From Chitinophagaceae bacterium (GTDB taxonomy: Bacteria > Bacteroidota > Bacteroidia > Chitinophagales > Chitinophagaceae): a DNA stretch of 64,000 nucleotides. The position numbers and the translations under genes were made by a program. The notes beneath the pieces are model-generated. The model saw only the letters and a list, made by a program, of their open reading frames with translations. It ran no database searches and was not told the DNA's origin. Below are positions 1 to 64,000 of this stretch, in pieces. The stretch is from contig CANGNA010000001.1 of NCBI GenBank assembly GCA_947455215.1, positions 52,800 to 116,799 of the forward strand, written 5' to 3'. The stretch's first letter is position 1. Each line of letters begins with the position of its first letter.

Positions 1-887
1 GCTATGGTAAGATTGAAGCTAACAAGCAGGGCAAGCATAACCTCAGCAAAGATGAGATCATCGTGTTAGGCAAGGCTGTAGTGAAGGAAAAGTACGGTAA
101 CCTCTTCGATATGTACGAGAAGATCACCGGCGAAAATCCTTACGAAACACCAATGCGTATATATCCTGCGGTACACTATACAATGGGTGGCCTGTGGGTA
201 GATTATGAGCTGATGACCACAGTTCCTGGTCTGTATGCTTTGGGTGAGGCTAACTTCAGCGATCACGGTGCTAACCGCCTGGGTGCATCTGCGCTCATGC
301 AGGGCCTGGCCGATGGTTACTTCGTTATCCCTTATACATTGGGTAATAACCTGGCCGATGATATCCGCACCAAGGCTATCCCTACTGATCATCCTGCATT
401 CGTAGCTGCTGAGAAAGAAGTAGCAGACCGCATCAATAAGCTGATGAGCATCAAGGGTACCGAAAGCGTGGAAAGCTTCCACAAGCGCCTGGGCAAGATC
501 ATGTGGGACAAGTGCGGTATGGGCCGTAACGCAGAGGGTCTGAAGCAGGCTATCGAAGAGATAAAAGCGCTGCGTAAAGAGTTCTGGAGCAATGTTCGTA
601 TCCCGGGCGATATAGATGGTTTCAATCCTGAGCTGGATAAGGCCGGCAGAGTTGCTGACTTTATTGAACTTGGTGAGCTGATGTGTATCGACGCGCTGAA
701 CCGTAACGAAAGCTGCGGTGGTCACTTCCGCGAGGAGTACCAGACAGAAGACGGCGAAGCACTGCGCGACGATGCTAACTATATGTTCGTATCGGCATGG
801 GAGTACAAGGGCGATAGCCAGTACGAACTGCACAAAGAGCCGCTGAACTACGAAGTGGTGCACCCAAGCTCAAGGTCTTATAAATAA
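1..887 (+). CDS. sdhA: Succinate dehydrogenase/fumarate reductase flavoprotein subunit, 5'-truncated by the window edge
   Basis: Frame open from base 3; motifs [34 protein letters not shown]; followed by sdhB. Confidence 0.97.
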
Positions 888-1001
888 TTAACTGATCGGC
901 TCGCAGGGTAGCCCTGCGGCTGATAAAGATATTTGATAACTAAAATAACAGCAACCAGCAAATCGACTCGCTCGACGAGTTGACAATGACCAGGATGGTA
1001 G

Positions 1002-1036
1002 ATTGCCGAATTGTCGAATTGCCGAATTGCCAAATT
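1002..1036 (+). repeat. 8-bp tandem array (ATTGCCGA-like, about 4 units) ending 10 nt before the sdhB ATG
   Basis: attgccga attgtcga attgccga attgccaa att. Confidence 0.8.
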
Positions 1037-1046
1037 TTTTACAGTT

Positions 1047-1829
1047 ATGCAACATTACAATATGAACCTCAACCTTAAGGTTTGGAGGCAGAAGAACAGC
1101 AAAACATCCGGTGCTTTCGAAACATTCAAGGTAAGCAACATCTCTTCGGAAATGTCGTTCCTCGAAATGTTTGATGTGCTTAACGAGCAGCTGGTGGCAG
1201 AAGGCAAAGAACCTGTTGCTTTCGATCACGACTGTCGCGAGGGTATCTGCGGTATGTGCTCTATGCACATCAATGGCCGTGCACATGGTCCTTGGTCAAA
1301 AAATACCACTTGCCAGTTGCACATGCGCGAATACAAGGACGGTGATACGATCGTTGTAGAGCCATGGCGTGCAGACGCTTTCCCGGTTATTAAAGACCTG
1401 GTGGTAGATCGTAGCAGCTTCGACCGCATCATACAGGCTGGTGGTTATATCTCTGTAAACACAGGTAATGCGCAGGACGCTAACGCGCTGCCAATAGAAA
1501 AGCAGCAGGCCGATGACGCATTTGCTGCAGCAGCCTGTATAGGTTGTGGTGCATGTGTGGCAGCTTGTCCTAATGCATCAGCTATGCTGTTCGTATCAGC
1601 TAAGGTGTCTCACCTGGCACTGTTGCCACAGGGCGATCCGGAGCGCAAAACACGTGCATTCAATATGGTGAACCAGATGGACGCTGAAGGTTTCGGTAGC
1701 TGTACCAATATTGGTGCCTGCGAGGCTGAATGCCCTAAGGGTATCTCTCTGGAGAACATCGCCCGCCTCAACCGCGAATATGTTGGCTCTATGTTGTCCG
1801 GCAGCGCTGTAGAAGGTTTGCAGCAATAA
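1047..1829 (+). CDS. sdhB: Succinate dehydrogenase/fumarate reductase iron-sulfur subunit
   Basis: [22 protein letters not shown] and [12 protein letters not shown] Fe-S motifs; ATG 1047 preferred over the TTG at 1011. Confidence 0.97.
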
Positions 1830-1850
1830 TTGTTCAGAATGATCTTATCG

Positions 1851-1892
1851 ACCACATAGGTATCCGGATCCCGGCGCTTATGTGGTTTTTTT
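1851..1892 (+). terminator. Probable intrinsic terminator after sdhB
   Basis: accacatagg...cttatgtggt stem followed by a T run. Confidence 0.6.
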
Positions 1893-2051
1893 GTGTCGTT
1901 TCTGCCACATTATTGGCCTTGTTTACGTAACTGTATCTCAAGCAATGAGTAAATAATTATTTTTCGTTTTATTATTGCAGTCCATTGTTAATTTAGCGCA
2001 CAATAGTGTACATTGTGCTATATTTAAATACCGACTAATTAAGAAAAGACC

Positions 2052-2459
2052 ATGAATGCTGTTGATGCTGGTATGCCCAAGGTTGTGGTTGTAGAAGATG
2101 ATCCTACTATACAGCTGATCGTAAAACGGTCGCTCGAAAAGCGCTTTGAAGTGCAGGCCTACACCAATGGCCTGGATGCACTGGCTTTCCTCCACGAGGG
2201 TAACAATGTAGATATCATCATAGCAGACCTTAACACCCCTGAAATGGGTGGGCTTGAATTGATAGAACAGTTGAAAGCAAGTGGTTTCTTCAGTGGTATC
2301 CCGGTACTGGTGCTTTCCGGCGAGGAGAGTACAGAAAGCCGTATCAAATGCCTGGACTCCGGTGCTGATGATTACGTGGTGAAGCCTTTCAATCCGCGTG
2401 AACTGGAAGCACGCATTAATGCCATACTGAGGCGCACAGGAAAAATCTTACTCAACTAA
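2052..2459 (+). CDS. Single-domain response regulator (receiver only)
   Basis: VVVEDD, IIIADLNTPEMGG, GADDYVVKPF; no output domain. Confidence 0.9.
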   Translation: MNAVDAGMPKVVVVEDDPTIQLIVKRSLEKRFEVQAYTNGLDALAFLHEGNNVDIIIADLNTPEMGGLELIEQLKASGFFSGIPVLVLSGEESTESRIKCLDSGADDYVVKPFNPRELEARINAILRRTGKILLN

Positions 2460-2478
2460 AAGTATCTGTAGGTAGCAT

Positions 2479-3669
2479 ATGCCCGCAAACGAAAATGGTA
2501 TAATAGCATTAATAAATGTTGATGCTGCAACTTACGATATCATCAGCCAATGTAACCTTGGTGGTGCAGAGCTGATGATGTTCAAATCGGGGCTCGAGTT
2601 AAGCCAGAGGTGGGAAAAGCAAGGTCTTCAGCTTAAAGCCATTGTTTCGCAGAGCGAGGTGGTGGCGCCAATGGGCATTTACCTGCTGGAAACACTCCGC
2701 AAGCAGCACAACTTCCCCGATGTTCCTTTTGTACTGCTGGTCAACAACGTTACAGAAAATACCATAAGGCTATGCCTGCAAACAGGTGTTGCCGATATTT
2801 TCAGGTTCCCGCTGAAAAAGAATCGTTTCGAAAAAAGGATGAGCTTCCTGATTGCTAACTGGAACCTGCTGCGCAAGCGCAAGGCAAAGGAGGCAATAAA
2901 AGAATACCAGATACCACTGGCCAAGCGCTTGTTCGATATCTTTTTCTCGGGTCTTGTTTTGCTGTGTTTATCGCCATTCCTGCTCATTCTCATCATTATC
3001 ATGAAGCTGGAATCGAAGGGGCCAATTTTCTATTACTCGCTTCGAGTGGGTACCGGTTATAAGGTCTTCAAATTTTACAAGATCAGGTCTATGTATGTAA
3101 ATGCAGACCAGCGCCTGAAGGAGCTGAAGCACCTGAACCAGTATGCAGCCAGCGATAAGGTAGCCCCCGCACAGGAAATAGAACTGAACAGCCTTTGCGA
3201 TGAATGTGTGAAGAACGGTACCAAGTGCCAGCAACTGATGTACGCCGATGATAAATCGTGGTGCGAAAGGAATTATATAAAAACACGTAAAGCCCTGGCT
3301 GAAAATGCGTTTATTAAGCTGAAGAATGACCCACGTATCACCAGGGTGGGCAAGATCATCCGAAATACCAGTATCGATGAGTTGCCGCAATTGTGGAACG
3401 TGTTCATTGGCGATATGAGCATTGTGGGCAACAGGCCGCTGCCATTATATGAGGCCGAGAAGCTGACCACCGATAAATATGCTCTACGCTTTATGGCCCC
3501 CGCCGGCATCACCGGCCTGTGGCAGGTAGAGAAGCGCGGCAAGGGCGAGATGTCGTCTGAAGAGCGCATGATGCTCGACAATTCCTATGCACTCAATCAT
3601 AGCTTTGTCTACGATATCAAGTTGATATTAAAGACCATCCCCGCGCTATTCCAGAAAGAGAATGTATAA
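2479..3669 (+). CDS. Bacterial sugar transferase (priming phosphoglycosyl transferase) with an N-terminal receiver-like domain
   Basis: C-terminal KRLFDI..., DPRITRVGKIIRNTSIDELPQLWNV.GDMSIVGNRP, GITGLWQV; N-terminal ~130 aa with a REC-like pattern (PFVLL, GVADIFRFP). Confidence 0.88.
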   Translation: MPANENGIIALINVDAATYDIISQCNLGGAELMMFKSGLELSQRWEKQGLQLKAIVSQSEVVAPMGIYLLETLRKQHNFPDVPFVLLVNNVTENTIRLCLQTGVADIFRFPLKKNRFEKRMSFLIANWNLLRKRKAKEAIKEYQIPLAKRLFDIFFSGLVLLCLSPFLLILIIIMKLESKGPIFYYSLRVGTGYKVFKFYKIRSMYVNADQRLKELKHLNQYAASDKVAPAQEIELNSLCDECVKNGTKCQQLMYADDKSWCERNYIKTRKALAENAFIKLKNDPRITRVGKIIRNTSIDELPQLWNVFIGDMSIVGNRPLPLYEAEKLTTDKYALRFMAPAGITGLWQVEKRGKGEMSSEERMMLDNSYALNHSFVYDIKLILKTIPALFQKENV

Positions 3670-3674
3670 GTGTC

Positions 3675-4505
3675 ATGAGACCAGCAAGTACACCCGCATA
3701 CGTTAAGGAGATACTCGGCTATGCCAATGCAGATAAGGTGCAACTGGCTAAGTGTGCCTACGCTCAAACTGATCATACCGCTCCGCTGGTCTCTATAGTG
3801 ATACCGGCGTATAATGAGGAGGAGCATATCCTCAATCCCATTTTATCTATCAGCCGCAACACCACCAATTTTCCGTTCGAGATCATTGTTGTGAATAACA
3901 ATTCTACCGATAAAACCGGCGAACTGGCAGCATCCACAGGTATCACCTGCATACTGGAAACAAAGAAGGGTGTTACAGCAGCCCGCACTGCCGGATTAAT
4001 GGCAGCTAAGGGCAAATACGTCATCAATGCCGATGCAGATTCTATCTACCCCAAAGAATGGATCAATGAATTGATCAGCCCTATGGAGCAGGATGATAAA
4101 GTAGCGCTTGCTTATGGCAGGTTTGCCTTTATGCCCGATAAGATGACCGGCCGCTTCAGCTACTTTCTCTACGAGAACCTGGCAGATTTGCTCCGTTTAT
4201 ACAAGCGTACAATGAAGGATGAAGCCATGAATGTGTATGGCTGTAGCTCTGCATTCCGTAAAGCCGATTGTCTGAAGGTAGATCTGTATGAACATCCGCC
4301 CGGCACAGGCGAAGATGGCTGGCTGGCATTAAAGCTGCGCGACAAAGGTTTTGGCCGCCTGCATTATGTAAGCACCATGAAGGCATTGGTATGGACCATA
4401 GACCGCCACCTGCAGCAGGATGGCGGCTTATGGAAAGCACTTGCCATGCGCGTAAAAGGTGTGTTCTTCGGCTCCGATCCCGATAAGTATCATGTCAAGG
4501 GGTAG
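3675..4505 (+). CDS. Glycosyltransferase family 2
   Basis: SIVIPAYNEE, IVVNNNSTD, DAD motif. Confidence 0.92.
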   Translation: MRPASTPAYVKEILGYANADKVQLAKCAYAQTDHTAPLVSIVIPAYNEEEHILNPILSISRNTTNFPFEIIVVNNNSTDKTGELAASTGITCILETKKGVTAARTAGLMAAKGKYVINADADSIYPKEWINELISPMEQDDKVALAYGRFAFMPDKMTGRFSYFLYENLADLLRLYKRTMKDEAMNVYGCSSAFRKADCLKVDLYEHPPGTGEDGWLALKLRDKGFGRLHYVSTMKALVWTIDRHLQQDGGLWKALAMRVKGVFFGSDPDKYHVKG

Positions 4506-6782
4506 TTACCTCAGCACCGTCAGCTTACTATAATACTTCCTCGCACCGCTGTTCACCACTACCACATACATGCCGTCGGGCAGTGTAGTAATGTCTATTA
4601 TTCCCTTGCTGTCCGTGGTAGCATAGGTATGTTCATTGAGCATCCTGCCCTGCACATCATACAGCAACACCTGCACATTGGTGCCCCCTATGCCGCTCCA
4701 GGCAACGTTCACTGTACTGTTGGCGGGGTTGGGGTATAGGTGCATGATGCCATCCTCCACAACATTGTTCACTGCCAGGTGCTCATCTACTTTATACTTA
4801 TAAAAGTTCAATCCCCCGGCCACGGTGCCTACCACCATTTCCAGGTTGCCGTCGCCGGCTATATCGGCTACAGCTGGCGCACTGCGCAGGTTCCCATATA
4901 CGCCAAGCGGACTGCTGGGATGGTTATATATCAGGAACGTGGAATCAATGAAGGAATACTGCGCATCCAGCAGCGGGTAGTCTATTGTCGTATCGCCGCA
5001 GGCAATGCTGTCATACCGGTATATATTGCCGCTGTTGCTGCCCATCAGCAGGTAGTCCCTGCCCGTACTGTCTATCCTGCCTATAAAGGGCACACTGTAG
5101 CAGCCAAATATCTGGTTGGCATCTGCCTTTACATTGCCCAGCTTCTGGTTCACCAGTTGCAGTTTTATGCTGCCGGGTGTGATGCTGATGTTCTGGTAGT
5201 ATTGCAGGGTGCCATACAGGCTGCCAATTACCAGGTCTTTACGGCCATCCTTATCTATGTCGTAGATAAATGGCGTGGCGCGGCCACCCACGGTTATGGT
5301 GGCGCCTGTGTAGTCTTTAAGGGTCAGCTGCTGCACCTGCCAGTCGGGCTGCACGGTGTCGTAGGCTGCCTGGTTCTTGTAGTAGCTCAGTGTACCATCA
5401 ACATGTCCCAATACCAGGTCGGCTTTACCGTCGTTGTCTATATCGCCGAATGCTACAGCCGTACCGCGGAAATTGGCTGTATCTATACGCATAAAGTCTT
5501 TGCTCTGCAGGGTGAACGATGGATTGCCTGCCGTGCTGGTGTTCTGGTAATAGCTGATGCGGCTCCTGAATGTACCGCCCGGCTGTAGATATCCTTCTGA
5601 ACCTACAAACAGGTCGGGCTTGCCATCTTTGTTGTAATCAAAGAAGGCAGGGTAGGCTGCTGTACCCACGTCTATCGTCTTGTCTATTAAAAACGTGTCT
5701 GACGTAAATTGCCAGTTGGGTGCCCCCGCGGTCGAGTTGTTCTTATAATGCCAGATGCATTTATAATTTTCCGATCCGCTGGCGTTAGGCGATATCAGCA
5801 GGTCCTTTTTGCCATCCTGGTCTATATCTACGTTAAATGCAGCCGGCCATGTGGGCATAGATAGGGTTGTACCGCCCGTCTGCCACATCGTGTCCTGCCA
5901 TATCATGCTGTCTACGCTACCATTCTCTATTCTACCGTTCTTCATAAACGTCATTTCGTTGAAGGATACGCTGCCGTCTAAATAGTCATAGTCGCCGTCC
6001 ATGTCCCAGTCAAACAGGCAGGGCGTATTGCCGGAGTGTGTTGGTTTCTGTGCTTCCCTGTGCAGGCCCGAGTTATCGCAGGTTTGCGCCAGCTGGTGCG
6101 TGCGGTAAAAGCCCTGGTAGGCTTTGCCCCAGCACCTGTCCCATAGTTCCATTCGTAGTGTGTCACATGGTAGCCCCTGTTCTACGCGCATGTTTCGGTA
6201 CCAGTTCAGGTAGCCACCATTTATGTCGTAAGAAACAAAGTCCAGGTCCCCGTCATTGTCTACATCTACTATGGCCGGTATGTCCTGCGGGTTGTTGAAG
6301 GCATTTACCGGCCCGCCCGAGTGAATATCATTGTTGTAGTACACATCCTTGTAAAAGGTAAAGCATAACCTGTTGCTACTGTTGTAAAATCCTTTATAAA
6401 CAGAAAAGCCGGTGCCTCCTTCATGAAACAGGTCGGGTATATTGTCGCAGTTATAATCGGCCAGCACCAGGTAATTATATATTGGTGGAAAGTTGAGCGC
6501 ATATTCAGGCGCATATGTATAAACAGGGGCACCGGCAACGCCCGTATTGATGAATGTCTTTACTCCTTTGAACGGCTCATACACTACCAGGTCTTGCTTG
6601 CCATCGTTATTCAGGTCGCCCATCGTGAACTGCGGATTGTTAAAACCGCCACACCATGCCAGCGTTTGCTCCGTACTACCCACATACACTTTTACCGAAT
6701 TATCGGGGTAATACATTTTTTGTTGGGCAGGGCAATATATTTTAATTAATATTAAATAGATTAAAATAATTATCTTTTTCAT
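4506..6782 (-). CDS. Secreted FG-GAP/VCBS-repeat beta-propeller protein with a T9SS type A C-terminal sorting domain
   Basis: Repeated DxNxDGKxD motifs; C-terminal LYPNPAN...LPDGMYVVVV...KLTVLR; signal peptide from ATG 6782. Confidence 0.88.
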   Translation of the reverse strand: MKKIIILIYLILIKIYCPAQQKMYYPDNSVKVYVGSTEQTLAWCGGFNNPQFTMGDLNNDGKQDLVVYEPFKGVKTFINTGVAGAPVYTYAPEYALNFPPIYNYLVLADYNCDNIPDLFHEGGTGFSVYKGFYNSSNRLCFTFYKDVYYNNDIHSGGPVNAFNNPQDIPAIVDVDNDGDLDFVSYDINGGYLNWYRNMRVEQGLPCDTLRMELWDRCWGKAYQGFYRTHQLAQTCDNSGLHREAQKPTHSGNTPCLFDWDMDGDYDYLDGSVSFNEMTFMKNGRIENGSVDSMIWQDTMWQTGGTTLSMPTWPAAFNVDIDQDGKKDLLISPNASGSENYKCIWHYKNNSTAGAPNWQFTSDTFLIDKTIDVGTAAYPAFFDYNKDGKPDLFVGSEGYLQPGGTFRSRISYYQNTSTAGNPSFTLQSKDFMRIDTANFRGTAVAFGDIDNDGKADLVLGHVDGTLSYYKNQAAYDTVQPDWQVQQLTLKDYTGATITVGGRATPFIYDIDKDGRKDLVIGSLYGTLQYYQNISITPGSIKLQLVNQKLGNVKADANQIFGCYSVPFIGRIDSTGRDYLLMGSNSGNIYRYDSIACGDTTIDYPLLDAQYSFIDSTFLIYNHPSSPLGVYGNLRSAPAVADIAGDGNLEMVVGTVAGGLNFYKYKVDEHLAVNNVVEDGIMHLYPNPANSTVNVAWSGIGGTNVQVLLYDVQGRMLNEHTYATTDSKGIIDITTLPDGMYVVVVNSGARKYYSKLTVLR

Positions 6783-7033
6783 TGTTAGGTACTTATTAAT
6801 TGGCAGCCTATTTATCAACTGTTGCCATTGTATAACGGTAATGTAATATAGTATATTTTTCATTAAATCGCCAAAATGCTTGTACCTACATCTATTTGTG
6901 GGGGTTTTAACGTATTTTATTCGCATTTTCACGTCATCATTTAATCATTTTAAAAGCAAATAATTGTACATTTACAAAAATTATTCATTATTGCATTTGT
7001 TTTTTGTTTGTTATAAAATCATATCTTTACTTA

Positions 7034-8125
7034 ATGATTGACATATCTGATATTTCATCTCTTTTCCCGGCAGCTTCTCTGCAAAACATAAAGAACGACA
7101 TCGCACAAGCTGAAAAACAAGGAAAACTCACCAATAAACAAATACAAACAATTCAGGAGCACGGGCTGCTCAAAGCAATGGTGCCCGGCCAATATGGCGG
7201 AAAACAAATGTCCCTGCCCGAATTGTTGAAGATAGAAGAAGCATTAGCTTATATAGATGGCAGCCTTGGCTGGACGGTCACCTTGTGCAGCGGTGCCGGT
7301 TGGTTCGGCGGATTTCTGAATGAGGAAATTGCTGCGGAATTTCTGTCTGCGAGCAATACCTGCATAGCAGGTAGCGGTTTTATGGGTGGTACTGCCGAGA
7401 TGACCGCTAATGGCTACGTTATTAATGGCAAGTGGTCTTATGCCTCGGGCGCCAATATGGCTACAGCTTTTACGGCCAACTGCCTGGTTACAAAAAATAA
7501 GGTTGCGGTAAAGAACGAGGATGGTACCGATAAAATACTGTCTTTCATTTTTCATAGCAACGAAGTGACGTTGTTAGACGATTGGAATGCATTTGGTATG
7601 GTAGCTACGGCCAGCCATTCGTTCGAGGCAAAAGAGCTGGAGGTGTCCGCTAACAGGTCATTTTCTATGAATGCGCAGCCGGTTGTCAATGCTGCTTTAT
7701 ATCATTTCCCTTTCATGCAGCTGGCAGAATGTACACTCAGCGTCAACATTATTGGTATGGCACTCCATTTTATGGAGCTGTGCAGCACTATGATCGATGG
7801 TAAGAAGCTCACCAATTCGGTAACAGAGCTGCAGGATAAATATAATGGTATGCTCAATAAGCTGCAGACGTCCCGGCAGAAACTGTTCTATGCTGTAGAT
7901 ATGGCGTGGCAGGTTTGCCAGGCCAATAAAGAGATCAGCCCTTCCCTTTTATACAAGGTAACTGCTGCATCAGCTATAGCCGTGTCGGTGGCTAAAGATT
8001 GCGTCAACACATTATACCCGCATTGTGGACTGAAAGCTGCCGATAAAAGATCGGAGATCAACCGCGTGTGGAGAGACATACAAACAGCCGGGCAGCACGG
8101 TATGATCGTATCGCTTGCCGACTAG
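7034..8125 (+). CDS. Acyl-CoA dehydrogenase-fold flavin-dependent oxidoreductase/hydroxylase
   Basis: VPGQYGG, DGSLGWTV, GYVINGKWSYASG, W.AFGMVATASH, RVWRDIQTAGQH. Confidence 0.82.
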   Translation: MIDISDISSLFPAASLQNIKNDIAQAEKQGKLTNKQIQTIQEHGLLKAMVPGQYGGKQMSLPELLKIEEALAYIDGSLGWTVTLCSGAGWFGGFLNEEIAAEFLSASNTCIAGSGFMGGTAEMTANGYVINGKWSYASGANMATAFTANCLVTKNKVAVKNEDGTDKILSFIFHSNEVTLLDDWNAFGMVATASHSFEAKELEVSANRSFSMNAQPVVNAALYHFPFMQLAECTLSVNIIGMALHFMELCSTMIDGKKLTNSVTELQDKYNGMLNKLQTSRQKLFYAVDMAWQVCQANKEISPSLLYKVTAASAIAVSVAKDCVNTLYPHCGLKAADKRSEINRVWRDIQTAGQHGMIVSLAD

Positions 8126-8194
8126 TAGCAGAGATGGCTGTTTATTGGCTATTTTGTGCTACATCCTTGTATTTAGCTACTTTTACAGCCTGTT

Positions 8195-8740
8195 ATGAAA
8201 CTGAAAGGTCTGTTACTGCTCCTCGTGCCCGCTCTGCTGCTACAGTCGTGCATGGAAGACGATATTACCGGCACTGTTAAAGATTGTAAAGCTATTGATG
8301 CTAAAATGGCCGGCTACAAACTGAAGAAGATAGAGATGCCGTATACCAAAGACGAAGGTGGCTCCGTATCTATTTTCACTAACGATGGTAAGCTGGTGCT
8401 CACTACCGATACTGCCTACACCTCATCCGGCACCAGTTCTGCCCGCTACTATTTCGACGCTGGCGACCTGATCTGCGTGATACAGAACGAATATGCCTAC
8501 AACCAGCCTAATTACATGACCCGTGAGCGCGCCGATAGCGCCCACCCTGAATATTTCGATCCATCTAAAACAGTGTTGAAGACCAACAGCTTCTACTTCT
8601 ACAATGGCCACATGGTAAAGTGGATCAATGAGAAGAACGAGACCGTAAACCCCGAGAACAAACGCTTCGACCTGCAACAAGCCATCCTGCAAAAAGACGC
8701 GGAAAAAATAAAGAAAATGGCCCGCGAAGACAGGCAATAA
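8195..8740 (+). CDS. Hypothetical lipoprotein
   Basis: Lipobox LLLQSC; host-like codon usage. Confidence 0.75.
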   Translation: MKLKGLLLLLVPALLLQSCMEDDITGTVKDCKAIDAKMAGYKLKKIEMPYTKDEGGSVSIFTNDGKLVLTTDTAYTSSGTSSARYYFDAGDLICVIQNEYAYNQPNYMTRERADSAHPEYFDPSKTVLKTNSFYFYNGHMVKWINEKNETVNPENKRFDLQQAILQKDAEKIKKMAREDRQ

Positions 8741-8796
8741 GCTACTATAGTGCACACGGTCAGTTCAGCGAAATTTCAGTTTCGTATAGGATTCGA

Positions 8797-8916
8797 CCAC
8801 TTTCCGCCATTGTTGTCGTTCCCGCCAACAATCAGCCCACGGGGCGCTAAACACATGTAGTATCAATCGGTCTGAAAGACCGAAAGATAACAGCCCGGGA
8901 TGCAGTCCCGGAAAAG
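8797..8916. repeat. Composite REP-like element, copy 1 (REP2 hairpin + GGTCTGAAAGACC hairpin + CCCGGGATGCAGTCCCGG hairpin)
   Basis: Direct repeat of 10531-10652; three internal palindromes. Confidence 0.85.
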
Positions 8917-8944
8917 CTCGGTATTTCACTCATAAAGTGGGAGC

Positions 8945-9019
8945 TCCCCTCTTTTATAGCCTATGTGCGTAGCCCAAAGAGGGGACGATATTCGACCAGC
9001 CGCAGGCGTGTTGTCGAAT
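8945..9019. repeat. Further REP-like hairpins (tcccctcttt...aaagagggga; attcgac...gtcgaat)
   Basis: Inverted repeats visible in the sequence. Confidence 0.55.
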
Positions 9020-9130
9020 GTCGGGGGTGATTGGCGCTATGCAAACAATCATTTAAAATATACACAGCAAGTCCTTTTTCATCGCATTGTTTTTACTTAT
9101 CTTTATTAGCGCTTTGGTTTGGGTAATGTT

Positions 9131-9535
9131 ATGCGGTGGTATATAAAAAAGATAGTTTTAATGCTGTTGCTCATCACACCCGGAATAGTAGAAGCCGGCC
9201 CCACATTTGTGTTCAGCGTAGATGATACAAGTAAAATACAATTTGTTCAAACCGACTCTATAATAGTACATACTGTTAAAGGTGACGTGGTACGCACCAT
9301 GAGCCAGGTAATAAAGGATAGTACCTTAGATGCTACACAACCACAGCAAATACTATTAATAAAACGGATACCAATGCGTGCCGGCAGATACATCATTACA
9401 TCTACTGCAGCACACAGGTACAAAGTGCTCGAATTTGTAGTAGATAAAAAGAAGCAGGTAAGTATATTGTCGTCCCTACCCTTCGGAGAGTTCGTAATTG
9501 ATAAACCGGCTCAGATCATATTCAAGGCCAATTGA
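9131..9535 (+). CDS. Hypothetical secreted protein
   Basis: Signal peptide (IVLMLLLITPGIVEA); AT-rich ORF. Confidence 0.6.
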   Translation: MRWYIKKIVLMLLLITPGIVEAGPTFVFSVDDTSKIQFVQTDSIIVHTVKGDVVRTMSQVIKDSTLDATQPQQILLIKRIPMRAGRYIITSTAAHRYKVLEFVVDKKKQVSILSSLPFGEFVIDKPAQIIFKAN

Positions 9536-9563
9536 TAGAATATAAAAAGCAAAATAACTTACT

Positions 9564-10043
9564 ATGAAGATCAGATCACTATTGCTCGCTTTTTTCATTT
9601 TTTGCTCACGGCATACCTGGGCTCAGTATGGAGACAAGTGGGAGGAACGAAAATGTAATTGTGATTCTATACTAAGGGTAATAAAGCAAAAACCTTGTTT
9701 AGGTCTGTCACTCATATCGGATTCAAATTTCATCTATACCATTAATACCTTTTGTCTGGAAGATATTTGTCACTTCTACGCTACTAAGACAAAAATCAGA
9801 CATCTTTACGTGGCACCTATTTGTTACAGCGACGGTTTGAACTATAGTAACATATCCTTTGGCAAGTCATTTTATAAAATGGATATGCTTTTGTGGATGC
9901 GAAAACTAGGCTGCGGCGACTCGACAAAACTACAAAAGAAACATTACGGTGATTTTGACGTAATGGAGCGGAGAGAAATAGATAGAATGTATAACAGCAA
10001 CATGCCAGTAAAGAACTTTGATACAACCATATTATGGAAGTAA
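9564..10043 (+). CDS. Hypothetical secreted Cys-containing protein, paralog A
   Basis: Signal peptide; homologous to the next ORF. Confidence 0.75.
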   Translation: MKIRSLLLAFFIFCSRHTWAQYGDKWEERKCNCDSILRVIKQKPCLGLSLISDSNFIYTINTFCLEDICHFYATKTKIRHLYVAPICYSDGLNYSNISFGKSFYKMDMLLWMRKLGCGDSTKLQKKHYGDFDVMERREIDRMYNSNMPVKNFDTTILWK

Positions 10044-10513
10044 GGGTAGCCACTATACTATGCATTTTCTTTTTCTCATTTGCCTCCGCGCAAACGAAGA
10101 GCAAACAACAGTATCATAAAAAGCTGTGGGATTGCGATTCTCTTATTAAGTCAATTAGAACGAGTCCATGCAATGGTTTGAAGTTATTATCTGACTCAGC
10201 TATTTTTAGCTCACATGTCGATTATATCTGCGCAAGTAATATATGGCAATTTTACGGTCATAGAACCGCTGTTCATCATTATTTTAATTGTGATCCTGTG
10301 CCTGTGGTTTCGTACGAAAGTCTTAATATCGGAAAGTCATTATACAAGATGGATTTGCTGTTTTGGATGCGCCACTACGGTTGTCCTGACTCTGTGGCGC
10401 TGCAAAGCAGACACTATGGTAGCTTTAATAAATATGAATACGAGGATATTATGCAATACTACGATCGTGGTTTCAATATTATCCCAATGGATACAACCAT
10501 CTTATGGCGATAA
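10034..10513 (+). CDS. Hypothetical secreted Cys-containing protein, paralog B
   Basis: Shares CDS, PCxGL, GKSxYKMD, WMRxxGCxDS, HYGxF and DTTILW with paralog A; 10-nt overlap. Confidence 0.75.
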   Translation: MEVRVATILCIFFFSFASAQTKSKQQYHKKLWDCDSLIKSIRTSPCNGLKLLSDSAIFSSHVDYICASNIWQFYGHRTAVHHYFNCDPVPVVSYESLNIGKSLYKMDLLFWMRHYGCPDSVALQSRHYGSFNKYEYEDIMQYYDRGFNIIPMDTTILWR

Positions 10514-10530
10514 AGATATTAATGATCTAG

Positions 10531-10751
10531 CCACTTTCCGCCATTGTTGGCGTCCCCGCCAACAATCAACACACGGGCCACTAAGTAGCTGTAGTATCAA
10601 ATCGGTCTGAAAGACCGAAAGACAATAGCCCGGGATGCAGTCCCGGGAAAGCCCACAAAAACCGGTAAGCTCTGAAAGAGCGAAAGATACACTATGCTTC
10701 TTTGGTCGCCATTGTTGGCGTCCCCGCCAACAATCAGCACGCGGGGCGCTA
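10531..10751. repeat. Composite REP-like element, copy 2, plus a GCTCTGAAAGAGC hairpin and a further REP2 copy (10708-10751)
   Basis: attgttggcg-tccc-cgccaacaat perfect 10-bp stem occurs twice. Confidence 0.88.
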
Positions 10752-10770
10752 TAAACAACTAACGCACTGT

Positions 10771-12951
10771 CTATTTTCTGCCTGCCGGCAATTTATCCCA
10801 GTACTTTTTGCCCCATAATGAATAATAGCCTACCGATTCTCTATCAGGCCTCGGCTGCTTGCCTTGCAACATGTTTAGCGGGTTATCATCGCTTACAGAT
10901 TCCTTGTGCCATTTTTCTGTACCACCCTTTATCTCCACCACTTCCATTGGCTGCCCCTTTGCCGTTGCTATCTTTTCAGGGTAAATGAACATAAAATCAT
11001 ACTTGCCAAAGGGAACGACCACCCCGAAGTTATCTACATTCAGCATGCCCAGCTGCCGTTTTTCATTCACGCATTGCACCAGCACGGCCTTACCAAAGCA
11101 TAGTTCAACACCACCCGCAGGGTAGGGGCATTTTTTCAAGCTGCCGTTCAGCTTATCCATTACAAATACACCCTCGGCGCGCTCATCATCGCCTGTGGGG
11201 TATTTTACAATTTTGCCGGTGCCGGAGAAAGCATATTTGTACTCGCGCTCGTCATTTACCACCATGCTATCGCTGATCGCTCCGTCATCGTTAGCAGTAA
11301 AAACGGCCTGCACCCTTCTATACTGGGCATAGTGGCGCCGTTCATCTACTGGGAAATACCTCAAAGCTATATGTTTACCATTAAGGCCTTCGGGATCAAA
11401 ATAGCTATACCGGTCCAGGTCTATTACCTTAAATGTCTTCAGGTCTATGCGTTTCTTCACTTTGTTCAGCGATGCTACTGCAAACGTTCGATTATCATAT
11501 ATCACGGTGTCATAGATCGGAGGAACTATTTCCTTAAACATATAATTCAATAAACCCCATTTACCGTTCTTCCTGAACGATGCGGTCCTCGCTTCATGCA
11601 TGTTATATAACTCTTCATAGTCAGTATTGATGCTGTTCAGATGCTCGTCATAGATCGTATAGTGTTCGTTACTCTTAGCCCTGATAGCAATATAGGTGTG
11701 TTTGGATATGCCTGTTGCACGATACGCTGAATCATAGTCGTAGATATTCAGGGTCTGCACCAATTGCGGGGCACGGTAGCGGTGCATTGCAGAATCGGCA
11801 ATAGTAGCTATTACATTAAAGTGATTGTCGTAAAAGCTATGTATACCGTCCTTTTTAATATCCAGCAGGCTATTGCTTTCGCCTATCGTTTGTGTGCCTG
11901 TACTATCTGTATACACTATCTGCGATCGCGCTATACTATATATGTATTGTTTCCTTTTACCCGGGCCTATATCTGTAACCTTCAGAAATGAATCACCTAT
12001 CATGGCAGCTTCCTGCATACTGGGCAACATCGGCTGGCCATTAATATCCGCTATCTGGAAGCCACTCTGCCCATATACTAATTGAGCCTTTGGCTTTCTT
12101 AATATGATATGCATAGGCTTGGCAGTATGCTCCTGGTAGTCCCAGCTACGCTCCGGGCTTATCAGTTCCTTACCTTCTTTGTTCCACAACTTGTGCCCCG
12201 AATAGGCAAAATTATTATCATTGGTTGGCTTCAGTTTTTCCAGCGTTATATAGTTGCCATTACGCTTGTCTATATAAATAGCATTGGCAGGTGGCGTAAA
12301 TGGGTACGATTGACCAAAAACATCGAACAGCGAGCTGGTGCCGTCTTTATACGCCAAAAGCATATCTGGCTTTATGAATCTCATACTGTCGTATACTGCC
12401 GGGATGGCAAACGAATCTTCAAGCCATTGCATACCGCATTTGTCGCCCAGCTCTATTGCTGCAAGCGTAGTGCCGCTTACCATAGCATACACCGTTCCGT
12501 CAACTTTCCGCGCCTTTCCGTTTGCTGCACGTAAGTGTACGTTTTGTGGGGCAAAAGTTTGCCAGTACACGGTGGCAGGCGGCTCCTTGGGGGCATTCAT
12601 GCCACGTGGCGGCTCTTTAAAAGTAAATAGCAGGTCGTTGGCCACCTTTGCGCTTCTGTTAAGAACCAGCAGCGTATCACTGTTAATAGGCACAATACCG
12701 CCGGTGCAGCTATCAATAATGTGGCCCGAAAGATCCATTATTATAGCGGTTGGCCCCGGCTGAACCGGCGTAGCAACAATAAACTCCGAAACACGGGCCA
12801 CAGAAACATATTTGCACGGAACCACCATTATCCCGTTCTCATCGCTCATACCCCAGTAGTTGCCCTGCCGGTAGGGGATAAGATATTTGCCTTTAGCAGA
12901 CAACTGGCCAAAACAAAAAAGAAATACTATAGCGACAAGCAGTTTATTCAT
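10771..12951 (-). CDS. Secreted WG-repeat-containing protein
   Basis: YWGMSDENGIMVVPCKY and KWGLLNYMFKEIVPPIYD WG-type repeats; signal peptide. Confidence 0.75.
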   Translation of the reverse strand: MNKLLVAIVFLFCFGQLSAKGKYLIPYRQGNYWGMSDENGIMVVPCKYVSVARVSEFIVATPVQPGPTAIIMDLSGHIIDSCTGGIVPINSDTLLVLNRSAKVANDLLFTFKEPPRGMNAPKEPPATVYWQTFAPQNVHLRAANGKARKVDGTVYAMVSGTTLAAIELGDKCGMQWLEDSFAIPAVYDSMRFIKPDMLLAYKDGTSSLFDVFGQSYPFTPPANAIYIDKRNGNYITLEKLKPTNDNNFAYSGHKLWNKEGKELISPERSWDYQEHTAKPMHIILRKPKAQLVYGQSGFQIADINGQPMLPSMQEAAMIGDSFLKVTDIGPGKRKQYIYSIARSQIVYTDSTGTQTIGESNSLLDIKKDGIHSFYDNHFNVIATIADSAMHRYRAPQLVQTLNIYDYDSAYRATGISKHTYIAIRAKSNEHYTIYDEHLNSINTDYEELYNMHEARTASFRKNGKWGLLNYMFKEIVPPIYDTVIYDNRTFAVASLNKVKKRIDLKTFKVIDLDRYSYFDPEGLNGKHIALRYFPVDERRHYAQYRRVQAVFTANDDGAISDSMVVNDEREYKYAFSGTGKIVKYPTGDDERAEGVFVMDKLNGSLKKCPYPAGGVELCFGKAVLVQCVNEKRQLGMLNVDNFGVVVPFGKYDFMFIYPEKIATAKGQPMEVVEIKGGTEKWHKESVSDDNPLNMLQGKQPRPDRESVGYYSLWGKKYWDKLPAGRK

Positions 12952-12999
12952 AATGTAAAAATATGCATTTGGATGTTATCGGTAGTTCGTGATGTTTCT

Positions 13000-13026
13000 G
13001 CCGTTGTTGGCGTCCCCGCCAACAAT
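13000..13026. repeat. REP2 hairpin
   Basis: gccgttgttggcgtccccgccaacaat. Confidence 0.85.
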
Positions 13027-13224
13027 ATCGAAACTAGGCTCGTTGTTCCGCCGCAGTCCTGTCTTCACGCTGACAGTTATAGCATTTTTATTACTCCTGC
13101 CAATTATGTACGTTTACTTTTGTAATTATCACTCATCTTGGGTAGATGAATCTATGTCTGAAAATGATTTAACTCTTTAGTTGATGGCGCTAGTCTCCAC
13201 GATAGATGAAAATTATTTAAAATA

Positions 13225-13644
13225 ATGCCAGTAGGTAGTTTAAAGCGAGATGTAATACCATTTTATCTTTTAGCAGTTTTTATAATTGCTATTGATTATG
13301 CTTTATTTAAAACTCAAATGAGTTTTACGCTACTATTTTCCGCAAATATTATTTCTATCTTTTTCATGCAGAGGTATTATATGCACAGCCATACTCGTTT
13401 AGAGATATTTGAAGATCGGCTTATCATAATATATCCTTTTACTGGCAAAAGAACGATAATCCTATTTTCAGAAATTGAATCAATAAGAATAAAGCATGTT
13501 TATAATATTGGTATGCAGGCCATATTTTTAATAGAACAAGTGCAAGGAAAAATTATTAAAATACAATTTGACTTTGCATATAAATCTGATAGCAAAATTG
13601 TGGAACTATTTAAAATGCAAGGGGTAAAAATTGACTTTGAATGA
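13225..13644 (+). CDS. Hypothetical membrane protein (two N-terminal TM helices), very AT-rich
   Basis: 139-aa ORF with two hydrophobic segments. Confidence 0.65.
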   Translation: MPVGSLKRDVIPFYLLAVFIIAIDYALFKTQMSFTLLFSANIISIFFMQRYYMHSHTRLEIFEDRLIIIYPFTGKRTIILFSEIESIRIKHVYNIGMQAIFLIEQVQGKIIKIQFDFAYKSDSKIVELFKMQGVKIDFE

Positions 13645-13673
13645 TTGCTGCTATGCATATTTGCCCAACACTG

Positions 13674-13874
13674 GTCCTCGTTTGTAACGAGGATCCTCCG
13701 GTCTGGCGTTTGTAACGCCCGTCAGATATCTTTATTACGGGAGTTCGGCAAAGCCCAGTTGGGCGCGATTTGCAATCGCGTCCTTGCGTGTGGGCGATCT
13801 CCAGATCGCCGTAGTTGGCCGGTACCTGTCTGCTGATATGCGATCTTACTTCGCCGATGTTGGGATTGCCAACA
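13674..13874. repeat. Cluster of REP-like hairpin doublets
   Basis: gtcctcg-tttgtaa-cgaggat, ggcg-tttgtaa-cgcc, gcgatt-tgc-aatcgc, ggcgatct-cc-agatcgcc. Confidence 0.75.
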
Positions 13875-13955
13875 CTTACAATTGTATTATAAATACTGCC
13901 TGACTGGTGAAACCCTATCCACTCATAGCCCCACTAAATATGTGCATATCTTTAT

Positions 13956-14198
13956 TTGGAAACCGACCCCGCCAAACCGTACCTTTACCCCCCAATAACC
14001 GTACTAAAAAATGAGATCCTTCTTATCCCTAAATCCTGCAAATCCTGATCCGGAAAAATTGCACAAAATTGCAGACACTGCAAATAGAAAGAAAAGTATC
14101 ATATTAGCAACACCTTACAAAACAGCACAATAGGCCCCTGCATCTAAAGTAAAATTGCCGGCAACTGTCATTTTTTTTCATCGGCAGAAAACTGCAAT
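13956..14198 (+). repeat. Dispersed ~240-bp non-coding element; inverted copy at 44951-45277
   Basis: Exact shared blocks aaatcctgcaaatcctgatccggaaa, aattgcagacactgcaaatagaaagaaaa, ttacaaaacagcacaata. Confidence 0.85.
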
Positions 14199-14203
14199 TT
14201 CCA

Positions 14204-14266
14204 GAATTGAGCCATTCAGCTACCCGGCTTGTCACCCTGAGCTTGTCGAAGGGCATTGAGCCATTA
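14204..14266. repeat. GAGCCATT octamers flanking a GTCACCCTGAGCTTGTCGAAGGG repeat, directly after the birA stop
   Basis: gaattgagccattcagc ... gtcaccctgagcttgtcgaagggcattgagccatta. Confidence 0.7.
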
Positions 14267-14998
14267 ATAAGCCCATACCGCCTGCCCATGCACGTAGTTC
14301 TTTATAGTGCCGTCTTCCAGCTGCACCGCCAGCGTGCCATCCGCATTAGCATGTAGTATGGTGGTATTTACCGGCTGGTCGTCCTCCAGCAGCACCTGCT
14401 GTTGCCCCCGGCGGAAGAGTAGGGCATTATAATCTTTCAGCAGGGTAGCAGCATCTTTAGGAAAGCTGGTGGCGTAGAAGATCGCCTCACGCAGCGCATT
14501 CAATATGGTTCGCCTGTCAAAGTCCTTACCCGATGCTGCCTTAAGAGATGTGGCATGTGGCAGCTCTGCAGGAAACGATGGCTGCAATATGTTAAGGCCC
14601 AGGCCTATCACCGCGTAACTCCAGTTACTGCCACGTAGCACATTTTCTATCAGTATGCCGCCTGCCTTTTTGTCATTAATAATAATGTCATTGGGCCATT
14701 TCACCTGCACCTGCCAGGTGTCGTGCAGTTGTTGCAGTTCGTTAACAATGGCCGTAGCCACGGCGGCGTTGAACAGGAATTGCTCGGCCAGCGTGTGTTT
14801 AGGGGCTATTATCATGCTCATCAGCAGGCTCTGGCCGGGTATGTCTACCCACGTGCGGCCGCGTTGCCCCTTGCCTGCCGTTTGCTGGTTGGCCACTATT
14901 GTCAGGCCCGGGTGTGCCTTATTGCCATCTATCAGTTGCATGGCATAGTTATTGGTGCTATCTGTTAAATCCAGCTCAATAATATGGGCATCGGGCAT
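14264..14998 (-). CDS. birA: Biotin-[acetyl-CoA-carboxylase] ligase (no N-terminal HTH)
   Basis: DSTNNYA, QTAGKGQRGRTW, KWPNDI, KAGGILIEN. Confidence 0.95.
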   Translation of the reverse strand: MPDAHIIELDLTDSTNNYAMQLIDGNKAHPGLTIVANQQTAGKGQRGRTWVDIPGQSLLMSMIIAPKHTLAEQFLFNAAVATAIVNELQQLHDTWQVQVKWPNDIIINDKKAGGILIENVLRGSNWSYAVIGLGLNILQPSFPAELPHATSLKAASGKDFDRRTILNALREAIFYATSFPKDAATLLKDYNALLFRRGQQQVLLEDDQPVNTTILHANADGTLAVQLEDGTIKNYVHGQAVWAY

Positions 14999-15089
14999 TT
15001 CAATATGGTTTAGTACAAAAAGTTCTATAATTTTGAAAGTAGAAGACCATAAAGATAATTATCAATCAACAAAACCGGAACATTAAAGT

Positions 15090-15482
15090 TTGGAGCATAT
15101 TTTAAGCACGTTGCAGGAAAGGAAAAAGCCGGTGGCCCGGCTTGCTAAGAATAGCAAGTTATTCAAAACGATCATCAGTAGCATTCAGGATAAAAAAGGC
15201 GAGAACATTGTAGTGCTCGACCTCAGAAAGATCGACGAGGCAGTGGCCGACTTCTTTGTGCTGTGCGATGGCAGGTCTAATACCCAGGTAAAAGCCATTG
15301 CGGACAATATAGACGAAACCGTGAAGAAGGAGTGCGACGACAGTCCCTACCATATAGAGCATGGCGACAAATGGACGCTGGTAGATTACGTGAACGTAGT
15401 GGTACACGTATTTCAGCACGATATGCGCGAATTCTATAGCCTGGAAAGCCTGTGGGCCGATGCCGAAAGAACAGAATACTAA
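15090..15482 (+). CDS. rsfS: Ribosome silencing factor
   Basis: IQDKKGENIVVLDLR, DFFVLC, WTLVDYVNVVVHVF, YSLESLWAD; TTG start. Confidence 0.95.
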   Translation: MEHILSTLQERKKPVARLAKNSKLFKTIISSIQDKKGENIVVLDLRKIDEAVADFFVLCDGRSNTQVKAIADNIDETVKKECDDSPYHIEHGDKWTLVDYVNVVVHVFQHDMREFYSLESLWADAERTEY

Positions 15483-15518
15483 TTCATCAATTCTATAAAT
15501 AAGCATTAAGCATACTCA

Positions 15519-17519
15519 ATGGAAGATAATAATAAACAAATACCTGGCGGCGGCCTTAAACCCGGCAGCAACGACCCCAACCAGAAGAAAGGTCCCCGGT
15601 TCAATATTTATTGGGTTTACGGTATTATCCTGCTCATCATTTTCGGCGTTCAGTTCTTTGGTGGCAACATCACTTCGTTCAACAACGAATACAGCTTCCA
15701 GGATTTCAAGGCATACAACGATAAGGGCCAGGTAGCTAAGATAAAGGTGGTTAACAGCGACCATGTAGAGGTATACCTGAAAAAAGATGTACCATTACCG
15801 CCTGCTACCGTACAGGGCAAAAAGGTATCTCCCGGCCTTAGTAATGAAAGAAACGCAGCCTTCGAATTCAAGATCGGCTCAGTAGAGCAGTTTGGTAAAG
15901 ATCTGGCAGAAGCTGAAAAGAACCTTCCGGAGCCTGCGCACGTAGCAGTGCTATATGAATCTCAGCAAGACTACACCAAAATATTATTCAATATAATATT
16001 GCCGATACTGGTAATGGTGGCCCTGTGGTTCATGATCTTCCGTAAAATGGGTAATGGCGGCGGTGCCGGTGGCGCCGGTGGCATCTTCAACATTGGTAAG
16101 TCTAAGGCTCAGCTGTTCGAAAAGGGCACAAGGGTGAACATCACGTTCAACGATGTTGCCGGTCTGGACGAAGCTAAAGTGGAGGTGATGGAGATCGTCG
16201 ACTTCCTGAAAAATCCTAAGAAATACACGGCACTGGGTGGTAAGATACCTAAGGGTGCATTGCTGGTAGGCCCTCCGGGCACCGGTAAAACCCTGCTGGC
16301 CAAGGCTATGGCCGGCGAGGCGCAGGTGCCGTTCTTCTCTATGTCCGGTTCCGATTTCGTAGAACTGTTCGTAGGTGTGGGTGCCAGCCGCGTACGCGAT
16401 CTGTTCAAGCAGGCAAGGGAAAAATCACCATGTATCGTGTTCATAGATGAGATCGATGCTATTGGTCGTGCCCGTGGCAAGAATGCAGTGATGAGCAACG
16501 ACGAGCGCGAGAACACCCTGAACCAGTTGCTGGTAGAAATGGATGGCTTTAGCGGCGATAGCGGTATCATAGTACTGGCGGCTACCAACCGTCCTGATGT
16601 ACTGGATACAGCCCTGCTGCGCCCGGGTCGTTTCGACAGGCAGATATCTATAGATATACCGGACGTTAAGGGTCGCGAAAAGATATTTGATGTGCATCTG
16701 AAGCCTATCAAGCGCTCTAAAGACCTGAACATTAAGAAGCTGGCCGTACAAACACCTGGTTTTGCCGGTGCCGATATAGCTAACATCTGTAATGAAGCTG
16801 CCCTGATAGCTGCCCGTAAAGGCAAGCCGGAAGTGGACATGAGCGACTTTAATGATGCGATAGATCGCGTAATAGGTGGCCTGGAGAAAAAGAACAAGAT
16901 CATACTGCCGGAGGAAAAGCGCATCATTGCATATCACGAAGCGGGCCATGCGGTATCAGGTTGGTTCCTGGAGCATGCGCATCCGCTGGTAAAGGTGACC
17001 ATCGTGCCTCGTGGTGTTGCTGCCCTTGGTTACGCACAGTACCTGCCTAAGGAAATGTACATCCGTACTACCGATCACCTGATGGACGACATGTGTATGT
17101 CACTCGGTGGCAGGGCAGTGGAAGAGCTGGTATTTGGTAAAATATCTACAGGTGCCCTCAGCGATTTGCAGCACGTAACCCGCGCAGCATATGCTATGGT
17201 ATCTATGTACGGTATGAGCGATAAGATAGGCAATATCTCTTTCTACGATCCGCAGAGCGAAGGCAGCTTCTCCAAGCCATACTCCGAAGAGACCGGCAAG
17301 ATGATAGACGAAGAGGTGCGTGTAGTGGTGCAGAAAGCTTACGATAAAGTGAAGGAACTGCTGACCGACAAGATGGAATACGTGAAGATCATTGCCGAAG
17401 AACTGCTGAAGAAGGAAGTACTCTTTAAAGACGACCTGGAACGCCTGATAGGTAAAAGAACCTTCGAAGACCAGATAGCTGCTGAAGAAGCACCGATAGA
17501 TCCACAGGGATTAGTGTAA
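15519..17519 (+). CDS. ftsH: ATP-dependent zinc metalloprotease FtsH
   Basis: Two TM helices, Walker [24 protein letters not shown]. Confidence 0.98.
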
Positions 17520-17539
17520 AAAAATATAATGCATACTAT

Positions 17540-17578
17540 AAGGCCTTCAGACACAAGTTTGAAGGCTTTATTATTTTT
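17540..17578 (+). terminator. Probable terminator after ftsH
   Basis: aggccttca...tgaaggctt stem then a T-rich tail. Confidence 0.6.
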
Positions 17579-17652
17579 TGACCTTACTCCATTTTTGGCA
17601 GGCTTATTGCACCTTACCTTATCTGTCGAAAATACACACATACATACACGCC

Positions 17653-20211
17653 ATGACAAAGCATATCTGCTGTTTGTTATTATCTATATTGCTCACCACC
17701 GGTGCAATGGCACAGAGTGGTCCGTTTGAGCCATCATTCAAGCGGGGCTGGCACTACATAAATGCCAGCCAGTCCGACAGTGCATTGCACCTGGCCGATT
17801 CATTGTTACTGGTAATAGACAAGAGCAATAATGATGGGCGCATAAAGGCAATGAACATAAAGGCAAAGGCACTCTTTCAGAAATTGCAGTATAAAGAGTC
17901 GCTGGCGCTGCTGTTTGATGCCCTGCGCCTATGCCGGCAGCCGGCCGACAATAAGCAGGTGGCTTACATATATGGCGAGATAGGCTACCTGTACTATGCA
18001 CAAAAGCAGTTCCCGCAGTCTAAAAGCTACTACTACCGCCAGATAGACATCCTGCGAACGATACACGGCATAGATAGCCTGGCCGATCCGCTCATCAACC
18101 TGGCCACCATGCACGAGGCGCTGGGGGAGTATGATAGTGCTCTGCGATGCCTGAACCAGGTAGGGGCCATAGTGGCACACAACAACAATATGCGCCAGCA
18201 TGGCTACTATTACCTGAACAGGGGCGTGCTGATGCAATACCTGAACAAGCTGGATAGTGCCGCGTACTATTATAATGCCGCTTACGATGCCTGGAATGCG
18301 ATAGGCTACGAATCGCAGATATTCAAAGCTACATTCAACCTGGGGTATATAGCCGACCAGCAAAAGGACCACAGAAAGGCTATTGAATATTACAAGCGCA
18401 CAGAGCAGGCGGTACGCAAGTTTGGCCTGCAACGAGAGATAGCACAGGTATACGGTACCATGGCCGAAGCCTATGCGGCAATGAACCAGTTTGACAGTGC
18501 TTATAAATACCTGCTGCAATACGTGGTGATCAATGATTCTGTAACCCAGAGCGACTTTAATACCAACCTGGCAAAGCTGGACAAGCAATACCATGCGGAG
18601 AAAAGCCAGCAAACCATAAAGGAGCAACAATTACAGCTGGATAAGCAGCATAACAGGATATTACTGACGGTTGCTGCCTTGCTGATAGTGGTATTGGTGA
18701 GTGTCCTGATACTGGGTTACCTGTCGTTTGGGCGGCGTGTGCAGCAGCAGGTAGATGAGGCTAAATCGCGCTTCTTTGCCAATGTGGCGCACGAGATACG
18801 CACACCATTGAGCATGATACAGGGGCCGGTGAAGGTACTGAAGACGCAGACCACCGACCCGGATATGCTCTATCAACTGGATATGGCCGACCGTAATACC
18901 GCCCGCCTGAACGAGCTGATGAACCAGATGCTGGCTATTGCCAAAATAGATGCAGCTAAGTATGTGTTGAACGAAACCCTGGGCGATCCCGGTGCATTTG
19001 TAGGCGCCATAGCGGCAGGCTTTACTGTGCAGGCCCGGGAAAAGGGCCTATCTGTGGTGGTGAACATACCACCGGATGCGGATAATGTATTGTTCGATAA
19101 GGATGCCCTCGAAAAGGTAGCAGCCAACCTCATCAGCAACGCAATAAAGTACACACCGCCGGGCGGCAACATAGGTGTAGATCTTACTAACAGTGGTGAT
19201 ACATATATGCTATCGGTATGGGATACCGGTACCGGTATTGCCAAAGAAGAGCAGGAGAAGATATTCAGTCGTTTTTACCGCACGGCCCAGCACCAGGCCG
19301 ATGGCTCCAAAGGCACAGGTATAGGCCTGTCTCTGGTAAAGGAGTTGGTGCAGCTGATGGGTGGGACAATAACTGTAGATAGTGAACCGGGTAAAGGAGC
19401 AGTGTTCACGGTTACGCTGTCATTCAAGCCGCCGGTACCGGTCACACTTGCGGCAGCATCAGGTGACGCGCCTGTTGTTCTGCTGGTCGAGGACGATAAG
19501 GATATACTGGATTTTAATAAGACCTTGTTGCAGGGTAGTGGCTACAATGTGCATACAGCCACAAATGGCAAAGAGGCATTGACCATATTGCAGGCAGAAC
19601 TGCCGGATATTATTGTTACAGATATGATGATGCCGGAAATGGATGGCCTGGCGCTGCTGAAAGAAGTGCAGGGTAGTGTGGCTACAGATCATATACCGGT
19701 AATTATACTCAGCGCCAAAACCAGCACAAAAACCGAGGGCATAACCAACGGTGCGCAAGCCTACCTGGAAAAACCATTTGTGCCGGCAGAACTGGTGGCC
19801 GTGGTCAGGAATCAGTTGCAATTGTTGCAGAAGCAAAAAAGCAACCTGCAGCCCCAACCCGCTGAAGGTATCCAAACCCTGGAAGAGCGTTTTGCCGAAG
19901 CCGACCCTTTCAGCCGGCAGTGCTTCGAGTTCATCAAACAACATATAGACGATGCGCAACTATCGGTGGAGCTGCTGGCCAACGAGATGCACATCAACCG
20001 CAGCCACTTTCAGCGAAAGATAAAGACCCTTACCGGCTACTCACCATCCGAACTCATCAAGACAGTGCGCCTGGAAAGAGCGCTGGAACTACTCCGCAGG
20101 AGAGAAGGTAATATAACAGAGATCGCCTATGCGACTGGGTTTACATCGCAGTCGTATTTTACCAAATGCTTTTCAGAGCACTTCGGGTATCCTCCGAGCC
20201 ATGTAAATTAG
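17653..20211 (+). CDS. Hybrid sensor kinase/response regulator: TPR sensor-TM-HisKA-HATPase-REC-AraC HTH
   Basis: FFANVAHEIRTPL, NLISNAIKY, GTGIGL, VTDMMMPEMDG, GFTSQSYFTKCF. Confidence 0.93.
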   Translation: MTKHICCLLLSILLTTGAMAQSGPFEPSFKRGWHYINASQSDSALHLADSLLLVIDKSNNDGRIKAMNIKAKALFQKLQYKESLALLFDALRLCRQPADNKQVAYIYGEIGYLYYAQKQFPQSKSYYYRQIDILRTIHGIDSLADPLINLATMHEALGEYDSALRCLNQVGAIVAHNNNMRQHGYYYLNRGVLMQYLNKLDSAAYYYNAAYDAWNAIGYESQIFKATFNLGYIADQQKDHRKAIEYYKRTEQAVRKFGLQREIAQVYGTMAEAYAAMNQFDSAYKYLLQYVVINDSVTQSDFNTNLAKLDKQYHAEKSQQTIKEQQLQLDKQHNRILLTVAALLIVVLVSVLILGYLSFGRRVQQQVDEAKSRFFANVAHEIRTPLSMIQGPVKVLKTQTTDPDMLYQLDMADRNTARLNELMNQMLAIAKIDAAKYVLNETLGDPGAFVGAIAAGFTVQAREKGLSVVVNIPPDADNVLFDKDALEKVAANLISNAIKYTPPGGNIGVDLTNSGDTYMLSVWDTGTGIAKEEQEKIFSRFYRTAQHQADGSKGTGIGLSLVKELVQLMGGTITVDSEPGKGAVFTVTLSFKPPVPVTLAAASGDAPVVLLVEDDKDILDFNKTLLQGSGYNVHTATNGKEALTILQAELPDIIVTDMMMPEMDGLALLKEVQGSVATDHIPVIILSAKTSTKTEGITNGAQAYLEKPFVPAELVAVVRNQLQLLQKQKSNLQPQPAEGIQTLEERFAEADPFSRQCFEFIKQHIDDAQLSVELLANEMHINRSHFQRKIKTLTGYSPSELIKTVRLERALELLRRREGNITEIAYATGFTSQSYFTKCFSEHFGYPPSHVN

Positions 20212-20256
20212 TATTTGATAATAGTTAAACTATAAAGCATTGATAGAATGATGTGA

Positions 20257-20323
20257 TGCAACAAAATTGATAGTTTTCGCAACATAGTTTAATGACTCCC
20301 CGGGAGTTGTGGAGGTAAATTTG
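20257..20323 (+). promoter_or_regulatory. Putative AraC-type operator (GCAACA direct repeat, 21-bp period) and TAnnTTTG -7 box for the Ig-like gene
   Basis: tgcaaca 20257, cgcaaca 20278; TAAATTTG 20316-20323. Confidence 0.4.
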
Positions 20324-20401
20324 CAGCATAAAGATCACTTTAAAGTCTTTAGAAAGCCGGCATTATTTCACACTAAACAACAAATCAAAACCACGGAGAA
20401 A

Positions 20402-21871
20402 ATGAGAAAACAGATCATCGCAGCACTATTGGTGCTCACCACCATCGCAGGATTTTTATGGCAGGGCTGTAAGAAATCCGACAACAATTCCAATTCGTCG
20501 TCCGACGCCGTTCTGTCTATTACTACCGGTGCCCAAACAGTTGCCCCGGGCAATACCATCAGCTACCAGGCCGTTGTTATCGACTCGAAAGGCAATGTAA
20601 CACCAGCTACTGGTGTCAGCTGGAGCGTCACCAATTCACTGGGTAGCTTTTCCGGCAATGTGTTTACTCCGAGTAATTCGGGTAGCGGAACCATTACGGC
20701 GTCGGCTACTGTAAATGGCAAAACACTTACTGCCAAGGTAGCTGTGGGTGTATACCTGCCTGCCGTGTTCACTGTGCTGCCATCGGCTATAGCATGGACC
20801 ACCAATGCAGGTACTATTCCGCTGTTGCCGGTTTACCTGGGTACGGGTTCTGTTACAAGCTACACTTATTCATCAAGCAATAGTTCTGTAGCATCGGTTG
20901 ACGCCAGTGGTAATGTAAGCTTTAATGCTACGGGTGAATGTGTGATCACAGTAACTGCCAATGGCCTGAGCGACAACAACAAGGTATACATACCGGTACT
21001 GGTTACCGGCCTTCCGCCGGTGTCGCTGCCTGTAGTGCGTGTGTCGGTAACACCATCGGGCAAAGAACTGTTCCGCGGCGAGACCTTTACATTCTCGGCT
21101 GCTGCGTTCAATAGTTCCAATACGCAGGTAAGCGGTACCACCTTTACATGGGCATCGCAGGATGCAGGTGTGGCGTCTGTTGATGCTACTGGTAAGGTTA
21201 CAGCAGTAGGCATTGGTCAGACCATCATCACGGCAACAGCCAACGGTATCACCGGCCAGGCAGAAGTGGATGTATTACCTGATTCGCTGATACTGGTAAC
21301 ACCTATTATGGCCAACATTGGCGCCGGTGCTACCAAGCAGTTTACCGCACAGGCCTATAGCGTGAACCATACCAGCCATGCGCTCACCGCCATAACTATG
21401 CCAGCCGGCCTTACCTGGGAAATACCCACAACAGGTATCCCGATCTTTGATATAGCTACAGTGAATGGCACCGGCCTGGTGACCATGAACTCTTCTGCAA
21501 CCGTTGGCCTGTCGAGCGTAGTGCTGGCGCACGTAAGCTCGCCGACCATAGAGCCGGGTTCTGCACTGATCATGGTTAGCGATTGCAATTGCGGCACTAC
21601 TACCGCAGGTGTAGACCATATCAACCTGCCGGGTGGTAATACTATGAATGCCTCTATTACCGGCGGCCCTGTTACGGTAAATGCAGTGGCGGTAGATGCC
21701 GGCAACAACCCTGTATCGGGTGCTACCATACACCTGTGTACCGATAATATGGCAGTATGTAATGTGGACAATTCTACCGGTCAGATCATACCTTCCAGCC
21801 CCGGCACAGCCGTGATCACAGTATGTAATGGCGGTGTATCTACCACTATTACGGTTACCGTTACGTTTTAA
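20402..21871 (+). CDS. Lipoprotein with several bacterial Ig-like (Big_2) domains
   Basis: Lipobox LWQGC; repeated SSNSSVASVDASG and SQDAGVASVDATGKVTAVGIG motifs. Confidence 0.88.
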   Translation: MRKQIIAALLVLTTIAGFLWQGCKKSDNNSNSSSDAVLSITTGAQTVAPGNTISYQAVVIDSKGNVTPATGVSWSVTNSLGSFSGNVFTPSNSGSGTITASATVNGKTLTAKVAVGVYLPAVFTVLPSAIAWTTNAGTIPLLPVYLGTGSVTSYTYSSSNSSVASVDASGNVSFNATGECVITVTANGLSDNNKVYIPVLVTGLPPVSLPVVRVSVTPSGKELFRGETFTFSAAAFNSSNTQVSGTTFTWASQDAGVASVDATGKVTAVGIGQTIITATANGITGQAEVDVLPDSLILVTPIMANIGAGATKQFTAQAYSVNHTSHALTAITMPAGLTWEIPTTGIPIFDIATVNGTGLVTMNSSATVGLSSVVLAHVSSPTIEPGSALIMVSDCNCGTTTAGVDHINLPGGNTMNASITGGPVTVNAVAVDAGNNPVSGATIHLCTDNMAVCNVDNSTGQIIPSSPGTAVITVCNGGVSTTITVTVTF

Positions 21872-21892
21872 TTGAAACTCTTTATTACAGAT

Positions 21893-21924
21893 ACCTCCTG
21901 CAGCTACCTGCAGGAGGTTTTCTT
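21893..21924 (+). terminator. Intrinsic terminator
   Basis: acctcctgcag-ctac-ctgcaggaggt plus T tail. Confidence 0.8.
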
Positions 21925-21950
21925 TGTATATTTGTTATATAAACTTTATT

Positions 21951-23384
21951 ATGAGATCATTCCTATACATCCTGTTATTCTTTTCTTCCTCGCTCTGTTT
22001 TGCCCAAAACTACCAATGCCTGCAGCCAGGTGTGCAGCATTACTTTATTAATAGCGACCACTATCTGAGAGGTGTACGCGTAGATTCTGTAAGCTTAAGT
22101 GGCGATACTACTGTTTACCACCTGTATCGCACCGAACGCGGCTCTTGTTTTGGCACAATGTATCTTGGTCCGTGCGATACCAATGGGGGTAGCTGGCTGG
22201 GGCATAGGGTATTGCAACAGGCTGACGGCACATTTATTTTCGATAACCGCTGGGGCAATAATGTTATTATAAAGCCGCAGGCAGCCGTTGGCGATAGCTG
22301 GGTAATGTACGCCGACGGTAGCAGCCTGCGTTACGATGCACAGGTAACAGGTATTGATACAATAACCGTTTTAGGTGTCTTGGACTCTGTAAAGCGGCTA
22401 CGCATTACGGCTAACGATACTGCCGGAGTGGTGACGACGGATTCCCTTACAGGTGTTGAGCTATTGCTGAGCAAGAACCATGGTTTTGTGCAGGTTTGTG
22501 ACCTGTACACATTCCCGTACCATAGAGCCGACTCTGCCTATCGTGCGGGATTAGATTTTTATTTAGATGTATGTACGAAAAATATGTATGGTACGTCTGT
22601 TTATAGGCCAGGCACAAGCAATGCTATTTTTAAAATAGTATCGCTTACACCACCCAACGATGTTGCCTTACATAATTGGAGTATTGGTGACGTTTTTGAG
22701 CGTAGCTACAGCGCCGGTTTATGGCCGAACTTTTATTCCGGCGGCAATATACTGGATAGCATTGTTTCTAAAAATGTAACCGGGCATAAAACAGTTTACG
22801 GTACATCTGGCTGGAGACGCGAAAGCGGTATGCAAATAATCCGGAGCGGAAGTGTGGTATATTACGATACTGTGTTCAGTATAGTGGACAGTATTAAAAT
22901 GCCGGAAGAACTTTACCTTAATAAGCCTATAGTGTACTTTTATCCTAAAGATACGTTTAACTGTATTACAGCCGATGAGTTTAAGCTATATGGCGATGGT
23001 CGGCATACAGAGGTTTATAAATGCCCGATAGGAATAATATCTTACTGGGATATGGATGATATGGGATATTTTTCTGACACCTCACTAATTGCCTATAAAA
23101 TGGGCTCCCGCATTTGCGGCAATTTACCTCCCGGGCTATCTGTTGCGCAGATATCAGCAGGTTTGCCACGCATAATTTTACACCCTAACCCTGTTACCGA
23201 TAATATCCTGATAGATGCTGACCTACCGATGAACAAGGTAGAAATGGTAGACATGACGAGCAGAGTCTTATTATATACGGAATGTAATACCACGAGTCTG
23301 CAGTTAGATGTCTCCCGATTCCCGCCCGGCCTATACTTAGTGCGTGTCAACAACAGCGTAGTGCAGCGTTTTGTAAAGCAATAG
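21951..23384 (+). CDS. Secreted protein with a T9SS type A sorting domain
   Basis: Signal peptide; LHPNPVTD...PPGLYLVRV...RFVKQ. Confidence 0.85.
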   Translation: MRSFLYILLFFSSSLCFAQNYQCLQPGVQHYFINSDHYLRGVRVDSVSLSGDTTVYHLYRTERGSCFGTMYLGPCDTNGGSWLGHRVLQQADGTFIFDNRWGNNVIIKPQAAVGDSWVMYADGSSLRYDAQVTGIDTITVLGVLDSVKRLRITANDTAGVVTTDSLTGVELLLSKNHGFVQVCDLYTFPYHRADSAYRAGLDFYLDVCTKNMYGTSVYRPGTSNAIFKIVSLTPPNDVALHNWSIGDVFERSYSAGLWPNFYSGGNILDSIVSKNVTGHKTVYGTSGWRRESGMQIIRSGSVVYYDTVFSIVDSIKMPEELYLNKPIVYFYPKDTFNCITADEFKLYGDGRHTEVYKCPIGIISYWDMDDMGYFSDTSLIAYKMGSRICGNLPPGLSVAQISAGLPRIILHPNPVTDNILIDADLPMNKVEMVDMTSRVLLYTECNTTSLQLDVSRFPPGLYLVRVNNSVVQRFVKQ

Positions 23385-23460
23385 TGGATTGCATGTGAAT
23401 GCCCACGGGCTTTTTACATTAATTAACCGCTCAGAGTGCATAACTCTTTGAGCCTTTGTT

Positions 23461-23468
23461 TATATTTG
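23461..23468 (+). promoter_or_regulatory. Bacteroidota -7 promoter box 4 nt before the rfbF ATG
   Basis: TATATTTG matches TAnnTTTG. Confidence 0.5.
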
Positions 23469-23472
23469 TTGT

Positions 23473-24246
23473 ATGAAGGTAGTCATATTCGCCGGCGGGC
23501 GCGGTACCCGTATATCCGAAGAATCCTCTTTAAGGCCTAAACCAATGATAGAAATAGGTGGTAAGCCTATCCTGTGGCATATCATGAAAATATATGCTGC
23601 CTATGGCCATACCGAATTCATCATTTGCCTGGGCTATAAGGCCTGGGTGGCTAAGGAATATTTTGCCAACTATTTCCTGCACAATGCCGACATTACCGTA
23701 GACCTGGCCACTAACAGCCTGGAAGTACATAAGAACTCTGCGGAGCCATTCAAAATATCGCTGATAGATACTGGGTTGGATACCATGACAGCAGGCCGGC
23801 TGAAGCGTGTGCTGCCTTACGTAGGTAACGAACCGTTCCTGCTGACCTACGGCGATGGTGTAAGCAATGTGAACATAGACGAGCTGGTTGCCTTCCACAA
23901 GAAGAGCGGCAAGATATGTACCATGACCGCCATACAGGCCACCAGCCGTTTTGGTGTGCTGAAGATGGAGGATGACGGCCTGATAGATAGCTTTGAAGAA
24001 AAGCCGGCTGACTCGGGTACGTGGATCAATGGTGGTTTCTTTGTGATAGAGCCGGAGATAGCCAAGTATCTGCACGATGATGCCGATGATATCATGTGGG
24101 AACGCCAGCCTATGATGGACCTGGCCCGCGACAAGCAGATAACAGCCTACAAGCATAATGACTTCTGGAAGTGTATGGACACTTTGAGAGATAAAGAAGA
24201 ATTAGAAAACCTCTGGCAAACAGACCCTATATGGAAAAAGTGGTAA
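23473..24246 (+). CDS. rfbF: Glucose-1-phosphate cytidylyltransferase
   Basis: AGGRGTRISEES, PKPMIEIGGKPILWHIMK, TMTAGRL, FWKCMDTLRDK. Confidence 0.95.
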   Translation: MKVVIFAGGRGTRISEESSLRPKPMIEIGGKPILWHIMKIYAAYGHTEFIICLGYKAWVAKEYFANYFLHNADITVDLATNSLEVHKNSAEPFKISLIDTGLDTMTAGRLKRVLPYVGNEPFLLTYGDGVSNVNIDELVAFHKKSGKICTMTAIQATSRFGVLKMEDDGLIDSFEEKPADSGTWINGGFFVIEPEIAKYLHDDADDIMWERQPMMDLARDKQITAYKHNDFWKCMDTLRDKEELENLWQTDPIWKKW

Positions 24247-25319
24247 GTATGGAGTACCTGCGGTCTGTATTCCGCGGCAAGCGTGTGTTTCTTACAGGGC
24301 ATACCGGTTTTAAGGGTTCGTGGATGCTGCAGATACTGCACGCTGCGGGTGCCCAGGTAAAGGGTTATGCTCTGGCGCCTGAAAAAACAGGCGACCTGTA
24401 TAATATAATAGATGGTGATAGCCTGTGCTATTCTTCGGTTATCGGCGATATATGCGATCACCAAAAGCTGAAGACGGAGCTGGTGCGTTTTGAGCCACAT
24501 TTCGTATTCCACCTGGCAGCACAGCCCCTGGTAAGGCGTGGTTATGCACAACCGCTGGAAACATTCCTCACCAATGTGCAGGGCACTGCGCATGTGCTGG
24601 ATGCCATCCGCCACTTACCGCCATCATGCGTGGGTGTGATGATCACTACAGATAAGGTATATGATAACCCCGAGCGCGGACTGCCTTTTAAGGAAGACGA
24701 CAAGCTGGGTGGCTACGATCCTTATTCTGCCAGTAAAGCGGCTGCGGAGATCATCATAGATTCTTACAGGCGTTCGTTCTTTAATCCCGATGATTTTTCT
24801 AATCACGAAAAGAGCATTGCAGCGGCACGTGCCGGCAATGTGATAGGCGGCGGCGATTATTCTGATGATCGCATCATACCGGATATTGTACGTTCCATCA
24901 GCTTTGGTGAGACAGTAGGCCTGCGTAATCCTAATTCTGTGCGCCCATGGCAGCATGTGCTGGAGCCGCTTGCCGGCTACCTGATGCTGGCTGCTAAGAT
25001 GAGCGAACAGCCTACCCAATACTGCACTGCCTATAATATGGGCCCCAACCCCGGCGATATGCTGACGGTAGAGGAGCTGACCAAGATATTTATAGAGCAA
25101 TACGGCCATGGCAGCTATAGATCGTTTGCCGAGGAAGGCGCACCACATGAGGCCAAACTGCTGCTGCTGGACAGCAACAAGATAACCGCCGACATAGGCT
25201 GGAAGCCTGTAATGGACGCCCGCACAGCGATAGAATGGACCGCTGCATGGTATGCCGACAAGCAACATACGCCCTACGATAAGTGCATGAAGCAGATTAA
25301 CACCTATTTTGGAGAGTAG
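24231..25319 (+). CDS. rfbG: CDP-glucose 4,6-dehydratase
   Basis: LTGHTGFKGSW, HLAAQPLV, YSASK, RAGNVIGGGD, RPWQHVLEPL; start could be 24249. Confidence 0.95.
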   Translation: MEKVVSMEYLRSVFRGKRVFLTGHTGFKGSWMLQILHAAGAQVKGYALAPEKTGDLYNIIDGDSLCYSSVIGDICDHQKLKTELVRFEPHFVFHLAAQPLVRRGYAQPLETFLTNVQGTAHVLDAIRHLPPSCVGVMITTDKVYDNPERGLPFKEDDKLGGYDPYSASKAAAEIIIDSYRRSFFNPDDFSNHEKSIAAARAGNVIGGGDYSDDRIIPDIVRSISFGETVGLRNPNSVRPWQHVLEPLAGYLMLAAKMSEQPTQYCTAYNMGPNPGDMLTVEELTKIFIEQYGHGSYRSFAEEGAPHEAKLLLLDSNKITADIGWKPVMDARTAIEWTAAWYADKQHTPYDKCMKQINTYFGE

Positions 25320-25340
25320 TGGCTTACTAATTTAGTTGGA

Positions 25341-25877
25341 ATGACATTTGAACCAACCCCGCTTGCGGGCGCATTAATTATAACATTACCGGCACCTAAA
25401 GATAGCCGTGGCCTGTTTGTCAAAACATTTCACGAGACCACTTTAAAGGCTGCCGGTATAGAGTTCACACTCAGGGAAAGTTATTTTTCCATCTCTAAAA
25501 AGGATGTGATCCGCGGTATGCATTTCCAGACACCGCCGCACCAGCACAGCAAAATAGTGTTCTGTCCGCAGGGGAGCATACTGGATGTGATAGTAGACCT
25601 GCGTAAAGCATCGCCTACATATGGCCAGTATTTTGCGCACGAACTGTCGGCAGACAACCATAAGGCGCTTTATATACCTGAAGGGTTTGCGCATGGTTTT
25701 AAAGCGGTAAGCGATGACGCCATGACCTACTACCTGGTAACGTCTGAACACAACAAGGCACACGATGCAGGTATCCGCTACGATAGCATTGGCCTCGACT
25801 GGGGGCTGGAGCATCCGATCATATCCGACCGTGATCTGTCGTTTGTAGCGCTGAAGGATTACGATAGTCCATTTTAG
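25341..25877 (+). CDS. rfbC: dTDP-4-dehydrorhamnose 3,5-epimerase family (RmlC/RfbC-like) protein
   Basis: DSRGLFVK, RGMHFQ, DLRKASPTYG, IPEGFAHGF. Confidence 0.88.
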   Translation: MTFEPTPLAGALIITLPAPKDSRGLFVKTFHETTLKAAGIEFTLRESYFSISKKDVIRGMHFQTPPHQHSKIVFCPQGSILDVIVDLRKASPTYGQYFAHELSADNHKALYIPEGFAHGFKAVSDDAMTYYLVTSEHNKAHDAGIRYDSIGLDWGLEHPIISDRDLSFVALKDYDSPF

Positions 25878-26023
25878 CAGGAGTTGATCCCGGCCATCGG
25901 GAGATGGCCTACAATGAAATTGAAAATTTCGCATAACTGGGTTCATTTGGGTTATCCGAAAACGAATACGCCCCGATGGTTGTTGGTGCGAACACCAACA
26001 ACTGCGCTAATAATGTGTATATA

Positions 26024-26329
26024 TCATTCTGCCATCTTTCTTATTGTCCATTCTTCAGCTACAGAGCCTCTTTCCGCTTCTTCACCATTCGCTATATGGA
26101 GAATATCCAGTATCGATTTGTCGGAATCCACCATATGCCCTAAACCAACAATTCTGGGTCGTTCATCACCATAGTGTAATCCGGCACAAAGAAATTGAAA
26201 CTCATCATCATCTTTACAGACGTATAAAATAGGACTTGTTTTTTCAAATACATGCGAGCATATGAAAACAGCAATATGGTATTCTTTTTCAGTTAGTTCA
26301 TGTCGTTTTTCGTTGTCAGGCGTGTTCAT
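26024..26329 (-). CDS. Hypothetical protein, AT-rich
   Basis: 101-aa ORF; CSHV...ILYV...FQFLC pattern. Confidence 0.65.
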   Translation of the reverse strand: MNTPDNEKRHELTEKEYHIAVFICSHVFEKTSPILYVCKDDDEFQFLCAGLHYGDERPRIVGLGHMVDSDKSILDILHIANGEEAERGSVAEEWTIRKMAE

Positions 26330-26379
26330 AGATATAAAAGTATGCAAGTTTGAACTTGTAAATTTGCTTGTTGATTGAC

Positions 26380-26407
26380 AAAGCCGCTCCCAACAGGAAG
26401 CGGCTTT
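26380..26407 (-). terminator. lepA terminator
   Basis: aaagccgct...agcggcttt hairpin. Confidence 0.75.
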
Positions 26408-26430
26408 ATCAATTCTATTTTAAACACTAA

Positions 26431-28227
26431 TTATTCGTCCAGTTTCAACACTGCGAGGAAGGCTTCCTGTGGTACGTCTACGTTGCCGAACTGGCGCATA
26501 CGTTTTTTGCCTTCTTTCTGTTTTTCCAGGAGCTTGCGCTTACGGGAGATGTCACCACCATAACACTTGGCGGTAACGTCTTTGCGCATAGCCGAAATGG
26601 TTTCGCGGGCCACTATCTTAGCACCTATGGCTGCCTGTATGGCTATTACGAACTGTTGTTTAGGTAAGAGGTCTTTCAGCTTGTTACACAGCTTGCGGCC
26701 AAAGTCTTGTGCGCGGCTGCGGTGTATGAGTGCGCTAAGGGCATCCAAAGGCTCACCATTCAGTAGTATATCCATCTTGCAGATATCGCTCTCACGGTAA
26801 TCTATAGGATGGTAGTCGAACGATGCATAACCACGGGTGCATGATTTAAGACGATCATAGAAGTCGAACACGATCTCTGTCAGCGGCATATCGAACAATA
26901 TCTCTACACGGGTAGGGGTGAGGTAGTTCTGGTTAATGAGCACGCCACGCTTATTAAGGCACAGGCTCATGATGTTACCTATATAGTCGGGCAGGGTGAT
27001 GATCTGCGCACGGATGAACGGCTCTTCGATACGATCGAGTCCGCTTGGTTCCGGCATTTCGCTCGGGTTATTCACTATCAGGCGCTTTTCTTTATCGCGC
27101 GTTTTGTAGGCGTAGAAGCTAACGTTGGGTACAGTGGTGATCACCGTCTGGTTGAACTCGCGCTCCAGGCGTTCCTGTATGATCTCCATATGGAGCATGC
27201 CGAGGAAGCCGCAACGGAAACCGAAGCCCAGCGCCTGCGATGTTTCGGGCTCAAAGGTGAGCGAGGCATCGTTGAGCTGGAGTTTTTCCATGCAATCGCG
27301 CAGGTCTTCGAAGTCGTCGGTCTCTACAGGGAAGATGCCTGCAAATACCATTGGCTTTACTTCCTGGAAACCCTTTACAGCCTCTATGCCGGCATTGGCC
27401 ACGGTGGTGATGGTATCGCCCACCTTTACATCGCGGGCATTCTTTATGCCGGTGATGATGTAGCCCACATTGCCCGCCGACATCTCTGTCTTAGGCGTTA
27501 GCGTGAGTTTCATTACACCGATCTCATCGGCAATGTATTCTGCATCGGTATGTATGAAGCGGATCTTATCGTTCTTCTTCATAGTACCGTTAAATATCCT
27601 GAAGTAAGCTATGATGCCACGGAACGGATTGAACACGCTATCGAAGATAACCGCCTGCAGGGGAGCGTTAGGGTCGCCCTTTGGTGCCGGTATACGTTCT
27701 ACAACCGCTTCAAGAATGCCTTCTATGCCTATGCCCGACTTGCCACTGGCCAGCAGTATCTCTTCAGGCTTGCAGCCTATCAGTTCTACTATCTGGTCGG
27801 TAACTTCCGGTATCATGGCACCATCCATGTCTATCTTATTGATGACAGGGATGATCTCGAGGTCGTTATCCAGCGCCAGGTACAGGTTAGATATGGTTTG
27901 TGCCTGTATGCCCTGCGATGCATCTACCAGCAACAGTGCGCCTTCGCAGGCAGCCAGTGCGCGGGATACTTCGTAAGAGAAGTCTACGTGGCCGGGTGTA
28001 TCGATGAGGTTGAAGATATATTTCTGCCCCTTCAGCTCATACTCCATCTGTATGGCGTGGCTTTTGATGGTGATACCCTTTTCGCGTTCAAGGTCCATGT
28101 CGTCGAGCACCTGGGCCTGCATGTCGCGTTGAGAGATGGTCTTGGTATGCTCTAAAAGACGGTCTGCCAGGGTACTTTTACCGTGGTCGATATGGGCAAT
28201 AATACAGAAATTCCTAATGTTTTGCAT
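26431..28227 (-). CDS. lepA: Translation elongation factor 4
   Basis: [43 protein letters not shown]. Confidence 0.99.
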
Positions 28228-28238
28228 AATAAGAGGGG

Positions 28239-28246
28239 CAAAGATA
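28239..28246 (-). promoter_or_regulatory. -7 box (TATCTTTG) of the lepA promoter
   Basis: Matches TAnnTTTG, 11 nt before the ATG. Confidence 0.6.
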
Positions 28247-28254
28247 CATCATTT

Positions 28255-28405
28255 AATGGCTCAATGGCTGAATGGCTCAATGGCTGAATGAATTTGATAA
28301 TTGAGGGTAATGTGGTGGAATGTAGCAATGTGATAGAATGTGATGGAATGTGTTGGAATGTGTGAGAGTTTCTGGTATTTGAAATTTGGAACTTGGGATT
28401 TGGTT
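28255..28405. repeat. Three stacked short tandem arrays: 8-mer AATGGCTS x4, 10-mer AATGTGnTRG x5-6, 7-mer GGnATTT-like x4-5
   Basis: Read directly at 28255-28290, 28309-28363 and 28374-28405. Confidence 0.85.
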
Positions 28406-28559
28406 TCAGTTTTTGTCTGCAATGCAGTGTTAATATAGGGCACCAATCACTATGAGAACCAATATTTTGTTTTTACTTTGCGTTGCCAGCCCCGAGGGGT
28501 TAAATAGCATTATTATTTTTATCAATCAAAAAAATGCGTGTAGCTACATATATTTGCCC

Positions 28560-29015
28560 ATGAGATTGGAGGAAGCATTGAAGACGACGAATTTTGCCAA
28601 CGAGACGCATAAGGCCACGCTGAACCTGATATATACCACTTATTGGTTGCGCAGCCATTTTACCGGTGCTATGAAGGACCATGGCATCACTATGGAGCAA
28701 TTTAATGTATTGAGGATATTGAAAGGTAAGCACCCGGAGCAAATGTGCGTAAAGGACATAGGCAGCAGGATGATAGAGAAAAGCTCGAACGTGCCACGTA
28801 TCATTGATAAGTTGATATTAAAGGAACTGGTGGAGCGTGGTCAATCGGCAGAGGATAAACGGGAGACCCTGGTAAGGCTTACAGATAAAGGCGTAGCGCT
28901 GTTGCAGGAAGCCAATGCTGCGCTTGAGGTATCTACAAAAGGGATATTAGGGCTCACCGAAGATGACGCAACCCAGCTGAATATGCTGCTGGAAAAGATG
29001 CGTAAGGTGGATTGA
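28560..29015 (+). CDS. MarR-family transcriptional regulator
   Basis: ITMEQFNVLRILKG, NVPRIIDKL, DKRETLVRLT; TATATTTG 3 nt upstream of the ATG. Confidence 0.93.
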   Translation: MRLEEALKTTNFANETHKATLNLIYTTYWLRSHFTGAMKDHGITMEQFNVLRILKGKHPEQMCVKDIGSRMIEKSSNVPRIIDKLILKELVERGQSAEDKRETLVRLTDKGVALLQEANAALEVSTKGILGLTEDDATQLNMLLEKMRKVD

Positions 29016-29021
29016 TGTTTG

Positions 29022-29165
29022 AAGTAGAAAGTAGAAAGCTGTTTTGTAAGAAGTATCGATAGCAATAGAAAATAAATAACATAAATAGAAATGGCCCGAA
29101 GCATATGTTTCGGGCCATTTCTATTTATGACTGTAGAAAAGCTTAAGACTTTCTACTTTCTACTT
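29022..29165. repeat. 17-bp perfect inverted pair of AAGTAGA heptamer repeats (29022-29038 / 29149-29165)
   Basis: aagtagaaagtagaaag ... ctttctactttctactt. Confidence 0.85.
29081..29128. terminator. Bidirectional terminator between marR and accC
   Basis: Perfect 20-bp stem ataaatagaaatggcccgaa / ttcgggccatttctatttat. Confidence 0.9.
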
Positions 29166-29173
29166 ACGACTAA

Positions 29174-30511
29174 TTACAACAGCTTGAAGCTTTCGATGAA
29201 TTTGGTAGTGAAGTTGCCTGCGCGGAAGTCGGGGTCGCGCATCAGCTGCATGTGGAAAGGTATGGTTGTTTTCACACCTTCTATCACATATTCGCTAAGG
29301 GCGCGCTCCATTGTATTGATGGCTTCTTCGCGGGTCTGGGCTACTGCGATCACCTTAGCGATCATAGAATCGTAATAAGGCGGGATGGTATAGCCTGCGT
29401 AGATATGCGAGTCGACACGCACACCGTGGCCACCCGGCGTGTGCAGGGTAGTGATCTTGCCAGGGCACGGACGGAAATCGTTGTACGGATCTTCGGCATT
29501 GATACGGCACTCGATAGCGTGGATCTTTGGTTCGTAGTTCTTACCGCTGATAGGTATGCCTGCTGCGATCTTGATCTGTTCTTTGATCAGATCGTAACTG
29601 ATCACTTCTTCAGTAACACCGTGCTCTACCTGGATACGCGTGTTCATTTCCATGAAGTAGAAATTGCGGTGCTTGTCTACCAGGAACTCTATGGTACCAA
29701 CACTTTCGTAGTTGATAGCAGAGGCTGCCTTGATAGCTGCTTCACCCATCTTCTGGCGCAGTTCCGGCGTCATGAACGGAGAAGGTGACTCTTCTACCAG
29801 CTTCTGGTGACGACGCTGTATAGAGCAGTCGCGCTCAGACAGGTGACAAACGGTACCAAACTGGTCGCCGGCAACCTGTATCTCTATATGGCGGGGTTCT
29901 TCAACGAACTTCTCCATATAGATACCATCGTTCTTGAAAGAAGCTGCTGCTTCTATCTTGGCGGTATTATAGGCATATTCCAGTTCGCTTTCTTCCCATA
30001 CCACGCGCATACCCTTACCACCACCACCTGCAGTGGCCTTAATGATAACCGGATAGCCCATGGCTTTAGCAATACCCTTGGCTTCGTCCACGCTCTGCAA
30101 CAGACCGTCGGAGCCAGGTATCACGGGTACGTTGGCCTTTATCATGGTTTCCTTCGCAGTGATCTTGTCTCCCATAGAGTTGATCATCTCCGGCGTAGGG
30201 CCAATGAATTTGATATTGTATTTGGCACATATCTCGGCAAACTTGGCATTTTCTGCCAGGAAGCCATAGCCCGGGTGAATGGCGTCGGCATTGGTAATTT
30301 CTGCCGCTGCCATTATATGCTGTATGTTCAGGTAAGAGTCGCTGCTCTGTGCCTTGCCTATGCATACTGCCTCGTCGGCAAAGCGCACGTGCAGGCTCTC
30401 CTTATCGGCAGTAGAGTATACTGCAACGGTACGGATGCCCATCTCGCGGCAGGTACGAATGATACGCAGTGCGATCTCACCCCTGTTGGCAATCAGTATT
30501 TTTTTAAACAT
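29174..30511 (-). CDS. accC: Acetyl-CoA carboxylase biotin carboxylase subunit
   Basis: [43 protein letters not shown]; the TTG at 30529 lies in the repeat and is not the start. Confidence 0.98.
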
Positions 30512-30519
30512 CTTTTTCA

Positions 30520-30557
30520 AATGGCTCAATGGCTTAATGGCTCAATGGCTTAATGCT
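30520..30557. repeat. AATGGCTY x4 octamer array just upstream of the accC start
   Basis: aatggctc aatggctt aatggctc aatggctt aatgct. Confidence 0.9.
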
Positions 30558-30635
30558 TTTGCCTTCGGCAACAAATGGAGCAATACCTTAATTATTTACT
30601 CCATTGTCATTAGCTTTTGTGCCGCCGTTGATATT

Positions 30636-31004
30636 TTATTGTTTAACCAAATTTTTTCTCGCAGTGTTTATTATGGAGCCAACTACTTTGTTGACCTCTT
30701 CCAGCTTTTTTATCAGTACTGAGCAATCGGGGTATGTTTCACTGTAATCGCAAATCCATAACCAGTATTGCGTTTCTTCAGCTTCCTTACCTGCTATCCT
30801 CATTTTATGAAGGAAGTCGGCCTTGCTTTCTGCATTCTGAGCTTCCATTGCATTTGCACCTATCGAAGTTCCGGAACGTAATAGCTGCCTTGCTACAATA
30901 AACTTTTTATTTGCTTCCAGCACCTCGCAATATTCAATGATCATCAGAGAAAAGTCGAAAGATATTTTAAGAACAGGATTCTTATCGAACACTTCTTTTC
31001 TCAT
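30636..31004 (-). CDS. Four-helix-bundle protein (TIGR02436 / 23S rRNA IVS protein / Avd-like family)
   Basis: QLLRSGTSIGAN..EAQ.AESKADF.HK..IA.KEA.ET.YWL signature. Confidence 0.93.
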   Translation of the reverse strand: MRKEVFDKNPVLKISFDFSLMIIEYCEVLEANKKFIVARQLLRSGTSIGANAMEAQNAESKADFLHKMRIAGKEAEETQYWLWICDYSETYPDCSVLIKKLEEVNKVVGSIINTARKNLVKQ

Positions 31005-31034
31005 GTTGTTTCATTGGATAGTGTAAAGATCCGG

Positions 31035-31074
31035 AATTGAGCCATTGAGCAATTCAGCCATTGAGCAATTAAGC
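31035..31074. repeat. ATTGAGCC-type octamer array, inverted relative to 30520-30557, overlapping the accB stop
   Basis: aattgagcc attgagca attcagcc attgagca attaagc. Confidence 0.9.
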
Positions 31075-31560
31075 AGGTTCAACAAGGAACAGTGGCTGAT
31101 CGTACTCAACAGGAGAAGAGTCGTCTACCAGTACCTTTACCACGCGGCCGCTCACTTCGCACTCGATCTCGTTGAAGAGCTTCATGGCTTCGATGATGCA
31201 TACTACCTGGCCTGCTTTCACTTCATCGCCTACGTTCACGAACACCGGCTTGTCAGGGCCAGGGCTGCGGTAGAAAGTACCGATCATTGGAGACTTGACA
31301 GTTACAGCTTTTGATGAGCCGGCATCAGCAGCAGGAGCAGCCGGTGCAGGAGCAGCAGCGGCAGGCGCTGCCGGTGCAGGTGCCGCCATTTGTGGCATAG
31401 CCATAGGCATGGCAGGTGCTGCAGGCATAGCATAAGTAACCTGGCCGGCAGAGAATTCCTGTTTGATGGTGATCTTGAAATCGCCGTCTTCAATGCTCAG
31501 TTCGCTGATGCTTGATTTATTGATCGTTTTTATCAGCTCCTGTATTTGCTTATATTCCAT
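31069..31560 (-). CDS. accB: Acetyl-CoA carboxylase biotin carboxyl carrier protein
   Basis: Ala/Pro linker, SPMIGTFY, EAMKLFNEIE. Confidence 0.98.
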   Translation of the reverse strand: MEYKQIQELIKTINKSSISELSIEDGDFKITIKQEFSAGQVTYAMPAAPAMPMAMPQMAAPAPAAPAAAAPAPAAPAADAGSSKAVTVKSPMIGTFYRSPGPDKPVFVNVGDEVKAGQVVCIIEAMKLFNEIECEVSGRVVKVLVDDSSPVEYDQPLFLVEPA

Positions 31561-31713
31561 GAATATTCAATTTTAGGAAAAGTAGTTATTTAATTCGGGT
31601 TGAAAATTATGTCAAAAAAAGCGAAAGACAATAATACTAATAAATTGCTACCTGATGTGAACCAAACTTCAACTTATTAACCTTATTGCCTTTCAGACTG
31701 GCTGTATACACCC

Positions 31714-31750
31714 AATTGAGCCATTAAGCTATTGAGCCATTAAGCCATTG
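31714..31750. repeat. Orphan GAGCCATT octamer array just after the efp stop
   Basis: aattgagccattaagctattgagccattaagccattg. Confidence 0.9.
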
Positions 31751-31756
31751 CAAAAA

Positions 31757-32323
31757 CTATTCTTTCACGCGTTCTACGTATGCTGCTGTTTTTGCATCTA
31801 CCTTGATCAGGTCGCCTTCGTTCACGAACAATGGCACCTGTACGGTTGCACCTGTTTCCAGCGTTGCAGCTTTCATTGCACGGGTGGCAGTATCGCCCTT
31901 CAGGCCCGGCTCAGAGTAGGTAACACGCAGGTTAACGCTCGATGGCAGTTCTACGCTCATTGGCATTTCTGAATCTGTATTGAAGATAACGAAGCACTCC
32001 TGGCCGTCTTTGTACAGTTCCGGATGTTCTACCATGCTTTCAGCAATGATGATCTGCTCGAAAGAGGTATTGTCCATCAGGTTGAAACCGCTATCGTCTT
32101 TGTACAGGAACTGGTAGTTGCGCTTTTCTACGCGAACGGGGAAAATGTTATCACCAGAGTTCCATGTGTGCTCTATTGTACGGGTATTATCAACACCTTT
32201 CAGTTTGGCCCACACCTTAGCTGCAGCGCGTGCAGTTTTGTTCTGGCCAAATTCTACCACTGAATAAAGATTGTTGTCAAGCTTGATGATCAAGCCTGTA
32301 CGCATGTCTGCTGTTGTAGCCAT
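31757..32323 (-). CDS. efp: Elongation factor P
   Basis: MATTADMRTG, EPGLKGDTAT, VQVPLFVNEGDLIKVD; TACATTTG box at 32352-32359 (-). Confidence 0.96.
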   Translation of the reverse strand: MATTADMRTGLIIKLDNNLYSVVEFGQNKTARAAAKVWAKLKGVDNTRTIEHTWNSGDNIFPVRVEKRNYQFLYKDDSGFNLMDNTSFEQIIIAESMVEHPELYKDGQECFVIFNTDSEMPMSVELPSSVNLRVTYSEPGLKGDTATRAMKAATLETGATVQVPLFVNEGDLIKVDAKTAAYVERVKE

Positions 32324-32697
32324 GAAATTATTTATTTTTTTATACGGACTGCAAATGTAAGGAATGATGTTGAAATAAAGTATATCGGGTTGAGCAGTTA
32401 TTTGTCTTTTATGCAAGGCGCAAAATCTGCGAATAATGAATTATTTAAAGACTTTTGCAACGCTGCAAAAATGATAAATAGCAATTAAACGGGTGTACTT
32501 TATTTCAACATCGTTACGCAACATAAAAAGGATAAAGAAAAATCGGAAGGCGGCGGCAGGGTGGTGTTGTGGAAAAATACATGCCTGCCTGGCGCAATAG
32601 CTTGTGCTTCCTGACGCAGATGGACCACTTTTTGACGTTTTTCTCCCTTACGGTGTAGTGGCTGCACAGTACATTTGATCCATAAAACACACAACAT

Positions 32698-33120
32698 ATG
32701 GCCATCATCAATCCGCACATCAACTTTAATGGTAACGTAGAAGAAGCATTTAATTTTTACCGCGCAGTATTCGGCGGCGAGTTCTCTAAGATCATCAGGC
32801 TGAAAGACCTGGCGAGCTCCGAATTCCCTGTGGCCGAAAAAGACGAGAACAACATATTGCACATAGCTTTGCCTATAGGCACGGGCAGTGTACTGATGGG
32901 TAACGATGTGCCGGAATTTTTGGGCAAAGTAAATGAACGCGAGAACAGGAGTAAGATAACTATAACTGCAGAAAGCAAGGATGAAGCCGATAAATTATAT
33001 AATGGCCTGAGCGCAGGCGGTGAGGTGGAAATGCCCATAGCCGACAGCCCATGGGGCACTTACTTTGCCATGTTCCGCGATAAGTATGGGATAGAGTGGG
33101 TGGTGGAGTATGAGGGGTAA
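32698..33120 (+). CDS. VOC/PhnB-like (glyoxalase superfamily) protein
   Basis: PHINFNGNVEEAFNFY, ILHIAL, SPWGTYFAMFRDKYGIEW; terminator at 33143-33166. Confidence 0.92.
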   Translation: MAIINPHINFNGNVEEAFNFYRAVFGGEFSKIIRLKDLASSEFPVAEKDENNILHIALPIGTGSVLMGNDVPEFLGKVNERENRSKITITAESKDEADKLYNGLSAGGEVEMPIADSPWGTYFAMFRDKYGIEWVVEYEG

Positions 33121-33245
33121 ATGATATTGAAATTTCTAGCAAAGGCCGCTATTTGGCGGCTTTTGTTGTTTTTGTAGGTTCGACGCTTTTTGAGGAGGGA
33201 AATGTTTGGTAATTTTAAAAGTAATATCGAACTATTAACTACAAT

Positions 33246-33827
33246 ATGGAATTTCAGCATGATGAGTCGTGGGAGGCTATGGCTTCAATTCTCGAGTCAA
33301 AGATCGCAATAAGGGATGCATGGAATAAGTTCATAGATTTTCATGAAAAACAGGCTGCTAAGCCCTACTGGTTGCAATTGCGGAGAATGGATATAGAAGC
33401 AGAACAATCTGATATAGTAGAATGGCTTCGACATCTGTTGACTAATTATCCTCTACCTGAATCAGTCATAGCCTTGTGGATCGGCATTTTTAGAACAGCC
33501 GAAGGAGCAATTCCAACTATTTATCTTTCGGGTGCTGAAGACTATAGTGCAGGGGATAGTGAATGGGCGTGTGACCCTCTTTACGCTCCTAATGGAAGTT
33601 ACGCACAGCCCAAGGTGCTTCGAGATATGGATGCTATTTTTAGAACAGACCAGGAGAATTACGTTTTTTTTGATTGGATATTTCCTCTTGCCTATTGTGC
33701 ATTTACATTCGATGACGTTTTCAGAACAAAAATTGATAAAAAATTTCTACTGAAAAGCAAGTCTGAAATGTTTGTTACTGTAGGGCATGATAGTGGCGAC
33801 TATATTGAGCTTTCGGCAGTAAAATGA
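33246..33827 (+). CDS. Hypothetical protein
   Basis: 193-aa AT-rich ORF, no recognised motif. Confidence 0.7.
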   Translation: MEFQHDESWEAMASILESKIAIRDAWNKFIDFHEKQAAKPYWLQLRRMDIEAEQSDIVEWLRHLLTNYPLPESVIALWIGIFRTAEGAIPTIYLSGAEDYSAGDSEWACDPLYAPNGSYAQPKVLRDMDAIFRTDQENYVFFDWIFPLAYCAFTFDDVFRTKIDKKFLLKSKSEMFVTVGHDSGDYIELSAVK

Positions 33828-33997
33828 AGTCATATGTCCAGTTGCCTATCGCCGAGTCCCTGCCTGCGCACATAGCTTGGCTGGTAGAGATGCGGTGAGG
33901 GCGGGAATGTTTGTTACCGGATTCTGTGATTATACTAGTTTGTACTCACTTTTATCTCCCCAAAAGGAAAGGCTAATGCTTAACATAATTAATTTAT

Positions 33998-35071
33998 ATG
34001 GTATTCTTTGATGAAGCTGGAAATACTGGCGATAATTTATTAGATGCGGACCAACCTGTGTTTACATTAGCCTCTCATGATTTTGATTTAGAGGAAACAC
34101 ATCAATTATTAGACCCGTTATATTCCATTGTCAACTCCCGAGAATTACATTTTAAAAGTTTATCTAAGCGCCCTAGATATCAGAAAGAAATAATAAATCT
34201 TCTGAATAATAAAGCATTAAGTGGAGAAAGAGTATTCAAATTTACGGTACACAAAGAATATGCGATAATTGCGCATATTGTAGATCGGCTTATAGAGTAT
34301 GTAATGTATCTCAACGGCATTGATTTATATAAAGAAGGTCAAAATCTTGCAATGGCTAATATGATTTACGTTTTGTATAAAAGCGTATGGAAATCACATT
34401 TCACTTTGATATGCAACCTTTTTGTTAATTGGGTTCGAAATAAAACCGCCGAATCATGTGAAGCATTTTATAATGCAGTTTCTATTTTTTTTGATAAAAT
34501 GCAAAGAGAAAATATTTTAGGCGAGGAGTTTATCGGCTTTATTAAAATGAGTTACAAATACTGGAAAGAAATACAACAAGGCTTTGATCAAACATACACG
34601 CTGGATTCAACTTTATCTACTTTTAGAGCAAGCTGCATTTTCTGGAGCAAAAAATATACAAACCCAACAATCGTCATTGACGAGTCAAAGCCAATTGCTC
34701 ACTTCAAACCTATTATTGATATGCTAAAATCTTCGGATGAACAAATTGTTGGGTATGGAAACAGAAAATACCAGTTCAAGCTAAAAATAGGCGATGTAGT
34801 ACAAGCCAGTAGTGATGAATATTCTCAAATACAGCTATCAGATATATTAGCATCTGCATTTAATTTTTGTGCTAAAAATTTGACATTAGGAGACGAACTA
34901 TCCGGCTTTGCTCGAGAGATTTTTAATTCATTTTCATTTCAAAATGTGTCAGGAGATAATATCTGGCCAACAACTAAGGTTACGGCAGAAAATATAGGCA
35001 TGAAAGGTGCAACGACTGGAAGAAATCCATTAGACCATTTTGCAAACGAGATGATCAAAACCAAGTTATAG
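33998..35071 (+). CDS. DUF3800-family protein
   Basis: N-terminal FDEAGNTG and late IQLSDILA motifs; AT-rich. Confidence 0.8.
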   Translation: MVFFDEAGNTGDNLLDADQPVFTLASHDFDLEETHQLLDPLYSIVNSRELHFKSLSKRPRYQKEIINLLNNKALSGERVFKFTVHKEYAIIAHIVDRLIEYVMYLNGIDLYKEGQNLAMANMIYVLYKSVWKSHFTLICNLFVNWVRNKTAESCEAFYNAVSIFFDKMQRENILGEEFIGFIKMSYKYWKEIQQGFDQTYTLDSTLSTFRASCIFWSKKYTNPTIVIDESKPIAHFKPIIDMLKSSDEQIVGYGNRKYQFKLKIGDVVQASSDEYSQIQLSDILASAFNFCAKNLTLGDELSGFAREIFNSFSFQNVSGDNIWPTTKVTAENIGMKGATTGRNPLDHFANEMIKTKL

Positions 35072-35160
35072 CAGAAAATAAGCAGGTACTAGCAGTCTTG
35101 AAGGGTCTATAATAATAGCATCCAATCAATAATTAACGATAATAATATAATTATGGCCCA

Positions 35161-35577
35161 TCACCCCCGCTGCTCCTTAACCCTGTTCAATATCCCGGTT
35201 ATCATGTTGGCATGTATCGGCTTAATGATGTAGTCGTGGATCTCTTTGTCGGATTTGGCTTTGGCGATGTCGTCGTTGGAGATAGATGAGCTGGCCACGT
35301 AGATGATGGTGCTCATGTCCTTATCTGCTTTCAGCAGTTTGTATTCCTCCATAAATTCCCAGCCGTCCATTATCGACATATTGATGTCGAGGAAGATCAG
35401 CTCGGGCAGCGCCTCGTTTGCTGCTACGATCGCTTTCAATGCTTCAATGGCCGCCTGGCCATTGTTGTAGGTTGATATCTGCTTACTTGCCTCCAGTTTA
35501 TTCAGCGTTTTGGTGAGCAGCAGTGTATACAGTTTGTCGTCGTCAACTATCCAGATATGATTCAGTGGTGTACTCAT
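35161..35577 (-). CDS. Single-domain response regulator
   Basis: IVDDD, LIFLDINMSIMDGWEF, YIIKP. Confidence 0.92.
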   Translation of the reverse strand: MSTPLNHIWIVDDDKLYTLLLTKTLNKLEASKQISTYNNGQAAIEALKAIVAANEALPELIFLDINMSIMDGWEFMEEYKLLKADKDMSTIIYVASSSISNDDIAKAKSDKEIHDYIIKPIHANMITGILNRVKEQRG

Positions 35578-37841
35578 TTAAAGAATATTTTGAATGTTGT
35601 TCCTTCTCCTAATTTACTTTCTACTTCTATTTTTCCGCCCATATATTCTACCTGGTTCTTGCATATAAATAATCCAAGGCCGCGGGCGTCGCTATTGCCA
35701 TTGAACGTTTTATAGAAGCCAAATAGTTTATCTCCGTTCTTTTCCAGGTCTATACCTATACCATTATCTGCAATAGTAAGGACAAATTGGCCATTATCCA
35801 TATAGGAGTCCAGGGTAATTATCGGCCGGCGTTCGGGGTGGCTGTATTTTATGGTATTGGACAGGAAATTGAGCATAATGCTTTCCAGGAATGCCGGGTT
35901 GAAGTTGACCGTGGCATCTATCATCAGCTTATTCTCTATGATTACCTGCTTCTGTATGATCTGTTCTTTGAGCAGATCGGTGGCCTTACTGATGAACTCG
36001 ATAAGGAACAGCGGGGTGAATACCAGGTTCACGCTATTGTTGATAGACACCACATCGTTGAGGTTGTGGATGGTCTCATCGAGGTTGTTGGACACCGTTT
36101 TCAGGTATTCCATCATCTCCTTCTGTTCATCGGGCGTTTCGGCCTCTTCCAGGAAGGATACGATAGATTTGATATTGCTGGTATGCGACCGCAGGTTGTG
36201 GGATGTGATATAAGAGAAGTTGAGCAGCCGCTTGTTCTGCTCGTTCAACAGGTTGAAGGACCGCTCCAGTTCCAGGGCGCTCTTTTTCCGATCTGTTATA
36301 TTCTCAATCTCCATAATTATACCCAGCGCCTGGTCCTGCTCGCCATATACGGGGTGGAAGATGATGTTGTACCATTTGCCGTTTTTGCCATCGTCGGATA
36401 CGAAACGCTCATATTCCACCTTATCGCCCCGCAATACCTTGTCTCTTATTTGTTTCAGCGATCTTCCGCGTTCATCGTTGAAGCCCCTTACCAGCAGGTC
36501 GTTCTCTTTTAAGAGCTTTTGACGTTTGCTGACGATATAATCCTGCGCAGGCTTATTAAAAGAAATGATGCGGAGGTCGTCGGTAAGCAGTACATAGCCT
36601 ATCTCTGTGTTGTCGAATACGGTTTTCAGATTGGCCTCAGACTGTTCTACCAATACCCGTGAGGCCACCTGCTCCGATATGTCTTTGGCTATCACGTAAA
36701 TGGCCACTACCGCTCCATTGACGGTGATAGGCATATTGGTGAGATGTACCTCGCGGCGATGGCCGGCTGCGGTGATGAAGCCACAATCGTAGCTGACGGA
36801 GCGGCCAAGTTTGGCTTGCAGAAAATGTTTGAGTGCGGTGTTCCTGTCCTCCGGGAGGAAGAAACGGGTGAAATGCTGGCCGGTGAGGTGCGTTATATCT
36901 GTATCGGCCAATACGGCCATTTGTTTATTGGCACTGGATATTTTTTCGTCCAGGTCGAGGGCGAAAACAGCATCGGGGTTGTTCTCGAAAAGCGACCTGT
37001 AGTATTGCTGGCTCAGCGACAGTTCTTCGTACACCCTTTTTGTTTCGGTAATATCCTGCATGGTGCCGAACAGCCGGTATAGCTTGCCGTTGCGAAACTC
37101 TGCCTCGCCCATGGCCTTTATCCAGATGCGGTTCTTTCTTTTAGTGATGAGCTCAAAATCGAGGTCGAACACACTGCCTTTGGCAATTGTTTCTGCAACA
37201 GCTTGCTTTATCCTTGCCTGGTCTTTCGCGCTACAAAAGTTAATGGATGATTCCAGCGTCAGCTCAAAATCCTCGGGCACCTCAAATAGTTCCCGGAGCA
37301 CGGGGCTGCACAGGTTGGTGCCGCTAACGTAGTTCATTTCCCAGGCGCCTACTTTAGATACATTCCCCATCTGTCGGCTCAGGTGTTTTAACCGCTCGGC
37401 AGTGGTGGTGTTTTTTATGGTTATGCTTACCGCTGCAACTGTGTTGCCCTGGGTAATGGGGGCATAAGCTACTTCCCACCACTGGTCGCATTCGTCGGTG
37501 TTGGTTTGTGCAGTGGTAACAATGCGTTCACCTTTCATGCAGCGGGAAAAAAGCAGTGAGAATCCGTCTGCCAGTTCCGGTTCTACATACAGCAGCGCAT
37601 CATCGCCGGGCCGGGCTGCTCTTCCAAAGCGTTCTTGCGTATATGTTTTGGCGCTGTTGCTGAGACAAACGATATGTTGCCGGCCATCCAGCATGTAAGC
37701 AATATCTTCTATTGTTTCGAAGTATGCCTGGCACAGAGCTGCAGGGGATAGTACAGATGAAATACTACCGGCGGTAGTAGCAGTACTGCCGGAGTCATGA
37801 GACAGTGGTGTGCCGTCCCGTTTTTCATGCTCGATCGTCAT
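35574..37841 (-). CDS. Multi-PAS sensor histidine kinase
   Basis: PAS/PAC repeats, ITSHNLRSH, NFLSNTIKY, DNGIG, GLGL. Confidence 0.92.
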   Translation of the reverse strand: MTIEHEKRDGTPLSHDSGSTATTAGSISSVLSPAALCQAYFETIEDIAYMLDGRQHIVCLSNSAKTYTQERFGRAARPGDDALLYVEPELADGFSLLFSRCMKGERIVTTAQTNTDECDQWWEVAYAPITQGNTVAAVSITIKNTTTAERLKHLSRQMGNVSKVGAWEMNYVSGTNLCSPVLRELFEVPEDFELTLESSINFCSAKDQARIKQAVAETIAKGSVFDLDFELITKRKNRIWIKAMGEAEFRNGKLYRLFGTMQDITETKRVYEELSLSQQYYRSLFENNPDAVFALDLDEKISSANKQMAVLADTDITHLTGQHFTRFFLPEDRNTALKHFLQAKLGRSVSYDCGFITAAGHRREVHLTNMPITVNGAVVAIYVIAKDISEQVASRVLVEQSEANLKTVFDNTEIGYVLLTDDLRIISFNKPAQDYIVSKRQKLLKENDLLVRGFNDERGRSLKQIRDKVLRGDKVEYERFVSDDGKNGKWYNIIFHPVYGEQDQALGIIMEIENITDRKKSALELERSFNLLNEQNKRLLNFSYITSHNLRSHTSNIKSIVSFLEEAETPDEQKEMMEYLKTVSNNLDETIHNLNDVVSINNSVNLVFTPLFLIEFISKATDLLKEQIIQKQVIIENKLMIDATVNFNPAFLESIMLNFLSNTIKYSHPERRPIITLDSYMDNGQFVLTIADNGIGIDLEKNGDKLFGFYKTFNGNSDARGLGLFICKNQVEYMGGKIEVESKLGEGTTFKIFFK

Positions 37842-37978
37842 AAAGGTGACCTATTGGTTAAGTTTTCTTGTTAACCGGGTGCAGTCAGGTTTCCTCAAAG
37901 CCCATCTGTAAAAAGAAGGATACCTTGGTGTAATAGCTTTAAAATTAAGGGCTTATAATGTTATCTCCAAATGTATAT

Positions 37979-39934
37979 TTATAAGTGGGTGGCCAGGTCT
38001 ATGAGCATGGCCTTGGCTTGTTCGTTGTCCGGGTGTTTTTTCAACAGGTGACGCAGGCATTTGTCGGCATCGGCATCGCGCTTATTGGTATGATACCATA
38101 CGGCCAGGTTGATGAGGTTCTGCTCGTAGTCGGGATCCAGTTGCTGGGCTTTCAGCAGATAGCTGTAGGCCATAGTGCCGTTGCCCTGCTGCATGTATAT
38201 ATAGCCCAGGTTGGTGTTGGCGCTTACATGATTGGCGTTTTGGCCTACTATGAATTGAAACACTTTTTGTGCTTCTGGCATGTTCTTAAGGCTGAGCAAA
38301 CAAACGCCGTATTTGTTCTGGAAATCGAGCGAATAAGGCCATATCTCGGTAGCTCTTTTATACCATGGCAGCGCCTTATCCGGCAGGCCTGTACGATAGT
38401 AAGCATCGGCAGAGCGGTAGGCGGTCCAGGCGTCTTTTATATCTGCAGGTTTCAGTTTTTCGGCATACTCCACCACTTTGTTCAGGTTGTTGAGCAGGGA
38501 ATGGGCGCGGATATAGTCGCGGTTTTGTTTTTGTGTTGCCTCCTGTCCTGCCGACCTGTCCAGGTAAAGCAATGCTGAATCCAGCAGTCCTTTAGAAGGG
38601 GCGTAGCGCTCGTAGAACTCCATAAAGCTGCGGGCGGTAGTTATGGCATCGGGGTGGTCGTTATTAAAGCACTTCATACCCAGGAAAGCCGTGATCTGTT
38701 TTTGCAGCGTATCGGAGAGCGGGCGCTTGCGGATGTAGTGGTCGGTTACGGCCACGTGGGGTATATCTATGCTGCCGTTGTGCGGCATGTGGCAGGTAAT
38801 ACAGTCGTTATTTTTTGTGGCACGCACCTGCATGGTCTCTGAGCATTGTTTTTGCCCGGCGGCATTGCCATGGCAGCTCTGGCAGGCATTAAGGTATTGT
38901 ATGCGTGGTGTGAACTTAACACTTACGTGCGGGTTGTGGCAGTTGATACAACTCATCTTGCCGGAGGATACATAACACTGGCTCTTCTTCATGCGCTCTA
39001 CATGTGATGCCATGATCATTTTGTCCTGCGCACCTTCGTACTGCGGCATAAAGACATTCATTACCTCAGACAGCTTCATGCCGGGGTGGAAATCGTAAAA
39101 CGTCTTACCATCGTTAAGTACTGCAATACCCTGCAGGTGGCAGCGCTGGCAAACATTGTTCTGCAACTCAGTAGACAGCCTGCGCGGGTTAACTATACTG
39201 TAGTCGGGTCCTTTTGATGTGTCTACAGGCTTGCTGTTGCCCCTTTCGGCCACATGCAGGCTGCCCGGGCCGTGGCAACGCTCACAGTCTATACCGGTTT
39301 TGATGACATTGTATTTATTCTCGCTATTGGCTATAAAGTCGGGGTAGCCGTTGTGGCAACTCATACACTCCAGCTGTATCAGGCGCTGGAAGCGGGTGTT
39401 GGCCCCTTTCTCAAAGCCCGGAGCCAGGTCCCAGCGGTGCTTTTGCGTATAGAAGGTAATGGGTGCCTGGTACAGGTAGCCATTCACATCAAAAATGTGC
39501 GAGTTGGTATGCTGGCCTGAGCCCACCACATAATCTACTCGTTGTATTCTCTTATGCACAGTATCCTTGCCATCGAGCCTGAACTCCATTATGAAAAAGG
39601 AATCGCGGTCCCAGTAAGGCTTATAATAGTAGTCGAGCGCTGTGTCGTAAACCAGTGCATGTGCGGGGGAGAAGTCGGCTGCTGACTTCTCTTTTGTGGC
39701 GAATCCGAACGACTGGCCCATGCCCGTCTGGATAAAAGTTTTGTACACCTCCTCGTGGCAGGTGCGGCATGTTTGCATGCCTACATAGTGTGCAGAAGTA
39801 TCGTATACATTGCGCCACGGCGAGGTAGGGTGGTCTTCGGCCACCTCTTTGGGTGTATTGCAAAAGAATGCCGGCAGTGTGACCACCAGCAGCGCCATGC
39901 TCAAAAGAATCCTGCGTAAAATACGGGGCGACAT
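37979..39934 (-). CDS. Multiheme c-type cytochrome with C-terminal TPR repeats, probable lipoprotein
   Basis: Seven CxxCH motifs (CRTCH, CMSCH, CERCH, CQRCH, CINCH, CQSCH, CITCH). Confidence 0.88.
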   Translation of the reverse strand: MSPRILRRILLSMALLVVTLPAFFCNTPKEVAEDHPTSPWRNVYDTSAHYVGMQTCRTCHEEVYKTFIQTGMGQSFGFATKEKSAADFSPAHALVYDTALDYYYKPYWDRDSFFIMEFRLDGKDTVHKRIQRVDYVVGSGQHTNSHIFDVNGYLYQAPITFYTQKHRWDLAPGFEKGANTRFQRLIQLECMSCHNGYPDFIANSENKYNVIKTGIDCERCHGPGSLHVAERGNSKPVDTSKGPDYSIVNPRRLSTELQNNVCQRCHLQGIAVLNDGKTFYDFHPGMKLSEVMNVFMPQYEGAQDKMIMASHVERMKKSQCYVSSGKMSCINCHNPHVSVKFTPRIQYLNACQSCHGNAAGQKQCSETMQVRATKNNDCITCHMPHNGSIDIPHVAVTDHYIRKRPLSDTLQKQITAFLGMKCFNNDHPDAITTARSFMEFYERYAPSKGLLDSALLYLDRSAGQEATQKQNRDYIRAHSLLNNLNKVVEYAEKLKPADIKDAWTAYRSADAYYRTGLPDKALPWYKRATEIWPYSLDFQNKYGVCLLSLKNMPEAQKVFQFIVGQNANHVSANTNLGYIYMQQGNGTMAYSYLLKAQQLDPDYEQNLINLAVWYHTNKRDADADKCLRHLLKKHPDNEQAKAMLIDLATHL

Positions 39935-40059
39935 CAGACTTCAAATTTAAGGGTATAGCCGGAACAGCACCTAATAAAAATGTGAAAAGTGTATAGCCAC
40001 GTCTCATTTTAAAAACTGGCACGCTAATTGGATTATCCTGATCAAAAAAGGAAAAGGTT

Positions 40060-40332
40060 ATGAAAACATCGATCATCACAACGTTACTGGTAGCGGTTTT
40101 GCTAACCCTGGCCGCCGGTAATGCATCTGCACAAGGAGGTTATTACCGTTACCACCACCATCACGGGTATAACAGGGGATATTATGGACCAAGGGTAGCC
40201 GTGCGTTACTGCCCGCCGGTGCAGGTATATGCCGGCCCGGCGTATTATAATGGCCCTGCGTATTGTCCGCCACCGCCACCACCGCCGCCCAGGTATTACA
40301 GGCGCTATTACAGGCATCATCGTTGTTATTAA
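40060..40332 (+). CDS. Small secreted Tyr/His/Pro/Arg-rich low-complexity protein
   Basis: Signal peptide ending NASA; followed by a hairpin at 40340-40370. Confidence 0.75.
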   Translation: MKTSIITTLLVAVLLTLAAGNASAQGGYYRYHHHHGYNRGYYGPRVAVRYCPPVQVYAGPAYYNGPAYCPPPPPPPPRYYRRYYRHHRCY

Positions 40333-40511
40333 TAGAATAAGGAAGAGTGGTCTACAAGGCCACTCTTACTATTTACTGGCATTGTATATTAAACGGTAAC
40401 TCAGCTAATATTTTTTGGATAAAAGACCTATTATAATTATTTCTAAAAAATACTTGATATAGTTAGGATTTTAAGGACAGTTTATGCATATTTGTATACT
40501 AATCCCGGCTT

Positions 40512-41360
40512 ATGTCTTACCTCATTGTTGATAGCGGTTCCACCAAAACAGACTGGTGCTTACTCAGGAAAAATAAGAAGCCTGTACAGTTCACTACACA
40601 GGGCATCAACCCTTTTCTGCAAAGCCCGGAGTCTATAGCCAGCATGCTCAATGATGAGTTGCCTGCCGATAAGTTTGGCGCCAAGCCGGAAGCTATCTTT
40701 TATTACGGTGCAGGAACTGCCAGCAAGCCCAAGCAAGTGCTGATGCAGGACATACTGAAGAAACATTTCGGGCTTAAAAAAGTGACCGTTCAGAGCGATA
40801 TGATGGCTGCGGCCCACTCGCTTTGCGGCGATAAAAAGGGAATAGTGTGCGTTTTAGGTACCGGCAGTTCTTCGTGCTACTACGATGGAGATAAGATAAA
40901 GGAACGCAGGCCATCGCTGGGGTATATTGCCGGCGATGAGGGCAGCGGCAATCACATGGGCAAGCGGGTGTTGCAGTACTACTCTTACAGCACCTTTGAT
41001 GCGCAGCTGATGATGGACTTTGAGATGCGATTTGGTAAGGATATTTCAGAGATCGTTAATAAGTTGTACCATCAACCATACCCCAACCGTTACCTGGCAT
41101 CGTTCGTAGCGTTGCTGAAGGAGAATCGTGGCCACTATATGGCAGAGAATATTATAGAAGACTGCCTGAATGACTTTTTCCAGACCAACATATTGAAATA
41201 CAGGCAAAGCTGGAAGAACCCGCTTTATTTTTCGGGCTCTGTAGCATTTTTGTTCAGCGATGTGATCAATAATCTATGCGATCAGTACGAACTGGAGTGC
41301 GGCAAAATAGTGCAAAGCCCTATGGAAGGGCTGCTGTCTTACTACAAAAAACAATTGTAA
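40512..41360 (+). CDS. BadF/BadG/BcrA/BcrD-type ATPase, putative N-acetylglucosamine kinase
   Basis: LIVDSGSTKTDW, VLGTGSSSC, LGYIAGDEGSG. Confidence 0.88.
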   Translation: MSYLIVDSGSTKTDWCLLRKNKKPVQFTTQGINPFLQSPESIASMLNDELPADKFGAKPEAIFYYGAGTASKPKQVLMQDILKKHFGLKKVTVQSDMMAAAHSLCGDKKGIVCVLGTGSSSCYYDGDKIKERRPSLGYIAGDEGSGNHMGKRVLQYYSYSTFDAQLMMDFEMRFGKDISEIVNKLYHQPYPNRYLASFVALLKENRGHYMAENIIEDCLNDFFQTNILKYRQSWKNPLYFSGSVAFLFSDVINNLCDQYELECGKIVQSPMEGLLSYYKKQL

Positions 41361-41570
41361 TTACTTTTTTCTACCGGCAAATGTGAGTGCTATCCCTGCA
41401 ATAAGGATAACGCCACCTGCATAGGTAGGCCAGCCTACATGCTTTGTTTCCTGTTTATTTACCTCCAGCGGGCCTATCTTGGCTACATTTTTCTCCTGGG
41501 TAAAATTGAACCCGGAAAAGACGATCATTAATATACCTACTACTATCAGCATTATTCCAGCTACGCGCAT
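41361..41570 (-). CDS. Small two-TM membrane protein
   Basis: MRVAGIMLIVVGI...AKIGPLEVNK...WPTYAGGVILIAG. Confidence 0.8.
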   Translation of the reverse strand: MRVAGIMLIVVGILMIVFSGFNFTQEKNVAKIGPLEVNKQETKHVGWPTYAGGVILIAGIALTFAGRKK

Positions 41571-41700
41571 ATTCTTATGTTTTACAAATGGTGTATAAAA
41601 ACCGTGCACCTATCGTTTTGAGCTATAGCTATATAGTATTGGCTATTTTGCATGTAGGTACATACAATTGTACCTTTGCATTGTAAAAAGGACATAAAAA

Positions 41701-42270
41701 ATGATCAAGATAGCTAAGACAGAAGGACCGGTGATAGACCTGATAAAAGGCAGGTGGAGCGCAAGGTCGTTTGCAGAAAGGGCGGTGAGCGAACAAGATA
41801 TACACACTATGCTGGAGGCCGCTACGTGGGCTGCAAGTGCCAATAACGAACAGCCATGGGAATACTACTATGCGTTGAAGGGTACAGAAGGATTTGCCAG
41901 GCTGGCTGAAAGCCTGATGCCGGGTAATAAGCCATGGGCCGCTAATGCTGCTGCACTTATAGTTTCGGTGGCGAGGAAGACCTTTGCAGCTAATGGTAAT
42001 GAGAACAAAATGGCGTTTCATGATGCCGGTATGGCCAATGCACAGCTGATGCTGCAGGCAAAGGCTATGGATGTGTACACTCATCCTATGGGCGGGTTTG
42101 ATCGAAACATGGTAACAGAGCAGCTGCAATTGAATGATGACAAACAGATAGTATGTATGATTGCCGTAGGCTACCTGGACCATGCCAATAAACTGGAAGA
42201 ACCATTTAAAACAAGAGAAATAACTGAAAGAAGCCGCAAACCTATTGCGGAAATAGCGAGGGAAATATGA
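41701..42270 (+). CDS. Nitroreductase family protein
   Basis: RWSARSF, AASANNEQPW, HPMGGFD; TACCTTTG box at 41671. Confidence 0.92.
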   Translation: MIKIAKTEGPVIDLIKGRWSARSFAERAVSEQDIHTMLEAATWAASANNEQPWEYYYALKGTEGFARLAESLMPGNKPWAANAAALIVSVARKTFAANGNENKMAFHDAGMANAQLMLQAKAMDVYTHPMGGFDRNMVTEQLQLNDDKQIVCMIAVGYLDHANKLEEPFKTREITERSRKPIAEIAREI

Positions 42271-42605
42271 ATGAACTGAATATACTGGTATATGCGCCCG
42301 ACCCTATGTTGCTGGAGCGTATGCTGCAGATCATATCGGACGAGCAAGGCTGGTGCGCAGAAGGTACAACCGATGATGAGCGCGCTATAGAGATGTTCCA
42401 TCGCCGGAAGAATGAACTGGTGATAATAGGTGGTAACGTAGATAGCGTGACCGATGTGAAGCTGAAGAAACTTTTTACACGATTAGACAGACATGTAAGC
42501 ATACTGAATTTTTATGGTGGAGACGATTGGTACCTGCGCGTGCAGATACGCACCATAATGAAGCTGGATGAGGATGCGCCGGTGGTAATGGACTCACCTT
42601 TTTAA
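42267..42605 (+). CDS. Hypothetical protein, degenerate receiver-like
   Basis: Overlaps the nitroreductase stop (ATGA); REC-like alpha/beta pattern. Confidence 0.65.
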   Translation: MNELNILVYAPDPMLLERMLQIISDEQGWCAEGTTDDERAIEMFHRRKNELVIIGGNVDSVTDVKLKKLFTRLDRHVSILNFYGGDDWYLRVQIRTIMKLDEDAPVVMDSPF

Positions 42606-42681
42606 AGTGATGCAAGCAATAATAAAGTAGCGGCAGTTTATAAATATTCTTTATAAATTGCCGCTATTCATTTTACGTCCT

Positions 42682-43464
42682 ATGAAAGAGTTCAAAATAA
42701 GGCCGGGAGGGTTTGATGATCTGCAAAAGATAGCAATGAAGCGGGTTCGGATCATCACGGCCAGCCTGCCGATAGTTGTGCTTGTTATTGCATCAACAGC
42801 AAGCGGCACCCCTATCTGGGAAGATACAACGGTGTTGCTTGTTATAGCGTTATGCGTTTTATCAGGCACGGTCATTAGTTTTTTTATTGCGAAGAAGGGG
42901 ATAGAGCTGCACCGCAGTATACTAGAGAGTTATACGCTGACATTTGAAGGCAGTCTTATTACACGTGAACAGGACAGAACACCGCCTATTGCCCTTTATG
43001 AAGGCGATATTACCAGCATAGCAAAGACCTCAAAAGGTGCATATGTTATCAAAGGCAAGGAGGGGCGAGATATGATACTGGTTCCGAATGTTATCGACAA
43101 CGTTGCCGAACTGGAGCAGGAGTTGTTACGCATAGCGCCAATAGAACGGTACAAGAGTTCAACCGACCGGGTAAGGGCAATTGCTCTTATAGTGTTGCTG
43201 CCCTCCGCTATGATCGGGCTTTATTTCTCAGATGAGGCGGTGATAGTAGTGCCCGCGGCGATAACATTAATGTCGGTAATGGCATGGCTGTTATTTGCGA
43301 TGAACAAGCACAAGCGAAACATAGATGAAACTGCGAGGAAACGTATGTGGATTTTGTACCTGATATACCCTTCCTTTTTATTCCTGTCAGTTGTTAAGGT
43401 AGTTAAAGCTGTTCCTTACTTGTCTGAAAAATTTCCGGTCATAGCTAATATGAAGCAACGATAG
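42682..43464 (+). CDS. Hypothetical multi-pass membrane protein
   Basis: About five hydrophobic segments. Confidence 0.7.
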   Translation: MKEFKIRPGGFDDLQKIAMKRVRIITASLPIVVLVIASTASGTPIWEDTTVLLVIALCVLSGTVISFFIAKKGIELHRSILESYTLTFEGSLITREQDRTPPIALYEGDITSIAKTSKGAYVIKGKEGRDMILVPNVIDNVAELEQELLRIAPIERYKSSTDRVRAIALIVLLPSAMIGLYFSDEAVIVVPAAITLMSVMAWLLFAMNKHKRNIDETARKRMWILYLIYPSFLFLSVVKVVKAVPYLSEKFPVIANMKQR

Positions 43465-43484
43465 ATGATGAGCTTTACCACGAT

Positions 43485-43517
43485 AATAAAGCCAACTTTT
43501 ATCAAGTTGGCTTTATT
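43485..43517. terminator. Bidirectional terminator
   Basis: aataaagccaactt-ttatc-aagttggctttatt. Confidence 0.85.
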
Positions 43518-43518
43518 G

Positions 43519-44814
43519 TTAATGTGCAAAATCTGTATCAAAGTTCAGCATCCTTTCTTTTGGCGGGTTAAAGTAGCCAAATTTCAGGTTGGGGAACTCC
43601 TCGTGTATCAGGTCGATCATTTGCTTTATGCCCATGCATTCGCCGGTGTCGGCAACGCCCATTTTGCCCAGGTACCAGTCGGGGTCTATGTTGAAGTTGC
43701 GCCACTGTATCATGCTGATATCTGTTTCGCGGATGAATGCGCATAGGGCATCAAACTCGGCAATGCTATCCGTCATGCCCGGGAACACGAAGTAGTTGAT
43801 AGACGACCAGCCGCCGTATTTGCGAACGATCTTCAGGCTTTCCTTCAGGTCGTCGAATTGGTAGTTATTGGGCTGGTAGTATTTGGTATAAATGTCGGGG
43901 CGGGCAGAGTTCATGCTCACGCGTATGCTATCCAGGCCGGCCTGCATCAGCTGCTCTACTGCAGCCGGTTTGCTGCCATTGGTGTTGATGTTGATGCTGC
44001 CTTTTGGTGTGTGTTTACGTATCTCTATAATGGATTGTTTGATGGTCTCCCACATCAGCAAAGGTTCGCCTTCGCAGCCCTGCCCAAAGCTTACGATGGG
44101 GTAGGGTGCTGTCTCCAGGTGAGGTACGGTATACTCGGCTATCTCCTCGGCTGTAGGTTTGAAGGTAAGCCTGTCTTGTGTAGATACAATGGTCTCGTCT
44201 TCGGGCTGGAACGATATACAACCTATACAGTTGGCATTACATGCCGGGGAAGTTGGTATCGGGCATTCCCAGCGACCCATAAAGTAGTTGCGCGATGCCG
44301 GGCAGCTGTAGGTAAGTGTGCATTTTTCGGCCAGGTGTTTTACCAGCCTGTTGTGGGGGTAGGCAGCCACAAATTTGTCTACGCCTTCCCTTATCGTGCG
44401 GTCGTCGTAGCCGGCGCATTCCTGGCGGATATCCCGCTCTATACGTACGGCAGGTACATAAAATTTATTGTTGAGCCAGCCTGCCGCGGTGTAGGAGAAC
44501 AGGGGCAGGGTGGGTGCATCTGGCATGGTCTCGAAGGCCGCCAGGTACAGGCCGGTATGTGCCGGTGGTATAAAGGCTGCTACAGCCCATCCTTTTTCGC
44601 ATAGGCGCATTTCGCCGGTATTCACGTCAATACCTATGCCGCGCCTGCCGGGCAGTTCGTATAAGGTGCCGCCATCGGGCAATTCTATCCATTCATCTTC
44701 GGGTATCTCTCCGGCATCCCAGCCACTGCGGCCGGCCACGTATAGGGTGGTATCTTCGAAAATATTGCCTTTACCGTCGGAAAATAATATATAAGGACTT
44801 GTCATTTGTTGCAT
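43519..44814 (-). CDS. Radical SAM protein of unknown function
   Basis: CNANCIGC (CX3CX2C), SFGQGCEGEP; TATCTTTG box at 44826-44833 (-). Confidence 0.92.
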   Translation of the reverse strand: MQQMTSPYILFSDGKGNIFEDTTLYVAGRSGWDAGEIPEDEWIELPDGGTLYELPGRRGIGIDVNTGEMRLCEKGWAVAAFIPPAHTGLYLAAFETMPDAPTLPLFSYTAAGWLNNKFYVPAVRIERDIRQECAGYDDRTIREGVDKFVAAYPHNRLVKHLAEKCTLTYSCPASRNYFMGRWECPIPTSPACNANCIGCISFQPEDETIVSTQDRLTFKPTAEEIAEYTVPHLETAPYPIVSFGQGCEGEPLLMWETIKQSIIEIRKHTPKGSININTNGSKPAAVEQLMQAGLDSIRVSMNSARPDIYTKYYQPNNYQFDDLKESLKIVRKYGGWSSINYFVFPGMTDSIAEFDALCAFIRETDISMIQWRNFNIDPDWYLGKMGVADTGECMGIKQMIDLIHEEFPNLKFGYFNPPKERMLNFDTDFAH

Positions 44815-44950
44815 TGCTGAAACGGCAAAGATACCTGCTATTTTCCGTTTTCGGTGCATCGGCGATGGCCTGATCGTTACGCCGGCATTATAAATGCCTG
44901 CGAACTGTGATGACATCCGGTGGTTACAACAAGTTTTTGCCAGGTGATCT

Positions 44951-45277
44951 ATTGCAGTTTTTGCATAAAGAAATTTTTGATGGTTTTGTGCAATTCTACT
45001 TTAGGTACAAGGGGTATTGTGCTGTTTTGTAAAGGGTTGCTGATATGGTGTTTTTCTTTCTATTTGCAGTGTCTGCAATTTCCGGATCAGGATTTGCAGG
45101 ATTTTGGGACAAGGAGGATCTCATTTTTTGTGGGGTTTGGGAGGTTTAGAAAAGGGTTTATTGTGGGGTAATGGTACGATCTGCGAGGGGCGGTTTTCAA
45201 ATATTTTTTTGCACAAAGTAAAGTGGCCTCCCCATACGCATTTCTGCCGATGGAAATTTTTGATAGTTGCCGGCAAT
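44951..45277 (-). repeat. Inverted copy of the 13956-14198 element, with its terminal block present at both ends
   Basis: See the 13956-14198 feature; ttgccggcaa/ctgccgatg block at 45237-45277 and a diverged one at 44951-44998. Confidence 0.8.
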
Positions 45278-45497
45278 TCTGCTTGAGGTAATGTTTATAA
45301 GCTACTGAAATGTAGTGCAGGTATAAAAATGTTTGATATGGCGTTTTCTGCCGATGTGGCATTTTTGCCGGTGGCAAAAATGCCGACTGTTTTGTAGTGT
45401 GATAGTGTCATAGTGAAAGATCTTTTATGCCGGGAGAGGCATGCTCCGGCACCACAAATATACGCCGCGGGAGGGGGCTGTTCCAAATATTTTTTAG

Positions 45498-45622
45498 CCT
45501 CACCCCTGCCTACGGCAGGCAGGCCGGCCCTCTCCAAGGGGAGAGGGTGATGGCATCAGATAAGAAACAATCGCCCCGCGCCTCATTGGGTTGGTTGCCG
45601 GCGGGGACGCCAGCAACGGCGT
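45498..45622. repeat. Nested palindromic repeats plus a diverged REP2 copy
   Basis: cctcacc[cctgcctacggcaggcagg]ccggccctctccaaggggagagggtga; gttgccggcggggacgccagcaacggc. Confidence 0.7.
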
Positions 45623-45644
45623 GACGGTAAGGGCATGTGGCGAT

Positions 45645-45684
45645 AAACAATAAGGGCCGCCCGGCGGCGACCCTTATTGTTTTT
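45645..45684 (-). terminator. Terminator directly after the 72-aa ORF
   Basis: aaacaataaggg...cccttattgttt. Confidence 0.75.
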
Positions 45685-45903
45685 TTAGCCCTCTTGTACT
45701 GTGGGACTGTAGTAGTTAACCTGTACGGTGTACCATGGTTTGTTAGGATCGTTGGTGGGGGTGACGACCACGGGCTGTATGTGGAAGTTGCTCATGGTGC
45801 CGGCATCTATGCCTGCCCTGATAAATTGGTTGACTACATCGGTTACAGAGGCTATAGTGCCATGTACGCCTAATACTGAGAATACTGCTGTTTGGTTGGT
45901 CAT
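45685..45903 (-). CDS. Small hypothetical protein (72 aa)
   Basis: A/C-rich leader typical of Bacteroidota; own terminator. Confidence 0.6.
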   Translation of the reverse strand: MTNQTAVFSVLGVHGTIASVTDVVNQFIRAGIDAGTMSNFHIQPVVVTPTNDPNKPWYTVQVNYYSPTVQEG

Positions 45904-46263
45904 AGTTTATGTTTTTGGTTTGTGTTTATGTTTATGGTTTGGTTTTGATTTGTAGGGGCTGCCCTTAGACTATTTTTCCTCTGTAGCGAAGTCAAAAAAG
46001 ACATAGCAGAACTGTTTTTTGTTTCCTTTGCTTTTAGAACACTACGCTGAACAGGATACTGCTGTCTGGTTGGTCATAGTTTATGTTTTTTGGTTTGTGT
46101 TTGTGTTTGTGTTTGTGTTTGGTTTGTGATGGCAAAGACTATGCTTGTTTTAAGTGGAGTCTATGTTTGATGTTATTAAACTTTTACTTTTTGTCTTTCT
46201 CTTCTATTTACCCTATAGTCTGAGCTGAAATTGGTACAGTACAATACCATTATTTTATTGCCT

Positions 46264-46761
46264 TTAATGATAAAAAGTAGCAAGAATGACTTTTTTATTT
46301 TCCATATCAACTACATAACGTGGTCTTTGGTATATGTCAACTCTTCCACTAATTTCAAAATTATTAAATGGCGTATTTTTATCTTTCCCTGTAAAGACAT
46401 CATCGAATCTTTGAAAATATATTGGATACAATCTGCCACATATATTCATTTTCCTATTTGACACGTTAAATATTGAATCGGTAGGATAAGCGTGTTTATA
46501 GTAAATACCAATATTGTACAAGTAATTATTGCTTTTCAGCCCATCTCCACGTATATAGCGAAAATCTCCGGCAGGTTCGATAAGTATATAAACTGAATCT
46601 TTATTTAGGGAATCAATTCTATTGCATAACAAACCTTCTAAGGAATCAAATACACTGTAGACAATGACTTGCTCACTGTATTTAGTTTGAGCTGACACAT
46701 TAACCGACATCACCAGCATTATAGCCAGTAAAAGTTTATTTAGGCTGATTCGGGCTATCAT
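46264..46761 (-). CDS. Hypothetical secreted protein, AT-rich
   Basis: Signal peptide (LLLAIMLVMSVNVSA). Confidence 0.7.
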   Translation of the reverse strand: MIARISLNKLLLAIMLVMSVNVSAQTKYSEQVIVYSVFDSLEGLLCNRIDSLNKDSVYILIEPAGDFRYIRGDGLKSNNYLYNIGIYYKHAYPTDSIFNVSNRKMNICGRLYPIYFQRFDDVFTGKDKNTPFNNFEISGRVDIYQRPRYVVDMENKKVILATFYH

Positions 46762-46803
46762 AATATTGCTTAATTATTTTATTTAATAATACATCTTGTA
46801 ATG

Positions 46804-47092
46804 TTCCGTCCTCGGAGAGTTTCTCTCATAGGCTTTGCGCAGCCGAGGACTCGCCGATATCGGGCGGGCGTAAGTGTGTCCATATTGCTCGAACCAATAC
46901 TTTTCAATGCATTCGGTCATATGAATAACATGTAGAACCCTTGTTGGCCTGTCTTATAAAATCCTGCAGAACTATACGTGGGTTTGTTTATTGGTATATT
47001 ATAAAGATACGATATTTTCATGCCCATCCGATATCGCCGGGTCCTCGCTGCGCGCAATGCCAGCGCACTGAGAGACCCGGCGAGGACGGAAA
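46804..47092 (-). mobile_element. Non-autonomous, internally deleted RAYT derivative (both REP ends plus the gene termini)
   Basis: Left REP 46804-46868; copy of the RAYT 3' end 46871-46980 fused to a copy of the RAYT 5' end 46981-47022; right REP 47023-47089. Confidence 0.88.
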
Positions 47093-47122
47093 TATGTGCT
47101 AAGATATCAGGTAGGTACCGCA

Positions 47123-47566
47123 CTATAACCCCTTGATATGTTGTTGGCTAAACAGTTCGGTTTCGCCATCGTAAAAGGTGGCATCGTGAAACTTGCCGTT
47201 GATCCAGGCATATTTTGCTACCAACACTTTATTGTAGTCCCAATCAGTATAAGGGTAAATATTCATTCTTTCATTTACCCCTTTCTCGCCGCTTTTATCA
47301 TATTTGAAAAAGACAATGAGGCACAATGAGTGATCTTCTCGCTCTGAAGGAATGTGACCCTTCACATAATCAGTGATGGAATCAAAAACTTTAGTGTTTT
47401 TTATATCAAAATTCTCTATGCCATATATCATCTCACATGTAGCAGGCCAGCACAACTTATCTTTCCATTTAAGATCAATGAACTTTAACGGCAGATGCTG
47501 TCTATTATGTACACAGGAAAGTAACGAAACCAATAAGAGCAGATAAAGAACTTTAAATCCTGTCAT
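47123..47566 (-). CDS. Hypothetical lipoprotein lying between the mini-RAYT and the RAYT
   Basis: Lipobox SLLSC; AT-rich. Confidence 0.72.
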   Translation of the reverse strand: MTGFKVLYLLLLVSLLSCVHNRQHLPLKFIDLKWKDKLCWPATCEMIYGIENFDIKNTKVFDSITDYVKGHIPSEREDHSLCLIVFFKYDKSGEKGVNERMNIYPYTDWDYNKVLVAKYAWINGKFHDATFYDGETELFSQQHIKGL

Positions 47567-47592
47567 ATATATTAAATGTTATTCTTATAATG

Positions 47593-47658
47593 TTTCCGTC
47601 CTCGGCGAGTCTCTCGCATAGCCTTTGCGCAGCGGAGGACTCGCCGATATCGGGAGGG
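47593..47658. repeat. RAYT-flanking REP (3' side), inverted relative to the 5'-side copies
   Basis: tttccgtcctcggcgagtctctc...gaggactcgccgatatcggg. Confidence 0.88.
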
Positions 47659-47659
47659 T

Positions 47660-48256
47660 CTAAGTGCGCCTATATTGTTCGAACCAATACTTTTCAATGC
47701 ATTCGGTCACATGAATAACATTGTACACCCCGTGTCGGCCTGTCTCATAAAATCCTGCGGAACTATGTGTGTAGTCTCCCGGGAACTGTACGAGATCCCA
47801 TTTTTTGCTGACCGGGTTGTTATGAATATAGTTTAATTTTTGATTGATGAATGCATATGAGTGACACAATTTAGCATCGAATGATGGCTTAAACACTTCA
47901 TGCAACTTGCCGTTATTCTTGTCGGAGGTGGAAACGCCAGCCGAAAGTACAGATAGTATATCTGTACTTTTGTTCAACTTTAATCTATTTACAATATCAT
48001 ACGCCATGAAGCGCTTTGCGTTGCCGATCATAGTATTAATGCTTTGTGTGCCTGGAGTAAACCCTATCAATGCATGAATGTGATTAGGCATGATAACATA
48101 ACCGGTGACGTGGTGACCCTTTTGCTGCAAAATGTCGAACCATTTATAAACCAGGTCATACGCATTGGTCAGTTCAAATAACAGTAGCCATTTGAAGTTA
48201 GTAAATGTGATAAAATATATGCCCGGCTGGTAGAGGTGGGGTTTGTTTACTGGCAT
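47660..48256 (-). mobile_element. REP-associated tyrosine transposase (RAYT, IS200/IS605 TnpA-like HUH-Y1)
   Basis: YFITFTN..W, YVIMPNHIHAL (HUH), KLNYIHNNPV (catalytic Tyr region), HSSAGFY; flanked by inverted REPs. Confidence 0.92.
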
Positions 48257-48281
48257 AGGATGAAGATACGATTTTTTGCTG

Positions 48282-49088
48282 CCCACCCGATGTCGCCGGG
48301 TCCTCGCTGCGCGCAATGCCGGCTCACTGAGAGACCCGGCGAGGACGGGAATGTATGCCCGGCTGGAGGAGGTGGCGTTTTTTTATTGGCATAGGATGAT
48401 TTTTTGCTGCCCACCCGATGTCGCCGGGTCCTCGCTGCGCACAATGCCGGCGCACTGAGAGACCCGGCGAGGACGGAAATGTATGCCCGGCTGGAGGAGG
48501 TGGGGTTTGTTTACTGGCATAGGATGAAGATACGATTTTTTGCTGCCCACCCGATATCGCCGGGTCCTCGCTGCGCGCAATGCAGGCTCACTGAGAGACC
48601 CGGCGAGGACGGAGACGTGACCCGGCTTGGTGCCCCATGTGCTGATTGTTGGTGCCAACACCAACAATTGCGGGTATCCCACCCGATATCGCCGGGTCCT
48701 CGCTGCTGGGCAATGCCGGCGCACTGAGAGACCCGGCGAGGACGGAGACGGGTCGCACTTTACCTTGTCGCGGAAATACTCTACCGGGTGCGGGTCTACC
48801 GGGTCTAAAGGATCACCATCTTTTATCAGGTCTTTCAGCATATTGTCCAGGTTGTTGAGATCGACCATGGTAAAGCTTTCGGGGTAGCCGTTGCTGTTTC
48901 GCAAGCGGGACGCTTGCCATAGTGGAGGACGAAGCGGGACGCTTACGACCAGTGTGGGTACTAATACTGCTTAGCGCCCCGCGTGCTGATCGTTGGTGGG
49001 AACACCAACAATGGCGTGTATCCCACCCGATGTCGCCGGGTTCTCGCTACGCGCAATGCCGGCGCACTGAGCGACCCGGCGAGGACGG
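48282..49088. repeat. Array of five 67-68-bp REP units (48282, 48410, 48546, 48678, 49022) with two embedded REP2 copies (48627-48671, 48971-49015)
   Basis: cccacccgatRtcgccgggtcctcgct...agagacccggcgaggacgg repeated. Confidence 0.92.
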
Positions 49089-49157
49089 GAGAAAGCTGAA
49101 GGTGCGCAACAAGGAAGCACTGCTACATGAGCTATACGAGATAGGGCTGTGAGGGGG

Positions 49158-49664
49158 CTAATGTGTTTCCGATCTGCTGATGACCTTAGACTTTTGCCAG
49201 TCACCCAGGTATTTTGACGGGGTTATGACCATGCAGCCCATCACTATGAGCACCACGAATGTGCGGACCAGGATATTGCGGTAGAACTGCAGGTGCTTTG
49301 ATGATTGCAGTATGACGAGTATGATGGTGAACAGCAGGTTGATACTGCCTATGGCATACACCACTTTGGGACTATTGTAGCCGTAAACAAGAAAATACAG
49401 TATGCCTGCTATAGAGAGCGAGAGTATGCCGGAGGCGAGTATGGCAATGGCCACGCGGGCGAAGGTGACTTGTGCATAGCTGCTTTTTTTCAGGCAGTTG
49501 CGCAGGCGCACATCGTTGAACAATAGTATGCCCCCCAGCAGGTATAAAGCGGCCAGGCATATCAGCGCCAGCGCTATAACGGGCCTGCCGCCTGCTATGG
49601 TCAGCAGGTTCATCAGCACGCCGGTCAATGCCATCAGGGCAAGTACTTTTTCCAGGAATTTCAT
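49158..49664 (-). CDS. Hypothetical multi-pass membrane protein
   Basis: About five TM segments. Confidence 0.7.
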   Translation of the reverse strand: MKFLEKVLALMALTGVLMNLLTIAGGRPVIALALICLAALYLLGGILLFNDVRLRNCLKKSSYAQVTFARVAIAILASGILSLSIAGILYFLVYGYNSPKVVYAIGSINLLFTIILVILQSSKHLQFYRNILVRTFVVLIVMGCMVITPSKYLGDWQKSKVISRSETH

Positions 49665-49739
49665 GCGCTGTAAAGATAGGGTTATGCTACATTACTTGGC
49701 CATGGTTGCCACCCGGCACCTTTTTCGTTAGGAAAATAA

Positions 49740-50414
49740 TTACTGATCCTCATCTTTGTTCAGTACCACATTTATCCGACCGTGCTCTGATCTTACGGTA
49801 TAGCTCAGATATACCGCCTGACCATCAGCCAGCATGAATTCTACGTCGTAGTCGGCATATTTGGTAGACTGGTCGGTGATAGTAGACGATATGATCTTAG
49901 GTTTATTATCGGCGAAATATTTTGCACAGCCGTAGGCGTATAATACAGGGAATTTGTGTTCAATATCAGGCAGATTGATGATAGTGCCTTCGTATAAACC
50001 TTTGTTTTTCAGATCATTATTGCCGGTCAGAAATATAACTTTAGACGGATCGTCTTTGCTGATATCTTTATCGTGTATGCCATAGTAAGCCAAAGAATCG
50101 GTCTTGTCTTTAGAGAGTGTAAACCAATAGGTGGTCCGGATGCCATCGGTGGTCGATCTCTTATCTTTTTCGGTTATCCTGGCGATCTCTGACGCACACA
50201 GAGATCTGATATTAGCTGCGCTGTATATGATAAACGCTTTAAATGCTATTGAATCTTTGTTGTACCCTAATCCGTCTATTTGGTTAGCGTCGGCCGGTGA
50301 TTCTATTTTTTGAGTAGCACTCCCTTCATGTGCCTCGGGATCGTAATTGGCAGGTTCATCTCCGCAACTGGTCAACAGTCCTGTTAAAAGACAAGCAAAA
50401 AGGAAATTGCGCAT
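49740..50414 (-). CDS. Hypothetical lipoprotein
   Basis: Lipobox LLTSC; TATCTTTG box upstream. Confidence 0.78.
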   Translation of the reverse strand: MRNFLFACLLTGLLTSCGDEPANYDPEAHEGSATQKIESPADANQIDGLGYNKDSIAFKAFIIYSAANIRSLCASEIARITEKDKRSTTDGIRTTYWFTLSKDKTDSLAYYGIHDKDISKDDPSKVIFLTGNNDLKNKGLYEGTIINLPDIEHKFPVLYAYGCAKYFADNKPKIISSTITDQSTKYADYDVEFMLADGQAVYLSYTVRSEHGRINVVLNKDEDQ

Positions 50415-50611
50415 AATATTATTTCTTAAACCCAGCTCAAAGATATTGTGTTTTGGAGCATTTCAAATAGTGCATAATGCCGGCGAAAGTTAAATTTTAT
50501 TGCCGTTCATTAACTATTTCGACCGTTCGTGAACTTCTTAATGAAGCTGTTATGTATTGTTATTAACCTTGTATCGAAATTGATTATGTAACAAGATAAA
50601 AATGATCGGTT

Positions 50612-50707
50612 ATGAAGTACGTTACATTTACATTATCCGTGTTCCTGCTGCTGTTTTATGTTGCCGCGGCCTGCGCTGTGTTTTATTTCATTTTTAAGAG
50701 CATCTGA
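50612..50707 (+). CDS. Putative 31-aa single-TM small protein (below the ORF-track cutoff)
   Basis: MKYVTFTLSVFLLLFYVAAACAVFYFIFKSI; A-rich upstream region; hairpin at 50781-50810. Confidence 0.45.
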   Translation: MKYVTFTLSVFLLLFYVAAACAVFYFIFKSI

Positions 50708-50780
50708 CCTCCTTTTCGCCTTTTTATTTTTATTTAAATAATATTATTTATCAATAATATTGATGTCTGCGTTGGCTTTC

Positions 50781-50810
50781 AAAAGCACCAAATTAATCTT
50801 TGGTGCTTTT
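50781..50810. terminator. Bidirectional-type terminator hairpin
   Basis: aaaagcaccaaa-ttaatc-tttggtgctttt. Confidence 0.75.
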
Positions 50811-51042
50811 TGCACATGCTGTTAAAAACTAAAGCCCAATTCTTCTGTTTCTGCAATTACATTTGCTAAAGGTCGTCAGTAAAATTTACCAATTACGCAT
50901 CTGGCAGGCTGCTCATACCAAAAGCGGCCGCAACAAAGAGGTGATAAACTATCGGAAAGGCATCAGCAAAATGCCCGCAGGTTGTGGAAAGGGGTGAGTT
51001 GTCGGCGTAAGCCAGACCTTGAAAAAGAGCAACAGCAATTGT

Positions 51043-52011
51043 ATGAACGATAACGAAATACTGCTTAAGGACAATAAAGACAGGTTTGTTATACTGCCTA
51101 TTAACTATCCCAGGATATGGGAGATGTATAAGAAGCACGAGGCCAGTTTCTGGACCGCAGAGGAGATAGACCTTAGCGGCGATATGAAGGACTGGACCAA
51201 CCTCAACAACGGGGAGCGCCATTTCATTTCTCATGTATTGGCATTTTTTGCGGCCAGCGATGGTATTGTGAACGAGAACCTTGCGGTGAATTTTATGCGC
51301 GAGGTGCAGATACCTGAAGCGCGTTGTTTTTATGGTTTCCAGATAATGATGGAAAACATACACTCTGAGACCTACGCGTTGCTGATAGACACCTATATCA
51401 AAGATCCGATGGAAAAGGATCGCCTGTTCCATGCCATAGACACTGTGCCTGCGGTTAAGAAAAAAGCAGAGTGGGCACTGCGCTGGATAGAGCAGGGTTC
51501 TTTTGCGGAGCGCCTGGTGGCGTTTGCTGCGGTAGAGGGTATTTTCTTCAGTGGCAGTTTCTGTTCTATATTCTGGATGAAGAAGCGCGGTTTGTTGCCG
51601 GGCCTTACGTTCAGCAACGAATTGATCAGCCGCGATGAAGGTATGCACTGCGAGTTTGCCTGCTTGTTGTATAGTATGCTGAGCAATAAGCTGAGCCAGG
51701 AAGCTGTGTACAAAGTGATAGCTGACGCGGTAGCTATAGAAAAAGAGTTTATTTCTGAAGCATTGCCGGTAGACCTGATAGGTATGAATGCACGCCTGAT
51801 GCAACAGTACATAGAGTTTGTTGCGGACAGGTGGCTGGGTGAGCTGGGTTACCCTAAAATGTTCAATGCCAGTAATCCTTTCGATTTCATGGAAATGATA
51901 TCGCTGCAGGGTAAGACCAACTTCTTTGAGAAAAGGGTGGGTGATTACCAGAAGGCCGGTGTGTTGGGTAACAAAGACGAACAGACATTCTCCCTGGGAG
52001 AGGATTTCTAG
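51043..52011 (+). CDS. nrdB: Class Ia ribonucleotide reductase beta subunit
   Basis: [44 protein letters not shown]. Confidence 0.97.
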
Positions 52012-52013
52012 CT

Positions 52014-52038
52014 AAGTAAAAAGTGAAAAGTAAAAGTG
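52014..52038 (+). repeat. AAGTRAA heptamer array just after the nrdB stop
   Basis: aagtaaa aagtgaa aagtaaa agtg. Confidence 0.6.
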
Positions 52039-52104
52039 TGTAATGACTGACAGCAGCACACGATGAAAATATAATTATAGTAACCTTATTAAATAATTCG
52101 GAGC

Positions 52105-54501
52105 ATGTACGTTATTAAAAGAAATGGAAGGCAGGAGAGTGTAAAGTTTGACAAGATAACTGCACGTATTGAGAAGTTATCTTACAGCCTCAGTCCTTTT
52201 GTAAATAGTATCGACGTGGCCAAGAAGGTCATAGAAGGTATTTACGACGGTGTACGCACTACAGAACTGGATAACCTGGCGGCGGAAACTGCAGCATCGC
52301 TTACTACCAAGCACCCTGACTACGCCTTGCTGGCGAGCAGGATAGCGGTGAGCAACCTGCACAAGAACACCACCAAATCTTTTTCCGAGACCATGCGTAA
52401 GCTGTATGACTATACAGACCCTACAAATGGTAAGAAGCTGCCTATGATAGCCGACGATATCATGGAGATAGTAGAAGCCAATGCAGAACTGCTGGATAGC
52501 TCTATTATCTACGATCGTGATTTCGGTTTCGACTATTTTGGTTTCAAAACACTGGAAAAGTCTTACCTGCTGAAGATAAACGGTGTTATAGCCGAGCGCC
52601 CGCAGCACATGTACATGCGTGTGTCCATAGGCATTCATAAGCACGATATCGAGAGCGCCATCAAGACATATAACCTGATGAGCGAGCGTTGGTTCACACA
52701 TGCTACGCCTACATTGTTCAATGCCGGTACACCTAAGCCGCAGATGTCTTCGTGCTTCCTGCTGGCCATGAAGGATGACAGCATTGACGGCATATATGAT
52801 ACACTGAAACAAACTGCCAAGATATCGCAGAGCGCAGGTGGCATTGGTCTATCTGTAAGCAACGTACGCGCTACAGGTAGCTATATTGGCGGCACCAATG
52901 GCACCAGCAATGGCCTGGTACCTATGCTGCGCGTATTTAACGATACTGCCCGCTATGTAGACCAGGGAGGAGGCAAGCGCAAGGGTGCTTTCGCCATTTA
53001 CCTGGAGCCATGGCATGCTGATGTGTTTGAATTCCTGGACCTGCGTAAGAACCACGGTAAGGAAGAGGCACGTGCCCGCGATCTTTTCTACGCATTGTGG
53101 ATACCAGACCTGTTCATGAAAAGGGTAGAAGAGAATGGCAACTGGAGCCTGTTCTGCCCTAACGAAGCGCCTGACCTGCACGAGTGCCACGGTGCTAAAT
53201 TTGAAGCACTGTACGAGCAATATGAGCGCGAAGGCCGTGCCCGTAAAACAATAAAGGCGCAGGAACTGTGGTTTGCTATAGTTGATTCTCAGATAGAAAC
53301 CGGTACACCATACCTGTTGTATAAAGATGCCGCTAACGGTAAGAGCAACCAGCAGAACCTGGGTACTATAAAGAGCAGTAACCTGTGTACAGAGATAATA
53401 GAGTACACCAGCGCTGATGAGGTGGCTGTATGTAACCTGGCCTCTATAGCATTGCCACGCTTTGTGAACGAAGGCAAGTTTGACTTTGATAAGTTGTATG
53501 AAGTAACATACCAGGCGGCGCTGAACCTGAACAGGATAATAGACAATAACTATTACCCCGTAGTAGAGGCAGAGAACTCCAACCTGCGCCATCGCCCGAT
53601 AGGACTTGGTGTACAGGGCCTGGCTGATGCCTTCATATTGCTGCGCCTGCCGTTTGAAAGTGAACTGGCGAAAACGCTGAACAAGAACATATTCGAGACC
53701 ATATACTTTGCTGCCATGACGGCAAGTAAAGACCTGGCCAAGGCCGAAGGACATTATGAATCATTCCCTGGTTCACCGCTGTCTAAGGGTATCTTCCAGT
53801 TCGACATGTGGAATGTAAAGCCTACCGACCGCTACGATTGGGAAAGCCTGCGTGCTGATGTAATGAAGTATGGTACACGCAACTCATTGCTGGTAGCGCC
53901 GATGCCTACAGCATCTACATCGCAGATATTGGGTAACAATGAGTGCTTTGAGCCATATACATCCAACATCTATACACGCCGCGTGCTGAGTGGTGAGTTT
54001 GTGATCGTGAACAAGCACCTGTTGAAAGACCTGGTAAACCTGGGCCTGTGGAACAATGATATGAAGAATAAGATCATTGCAGCCAATGGTTCTATCCAGA
54101 ACATCAACGAGATACCTGCCGAGATCAAGGAATTGTACAAGACAGTTTGGGAAATAAAGCAACGTAGCATAGTAGATATGTCGGCCGACCGTGGTGCGTA
54201 TATCTGCCAGTCGCAATCGCTGAACCTGTTTGTGGATACACCAACAACAGCCAAGCTGACATCTATGCACTTCTATGCATGGAAGAAGGGCCTGAAGACA
54301 GGTATGTACTACCTGCGTACACAGGCAGCTTCACAGGCTGTACAGTTTACGGTAGAAAAGCAGGCTGCTAATGATATAACACCTGTAATTCCTCATACAG
54401 CGGCTGCTGAATCGCAGAATGATATTGACGGTATAGAAGCCGATAATTACACAGGCCCTACCTGTACGATGGAAGAAGGCTGTATCACTTGCAGCGGATA
54501 G
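52105..54501 (+). CDS. nrdA: Class Ia ribonucleotide reductase alpha subunit with ATP cone
   Basis: [42 protein letters not shown]-terminal CITCSG. Confidence 0.98.
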
Positions 54502-54528
54502 TTTTCGAGATTCAAGATAGTTTTGATA

Positions 54529-54564
54529 ACAATAAAGCCGGACGTAACAGTCCGGCTTTATTGT
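54529..54564. terminator. Bidirectional terminator
   Basis: acaataaagccggac-gtaaca-gtccggctttattgt. Confidence 0.88.
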
Positions 54565-54610
54565 TGTGTAGTCTGGTCAGGCTGCTGTTTTCGACGGGTT
54601 ATTAGTTTTT

Positions 54611-55810
54611 TCATTTAAAGGCTTTCTGCTTCCATGCTTTCCGGTAGTCTTTATAGTATTGCTCCATTTTTTCTGCGTACCGGGTGGCATAGGTCAATAC
54701 GCCTTCCTGCCAGCTGTCATCATTGCCGAATGTTATCAATTCGTCGGCTATAGCCGACCCTTGCCTGCCACTGCTGCGCAGCTGTGCCGACGCCGTTAAT
54801 ACAGCCATGTCGTAGACCACCTGGTATATGTCTCTATAGCGATCTTTAATAAGTCCGAAGTTGATGCTGTCCTTTACCGGCTGCATTTCCTGTATCAGAT
54901 AGGGCTCGTCTTCAAACACAGTATGGCTGAGCAACGCCGGGGGAATGTTCTGCATGCGCTGTTGTATGGCTACTATCCGTTCGGCTTCGTGTGCCCATTC
55001 CGGCTGTTGTACATTCACATATGGTGTCAGGCAAGAAGCGCGGGCTTGCTTCATTTCTACCAGCATATACTTACCCGCCAGTCGCTTGCTTTTTAACAAA
55101 AAGGCGTACCGTTTAAGGCCTACACTGCCTGTTCCTGCCAGGCGGAATGCAGCGTCGCATACTTCGTAATTGTAAGGGCCATCGCTGCTTTTATTGATCC
55201 AGTCTTGTATGTGGTCTGTCAATCGCCGTTTCAGTTCTTCATCTATACCTACATGCCTTGGGTGCTCCAGCATAATGGTGAGGTCGTTCTTTTTAATGTT
55301 GGTACGCTTATGCAACAGCCGTTTGCGCTTTTTACCGGCGGCGCGCTTCAGGAAGGTCTTTACAATGCCTGTAGCAGTTTTGGTTTCTATGTACAGGGCT
55401 TTGCCCTTGCTCAGTGTATTGGCGTATGTCTTCAGGAACAACTGTGCCATATTTGTGGCTATCTTTTCTTCAAGTTTCAGCTGCCGGAAGGCAATGAGGA
55501 TGCTACAGGTGATGCGCGCCAGTTCCCATGTACATGGTGCCAGTATAGCTTCGTCAAAATCGTTCAGGTCAAAGTGTACCAGGCGGTTGTCGGCCCTGTA
55601 GCTGCCAAAGTTTTCCAGGTGCAGATCGCCGCATATCCATGATTTTGGTGCTTGTGGGAGGTCGGCCTTTGCCAGGTCTTCATAAAACAAATGGCAGGTG
55701 CCACGGTAAAAGCGGAAGACATTTTCCGCCATTAGTTTGTATTTTATTTGCAACATTTCTGGCAGCAGGCCGGTATTATACTGCTTTAGTCGTTCGGTCA
55801 CAGAGCGCAT
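54611..55810 (-). CDS. DUF2252 family protein (kinase-like)
   Basis: FRFYRGT, WICGDLHLENFG, FDLNDFDEA, AGTGSVGLKRY. Confidence 0.9.
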   Translation of the reverse strand: MRSVTERLKQYNTGLLPEMLQIKYKLMAENVFRFYRGTCHLFYEDLAKADLPQAPKSWICGDLHLENFGSYRADNRLVHFDLNDFDEAILAPCTWELARITCSILIAFRQLKLEEKIATNMAQLFLKTYANTLSKGKALYIETKTATGIVKTFLKRAAGKKRKRLLHKRTNIKKNDLTIMLEHPRHVGIDEELKRRLTDHIQDWINKSSDGPYNYEVCDAAFRLAGTGSVGLKRYAFLLKSKRLAGKYMLVEMKQARASCLTPYVNVQQPEWAHEAERIVAIQQRMQNIPPALLSHTVFEDEPYLIQEMQPVKDSINFGLIKDRYRDIYQVVYDMAVLTASAQLRSSGRQGSAIADELITFGNDDSWQEGVLTYATRYAEKMEQYYKDYRKAWKQKAFK

Positions 55811-55909
55811 TTATAAGAGTGGTTTAGCTAAAGGCATGATGATCAAAACCATGCCAAAGCGTGTACAGCTGGTTTGTGATATGTTGCGGTTATCACCGAT
55901 ATTTACTCC

Positions 55910-56686
55910 ATGACAGCAGTACTTGTGGTGGCCATTGTGTTCATCGTGCTTACGGGCAGCTTTTTCTATTTCGCAGGCAGGAATAAGGGTAGCAATTACA
56001 TTGTGCCGTATGATACTGAGGCCCTGCTGCTGGCCAATGTAGCTTTCTACAAAGAGCTGGATGAGCAGCGACGGGTATTGTTTGCAGATCGGGTAAAAGA
56101 CTTTTTAAACACCGTTGCTATAAAGGGGGTCGAGGTTACCGTTACTCCTGCTGATCGTATATTGGTAGCCGCAGGCGCCATAATTCCTATTTTCGCATTC
56201 CCCGATTGGAAGTACCGGAATATTGCTGAGGTGTTGTTATACAAAGGCACCTTCAACAAACAATTCGAGACCGATGGCGAAGAGCGGAACGTGTTGGGTA
56301 TGGTAGGTGATGGTGCTATGCACAGGGTGATGATCATTTCTCAGCCATCTTTAAGGTCGTCTTTTGCCAACCCGACGGACGGGCATAATACTGCGATCCA
56401 CGAGTTCGTGCATTTGATAGATAAGGCTGATGGCGTTGTAGATGGCGTGCCGGAATATCTTTTATCCCGGCCGCATTTGTTGCCCTGGATAAAGGAAATG
56501 CATCGGGAGATAGCCATTTTGCGGCGGAAGAAGCGCCCCAACATTAATGTATATGGCGCTACTAATGATGCGGAGTTTTTTGCGGTGGTCGCTGAGTACT
56601 TTTTTGAGCGTCCGGAAAAGTTGCGCGAGACACATCCGGAACTGTATGAGATGTTGGAAGACATGTTTCATTCCCCAATTGCCTGA
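55910..56686 (+). CDS. MtfA/M90-family zinc-dependent peptidase
   Basis: HEFVHLID (HExxH), YGATNDAEFFAV. Confidence 0.9.
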   Translation: MTAVLVVAIVFIVLTGSFFYFAGRNKGSNYIVPYDTEALLLANVAFYKELDEQRRVLFADRVKDFLNTVAIKGVEVTVTPADRILVAAGAIIPIFAFPDWKYRNIAEVLLYKGTFNKQFETDGEERNVLGMVGDGAMHRVMIISQPSLRSSFANPTDGHNTAIHEFVHLIDKADGVVDGVPEYLLSRPHLLPWIKEMHREIAILRRKKRPNINVYGATNDAEFFAVVAEYFFERPEKLRETHPELYEMLEDMFHSPIA

Positions 56687-56836
56687 TTAATGGTATTCCC
56701 GTAATATGGCTGCTCCTTATATGTCTATTTTATTGACTAAGTGGAAACAGTTAAAGTGTTAAAATTATATTAGTGCGGGCTTCTTTTAGGCGATATTTTT
56801 ATCGACTGGCACAGTATTATTTGCCACGACTTAAAT

Positions 56837-57274
56837 ATGAATACCGACAATTTATATAATATCTTCTATGCGGACGATGACCAGGATGACCAGGAGGTTT
56901 TCCGGGAAGTGATGAACGAGATCAACGAAGATATTTTCATTTTCACGCAGAACAACGGCGACGAGTTGCTGCATTTGCTCAAGAACCCTCCACCACGTCC
57001 GCACGTAGTATTCCTCGATTTGAATATGCCGGTTAAAAACGGCTACGATGTATTAAAGGAAATAAGGCAGAGCGAGCGGTTCAGTCAGCTGCCCGTAATT
57101 ATTTTTTCTACTTCCGGCGATGATGAGGCTATCAGGCGGACCAGGCAGTTAGGTGCGACTCTTTTTGTGCAGAAGCCTGATGATTACAATGAGCTGAAGC
57201 AGATACTGAAGGAATTGCTGGCCATAGATTGGGCAACCTTTGCCCCGGGCGAGGAATATGTGTATAGTTATTAG
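56837..57274 (+). CDS. Single-domain response regulator of the phytochrome operon
   Basis: YADDD, VFLDLNMPVKNG, PVIIFSTS. Confidence 0.9.
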   Translation: MNTDNLYNIFYADDDQDDQEVFREVMNEINEDIFIFTQNNGDELLHLLKNPPPRPHVVFLDLNMPVKNGYDVLKEIRQSERFSQLPVIIFSTSGDDEAIRRTRQLGATLFVQKPDDYNELKQILKELLAIDWATFAPGEEYVYSY

Positions 57275-57280
57275 CATGTT

Positions 57281-57901
57281 ATGGTAACAGAGAAGATCAA
57301 TACTCCCGCTAATTTCATGGAGCGTTTACGGGCTGCGACCGGACCAATGCACCAGCGTCTTGAAGATACACCTTTGTCCAAAGCATTGATGCAGCCGGAA
57401 CTCACTGAAGCAACTTACCTCACCTACCTGGAGCATATGCGGCAGGTAATAGCATGGACCGAACAGCACATATTCCCCGCCGTAAGCAGCGTAATGCCGG
57501 ATATAGCGCAGAGGTACAAGTTGCGGGCGATAGATAATGATATTCTGTTCCTGCGTAGCAGAACACCGGCGGCTAATCCATCTGTATTCCCGGAGGTATC
57601 CGATCGGGTGTATCCGCTGGGCCGGGCACTCGGCCATATGTATGTTATGGAGGGCGCTACGTTGGGCGGGCGCATCATTTTGCAACATATTAAAGGCACA
57701 CTGGCACTTGATGAGACAACCGGTGGTGTAGCCTTTTTTACAGGGTATGGTGCTGATACGGGTGCCAGGTGGAGATCGTTCCTGGCCATATTGACGGAGC
57801 AGGCAGCGTTGCATGGCTTAGAAGACGCCATAGTAAGCGGAGCCAAAGAAGCATTTGAACATATTGAAAACTATTTTTCTGGCAGTACTATATGCAGATA
57901 A
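57281..57901 (+). CDS. bphO: Biliverdin-producing heme oxygenase
   Basis: LRAATGPMHQRLE, YVMEGATLGG; overlaps the phytochrome start. Confidence 0.88.
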   Translation: MVTEKINTPANFMERLRAATGPMHQRLEDTPLSKALMQPELTEATYLTYLEHMRQVIAWTEQHIFPAVSSVMPDIAQRYKLRAIDNDILFLRSRTPAANPSVFPEVSDRVYPLGRALGHMYVMEGATLGGRIILQHIKGTLALDETTGGVAFFTGYGADTGARWRSFLAILTEQAALHGLEDAIVSGAKEAFEHIENYFSGSTICR

Positions 57902-60153
57902 AAGACATTGTGAACAGAGACCTGGTAAACCTTACCAATTGTGATCAGGAACCCATACATATACCGGGCAGCATACAGCCACATGGTTTTCTGCTGGCTG
58001 TAAAAGAGGACACATTAGTTATTGACTACTGTAGTGGCAACATCAAAGATTTTACCGGAGTAGCTTACGAACAATGCCTGGCCCGCAAGTTTAGCGAGAT
58101 ATTTGGGCATGAATCATTGAGCAGGTTGCTGGCCCATCTACAATTGCCCGTCAATAAAATAAATCCTCCGCTGCTTATAGAGTTAAACGGGAAGGAATGG
58201 CTCTGCAGTCCGCATAAAGCTCCGGGCCTTTATATCTGTGAATTTGAGCCACAGGATACAGCCGTGGTCAATGCCAATGATATATATAACCAGACGATGC
58301 AGTTTGTTGGCTACATGGAGCAATCCGCTACGTTAAAAGAACTGTGCAGCAGGGTAGCAGATCAAACGCGTGCTATTACCGGCTACGATCGGGTAATGGT
58401 GTATAAGTTTGATAAGGACTATAACGGCGAGGTGTTTGCAGAAAGTAAGGTAGATCATATAGAGTCCTTTCTTGGCTTGCATTATCCGCATACTGATATA
58501 CCGGTGCAGGCCCGGCAATTATACCTCACTAACCTGATGCGTATCATTGTAGACATTGGCTATACCCCTGTACCAATATATACCATAGACGATGTGCCCG
58601 ATAAGAACCTGGACCTGAGCAAGTCTTACCTGCGCAGTGTATCGCCCATACATGTGGAATACCTGAGCAATATGGGGGTAGGGGGCACACTCACCATTTC
58701 CCTGCTGCACGAGGGGCGCTTATGGGGACTGATCACCTGCCATCATTATGCGCCTAAGTATGTGCCGCTTTATTCGCGAATTGCAGCGCAGATGCAAGGG
58801 CATTTTCTTACGTCGCAGATACAGGTAAGGCAGTTGAACGAAGAATATAAAATGGCTGCTGAGATCAATGCATCGCTGGAGCAGTTATTAGATAAAGCCC
58901 CTTTGCCGGATATAGATTCGTTCAGGACGATCATCACTAATCCTGCCTTACTTTCTCTTTGTAGTGCTGGTGGGGTAGCCGTGTTATTTGAAGGGGGTAT
59001 CTATAAAAACGGCCTTACCCCGCCTGATGATGAGGTAAGGGCCTTGATGTTGTGGTTAAAAAGGCACACCAGAGATGATAAGTTCCATACAACCCGGCTG
59101 GTCGATATTTATGAACCGGCCAGAGCTTTTTCAAACGTCGGTGCAGGTATTATCTACTATTCCTTAAGTGGCCTTCAGAATGATGGTATCATATGGTTTA
59201 CGCCGGAGACACTGGAAGAAGTGTTTTGGGCGGGAGACCCGGATAATGCAATTCTGAAGACCGAGAAGGGCCTTTCTCCACGTAACTCGTTCCGTTTATG
59301 GAAACAGCGCCTGCAATACCAGAGCAGGGAATGGTCTAACCCCGAACTGGTGGCAACCGAAACATATGTACATGCGTTGCAGAAACATATCACGCTCATC
59401 CTGATAACAGAAGAAGAGCGCAAGCAGCGGGAACTAACACGCCAGTTGCAGGAAGCTAATGCCGAACTGGAGAATATCAATTGGATCAGCTCTCACGATC
59501 TGAAGGAGCCGCTGAGGAAGATACAGCTGTTCTCCTCTAAGATATTGGATAAAGAGCAGCGGGCACTGTCGGAAACTGCTGTTAACTCGCTTAAGAAAGT
59601 AACGCGTTCTGCGCACAAGATGCAGCAATTGCTCACTGACATCACCATGTACAACAAAGTGCGCCATGCAAGTGCTATTTATGAACGGGTGGCGCTTGAT
59701 GGTATACTGCATGCGGTGGCCGATGATGTAAAGGATGATCTTACAGAGCGTGGTGCCTCATTGGTTATCGGCCGCCTGCCGGAGATAGAAGGTATCCCTA
59801 TACTCCTGAAACAGCTCTTTCTTAACCTGGTATATAATGCACTGAAATTCTCGCGTAAAGATGTACCCTCCGTCATCGACGTGCATTGCGAGGAGTTGCC
59901 TGTAAAACTGCCGGAACAGGGGGGACAATATTATAAGGTTGTGATCCGGGATAATGGGATCGGCTTTGATAATGCATACAATGAATCTATCTTTAAAGTG
60001 TTCTCCCGTTTGCATAGCCAATCCGATTACGAAGGGTCGGGCGTTGGGTTAGCTTTGTGTCGTAAGATCATGCAAAATCATAAGGGATTTATCATAGCAG
60101 AGGGGCAACATAACAAGGGGGCAACGTTCTCTTTGTATTTTCCGGCTGTTTGA
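57892..60153 (+). CDS. bphP: Bacteriophytochrome histidine kinase (PAS-GAF-PHY-HisKA-HATPase)
   Basis: NCDQEPIHIPGSIQPHG (biliverdin-binding Cys), HYPHTDIP, SPIH.EYL.NMG, LSPRNSF, SHDLKEPLRKI. Confidence 0.95.
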   Translation: MQIKDIVNRDLVNLTNCDQEPIHIPGSIQPHGFLLAVKEDTLVIDYCSGNIKDFTGVAYEQCLARKFSEIFGHESLSRLLAHLQLPVNKINPPLLIELNGKEWLCSPHKAPGLYICEFEPQDTAVVNANDIYNQTMQFVGYMEQSATLKELCSRVADQTRAITGYDRVMVYKFDKDYNGEVFAESKVDHIESFLGLHYPHTDIPVQARQLYLTNLMRIIVDIGYTPVPIYTIDDVPDKNLDLSKSYLRSVSPIHVEYLSNMGVGGTLTISLLHEGRLWGLITCHHYAPKYVPLYSRIAAQMQGHFLTSQIQVRQLNEEYKMAAEINASLEQLLDKAPLPDIDSFRTIITNPALLSLCSAGGVAVLFEGGIYKNGLTPPDDEVRALMLWLKRHTRDDKFHTTRLVDIYEPARAFSNVGAGIIYYSLSGLQNDGIIWFTPETLEEVFWAGDPDNAILKTEKGLSPRNSFRLWKQRLQYQSREWSNPELVATETYVHALQKHITLILITEEERKQRELTRQLQEANAELENINWISSHDLKEPLRKIQLFSSKILDKEQRALSETAVNSLKKVTRSAHKMQQLLTDITMYNKVRHASAIYERVALDGILHAVADDVKDDLTERGASLVIGRLPEIEGIPILLKQLFLNLVYNALKFSRKDVPSVIDVHCEELPVKLPEQGGQYYKVVIRDNGIGFDNAYNESIFKVFSRLHSQSDYEGSGVGLALCRKIMQNHKGFIIAEGQHNKGATFSLYFPAV

Positions 60154-60220
60154 GCGGATGATATTTATTTTCCATAGTTGTATAAATGGCCGATTGTGGT
60201 TTTTTAACTAAATTACAGCT

Positions 60221-62464
60221 ATGATCAACATTGTATCATCGGAATATAATCTGACAGGTGAAGAGGAAAATAAACTCATTCTCAGGGAATATCGCGCACT
60301 GTTGCGCGCGCTAAAAGAACGTATAAAAAAGGGGGATAAACAGCGGTTGCGCCAGGCATTCGAAATGGCGGTAGAGGCCCACAGGCACACCCGTCGTAAA
60401 TCGGGAGAGCCTTATATATTTCACCCGCTGGCAGTAGCACGCATAGTGGTAGAAGAAATTGGGCTTGGTGTTACGTCTGCTATTTGTGCGCTGCTGCATG
60501 ACACTGTTGAGGATACCGAAATAACGCTGGAAGATGTAGAACGCGAGTTTGGCAAGACCATTGCCAAGATCATAGACGGGCTCACCAAGATATCGAACGT
60601 TGTTGACATAAAGGGTGATTCCACCCTACAGGCCGAGAACTTCAGGAAGATATTGCTGACCCTTGTGGAGGACCCCAGGGTGATATTGATAAAGCTGGCC
60701 GACAGGTTGCACAACATGCGTACCCTGGAAAGCATGAACAGGGAAAAGCAACTGAAAATAGCTTCTGAAACTACGTATATCTATTCTCCACTCGCTCACA
60801 GGCTCGGTCTTTACGAGATCAAGTCGGAGATGGAGGACCTGGCGATGAAATATACGCAGCCGGAGATATACACCGAGATAGCCCGGAACCTGAAGGAGAC
60901 CCGGAGAGACCGTACCCGCTACATCAACGAGTTCATTAAGCCGATACGCGACCTGCTTGTAGCGCAGGGGCTGGACTTTGAGATATACGGGCGGCCCAAG
61001 GCCATCAACTCCATTTACAACAAGATGCGCACCAAGCACGTGTCGTTCGATGAGGTGTATGATCTGTTTGCGATTCGCATCATACTCAATTCGCCTATTG
61101 AGAAGGAGAAGGACGATTGCTGGAAGGCTTACTCGGTTGTTACCAACATTTACCATCCAAGTACTGAACGCCTGCGCGACTGGATAAGCGTACCCAAGGG
61201 TAATGGCTACGAAGCGCTGCACACTACCGTTATGGGCCCAGGTGGCCGATGGGTGGAGGTGCAGATACGATCGGCACGCATGAACGAGATAGCCGAGAAG
61301 GGCCTTGCTGCGCACTGGAAGTATAAAGAAGGAGCACCTACCCAACAGGAAAGCAAGCTCGATAGCTTCCTGGTTCACCTGAGCGAAATATTGAGCAACC
61401 CCGATACAGATACCATCGACTTCCTACAGGACTTTAAGCTTGACCTGTTTACCGAAGAGATATACATTTATACCCCTAAGGGTGATATGCGTGTGTTGCC
61501 AAAGGGGGCTACCGCGCTCGACTTTGCTTTCGATATCCACTCTGAACTGGGTATGAAGTCTATCGGGGCAAAGGTTAACTACAAGCTGGTGCCACTTAGT
61601 CATAAGATCAACAGCGGCGACCAGGTAGAGGTCATTACCTCGTCCAAGCAAAAACCATCGGAAGATTGGTTGTCGTTCCTGGTAACGGCCAAGGCCAAGT
61701 CTAAGATCAAGAGTTATTTTAAGGAACAACGCCGCAAGGTAGCCGAGGAGGGCAAGATCATTCTCCGCAAAAAGCTGGAGCAGATCGGTGTACCTATGTC
61801 TCACTACAACCTGAATGAATTGTGCGCGCACTTCAAGCGCATTACCCAGTTCGATCTGTTTTATGCTGTGGCCGTTGGCTCTATTGACCTGAGCGAGTTG
61901 AAATCGTTCACGAAAAATGGAGAGAAGCTACAGCAGCCAAAAGAGCAAAAGGGCGATATGGGCCTGATGACCGAGGGTGATCTTAAAAAGGCGTTGCCGG
62001 GTAAGGGTGAAGTAGTGATATTTGGCGATAGCTCTGATAAGATACAATACAAACTGGCCAGTTGCTGCCAGCCTATACCGGGCGATAATGTATTCGGCTT
62101 TATGTCGGGCGATGGGATGACCATACACCGTACTGATTGTCCCAATGCTGCTAAGCTACTGGCCAACTATGGGCATCGCATCATTAAAACCAAGTGGGCC
62201 AAGAATAAGGAGATATCCTTCCTTACAGGTGTACGCATAGTAGGACTGGACGATGTGGGTGTGATACAGAAGATCACCAACGTGATATCAGGAGAACTGA
62301 AGGTGAACATGCGCTCACTGAGCATCGATTCGAATGACGGAATATTTGAAGGGACCATTACCGTTTATGTGCACGACAGGGAAGAGTTTACCAAGCTCTG
62401 CAATGCCCTGGCCGCACTGGATGGTATCAATAAAGTAGAACGATTAGAACTGATCACTGCATAA
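60221..62464 (+). CDS. relA: Bifunctional (p)ppGpp synthetase/hydrolase (long RSH)
   Basis: HD hydrolase motif LLHDTVED, EVQIRS, TGS, C-terminal ACT. Confidence 0.96.
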   Translation: MINIVSSEYNLTGEEENKLILREYRALLRALKERIKKGDKQRLRQAFEMAVEAHRHTRRKSGEPYIFHPLAVARIVVEEIGLGVTSAICALLHDTVEDTEITLEDVEREFGKTIAKIIDGLTKISNVVDIKGDSTLQAENFRKILLTLVEDPRVILIKLADRLHNMRTLESMNREKQLKIASETTYIYSPLAHRLGLYEIKSEMEDLAMKYTQPEIYTEIARNLKETRRDRTRYINEFIKPIRDLLVAQGLDFEIYGRPKAINSIYNKMRTKHVSFDEVYDLFAIRIILNSPIEKEKDDCWKAYSVVTNIYHPSTERLRDWISVPKGNGYEALHTTVMGPGGRWVEVQIRSARMNEIAEKGLAAHWKYKEGAPTQQESKLDSFLVHLSEILSNPDTDTIDFLQDFKLDLFTEEIYIYTPKGDMRVLPKGATALDFAFDIHSELGMKSIGAKVNYKLVPLSHKINSGDQVEVITSSKQKPSEDWLSFLVTAKAKSKIKSYFKEQRRKVAEEGKIILRKKLEQIGVPMSHYNLNELCAHFKRITQFDLFYAVAVGSIDLSELKSFTKNGEKLQQPKEQKGDMGLMTEGDLKKALPGKGEVVIFGDSSDKIQYKLASCCQPIPGDNVFGFMSGDGMTIHRTDCPNAAKLLANYGHRIIKTKWAKNKEISFLTGVRIVGLDDVGVIQKITNVISGELKVNMRSLSIDSNDGIFEGTITVYVHDREEFTKLCNALAALDGINKVERLELITA

Positions 62465-62510
62465 TTAAAAATGCTCCGCTCTGATGGCGGAGACAGTGAC
62501 GAATAACAAC

Positions 62511-64000
62511 ATGACCACACAACAATTATATACAACATACACCTCGCTGTTGCAGAAGGCAGCAGACCTACACAGTGCAGCCGCAGTGCTGGAATGGGAC
62601 CAGGAAACATACATGCCTCCCAAAGGAGCCGAAGCCCGTGGCAGGCAGTTGGCCACCCTGGCATCGCAGGCCCATGATATATTGACAAGCGAGCAGCTGG
62701 AGAACACGCTGAAGGAGTTAAGTACGCGTAGTGATCTTGATGAAACACAACAGGCAAATGTGCGCCTGAGCCTGAAGGACCTGGAGAAGAACAAGAAGCT
62801 GCCATCCGCTTTTGTAGAGGCTATGTCTAAGCAAACGAGCGAGTGTTTTAACGCGTGGATAGCAGCCCGTAAAAAGAATGATTACAGTTTGTTTGCTCCG
62901 TCGCTAAAAAAGATGATCGCGCTGAAGCAGGAGCAGGCCAGGCTTTATGGCTACACAGGACATCCTTACGATGCACTGCTGGACGATTACGAGCCGGGTG
63001 CTACCGTGGCTATGCTGGAAGGCGTATTTGCCAAGATAAAGAACGAATTGCCTGGCTTGCTGGCACGCATTAAAGCTGTGCCTCAGGTAAGCAATGATTG
63101 TTTTCATGCTAACTTCCCCAGGCAGCAGCAATGGGATTTTTCTATTGATGTGTTGAAGGCTATGGGGTACGATATGGAGGCAGGCCGCCAGGATTATGCC
63201 GAGCATCCGTTCACCACGTCTTTTTCCAGCAACGATGTACGGATAACCACGCGTGTAGATGAGCATAATTATGCGTCGCTGCTGTGGAGCACGATACACG
63301 AGGGTGGACATGCCTTGTATGAACAGGGCTTGCCGGAGGCACAATACGGCCTGCCATTGGGTGCAGCTGCATCTTTGGGTATACATGAATCACAGTCGCG
63401 CTTGTGGGAGAATTGTGTAGGGCGGGGCTACAGTATGTGGCAGCACTTTTACCCGGTGTTACAGCGTTATTTTCCTGAACAGCTGAACGAGGTATCGGTC
63501 GATACCTTCTTCAAGGCCATGAACAGGGTAGAGCCATCGCTCATTCGTACAGAAGCAGACGAGGTGACCTACCATTTTCATGTAATGATCCGTTATGAGA
63601 TAGAGAAGGGCTTGATGGAAGGTTCGGTAGATCCGGAAACGCTGCCGCAGGTATGGAACAGCATGTATGAAAAGTACCTGGGCGTAACGCCGCCAGATGA
63701 TGTGAAAGGCATTCTGCAGGATGTACACTGGAGCCATGGTAGCTTTGGGTATTTCCCAACCTACAGCCTGGGTAGCTTTTATGCGGCTCAGTTCTTCATG
63801 CAGGCGCATAAGGCAATACCGGGACTGGATGAGCTGCTGGCAATGGGCGATATGGCACCGCTGCTGCATTGGCTCAGGGAGCATATACATCGCTATGGCA
63901 GGCAATATACATCGGAGGAGTTATGCGAACGAGTAACCGGTGAACGCTTGAACACAGCATACTTTATGCAGTACATAGCCGATAAGCATACTAAAGTATA
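62511..64000 (+). CDS. Carboxypeptidase M32 (Taq-like), 3'-truncated by the window edge; absent from the ORF track
   Basis: LEWDQETYMPPKG, HPFT, TIHEGGHA (HExxH), HESQSRLWEN, GILQDVHWS.G.FGYFPTYSLG. Confidence 0.93.
   Translation, partial: MTTQQLYTTYTSLLQKAADLHSAAAVLEWDQETYMPPKGAEARGRQLATLASQAHDILTSEQLENTLKELSTRSDLDETQQANVRLSLKDLEKNKKLPSAFVEAMSKQTSECFNAWIAARKKNDYSLFAPSLKKMIALKQEQARLYGYTGHPYDALLDDYEPGATVAMLEGVFAKIKNELPGLLARIKAVPQVSNDCFHANFPRQQQWDFSIDVLKAMGYDMEAGRQDYAEHPFTTSFSSNDVRITTRVDEHNYASLLWSTIHEGGHALYEQGLPEAQYGLPLGAAASLGIHESQSRLWENCVGRGYSMWQHFYPVLQRYFPEQLNEVSVDTFFKAMNRVEPSLIRTEADEVTYHFHVMIRYEIEKGLMEGSVDPETLPQVWNSMYEKYLGVTPPDDVKGILQDVHWSHGSFGYFPTYSLGSFYAAQFFMQAHKAIPGLDELLAMGDMAPLLHWLREHIHRYGRQYTSEELCERVTGERLNTAYFMQYIADKHTKV

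Follow-up and report, generated by a model that had tools for sequence, protein, structure and literature searches.

Beside an intact RAYT gene in this genome lies a 289-bp element that ends in the same two kinds of REP hairpin as the gene's own flanks, and the question it raises is whether it is a miniature that the neighbouring enzyme could mobilise or the remains of a copy that has gone out of use. The element was found in a window of 64,000 nucleotides (C1:52800-116799) from a 4.2-Mb, 118-contig genome of a freshwater member of the Bacteroidota, obtained from lake-water metagenomes; positions given here without a contig number are those of the window. An earlier note on this DNA had described the element as a MITE-like miniature of the RAYT beside its parent, and had taken it as a sign that the whole REP-RAYT-REP unit has been duplicated.

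The intact unit, which serves as the reference for all comparisons below, has the following parts.

47594-47659: REP_L, which abuts the RAYT stop codon.
47660-48256, minus strand: intact RAYT gene of 198 aa, with HUH motif HIH and Y motif YIHNNP.
48257-48352: RAYT 5' leader and REP_R; REP_R itself is 48286-48352, ~30 nt upstream of the ATG.
48341-48612: two recent tandem units of REP_R, leader and the first ~14 RAYT codons, found by repeat search and 95-98% identical to the end of the intact unit.

The RAYT translation contains PNHIHALIGF (H-I-H) and NYIHNNP, the HUH and catalytic Tyr motifs of the Y1 HUH transposases. It matches the NCBIfam profile NF047646 REP_Tyr_transpos (REP-associated tyrosine transposase) over profile positions 8-146 of 146 with 64.6 bits (E 8.5e-18), a score below the curated cutoff of 80 bits, and its score against Pfam PF01797 (Y1_Tnp) likewise falls below threshold (21.3 versus 23). 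As judged from these profiles, the protein is a divergent relative of the curated RAYT family. Its homologues carry the JGI annotation 'REP element-mobilizing transposase RayT', the closest being 73% identical, and the named genomes with the closest relatives are Chitinophagaceae, Flavipsychrobacter and other Bacteroidota. Comparison with solved structures gave no sequence match.

The REPs that flank the gene are hairpin repeats of ~66 nt each, mutually inverted and packed tightly around it. The stem of REP_L is TCGGCGAGTC / GACTCGCCGA and that of REP_R is TCGCCGGGTC / GACCCGGCGA; the two are distinct subtypes, with two compensatory changes of stem pairs and different loops, and in this respect resemble the left and right ends of IS200/IS605 elements, which are likewise distinct, more than they resemble identical REPs. 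Both fold well as single-stranded DNA (REP_L, -18.7 kcal/mol, z -3.5; REP_R, z -2.4), and an Rfam scan of 44000-50500 returned no RNA family. An nhmmer census of the genome finds 50 REP-related hairpin elements on 30 contigs, with more compensatory stem variants among them, so that the hairpins which abut the gene in inverted orientation also recur dispersed throughout the genome.

This arrangement invites comparison with the REPtrons, the RAYT (TnpAREP) loci of E. coli, Pseudomonas and Stenotrophomonas in which a single domesticated HUH-Y1 gene is flanked by its REPs (PMC8266576, PMC3116915). The likeness extends to a gene of ~200 aa with HUH and Tyr motifs, tight inverted REPs, ~50 dispersed REPs and arrays by the gene. 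The differences are that the REPs here are of two subtypes, that the protein scores under the NCBIfam equivalog cutoff, and that inspection by eye of the aligned REP copies reveals no conserved GTAG-type tetranucleotide 5' of the hairpin, but only a loose A/T-rich (T/C)A..TTTCC context. A further difference is the subject of this report: 500 bp away, the whole unit is present a second time, in gutted form.

Alignment shows the 289-bp element (46804-47092) to be a copy of the unit at 47593-48352 from which an internal stretch is missing. It falls into two blocks, 46804-46975 corresponding to 47594-47766 of the intact unit and 46980-47092 to 48239-48352, and the BLASTN E-values of the two halves, 1e-57 and 2e-35, exclude a chance match. 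Its parts are as follows.

46804-46869: REP_L', an L-type hairpin, decayed; 59/66 identical to REP_L of the intact unit.
46870-46975, minus strand: remnant of the last 35 RAYT codons; 94/107 identical to 47660-47766, with one 1-nt gap.
46978-46980: deletion junction, a GTG microhomology common to 47769-47771 and 48236-48238 of the intact unit.
46980-47025, minus strand: remnant of the first 6 RAYT codons, with ATG changed to ATA, and the 5' leader.
47026-47092: REP_R', an R-type hairpin, intact; 61/68 identical to REP_R of the intact unit and ~25-30 nt downstream of the stop codon of ORF147 (below).

The size and limits of the element, and its retention of both REP ends and both gene termini, are thus as the earlier note had read them. 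So too is the loss of ~467 bp at a GTG microhomology, except that one G of a G-run has gone with the 467 nt at 47772-48238, bringing the deletion to 468 nt. As this amounts to 156 codons, the join is in frame, as had also been claimed: the minus strand of the element reads ...IPINKPT-YSSAGFY... where the intact gene reads MPVNKPH...HSSAGFY.

The two copies have since drifted apart. Identity to the intact unit is 89.4% in REP_L, 87.9% in the 3' coding sequence and 89.7% in REP_R, with a lower value, 73%, in the 5' leader. The evenness of these values over the long parts of the element (~88-90%) indicates one duplication of the whole unit rather than a patchwork. The gene remnants are damaged in several ways: ATA stands in place of the start codon, the 3' remnant is frameshifted by the loss of 1 nt, TAC has replaced the stop codon TAG, and with codons 7-162 the 468-nt deletion takes out both the HUH motif and the Tyr motif. 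Of 13 substitutions in the 3' remnant, about 9 are nonsynonymous and 4 synonymous, roughly the neutral expectation. Disabling lesions together with a neutral pattern, seen against an intact paralogue, are what is looked for in a transposase pseudogene. The hairpins have fared differently. Two stem-breaking changes in REP_L' reduce its single-stranded fold to -12.7 kcal/mol (z -1.0), the level of shuffled sequences, compared with z -3.5 in the intact unit, whereas the REP_R' hairpin is intact (-23.7 kcal/mol, z -4.8). We conclude that the element is a dead, neutrally drifted pseudogene relic, and the earlier view that it is old, from its lost ATG and many substitutions, is borne out.

Two small genes adjoin the relic, one on each side.

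46264-46761, minus strand: ORF165, which encodes a small secreted protein and follows directly downstream of the relic.
47123-47566, minus strand: ORF147, an unduplicated orphan gene for a signal-peptide protein, which separates the relic from the intact unit.

The relic and the intact unit are direct repeats with a period of 1259 nt and with ORF147 (~500 bp) between them. Outside REP_L they have in common just CATTA(C/T)AAGA; past ~10 nt outside REP_L their flanks are no more similar than shuffled sequences, and beyond REP_R there is no similarity. Because the homology extends no further than ~10 nt past the outer ends of the REPs, and ORF147 has not been copied, the copied block is delimited by the REPs, and it is on this, with the even identity, that the claim of a duplicated REP-RAYT-REP unit stands. 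ORF147 has no homologue elsewhere in the genome or in 40 relatives, and no Pfam or NCBIfam match. A plain tandem duplication of RAYT together with ORF147 is rejected, since a period of 1259 nt would yield a second ORF147 and the genome has none.

ORF165 and ORF147 were also considered as paralogues of each other, and rejected: BLASTP gives E 32, and a profile match extends only over the VFDS motif, with a probability of 11%. Among the 40 relatives, the ORF165 family occurs only in this genus (G007:C10:50421-51387, G012:C5:19039-20418 and G010:C21:18005-18457). It is marked by the motifs Y.VFDSL and LYP.YF..D.F, has no Pfam or NCBIfam match, and tends to form tandem paralogues amid other small lipoprotein genes. 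No relatives of ORF165 were found in metagenome contigs.

Further copies of the relic were sought in three places. BLASTN of the whole genome reveals no second copy of its junction; the 3' gene piece (relic positions 66-172) occurs only in the relic and the intact unit, all other matches being REPs or relics of the R-end leader on contigs C4 and C35. In 40 related genomes there is nothing past REP-level matches, and those in only one genome, of the same genus. The exact pattern of the boundary between flank and REP_L has no match in metagenome contigs. The relic has therefore never spread, and nothing points to an ability to move. The genome-wide search that the earlier note had proposed for identical junctions at other loci thus comes back empty. 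This is the outcome that the note had named as fatal to its reading, with the qualification that a plain tandem duplication does not fit either, since ORF147 was not co-duplicated.

Taken together, these features are best explained if the relic is a dead copy of the adjacent REP_L-RAYT-REP_R unit that probably arose by one local, REP-delimited copying and was then shortened by a deletion at a microhomology and decayed neutrally. In the first step, the whole unit would have been copied once, in the same orientation, to a site ~500 bp off, with the outer REP ends as its limits; the HUH/Y1 enzyme may have mobilised its own unit on a single occasion, or REPs already present at the target may have anchored a recombination. 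The second step, legible in the sequence itself, would be the in-frame deletion of 468 bp between two GTG triplets, with the loss of codons 7-162. The third, equally legible, would be drift to ~88-90% identity, in the course of which start, frame, stop and left hairpin were lost. We infer both the succession of these steps and the mode of copying from this one genome; an exact-protein look-up for a sister strain gave no match.

The relic is not the only fragment of the unit's right end. At C4:23894-23995 lies a relic of REP_R and the RAYT 5' leader that keeps the ATG and three more codons, and at C35:42499-42582 one that keeps the leader only. Identities over the 90 nt that these leaders share are as follows.

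Intact unit versus its two array units (48341-48612): 95-98%.
Relic versus intact unit and array units: 90%.
C4 versus C35: 90%.
C4 versus the relic and the group of intact unit and array units: 83-87%.
C35 versus the relic and the group of intact unit and array units: 80-85%.

The leader of the relic has the states ATAAAG and GATATTT in common with the C4 and C35 fragments, unlike the intact unit and the array units. From these identities and shared states it follows that the array units are recent, and that the relic and the C4 and C35 fragments are old. A paralogue of ORF165 (C4:23381-23887, C4_168) sits just downstream of the C4 fragment, as ORF165 does of the relic. The two proteins are 28% identical, compared with ~87% DNA identity between the adjoining relics, and co-duplication of the relic with ORF165 and of the C4 fragment with C4_168 is rejected, as the genes have diverged far more than the relics. 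The C4 and C35 loci themselves have homologous flanks of 305 and 166 nt, between which lie unrelated genes of ~590 nt.

The genome contains four copies of the RAYT 5' leader (intact unit, relic, C4 and C35), and downstream of each, in the same orientation, is a small signal-peptide gene. The pattern is suggestive, and as far as the sequences allow a reading it could reflect either a preference for such targets or the retention of the leader as a promoter. A point against the pseudogene explanation is that ~11% neutral divergence is long for a bacterial pseudogene to remain; the right hairpin, or else the leader, could have been kept for a function. Speculatively, REP_R' might act as a 3' structure for ORF147, or might still be bound by the RAYT protein. 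In its fuller form the proposal is that the relic has been put to use by its neighbours, with the leader and REP_R as promoter or leader of ORF165, as 3' stabiliser or terminator of ORF147, or as both. Besides the four-out-of-four association, this would fit the intact state of the right hairpin, the 6-codon remnant at C4 (MPVNWK*), which overlaps the start of the downstream gene in ATGA, and a match to TGGGCA-17-TATAAT (10/12; minus strand, 47026-46998) that the leader of the relic has gained through the mutations by which the RAYT start was lost and that points toward ORF165. The relevance of this match is doubtful, however, because the sigma-70 consensus differs from the promoter type of the Bacteroidota; the leader is moreover the least conserved part of the relic, and four of four is a small sample. 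We consider such reuse unlikely, and it is in any case compatible with a pseudogene origin.

A second alternative concerns the origin itself: the relic might never have been a full copy, but may have formed when two duplicated end units, REP_L with the gene 3' end and the gene 5' end with leader and REP_R, became neighbours. Separate duplication of end units with gene termini attached is seen both in this genome, in the array at 48341-48612, and in its relatives. In other genomes the RAYT gene of this clade again lies between inverted repeats, and partial self-copies are frequent.

Loci L021 and L031: gene 3' end plus REP, in tandem.
Locus L037: REP, leader and 25 codons, in tandem, upstream.
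Locus L022: REP plus 58 codons, 98.6% identical, 1310 nt downstream.
Locus L053 (JGI 3300013094 Ga0164297_10000026): two copies of the last ~20 codons plus REP, upstream of the gene.

The RAYT of L053 is 65% identical to that of the intact unit, and a 78-nt unit stands in tandem (100% identical) at the 3' end of its gene; the duplications in this locus are at 4593-4855 and 5530-5742. End-unit duplications such as those of L021, L031 and L037 and the two units upstream of the gene in L053 allow a two-piece origin of the relic instead of one deletion, and the solitary R-end fragments at C4 and C35 speak for it as well. On the other side, both halves of the relic are equally diverged from the intact unit; they stand in native order and orientation and meet in an in-frame microhomology join, for which one deletion requires fewer events; and the genome contains no other L-end unit with gene sequence. 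An assembly from two separately duplicated ends thus seems quite improbable, and a single copying of the whole unit followed by one deletion remains the reading we prefer.

Decaying RAYT copies as such are common in this order: of 61 RAYT-like matches in the 40 relatives, 11 have in-frame stops and 4 are short fragments. In the relatives' loci examined there is no miniature with both ends like the relic. The RAYT clade of the intact unit is single-copy in 6 of the 8 relatives that carry it among the 40, and the gene lies among different neighbours in each of three relatives that were read for context.

There remains the reading to which the earlier note's term MITE-like leads, in which the element is a non-autonomous MITE- or REPIN-like element, mobilisable by the neighbouring RAYT, and hence a nascent REPIN. 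Like MITEs and REPINs, it keeps both ends around a non-coding interior from which the transposase is gone, in a length of 289 bp, and its REPs are in their native inverted arrangement. In the proposal of Bertels and Rainey, it was the REPs on either side of an ancestral element that gave rise to REPINs, or REP doublets (PMC3337134), and five REP doublets of ~160 nt, of the same REP superfamily, do exist in this genome (C3:24451-24611, C15:11789-11951, C33:15304-15464, C57:21389-21548 and C99:4410-4574). The relic has the architecture expected of a precursor of such doublets, but unlike MITEs and REPINs it has a copy number of one, with its junction and gene-derived spacer at no other locus, and its ends are not both intact, the left hairpin folding no better than shuffled sequences. 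It has diverged by ~11% from the intact unit with zero amplification and shows no sign of mobility, and the existing doublets have spacers of ~30 nt that are unrelated to its own, as well as a different second arm. The description as MITE-like, where it implies a miniature that can be mobilised or has been amplified, is therefore not supported, and we regard a nascent REPIN as very unlikely.

The doublets are themselves REPIN-like, in + then - orientation, with a second arm that ends GCCGGTAAC and not GATATCGGG and, in most, a small spacer hairpin. A second hairpin repeat family (ACGGCCATCGGGAGATGGCCTGCACCTGCGACGAAATTGAAAATTTCGCCG) is found at C14:3632-4332, C46:16592-16823 and C37:10730-11070, on C50, C93, C16 and C19, and in the window at 25891-25939 (C1:78690-78738); it brackets a broken RAYT paralogue on C14 and also comes after the REP_R relics on C4 and C35. 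With RAYT paralogues on C63, C53, C3 and C14, several REP/RAYT systems appear to coexist in this genome. The genome also contains a ~300-nt repeat family with about a dozen long copies (window 44951-45203, C4:23011-23315, C35:41603-41906, C58:28448, C63:18178, C40:7440, C21:1114 and others), several of which adjoin REPs or RAYT paralogues (C63, C14); an Rfam scan of the window copy gave no match.

The relic might also be suspected of being an assembly artefact, formed when repeated REP ends collapsed into a chimera, for the 118-contig genome was assembled from metagenomes of lake water and many of its REPs are found where contigs end. This can be set aside with near certainty, because the junction is spanned in the assemblies of three runs (X1 and X2, with unitigs at 46056-46918, at 46890-47057 over the junction and at 47064-47708 with zero differences, and X5, from a different sample, with a 413-nt contig across 46702-47090 with 3 differences), the depth over the relic is single-copy and the same as in its flanks, and a difference of ~11% from the intact unit means that it is not a collapsed parent. 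In a further run, X6, depth over the relic is low.

The dead copy also bears comparison with internally deleted copies of IS200/IS605 elements, which involve the same enzyme superfamily and hairpin ends, and in which, as here, a target-site duplication is neither seen nor expected. The unit differs from them in that its enzyme belongs to the RAYT branch (NF033573 gives only 18 bits), and in the largely single-copy state of its clade in the relatives that carry it.

The published picture of RAYTs is of genes akin to housekeeping genes, mostly in single copy, for which there is 'no evidence of tnpAREP mobility' (PMC8266576). Duplication and loss of RAYT genes are, however, already documented: for 7.7% of RAYTs the same replicon carries a near-identical duplicate, and loss and duplication dominate the evolution of group 3 (PMC5581495). 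In that survey, Bertels, Gallie and Rainey (2017) counted duplicates at an identity of at least 95% between intact genes, and the word Bacteroidetes has 0 occurrences in the searched text (PMC5581495). Like those duplicates, the relic is a surplus RAYT copy, in the process of loss, on the replicon of the intact gene; unlike them, it is 88-90% identical, internally deleted and furnished with both REP ends. The earlier emphasis on a RAYT duplication as remarkable was thus overstated: the single-copy view on which it drew is a published one, yet duplicates at the frequency just given are published too.

A broader possibility is that the REP_L-RAYT-REP_R unit of this Bacteroidota clade is, or recently was, self-mobile, and that the relic and the C4 and C35 fragments are footprints of separate insertions, made preferentially just upstream of small secreted-protein genes. 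The ending of homology at the REPs favours this reading, as do the different neighbourhood of the RAYT gene in each of the three relatives and the contrast between relics with 80-87% DNA identity and adjoining paralogous genes with 28% identical residues. We nevertheless advance this idea tentatively, as a doubtful one.

By itself, the element is a pseudogene relic that changes little, and its value is the modest one of a dated fossil. What it shows is that a RAYT gene and both of its REPs were once copied as a discrete, REP-bounded block. Such copying bears on the view of RAYTs as fully immobile domesticated genes, and on the proposed derivation of REP doublets from the flanks of the unit. 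Together with the fragments on C4 and C35 and the copies of the unit's own ends in relatives, the relic makes this clade a good place to test REP-anchored rearrangement. A self-mobile REP-RAYT-REP block, if true, would be direct evidence of the RAYT mobility that has been said to be lacking (PMC8266576).

Follow-up and report, generated by a model that had tools for sequence, protein, structure and literature searches.

REP hairpins associated with a dedicated transposase have been described in the REPtrons of Escherichia coli, Pseudomonas and Stenotrophomonas (PMC3333891, PMC8266576, PMC3116915), in which a single Y1 HUH gene lies between inverted REPs. In vitro, E. coli TnpAREP binds the folded REP and nicks 5' or 3' of it, but also cleaves 'at a considerable distance', with low specificity and little required beyond a dinucleotide, and its strand transfer assembles tandem BIMEs (PMC3333891). 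In the published amplification model (Figure 7B of PMC3333891), a nick at the REP is followed by extension of the 3'-OH, a nick of the new strand at a downstream 'linker' and joining of the ends, which adds one unit. The choice of cleavage site is thought to be guided by a short guide motif, and the mechanisms by which REPs are disseminated are poorly understood (PMC8266576). For the TnpAY1 subclasses 2.4 and 2.6, 'long' or 'atypical' flanking secondary structures have been reported, and REP sequences inside tnpAREP genes have been described for subclass 2.4 (PMC6006769).

We analysed a window of 64,000 nt (all positions refer to this whole stretch), in which inverted copies of a 72-nt imperfect palindrome stand on both sides of a RAYT gene, with one R-type copy past the stop codon and the L-type copies upstream. 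Inverted REPs around a RAYT are the architecture of a REPtron. The gene, its downstream REP and a shortened relative of the whole unit were located as follows.

Positions 47660-48256, minus strand: intact RAYT (TnpAREP-like Y1 HUH transposase) gene of 198 aa, ATG at 48256, stop at 47660.
Positions 47590-47658, minus strand: R-type REP hairpin (R0), 3' of the RAYT stop and inverted relative to the upstream REPs; stem variant GGCGAGTC/GACTCGCC.
Positions 46803-47095, minus strand: internally deleted copy of the whole REP-RAYT-REP unit (mini-element), 500 bp from that unit.

The RAYT protein carries the HUH motif MPNHIHAL and a catalytic tyrosine within KLNYIHNNP, and residues H59, H61 and Y143 were invariant across 25 homologues. 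It matched the NCBIfam model NF047646 (REP_Tyr_transpos) with E = 8.5e-18 and 64.6 bits, which is below the curated cut-off of 80, and matched Pfam Y1_Tnp weakly (21.3 bits, under the cut-off of 23). A total of 1540 homologues were recovered, mostly from Chitinophagaceae and other Bacteroidota and many carrying the JGI name RayT, while an exact-protein look-up found no identical protein elsewhere. The sole PDB match of the family profile was E. coli TnpAREP (4ER8, E = 4.8e-4), with PNHlH aligned to PEHMH and YIHsNPV to YIYINPV. In the mini-element, an R-type REP and ~95 nt from the RAYT 3' end are joined to ~55 nt of leader plus 5' end and an L-type REP; the internal deletion sits at a CAC microhomology, and RAYT residues 137-198 were matched by tblastn at 46873-47027.

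Upstream of the gene, the plus strand at 48213-48617 reads S1-REP1-S2-REP2-S3-REP3, that is, three head-to-tail units (U1 to U3) of 128-136 bp. In each unit, a 72-nt REP hairpin comes after a 64-69 nt piece of RAYT made up of leader, ATG and 13 codons. The true RAYT 5' end is in the first, and the other two are extra copies, referred to here as decoys.

Positions 48218-48281, minus strand: S1, the genuine 25-nt leader and RAYT codons 1-13, template of the repeated spacer.
Positions 48282-48353, plus strand: REP1, L-type, a 72-nt imperfect hairpin (CCCACCCGAT...GACGGGAATG).
Positions 48354-48409, minus strand: S2, a decayed copy with leader, ATG at 48392 and 13 codons.
Positions 48410-48481, plus strand: REP2, L-type.
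Positions 48482-48545, minus strand: S3, with leader, ATG at 48520 and 13 codons.
Positions 48546-48617, plus strand: REP3, L-type, outermost in the array; tail GGAGACG as in REP4.
Positions 48618-48750, plus strand: an unrelated spacer, containing the palindrome ATTGTTGGTG-N4-CACCAACAAT, and REP4 (48678-48750).
Positions 48969-49093, plus strand: a second copy of the palindrome-bearing spacer and REP5 (49022-49093), located from repeat families and REP matches.

The REPs have the properties of folded elements, with a dG of -17.7 (z -3.7) for R0 and, folded as single-stranded DNA, of -20.9 kcal/mol (z -3.4) for REP1. Over the eight REP copies of the window 95% of cells were paired, and two fully compensatory pair changes distinguish the L- from the R-type. 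The REP core had seven matches in the window vs none in shuffles, and every one of the eight REPs found within the 64 kb falls inside 46.8-49.1 kb. By sequence, REP1 is nearest to REP2 and REP3 to REP4, with three differences in each pair. The unitig depth of the REP core was 72-99 vs ~10 for single-copy sequence, which implies ~7-10 genomic copies as judged from the metagenome, not from a whole genome; at only ~7-10 times single-copy depth, this RAYT appears not to have spread many REPs, and any activity it has is putative. The window yielded no second RAYT for the second palindrome family. We also considered a link to the CGTC-tagged REPs that have no dedicated transposase (PMC3733652), as the foot CCGTCC contains CGTC, but those stems are 8-9 bp long and the resemblance is kept as a lead only.

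The array is confirmed by the sequence. TRF detected it unaided (48213-48613, period 128, 3.0 copies, score 669), a 46-nt spacer pattern had three matches in the window vs none in shuffles, and 48477-48545 is identical to 48213-48281 at 66 of 69 positions (chance expectation 0), exactly the match that had been claimed for the second spacer in an earlier note on this DNA. S3 departs from S1 by 2 substitutions in 64 nt; S2 has 5 and has also lost 8 nt of the leader, in agreement with the earlier description of the first spacer as the more decayed one. Whole-unit identity is 129/136 between U1 and U3 and 120/136 between U1 and U2, so that the three units are 88-95% identical with a REP and a linker in each, as the BIME amplification model requires. 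Successive REP starts are 128, 136 and 132 nt apart, the same intervals as were originally reported, and the last becomes 133 if taken at REP ends because of a 1-nt insertion in REP4. Two details of the earlier description had to be revised. Each spacer was said to carry the start and ~14 codons; the ATG and 13 codons match, but codon 14 is altered (TAT to CAT). Likewise, the array was said to extend to 48677, but the spacer at 48618-48677 is not derived from RAYT, contains a different palindrome and has no significant alignment to S3. A fourth, older and decayed unit past REP3 was rejected on similar grounds: TGACCCGGCTTGG resembles the spacer start TATGCCCGGCTGG, but the full spacer aligns no better than shuffles (P ~0.15).

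Both decoy units keep their ATG, and their ORFs run on into the next REP. The U3 ORF (ATG 48520) reads MPVNKPHLLQPGIH and continues through REP2 to a length of 45 aa, and the U2 ORF (ATG 48392) is 22 aa long and ends inside REP1. Arrays of REPs and decoys therefore supply false start codons and create spurious ORFs, such as one of 173 aa at 48383-48904 that is REP and decoy read-through, and short-read assemblies easily collapse or expand them.

The array itself could in principle be an artefact, a repeat collapsed or expanded during assembly, which the earlier note had named as grounds for discarding it. The window stretch is present in lake and freshwater metagenomes, and Logan 31-mer unitigs from three such runs of two studies matched 48180-48740 at 100% with all junctions spanned (junction-covering segments 48290-48427, 48451-48526 and 48557-48740); coverage was too shallow, or divergence too great, for the related strains in runs X5-X7. 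A 31-mer graph is unable to fix how many times a 264-bp loop is traversed, and words specific to U2 and U3 had a depth of 4.3-7.3 vs ~10 for the gene body and the REP3-to-REP4 segment (0.44-0.9 of flank depth, noisy at ~10x coverage). This hints that the 264-bp two-unit loop could be missing in part of the population. Nevertheless, words for each unit and each junction were found at 100% identity in all three runs, and the diagnostic substitutions and indel that set the units apart are not what an artefact would create. Since unitigs from independent metagenomes cover every junction, the array is not a product of assembly, and we give an artefact almost no credence. A scan of metagenome contigs with the spacer pattern returned 27 matches, all of them chance matches in unrelated GC-rich genes.

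The junctions between units lie at the REP tail (GACGGAAAT^G, the caret marking the junction), 4-5 nt outside the hairpin foot, against the AAAT of codons 14-15. The REP tail and the gene have AAAT in common, with one mismatching base beside it that is G in both decoys vs A in the gene, such that the decoy junctions read GACGG(G/A)AATG^TATGCC and the gene counterpart reads GATAAAATA^TATGCC. On the REP side, the break is at most 1 base from the position (48480) at which REP2 and the independent mini-element copy lose homology. The placement of the junctions at an AAAT-type REP tail, as claimed earlier, thus held, with AAAT present on the gene side as well. If the RAYT made these breaks, the G in place of A beside AAAT would need a cut one base inward or a later mutation.

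The substitutions in the decoys bear on the order of events. S2 and S3 have in common three substitutions relative to the gene (codon 9, TAC to CTC; codon 14, TAT to CAT), and because close relatives retain Tyr at both positions, it is the decoys that hold the derived states and that go back to one ancestral decoy. These common changes indicate that only one event copied the gene itself. It follows that an existing decoy was the source or the recombination partner of the third unit, which was not copied anew from the gene. In the simplest history, one copy of leader plus 13 codons would have arisen beside a REP and a later exchange would have added the third unit, either as an unequal exchange between the decoy and gene region or as a REP-to-REP event. 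The intact state of the gene also means that no insertion into it took place. Repeated transfer of the RAYT into its own gene, as first proposed, is therefore not supported, given both the intact gene and the single gene-copying event. The broader proposal of an origin by RAYT strand transfer fared better, for it agrees with the tandem arrangement of RAYT 5' end plus REP, with the break at the REP tail and with the recurrence described below, although not in its element of repeated transfer from the gene.

A possible alternative, which we consider less well suited to the evidence as a whole, is that the units were generated without any RAYT activity, by slippage or template switching in which a nascent strand with a folded REP, stabilised by this hairpin, slips back between the AAAT repeats of the REP tail and of codons 14-15 and so duplicates the interval, the third unit then arising by RecA-type unequal exchange between the 130-nt repeats. 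In the window, the REP tail and 48213-48216 both carry AAAT, and the array copies are strictly adjacent, as expected of slipped strands. The junctions lie inside A/T runs, which are typical slippage sites, and the resemblance of S2 to S3 together with that of REP1 to REP2 fits a homologous unequal crossover. The depth of the unitigs, with its hint of a 264-bp two-unit loop in part of the population, is what frequent homologous gain and loss predicts. Template hairpins, however, classically favour deletion and not duplication, which counts against slippage as the origin of extra units.

We then searched ~85 related RAYT loci for duplicated segments of the gene; 80 of these loci came from species-representative genomes and a few others from metagenomes. 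The same kind of event was found 14 more times, five times with the 5' end and a REP and nine times with the 3' end and a REP. Duplication of a RAYT end bounded by a REP thus occurs in ~1/6 of loci. It affects either end of the gene and is spread over several orders, with cases in Chitinophagales, Cytophagales, Sphingobacteriales and one Acidobacteriota MAG.

L017: 5' end and upstream REP; two tandem units, homology ending at nt 54 and nt 42.
L038 (Pelobium manganitolerans isolate): 5' end and upstream REP; homology to nt 52.
L036: 5' end and upstream REP; to nt 36, with an unrelated gene between copy and source.
L014: 5' end and upstream REP; to nt 249, unit of ~630 bp.
L008 (Ohtaekwangia koreensis isolate): 5' end copy; to nt 39, in an internally deleted mini-element.
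L009, L021, L025, L050, L063 and L035: 3' end and downstream REP duplicated.
L075 (Acidobacteriota): 3' end and downstream REP; two units.
L076 (Mucilaginibacter isolate): 3' end and downstream REP; two units.
L115/L116: 3' end and downstream REP; two units of 3' fragment plus R-type REP upstream of the gene.

In nearly all cases, one end of the duplication lies a few nt outside a REP hairpin and the other inside the gene; because only gene-derived duplicates were sought in the survey, part of the apparent preference for the gene side at the REP comes from the search itself. Six of the seven 5' junctions fall within coding nt 36-54, a T-rich stretch that codes for the conserved motif G-I-Y-F-I-T-F-T. 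Most junctions are at the REP tail with 2-7 nt of sequence in common: AAAT in the window, AACGGTT in L014, TTT in L038, TT and TTC in L017, AAA in L050, AG in L025, AC in L076, and GAAGT and AAGT in L115, in which two gene sites (GAAGT and TAAGT) were joined to one REP tail, GGAAGT. Common sequence of this length is also the signature of slippage or microhomology-mediated joining. An exception in position is L075, with its junction ~65 nt beyond the hairpin; considered with the 7 nt in common at L014, it indicates that not every case looks site-specific. L008 was examined as a further tandem REP-tail junction and set aside: its break follows the same codon (GGT ATA^), but an internal deletion has brought the 5' end up against the 3' tail with its R-type REP. 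Copies that are not adjacent to their source were seen in L036, L063 and L115, and whole-gene duplicates in L030 and L056. No gene-end copies were found in the closest relatives of the window protein (73-64% identity; P0002 at 73%, P0003, P0004 and P0007), in which REP arrays are present.

Recurrence in 14 related loci indicates a process directed by the REP. Slippage can account for the sequence in common at nearly every junction (4 nt in the window, 4-5 in L115, 7 in L014, 3 in L038 and L050), but it leaves unexplained why the outer REP tail forms one end in nearly all of ~15 independent events when other ends would be equally neutral, and the non-adjacent copies in L036, L063 and L115 are not what simple slippage yields.

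The whole-gene duplicates in L030 and L056 bear on another explanation, that the units are trimmed remnants of tandem copies of the entire element, formed by IS200/IS605-like insertion beside itself at a left-end target motif and followed, in the upstream copies, by deletions extending from codon 14 as far as the next REP. The window does have an internally deleted version of the whole unit 500 bp away (46803-47095), a similar mini-element is found near the Ohtaekwangia RAYT, the L and R hairpins are distinct in the manner of LE and RE of an IS, and the 3' fragment and R units upstream of L in L115 are what a trimmed upstream element predicts. We nonetheless judge this history improbable. Either the same deletion must have occurred twice or a deleted copy must then have been duplicated, each time ending exactly at the REP tail, and because these events again end there, a REP-anchored break would still be required. 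Moreover, no R-type REP or 3' remnant is left in the array, and neither tnpB nor multi-copy identical elements were found in the 64-kb window, which holds one intact gene and one decayed mini-copy and so falls short of the copy number of IS200/IS605-type elements.

The unit that was amplified is the upstream L-type REP together with the 25-nt leader and the first 13 RAYT codons. Our main reading, to which we assign a probability of roughly 0.5, is that the array formed by local head-to-tail amplification of this 128-136 bp unit through recombination anchored at the outer REP tail and driven by the RAYT. In this scheme, the RAYT would bind the single-stranded REP hairpin and nick its outer tail, at a site that we infer from the junctions (...GACGGAAAT(G)^ on the plus strand, ^(C)ATTTCCGTCC on the RAYT sense strand). 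At a T-rich look-alike site ~130 nt away inside the RAYT coding sequence (GGC ATA ^ TAT TTT, codons 13-15), the free 3'-OH would be extended or a second nick would follow, and strand transfer joining both ends would produce one extra unit of REP, leader and 13 codons upstream, with the gene untouched. The third unit would then derive from the existing decoy by unequal homologous exchange or a second REP-to-REP event. Such a scheme would be the one proposed for tandem BIME amplification by E. coli TnpAREP, with the 'linker' cleavage site located inside the transposase gene.

Within the window, the exact register of the units, the stable REP hairpin and the intact gene with its HUH and Tyr motifs are consistent with catalysis by the RAYT. 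We favour such catalysis over slippage because the REP tail is the break point in ~15 independent events in which other ends would be equally harmless, because some copies are not adjacent to their source, and because L115 reuses one tail motif at two gene sites. The recurrent REP-bounded duplications also match the in-vitro behaviour and amplification model of E. coli TnpAREP (PMC3333891). Tentatively, REP-bounded duplication of RAYT ends may even be a trace that 'cleavage at a distance' by RAYTs, preferentially in cis, generally leaves in vivo. If so, the cleavage and target motifs of uncharacterised RAYT clades could be read directly from the junctions, and new REP-array linkers and REPIN-like doublets would originate in these units and in internally deleted mini-REPtrons such as 46803-47095.

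The extra starts had earlier been suggested to act as decoys that limit expression, and the array could accordingly be a selected regulatory device in which additional leaders and starts titrate ribosomes or end in REP hairpins, damping RAYT expression. A leader and an ATG are kept in each decoy, the U3 ORF stops 4 nt past the U2 ATG, and a self-limiting transposase is plausible in principle. We regard this function as very unlikely, however. S2 has diverged and lost 8 nt of its leader, which shows decay of the copies and no conservation; duplication in relatives involves the 3' end as often as the 5' end, and copies made at the 3' end by the same process cannot serve as decoy starts; and the closest relatives named above have no 5' copies. 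No Bacteroidetes -7 promoter motif (TAnnTTTG) was found on either strand of 48200-49300, no conservation of the decoy ORFs was detected, and no run holding the locus was found among the RNA runs searched. The suggestion of expression-limiting starts was thus not borne out, and the decoy ATGs and short ORFs are most likely by-products. The presence of similar duplications in ~1/6 of loci likewise points most probably to a footprint of REP-anchored recombination and not to a regulatory device. As such, the junctions are natural records of REP-anchored breaks and joins in this RAYT clade, and for the question of how RAYTs move or amplify REPs in the cell, natural junctions between a REP tail and the RAYT's own gene give testable predictions of cut sites for Bacteroidota RAYTs.

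Compared with the described systems, the locus resembles a REPtron in its single Y1 HUH gene between inverted REP hairpins, in the variable number of tandem REP units beside the gene, and in its fit to the published model in which TnpAREP nicks a REP and a distant 'linker' and strand transfer adds one unit. It differs in that its 'linker' is the transposase's own leader and first 13 codons, in that its REPs are 72-nt imperfect hairpins with a CCGTCC foot whereas those of REPtrons are GTAG-tagged and 20-40 nt long, and in the apparently low REP copy number of its genome (~7-10). With TnpAY1 subclasses 2.4 and 2.6 of Bacteroidetes and Cyanobacteria (RAYT groups 4 and 5; PMC6006769) it has in common the motifs NH[ILV]H and YIHNNP, a length of ~180-200 aa and a Bacteroidota host, but the window gene contains no REP insertion; instead, a gene end is duplicated outside it together with a REP. 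Like IS200/IS605 'peel and paste' elements and their derived MITEs (IS608, ISDra2), the locus has subterminal hairpins that differ between left and right, would be cleaved a few nt beyond them (as the junctions suggest for the window), retains at the left end a target motif that permits insertion beside an existing copy, and has an internally deleted miniature derivative (46803-47095). Unlike them, it is without multi-copy identical elements and tnpB, and the array unit has no right end. Shyamala, Schneider and Ames reportedly described, in 1990, REP-mediated tandem chromosomal duplications in Salmonella and E. coli with REPs at the join point; those joined REP to REP over kilobases, whereas in the window a REP tail is joined to a site in a gene that is not a REP, over ~130 bp. 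In the literature searched, we found no description of REP arrays with the RAYT's own 5' or 3' end as spacer, or of their recurrence. REPtrons, tandem BIME amplification and REPs inside tnpAREP genes are already known, and what appears to be new here is the use of RAYT ends as spacers and the recurrence of such arrays.

The window carries an internally deleted copy of the entire REP-RAYT-REP unit, which shows that this unit was formerly duplicated or mobile. The copy, together with the other repeats and small ORFs of the region, is placed as follows.

Repeats and small ORFs in the window
46803-47095, mini-element, internally deleted copy of the entire REP-RAYT-REP unit
25980-26001, 48646-48667 and 48990-49012, copies of the palindrome TTGTTGGTG-N4-CACCAACAA
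48901-48917, short perfect palindrome GCAAGCGGGACGCTTGC
~48925-48945, half-copy related to GCAAGCGGGACGCTTGC
46264-46761, 47123-47566, 49158-49664 and 49740-50414, small ORFs in or near 46000-48000 with no Pfam match
46089-46128 and 45905-45945, intergenic (TTTGTG)x7 hexanucleotide microsatellite and GTTTAT-type repeat

Between its R-type and L-type REPs, the mini-element retained ~95 nt from the 3' end of RAYT, followed by ~55 nt from the leader plus the 5' end. It lay 500 bp from the intact unit, separated from it by one small gene (47123-47566). A similar mini-element was observed in Ohtaekwangia koreensis (L008:1655-1850), 1.2 kb upstream of RAYT. The surrounding sequence (46000-48000) was GC-poor (0.38 vs ~0.47 elsewhere), and two of the four Pfam-less ORFs began with signal-peptide-like N-termini.

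In metagenome runs X1-X3, unitigs specific to the second or third unit (48290-48580) had depths of 4.3-7.3, compared to ~10 in the RAYT gene body and from REP3 to REP4. The 264-bp two-unit loop is possibly polymorphic in the population.

Two further repeat families were present. The palindrome TTGTTGGTG-N4-CACCAACAA occurred in the window and at three RAYT loci of relatives (L076, L061 and L008); in Mucilaginibacter loci it bordered another RAYT clade (~30% identical), with six copies surrounding the RAYT gene of L076, while in Ohtaekwangia it fell within the RAYT 3' end. No second RAYT to pair with these palindromes was found in the window. Metagenome word depth in the GCAAGCGGGACGCTTGC region was ~7x that of its flanks, and this palindrome therefore represents a third dispersed repeat family. 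The sequence GCGAGCGAGACGCTCGC in another relative (L017:2580-2600) resembles it.

REP hairpins were also read through in predicted proteins. A 173-aa ORF on the minus strand (48383-48904) that runs through REP4, REP3, a decoy start and REP2 is a read-through artefact; apart from its initial ~45 codons (48760-48904), it contains no unique sequence. Similarly, the C-terminal tails of some database RAYT proteins, such as ...AESPRRETPLR (the homologue P0101; L008:1820-1850), are encoded by the REP hairpin next to the gene, and thus these gene calls extend into the REP.

RAYT-adjacent arrays are common, and their content varies by lineage, since the array immediately upstream of RAYT in a 68%-identical relative (L001:3150-3900) consisted of five tandem L-R REP doublets with a period of ~172 nt and no gene-derived spacers.
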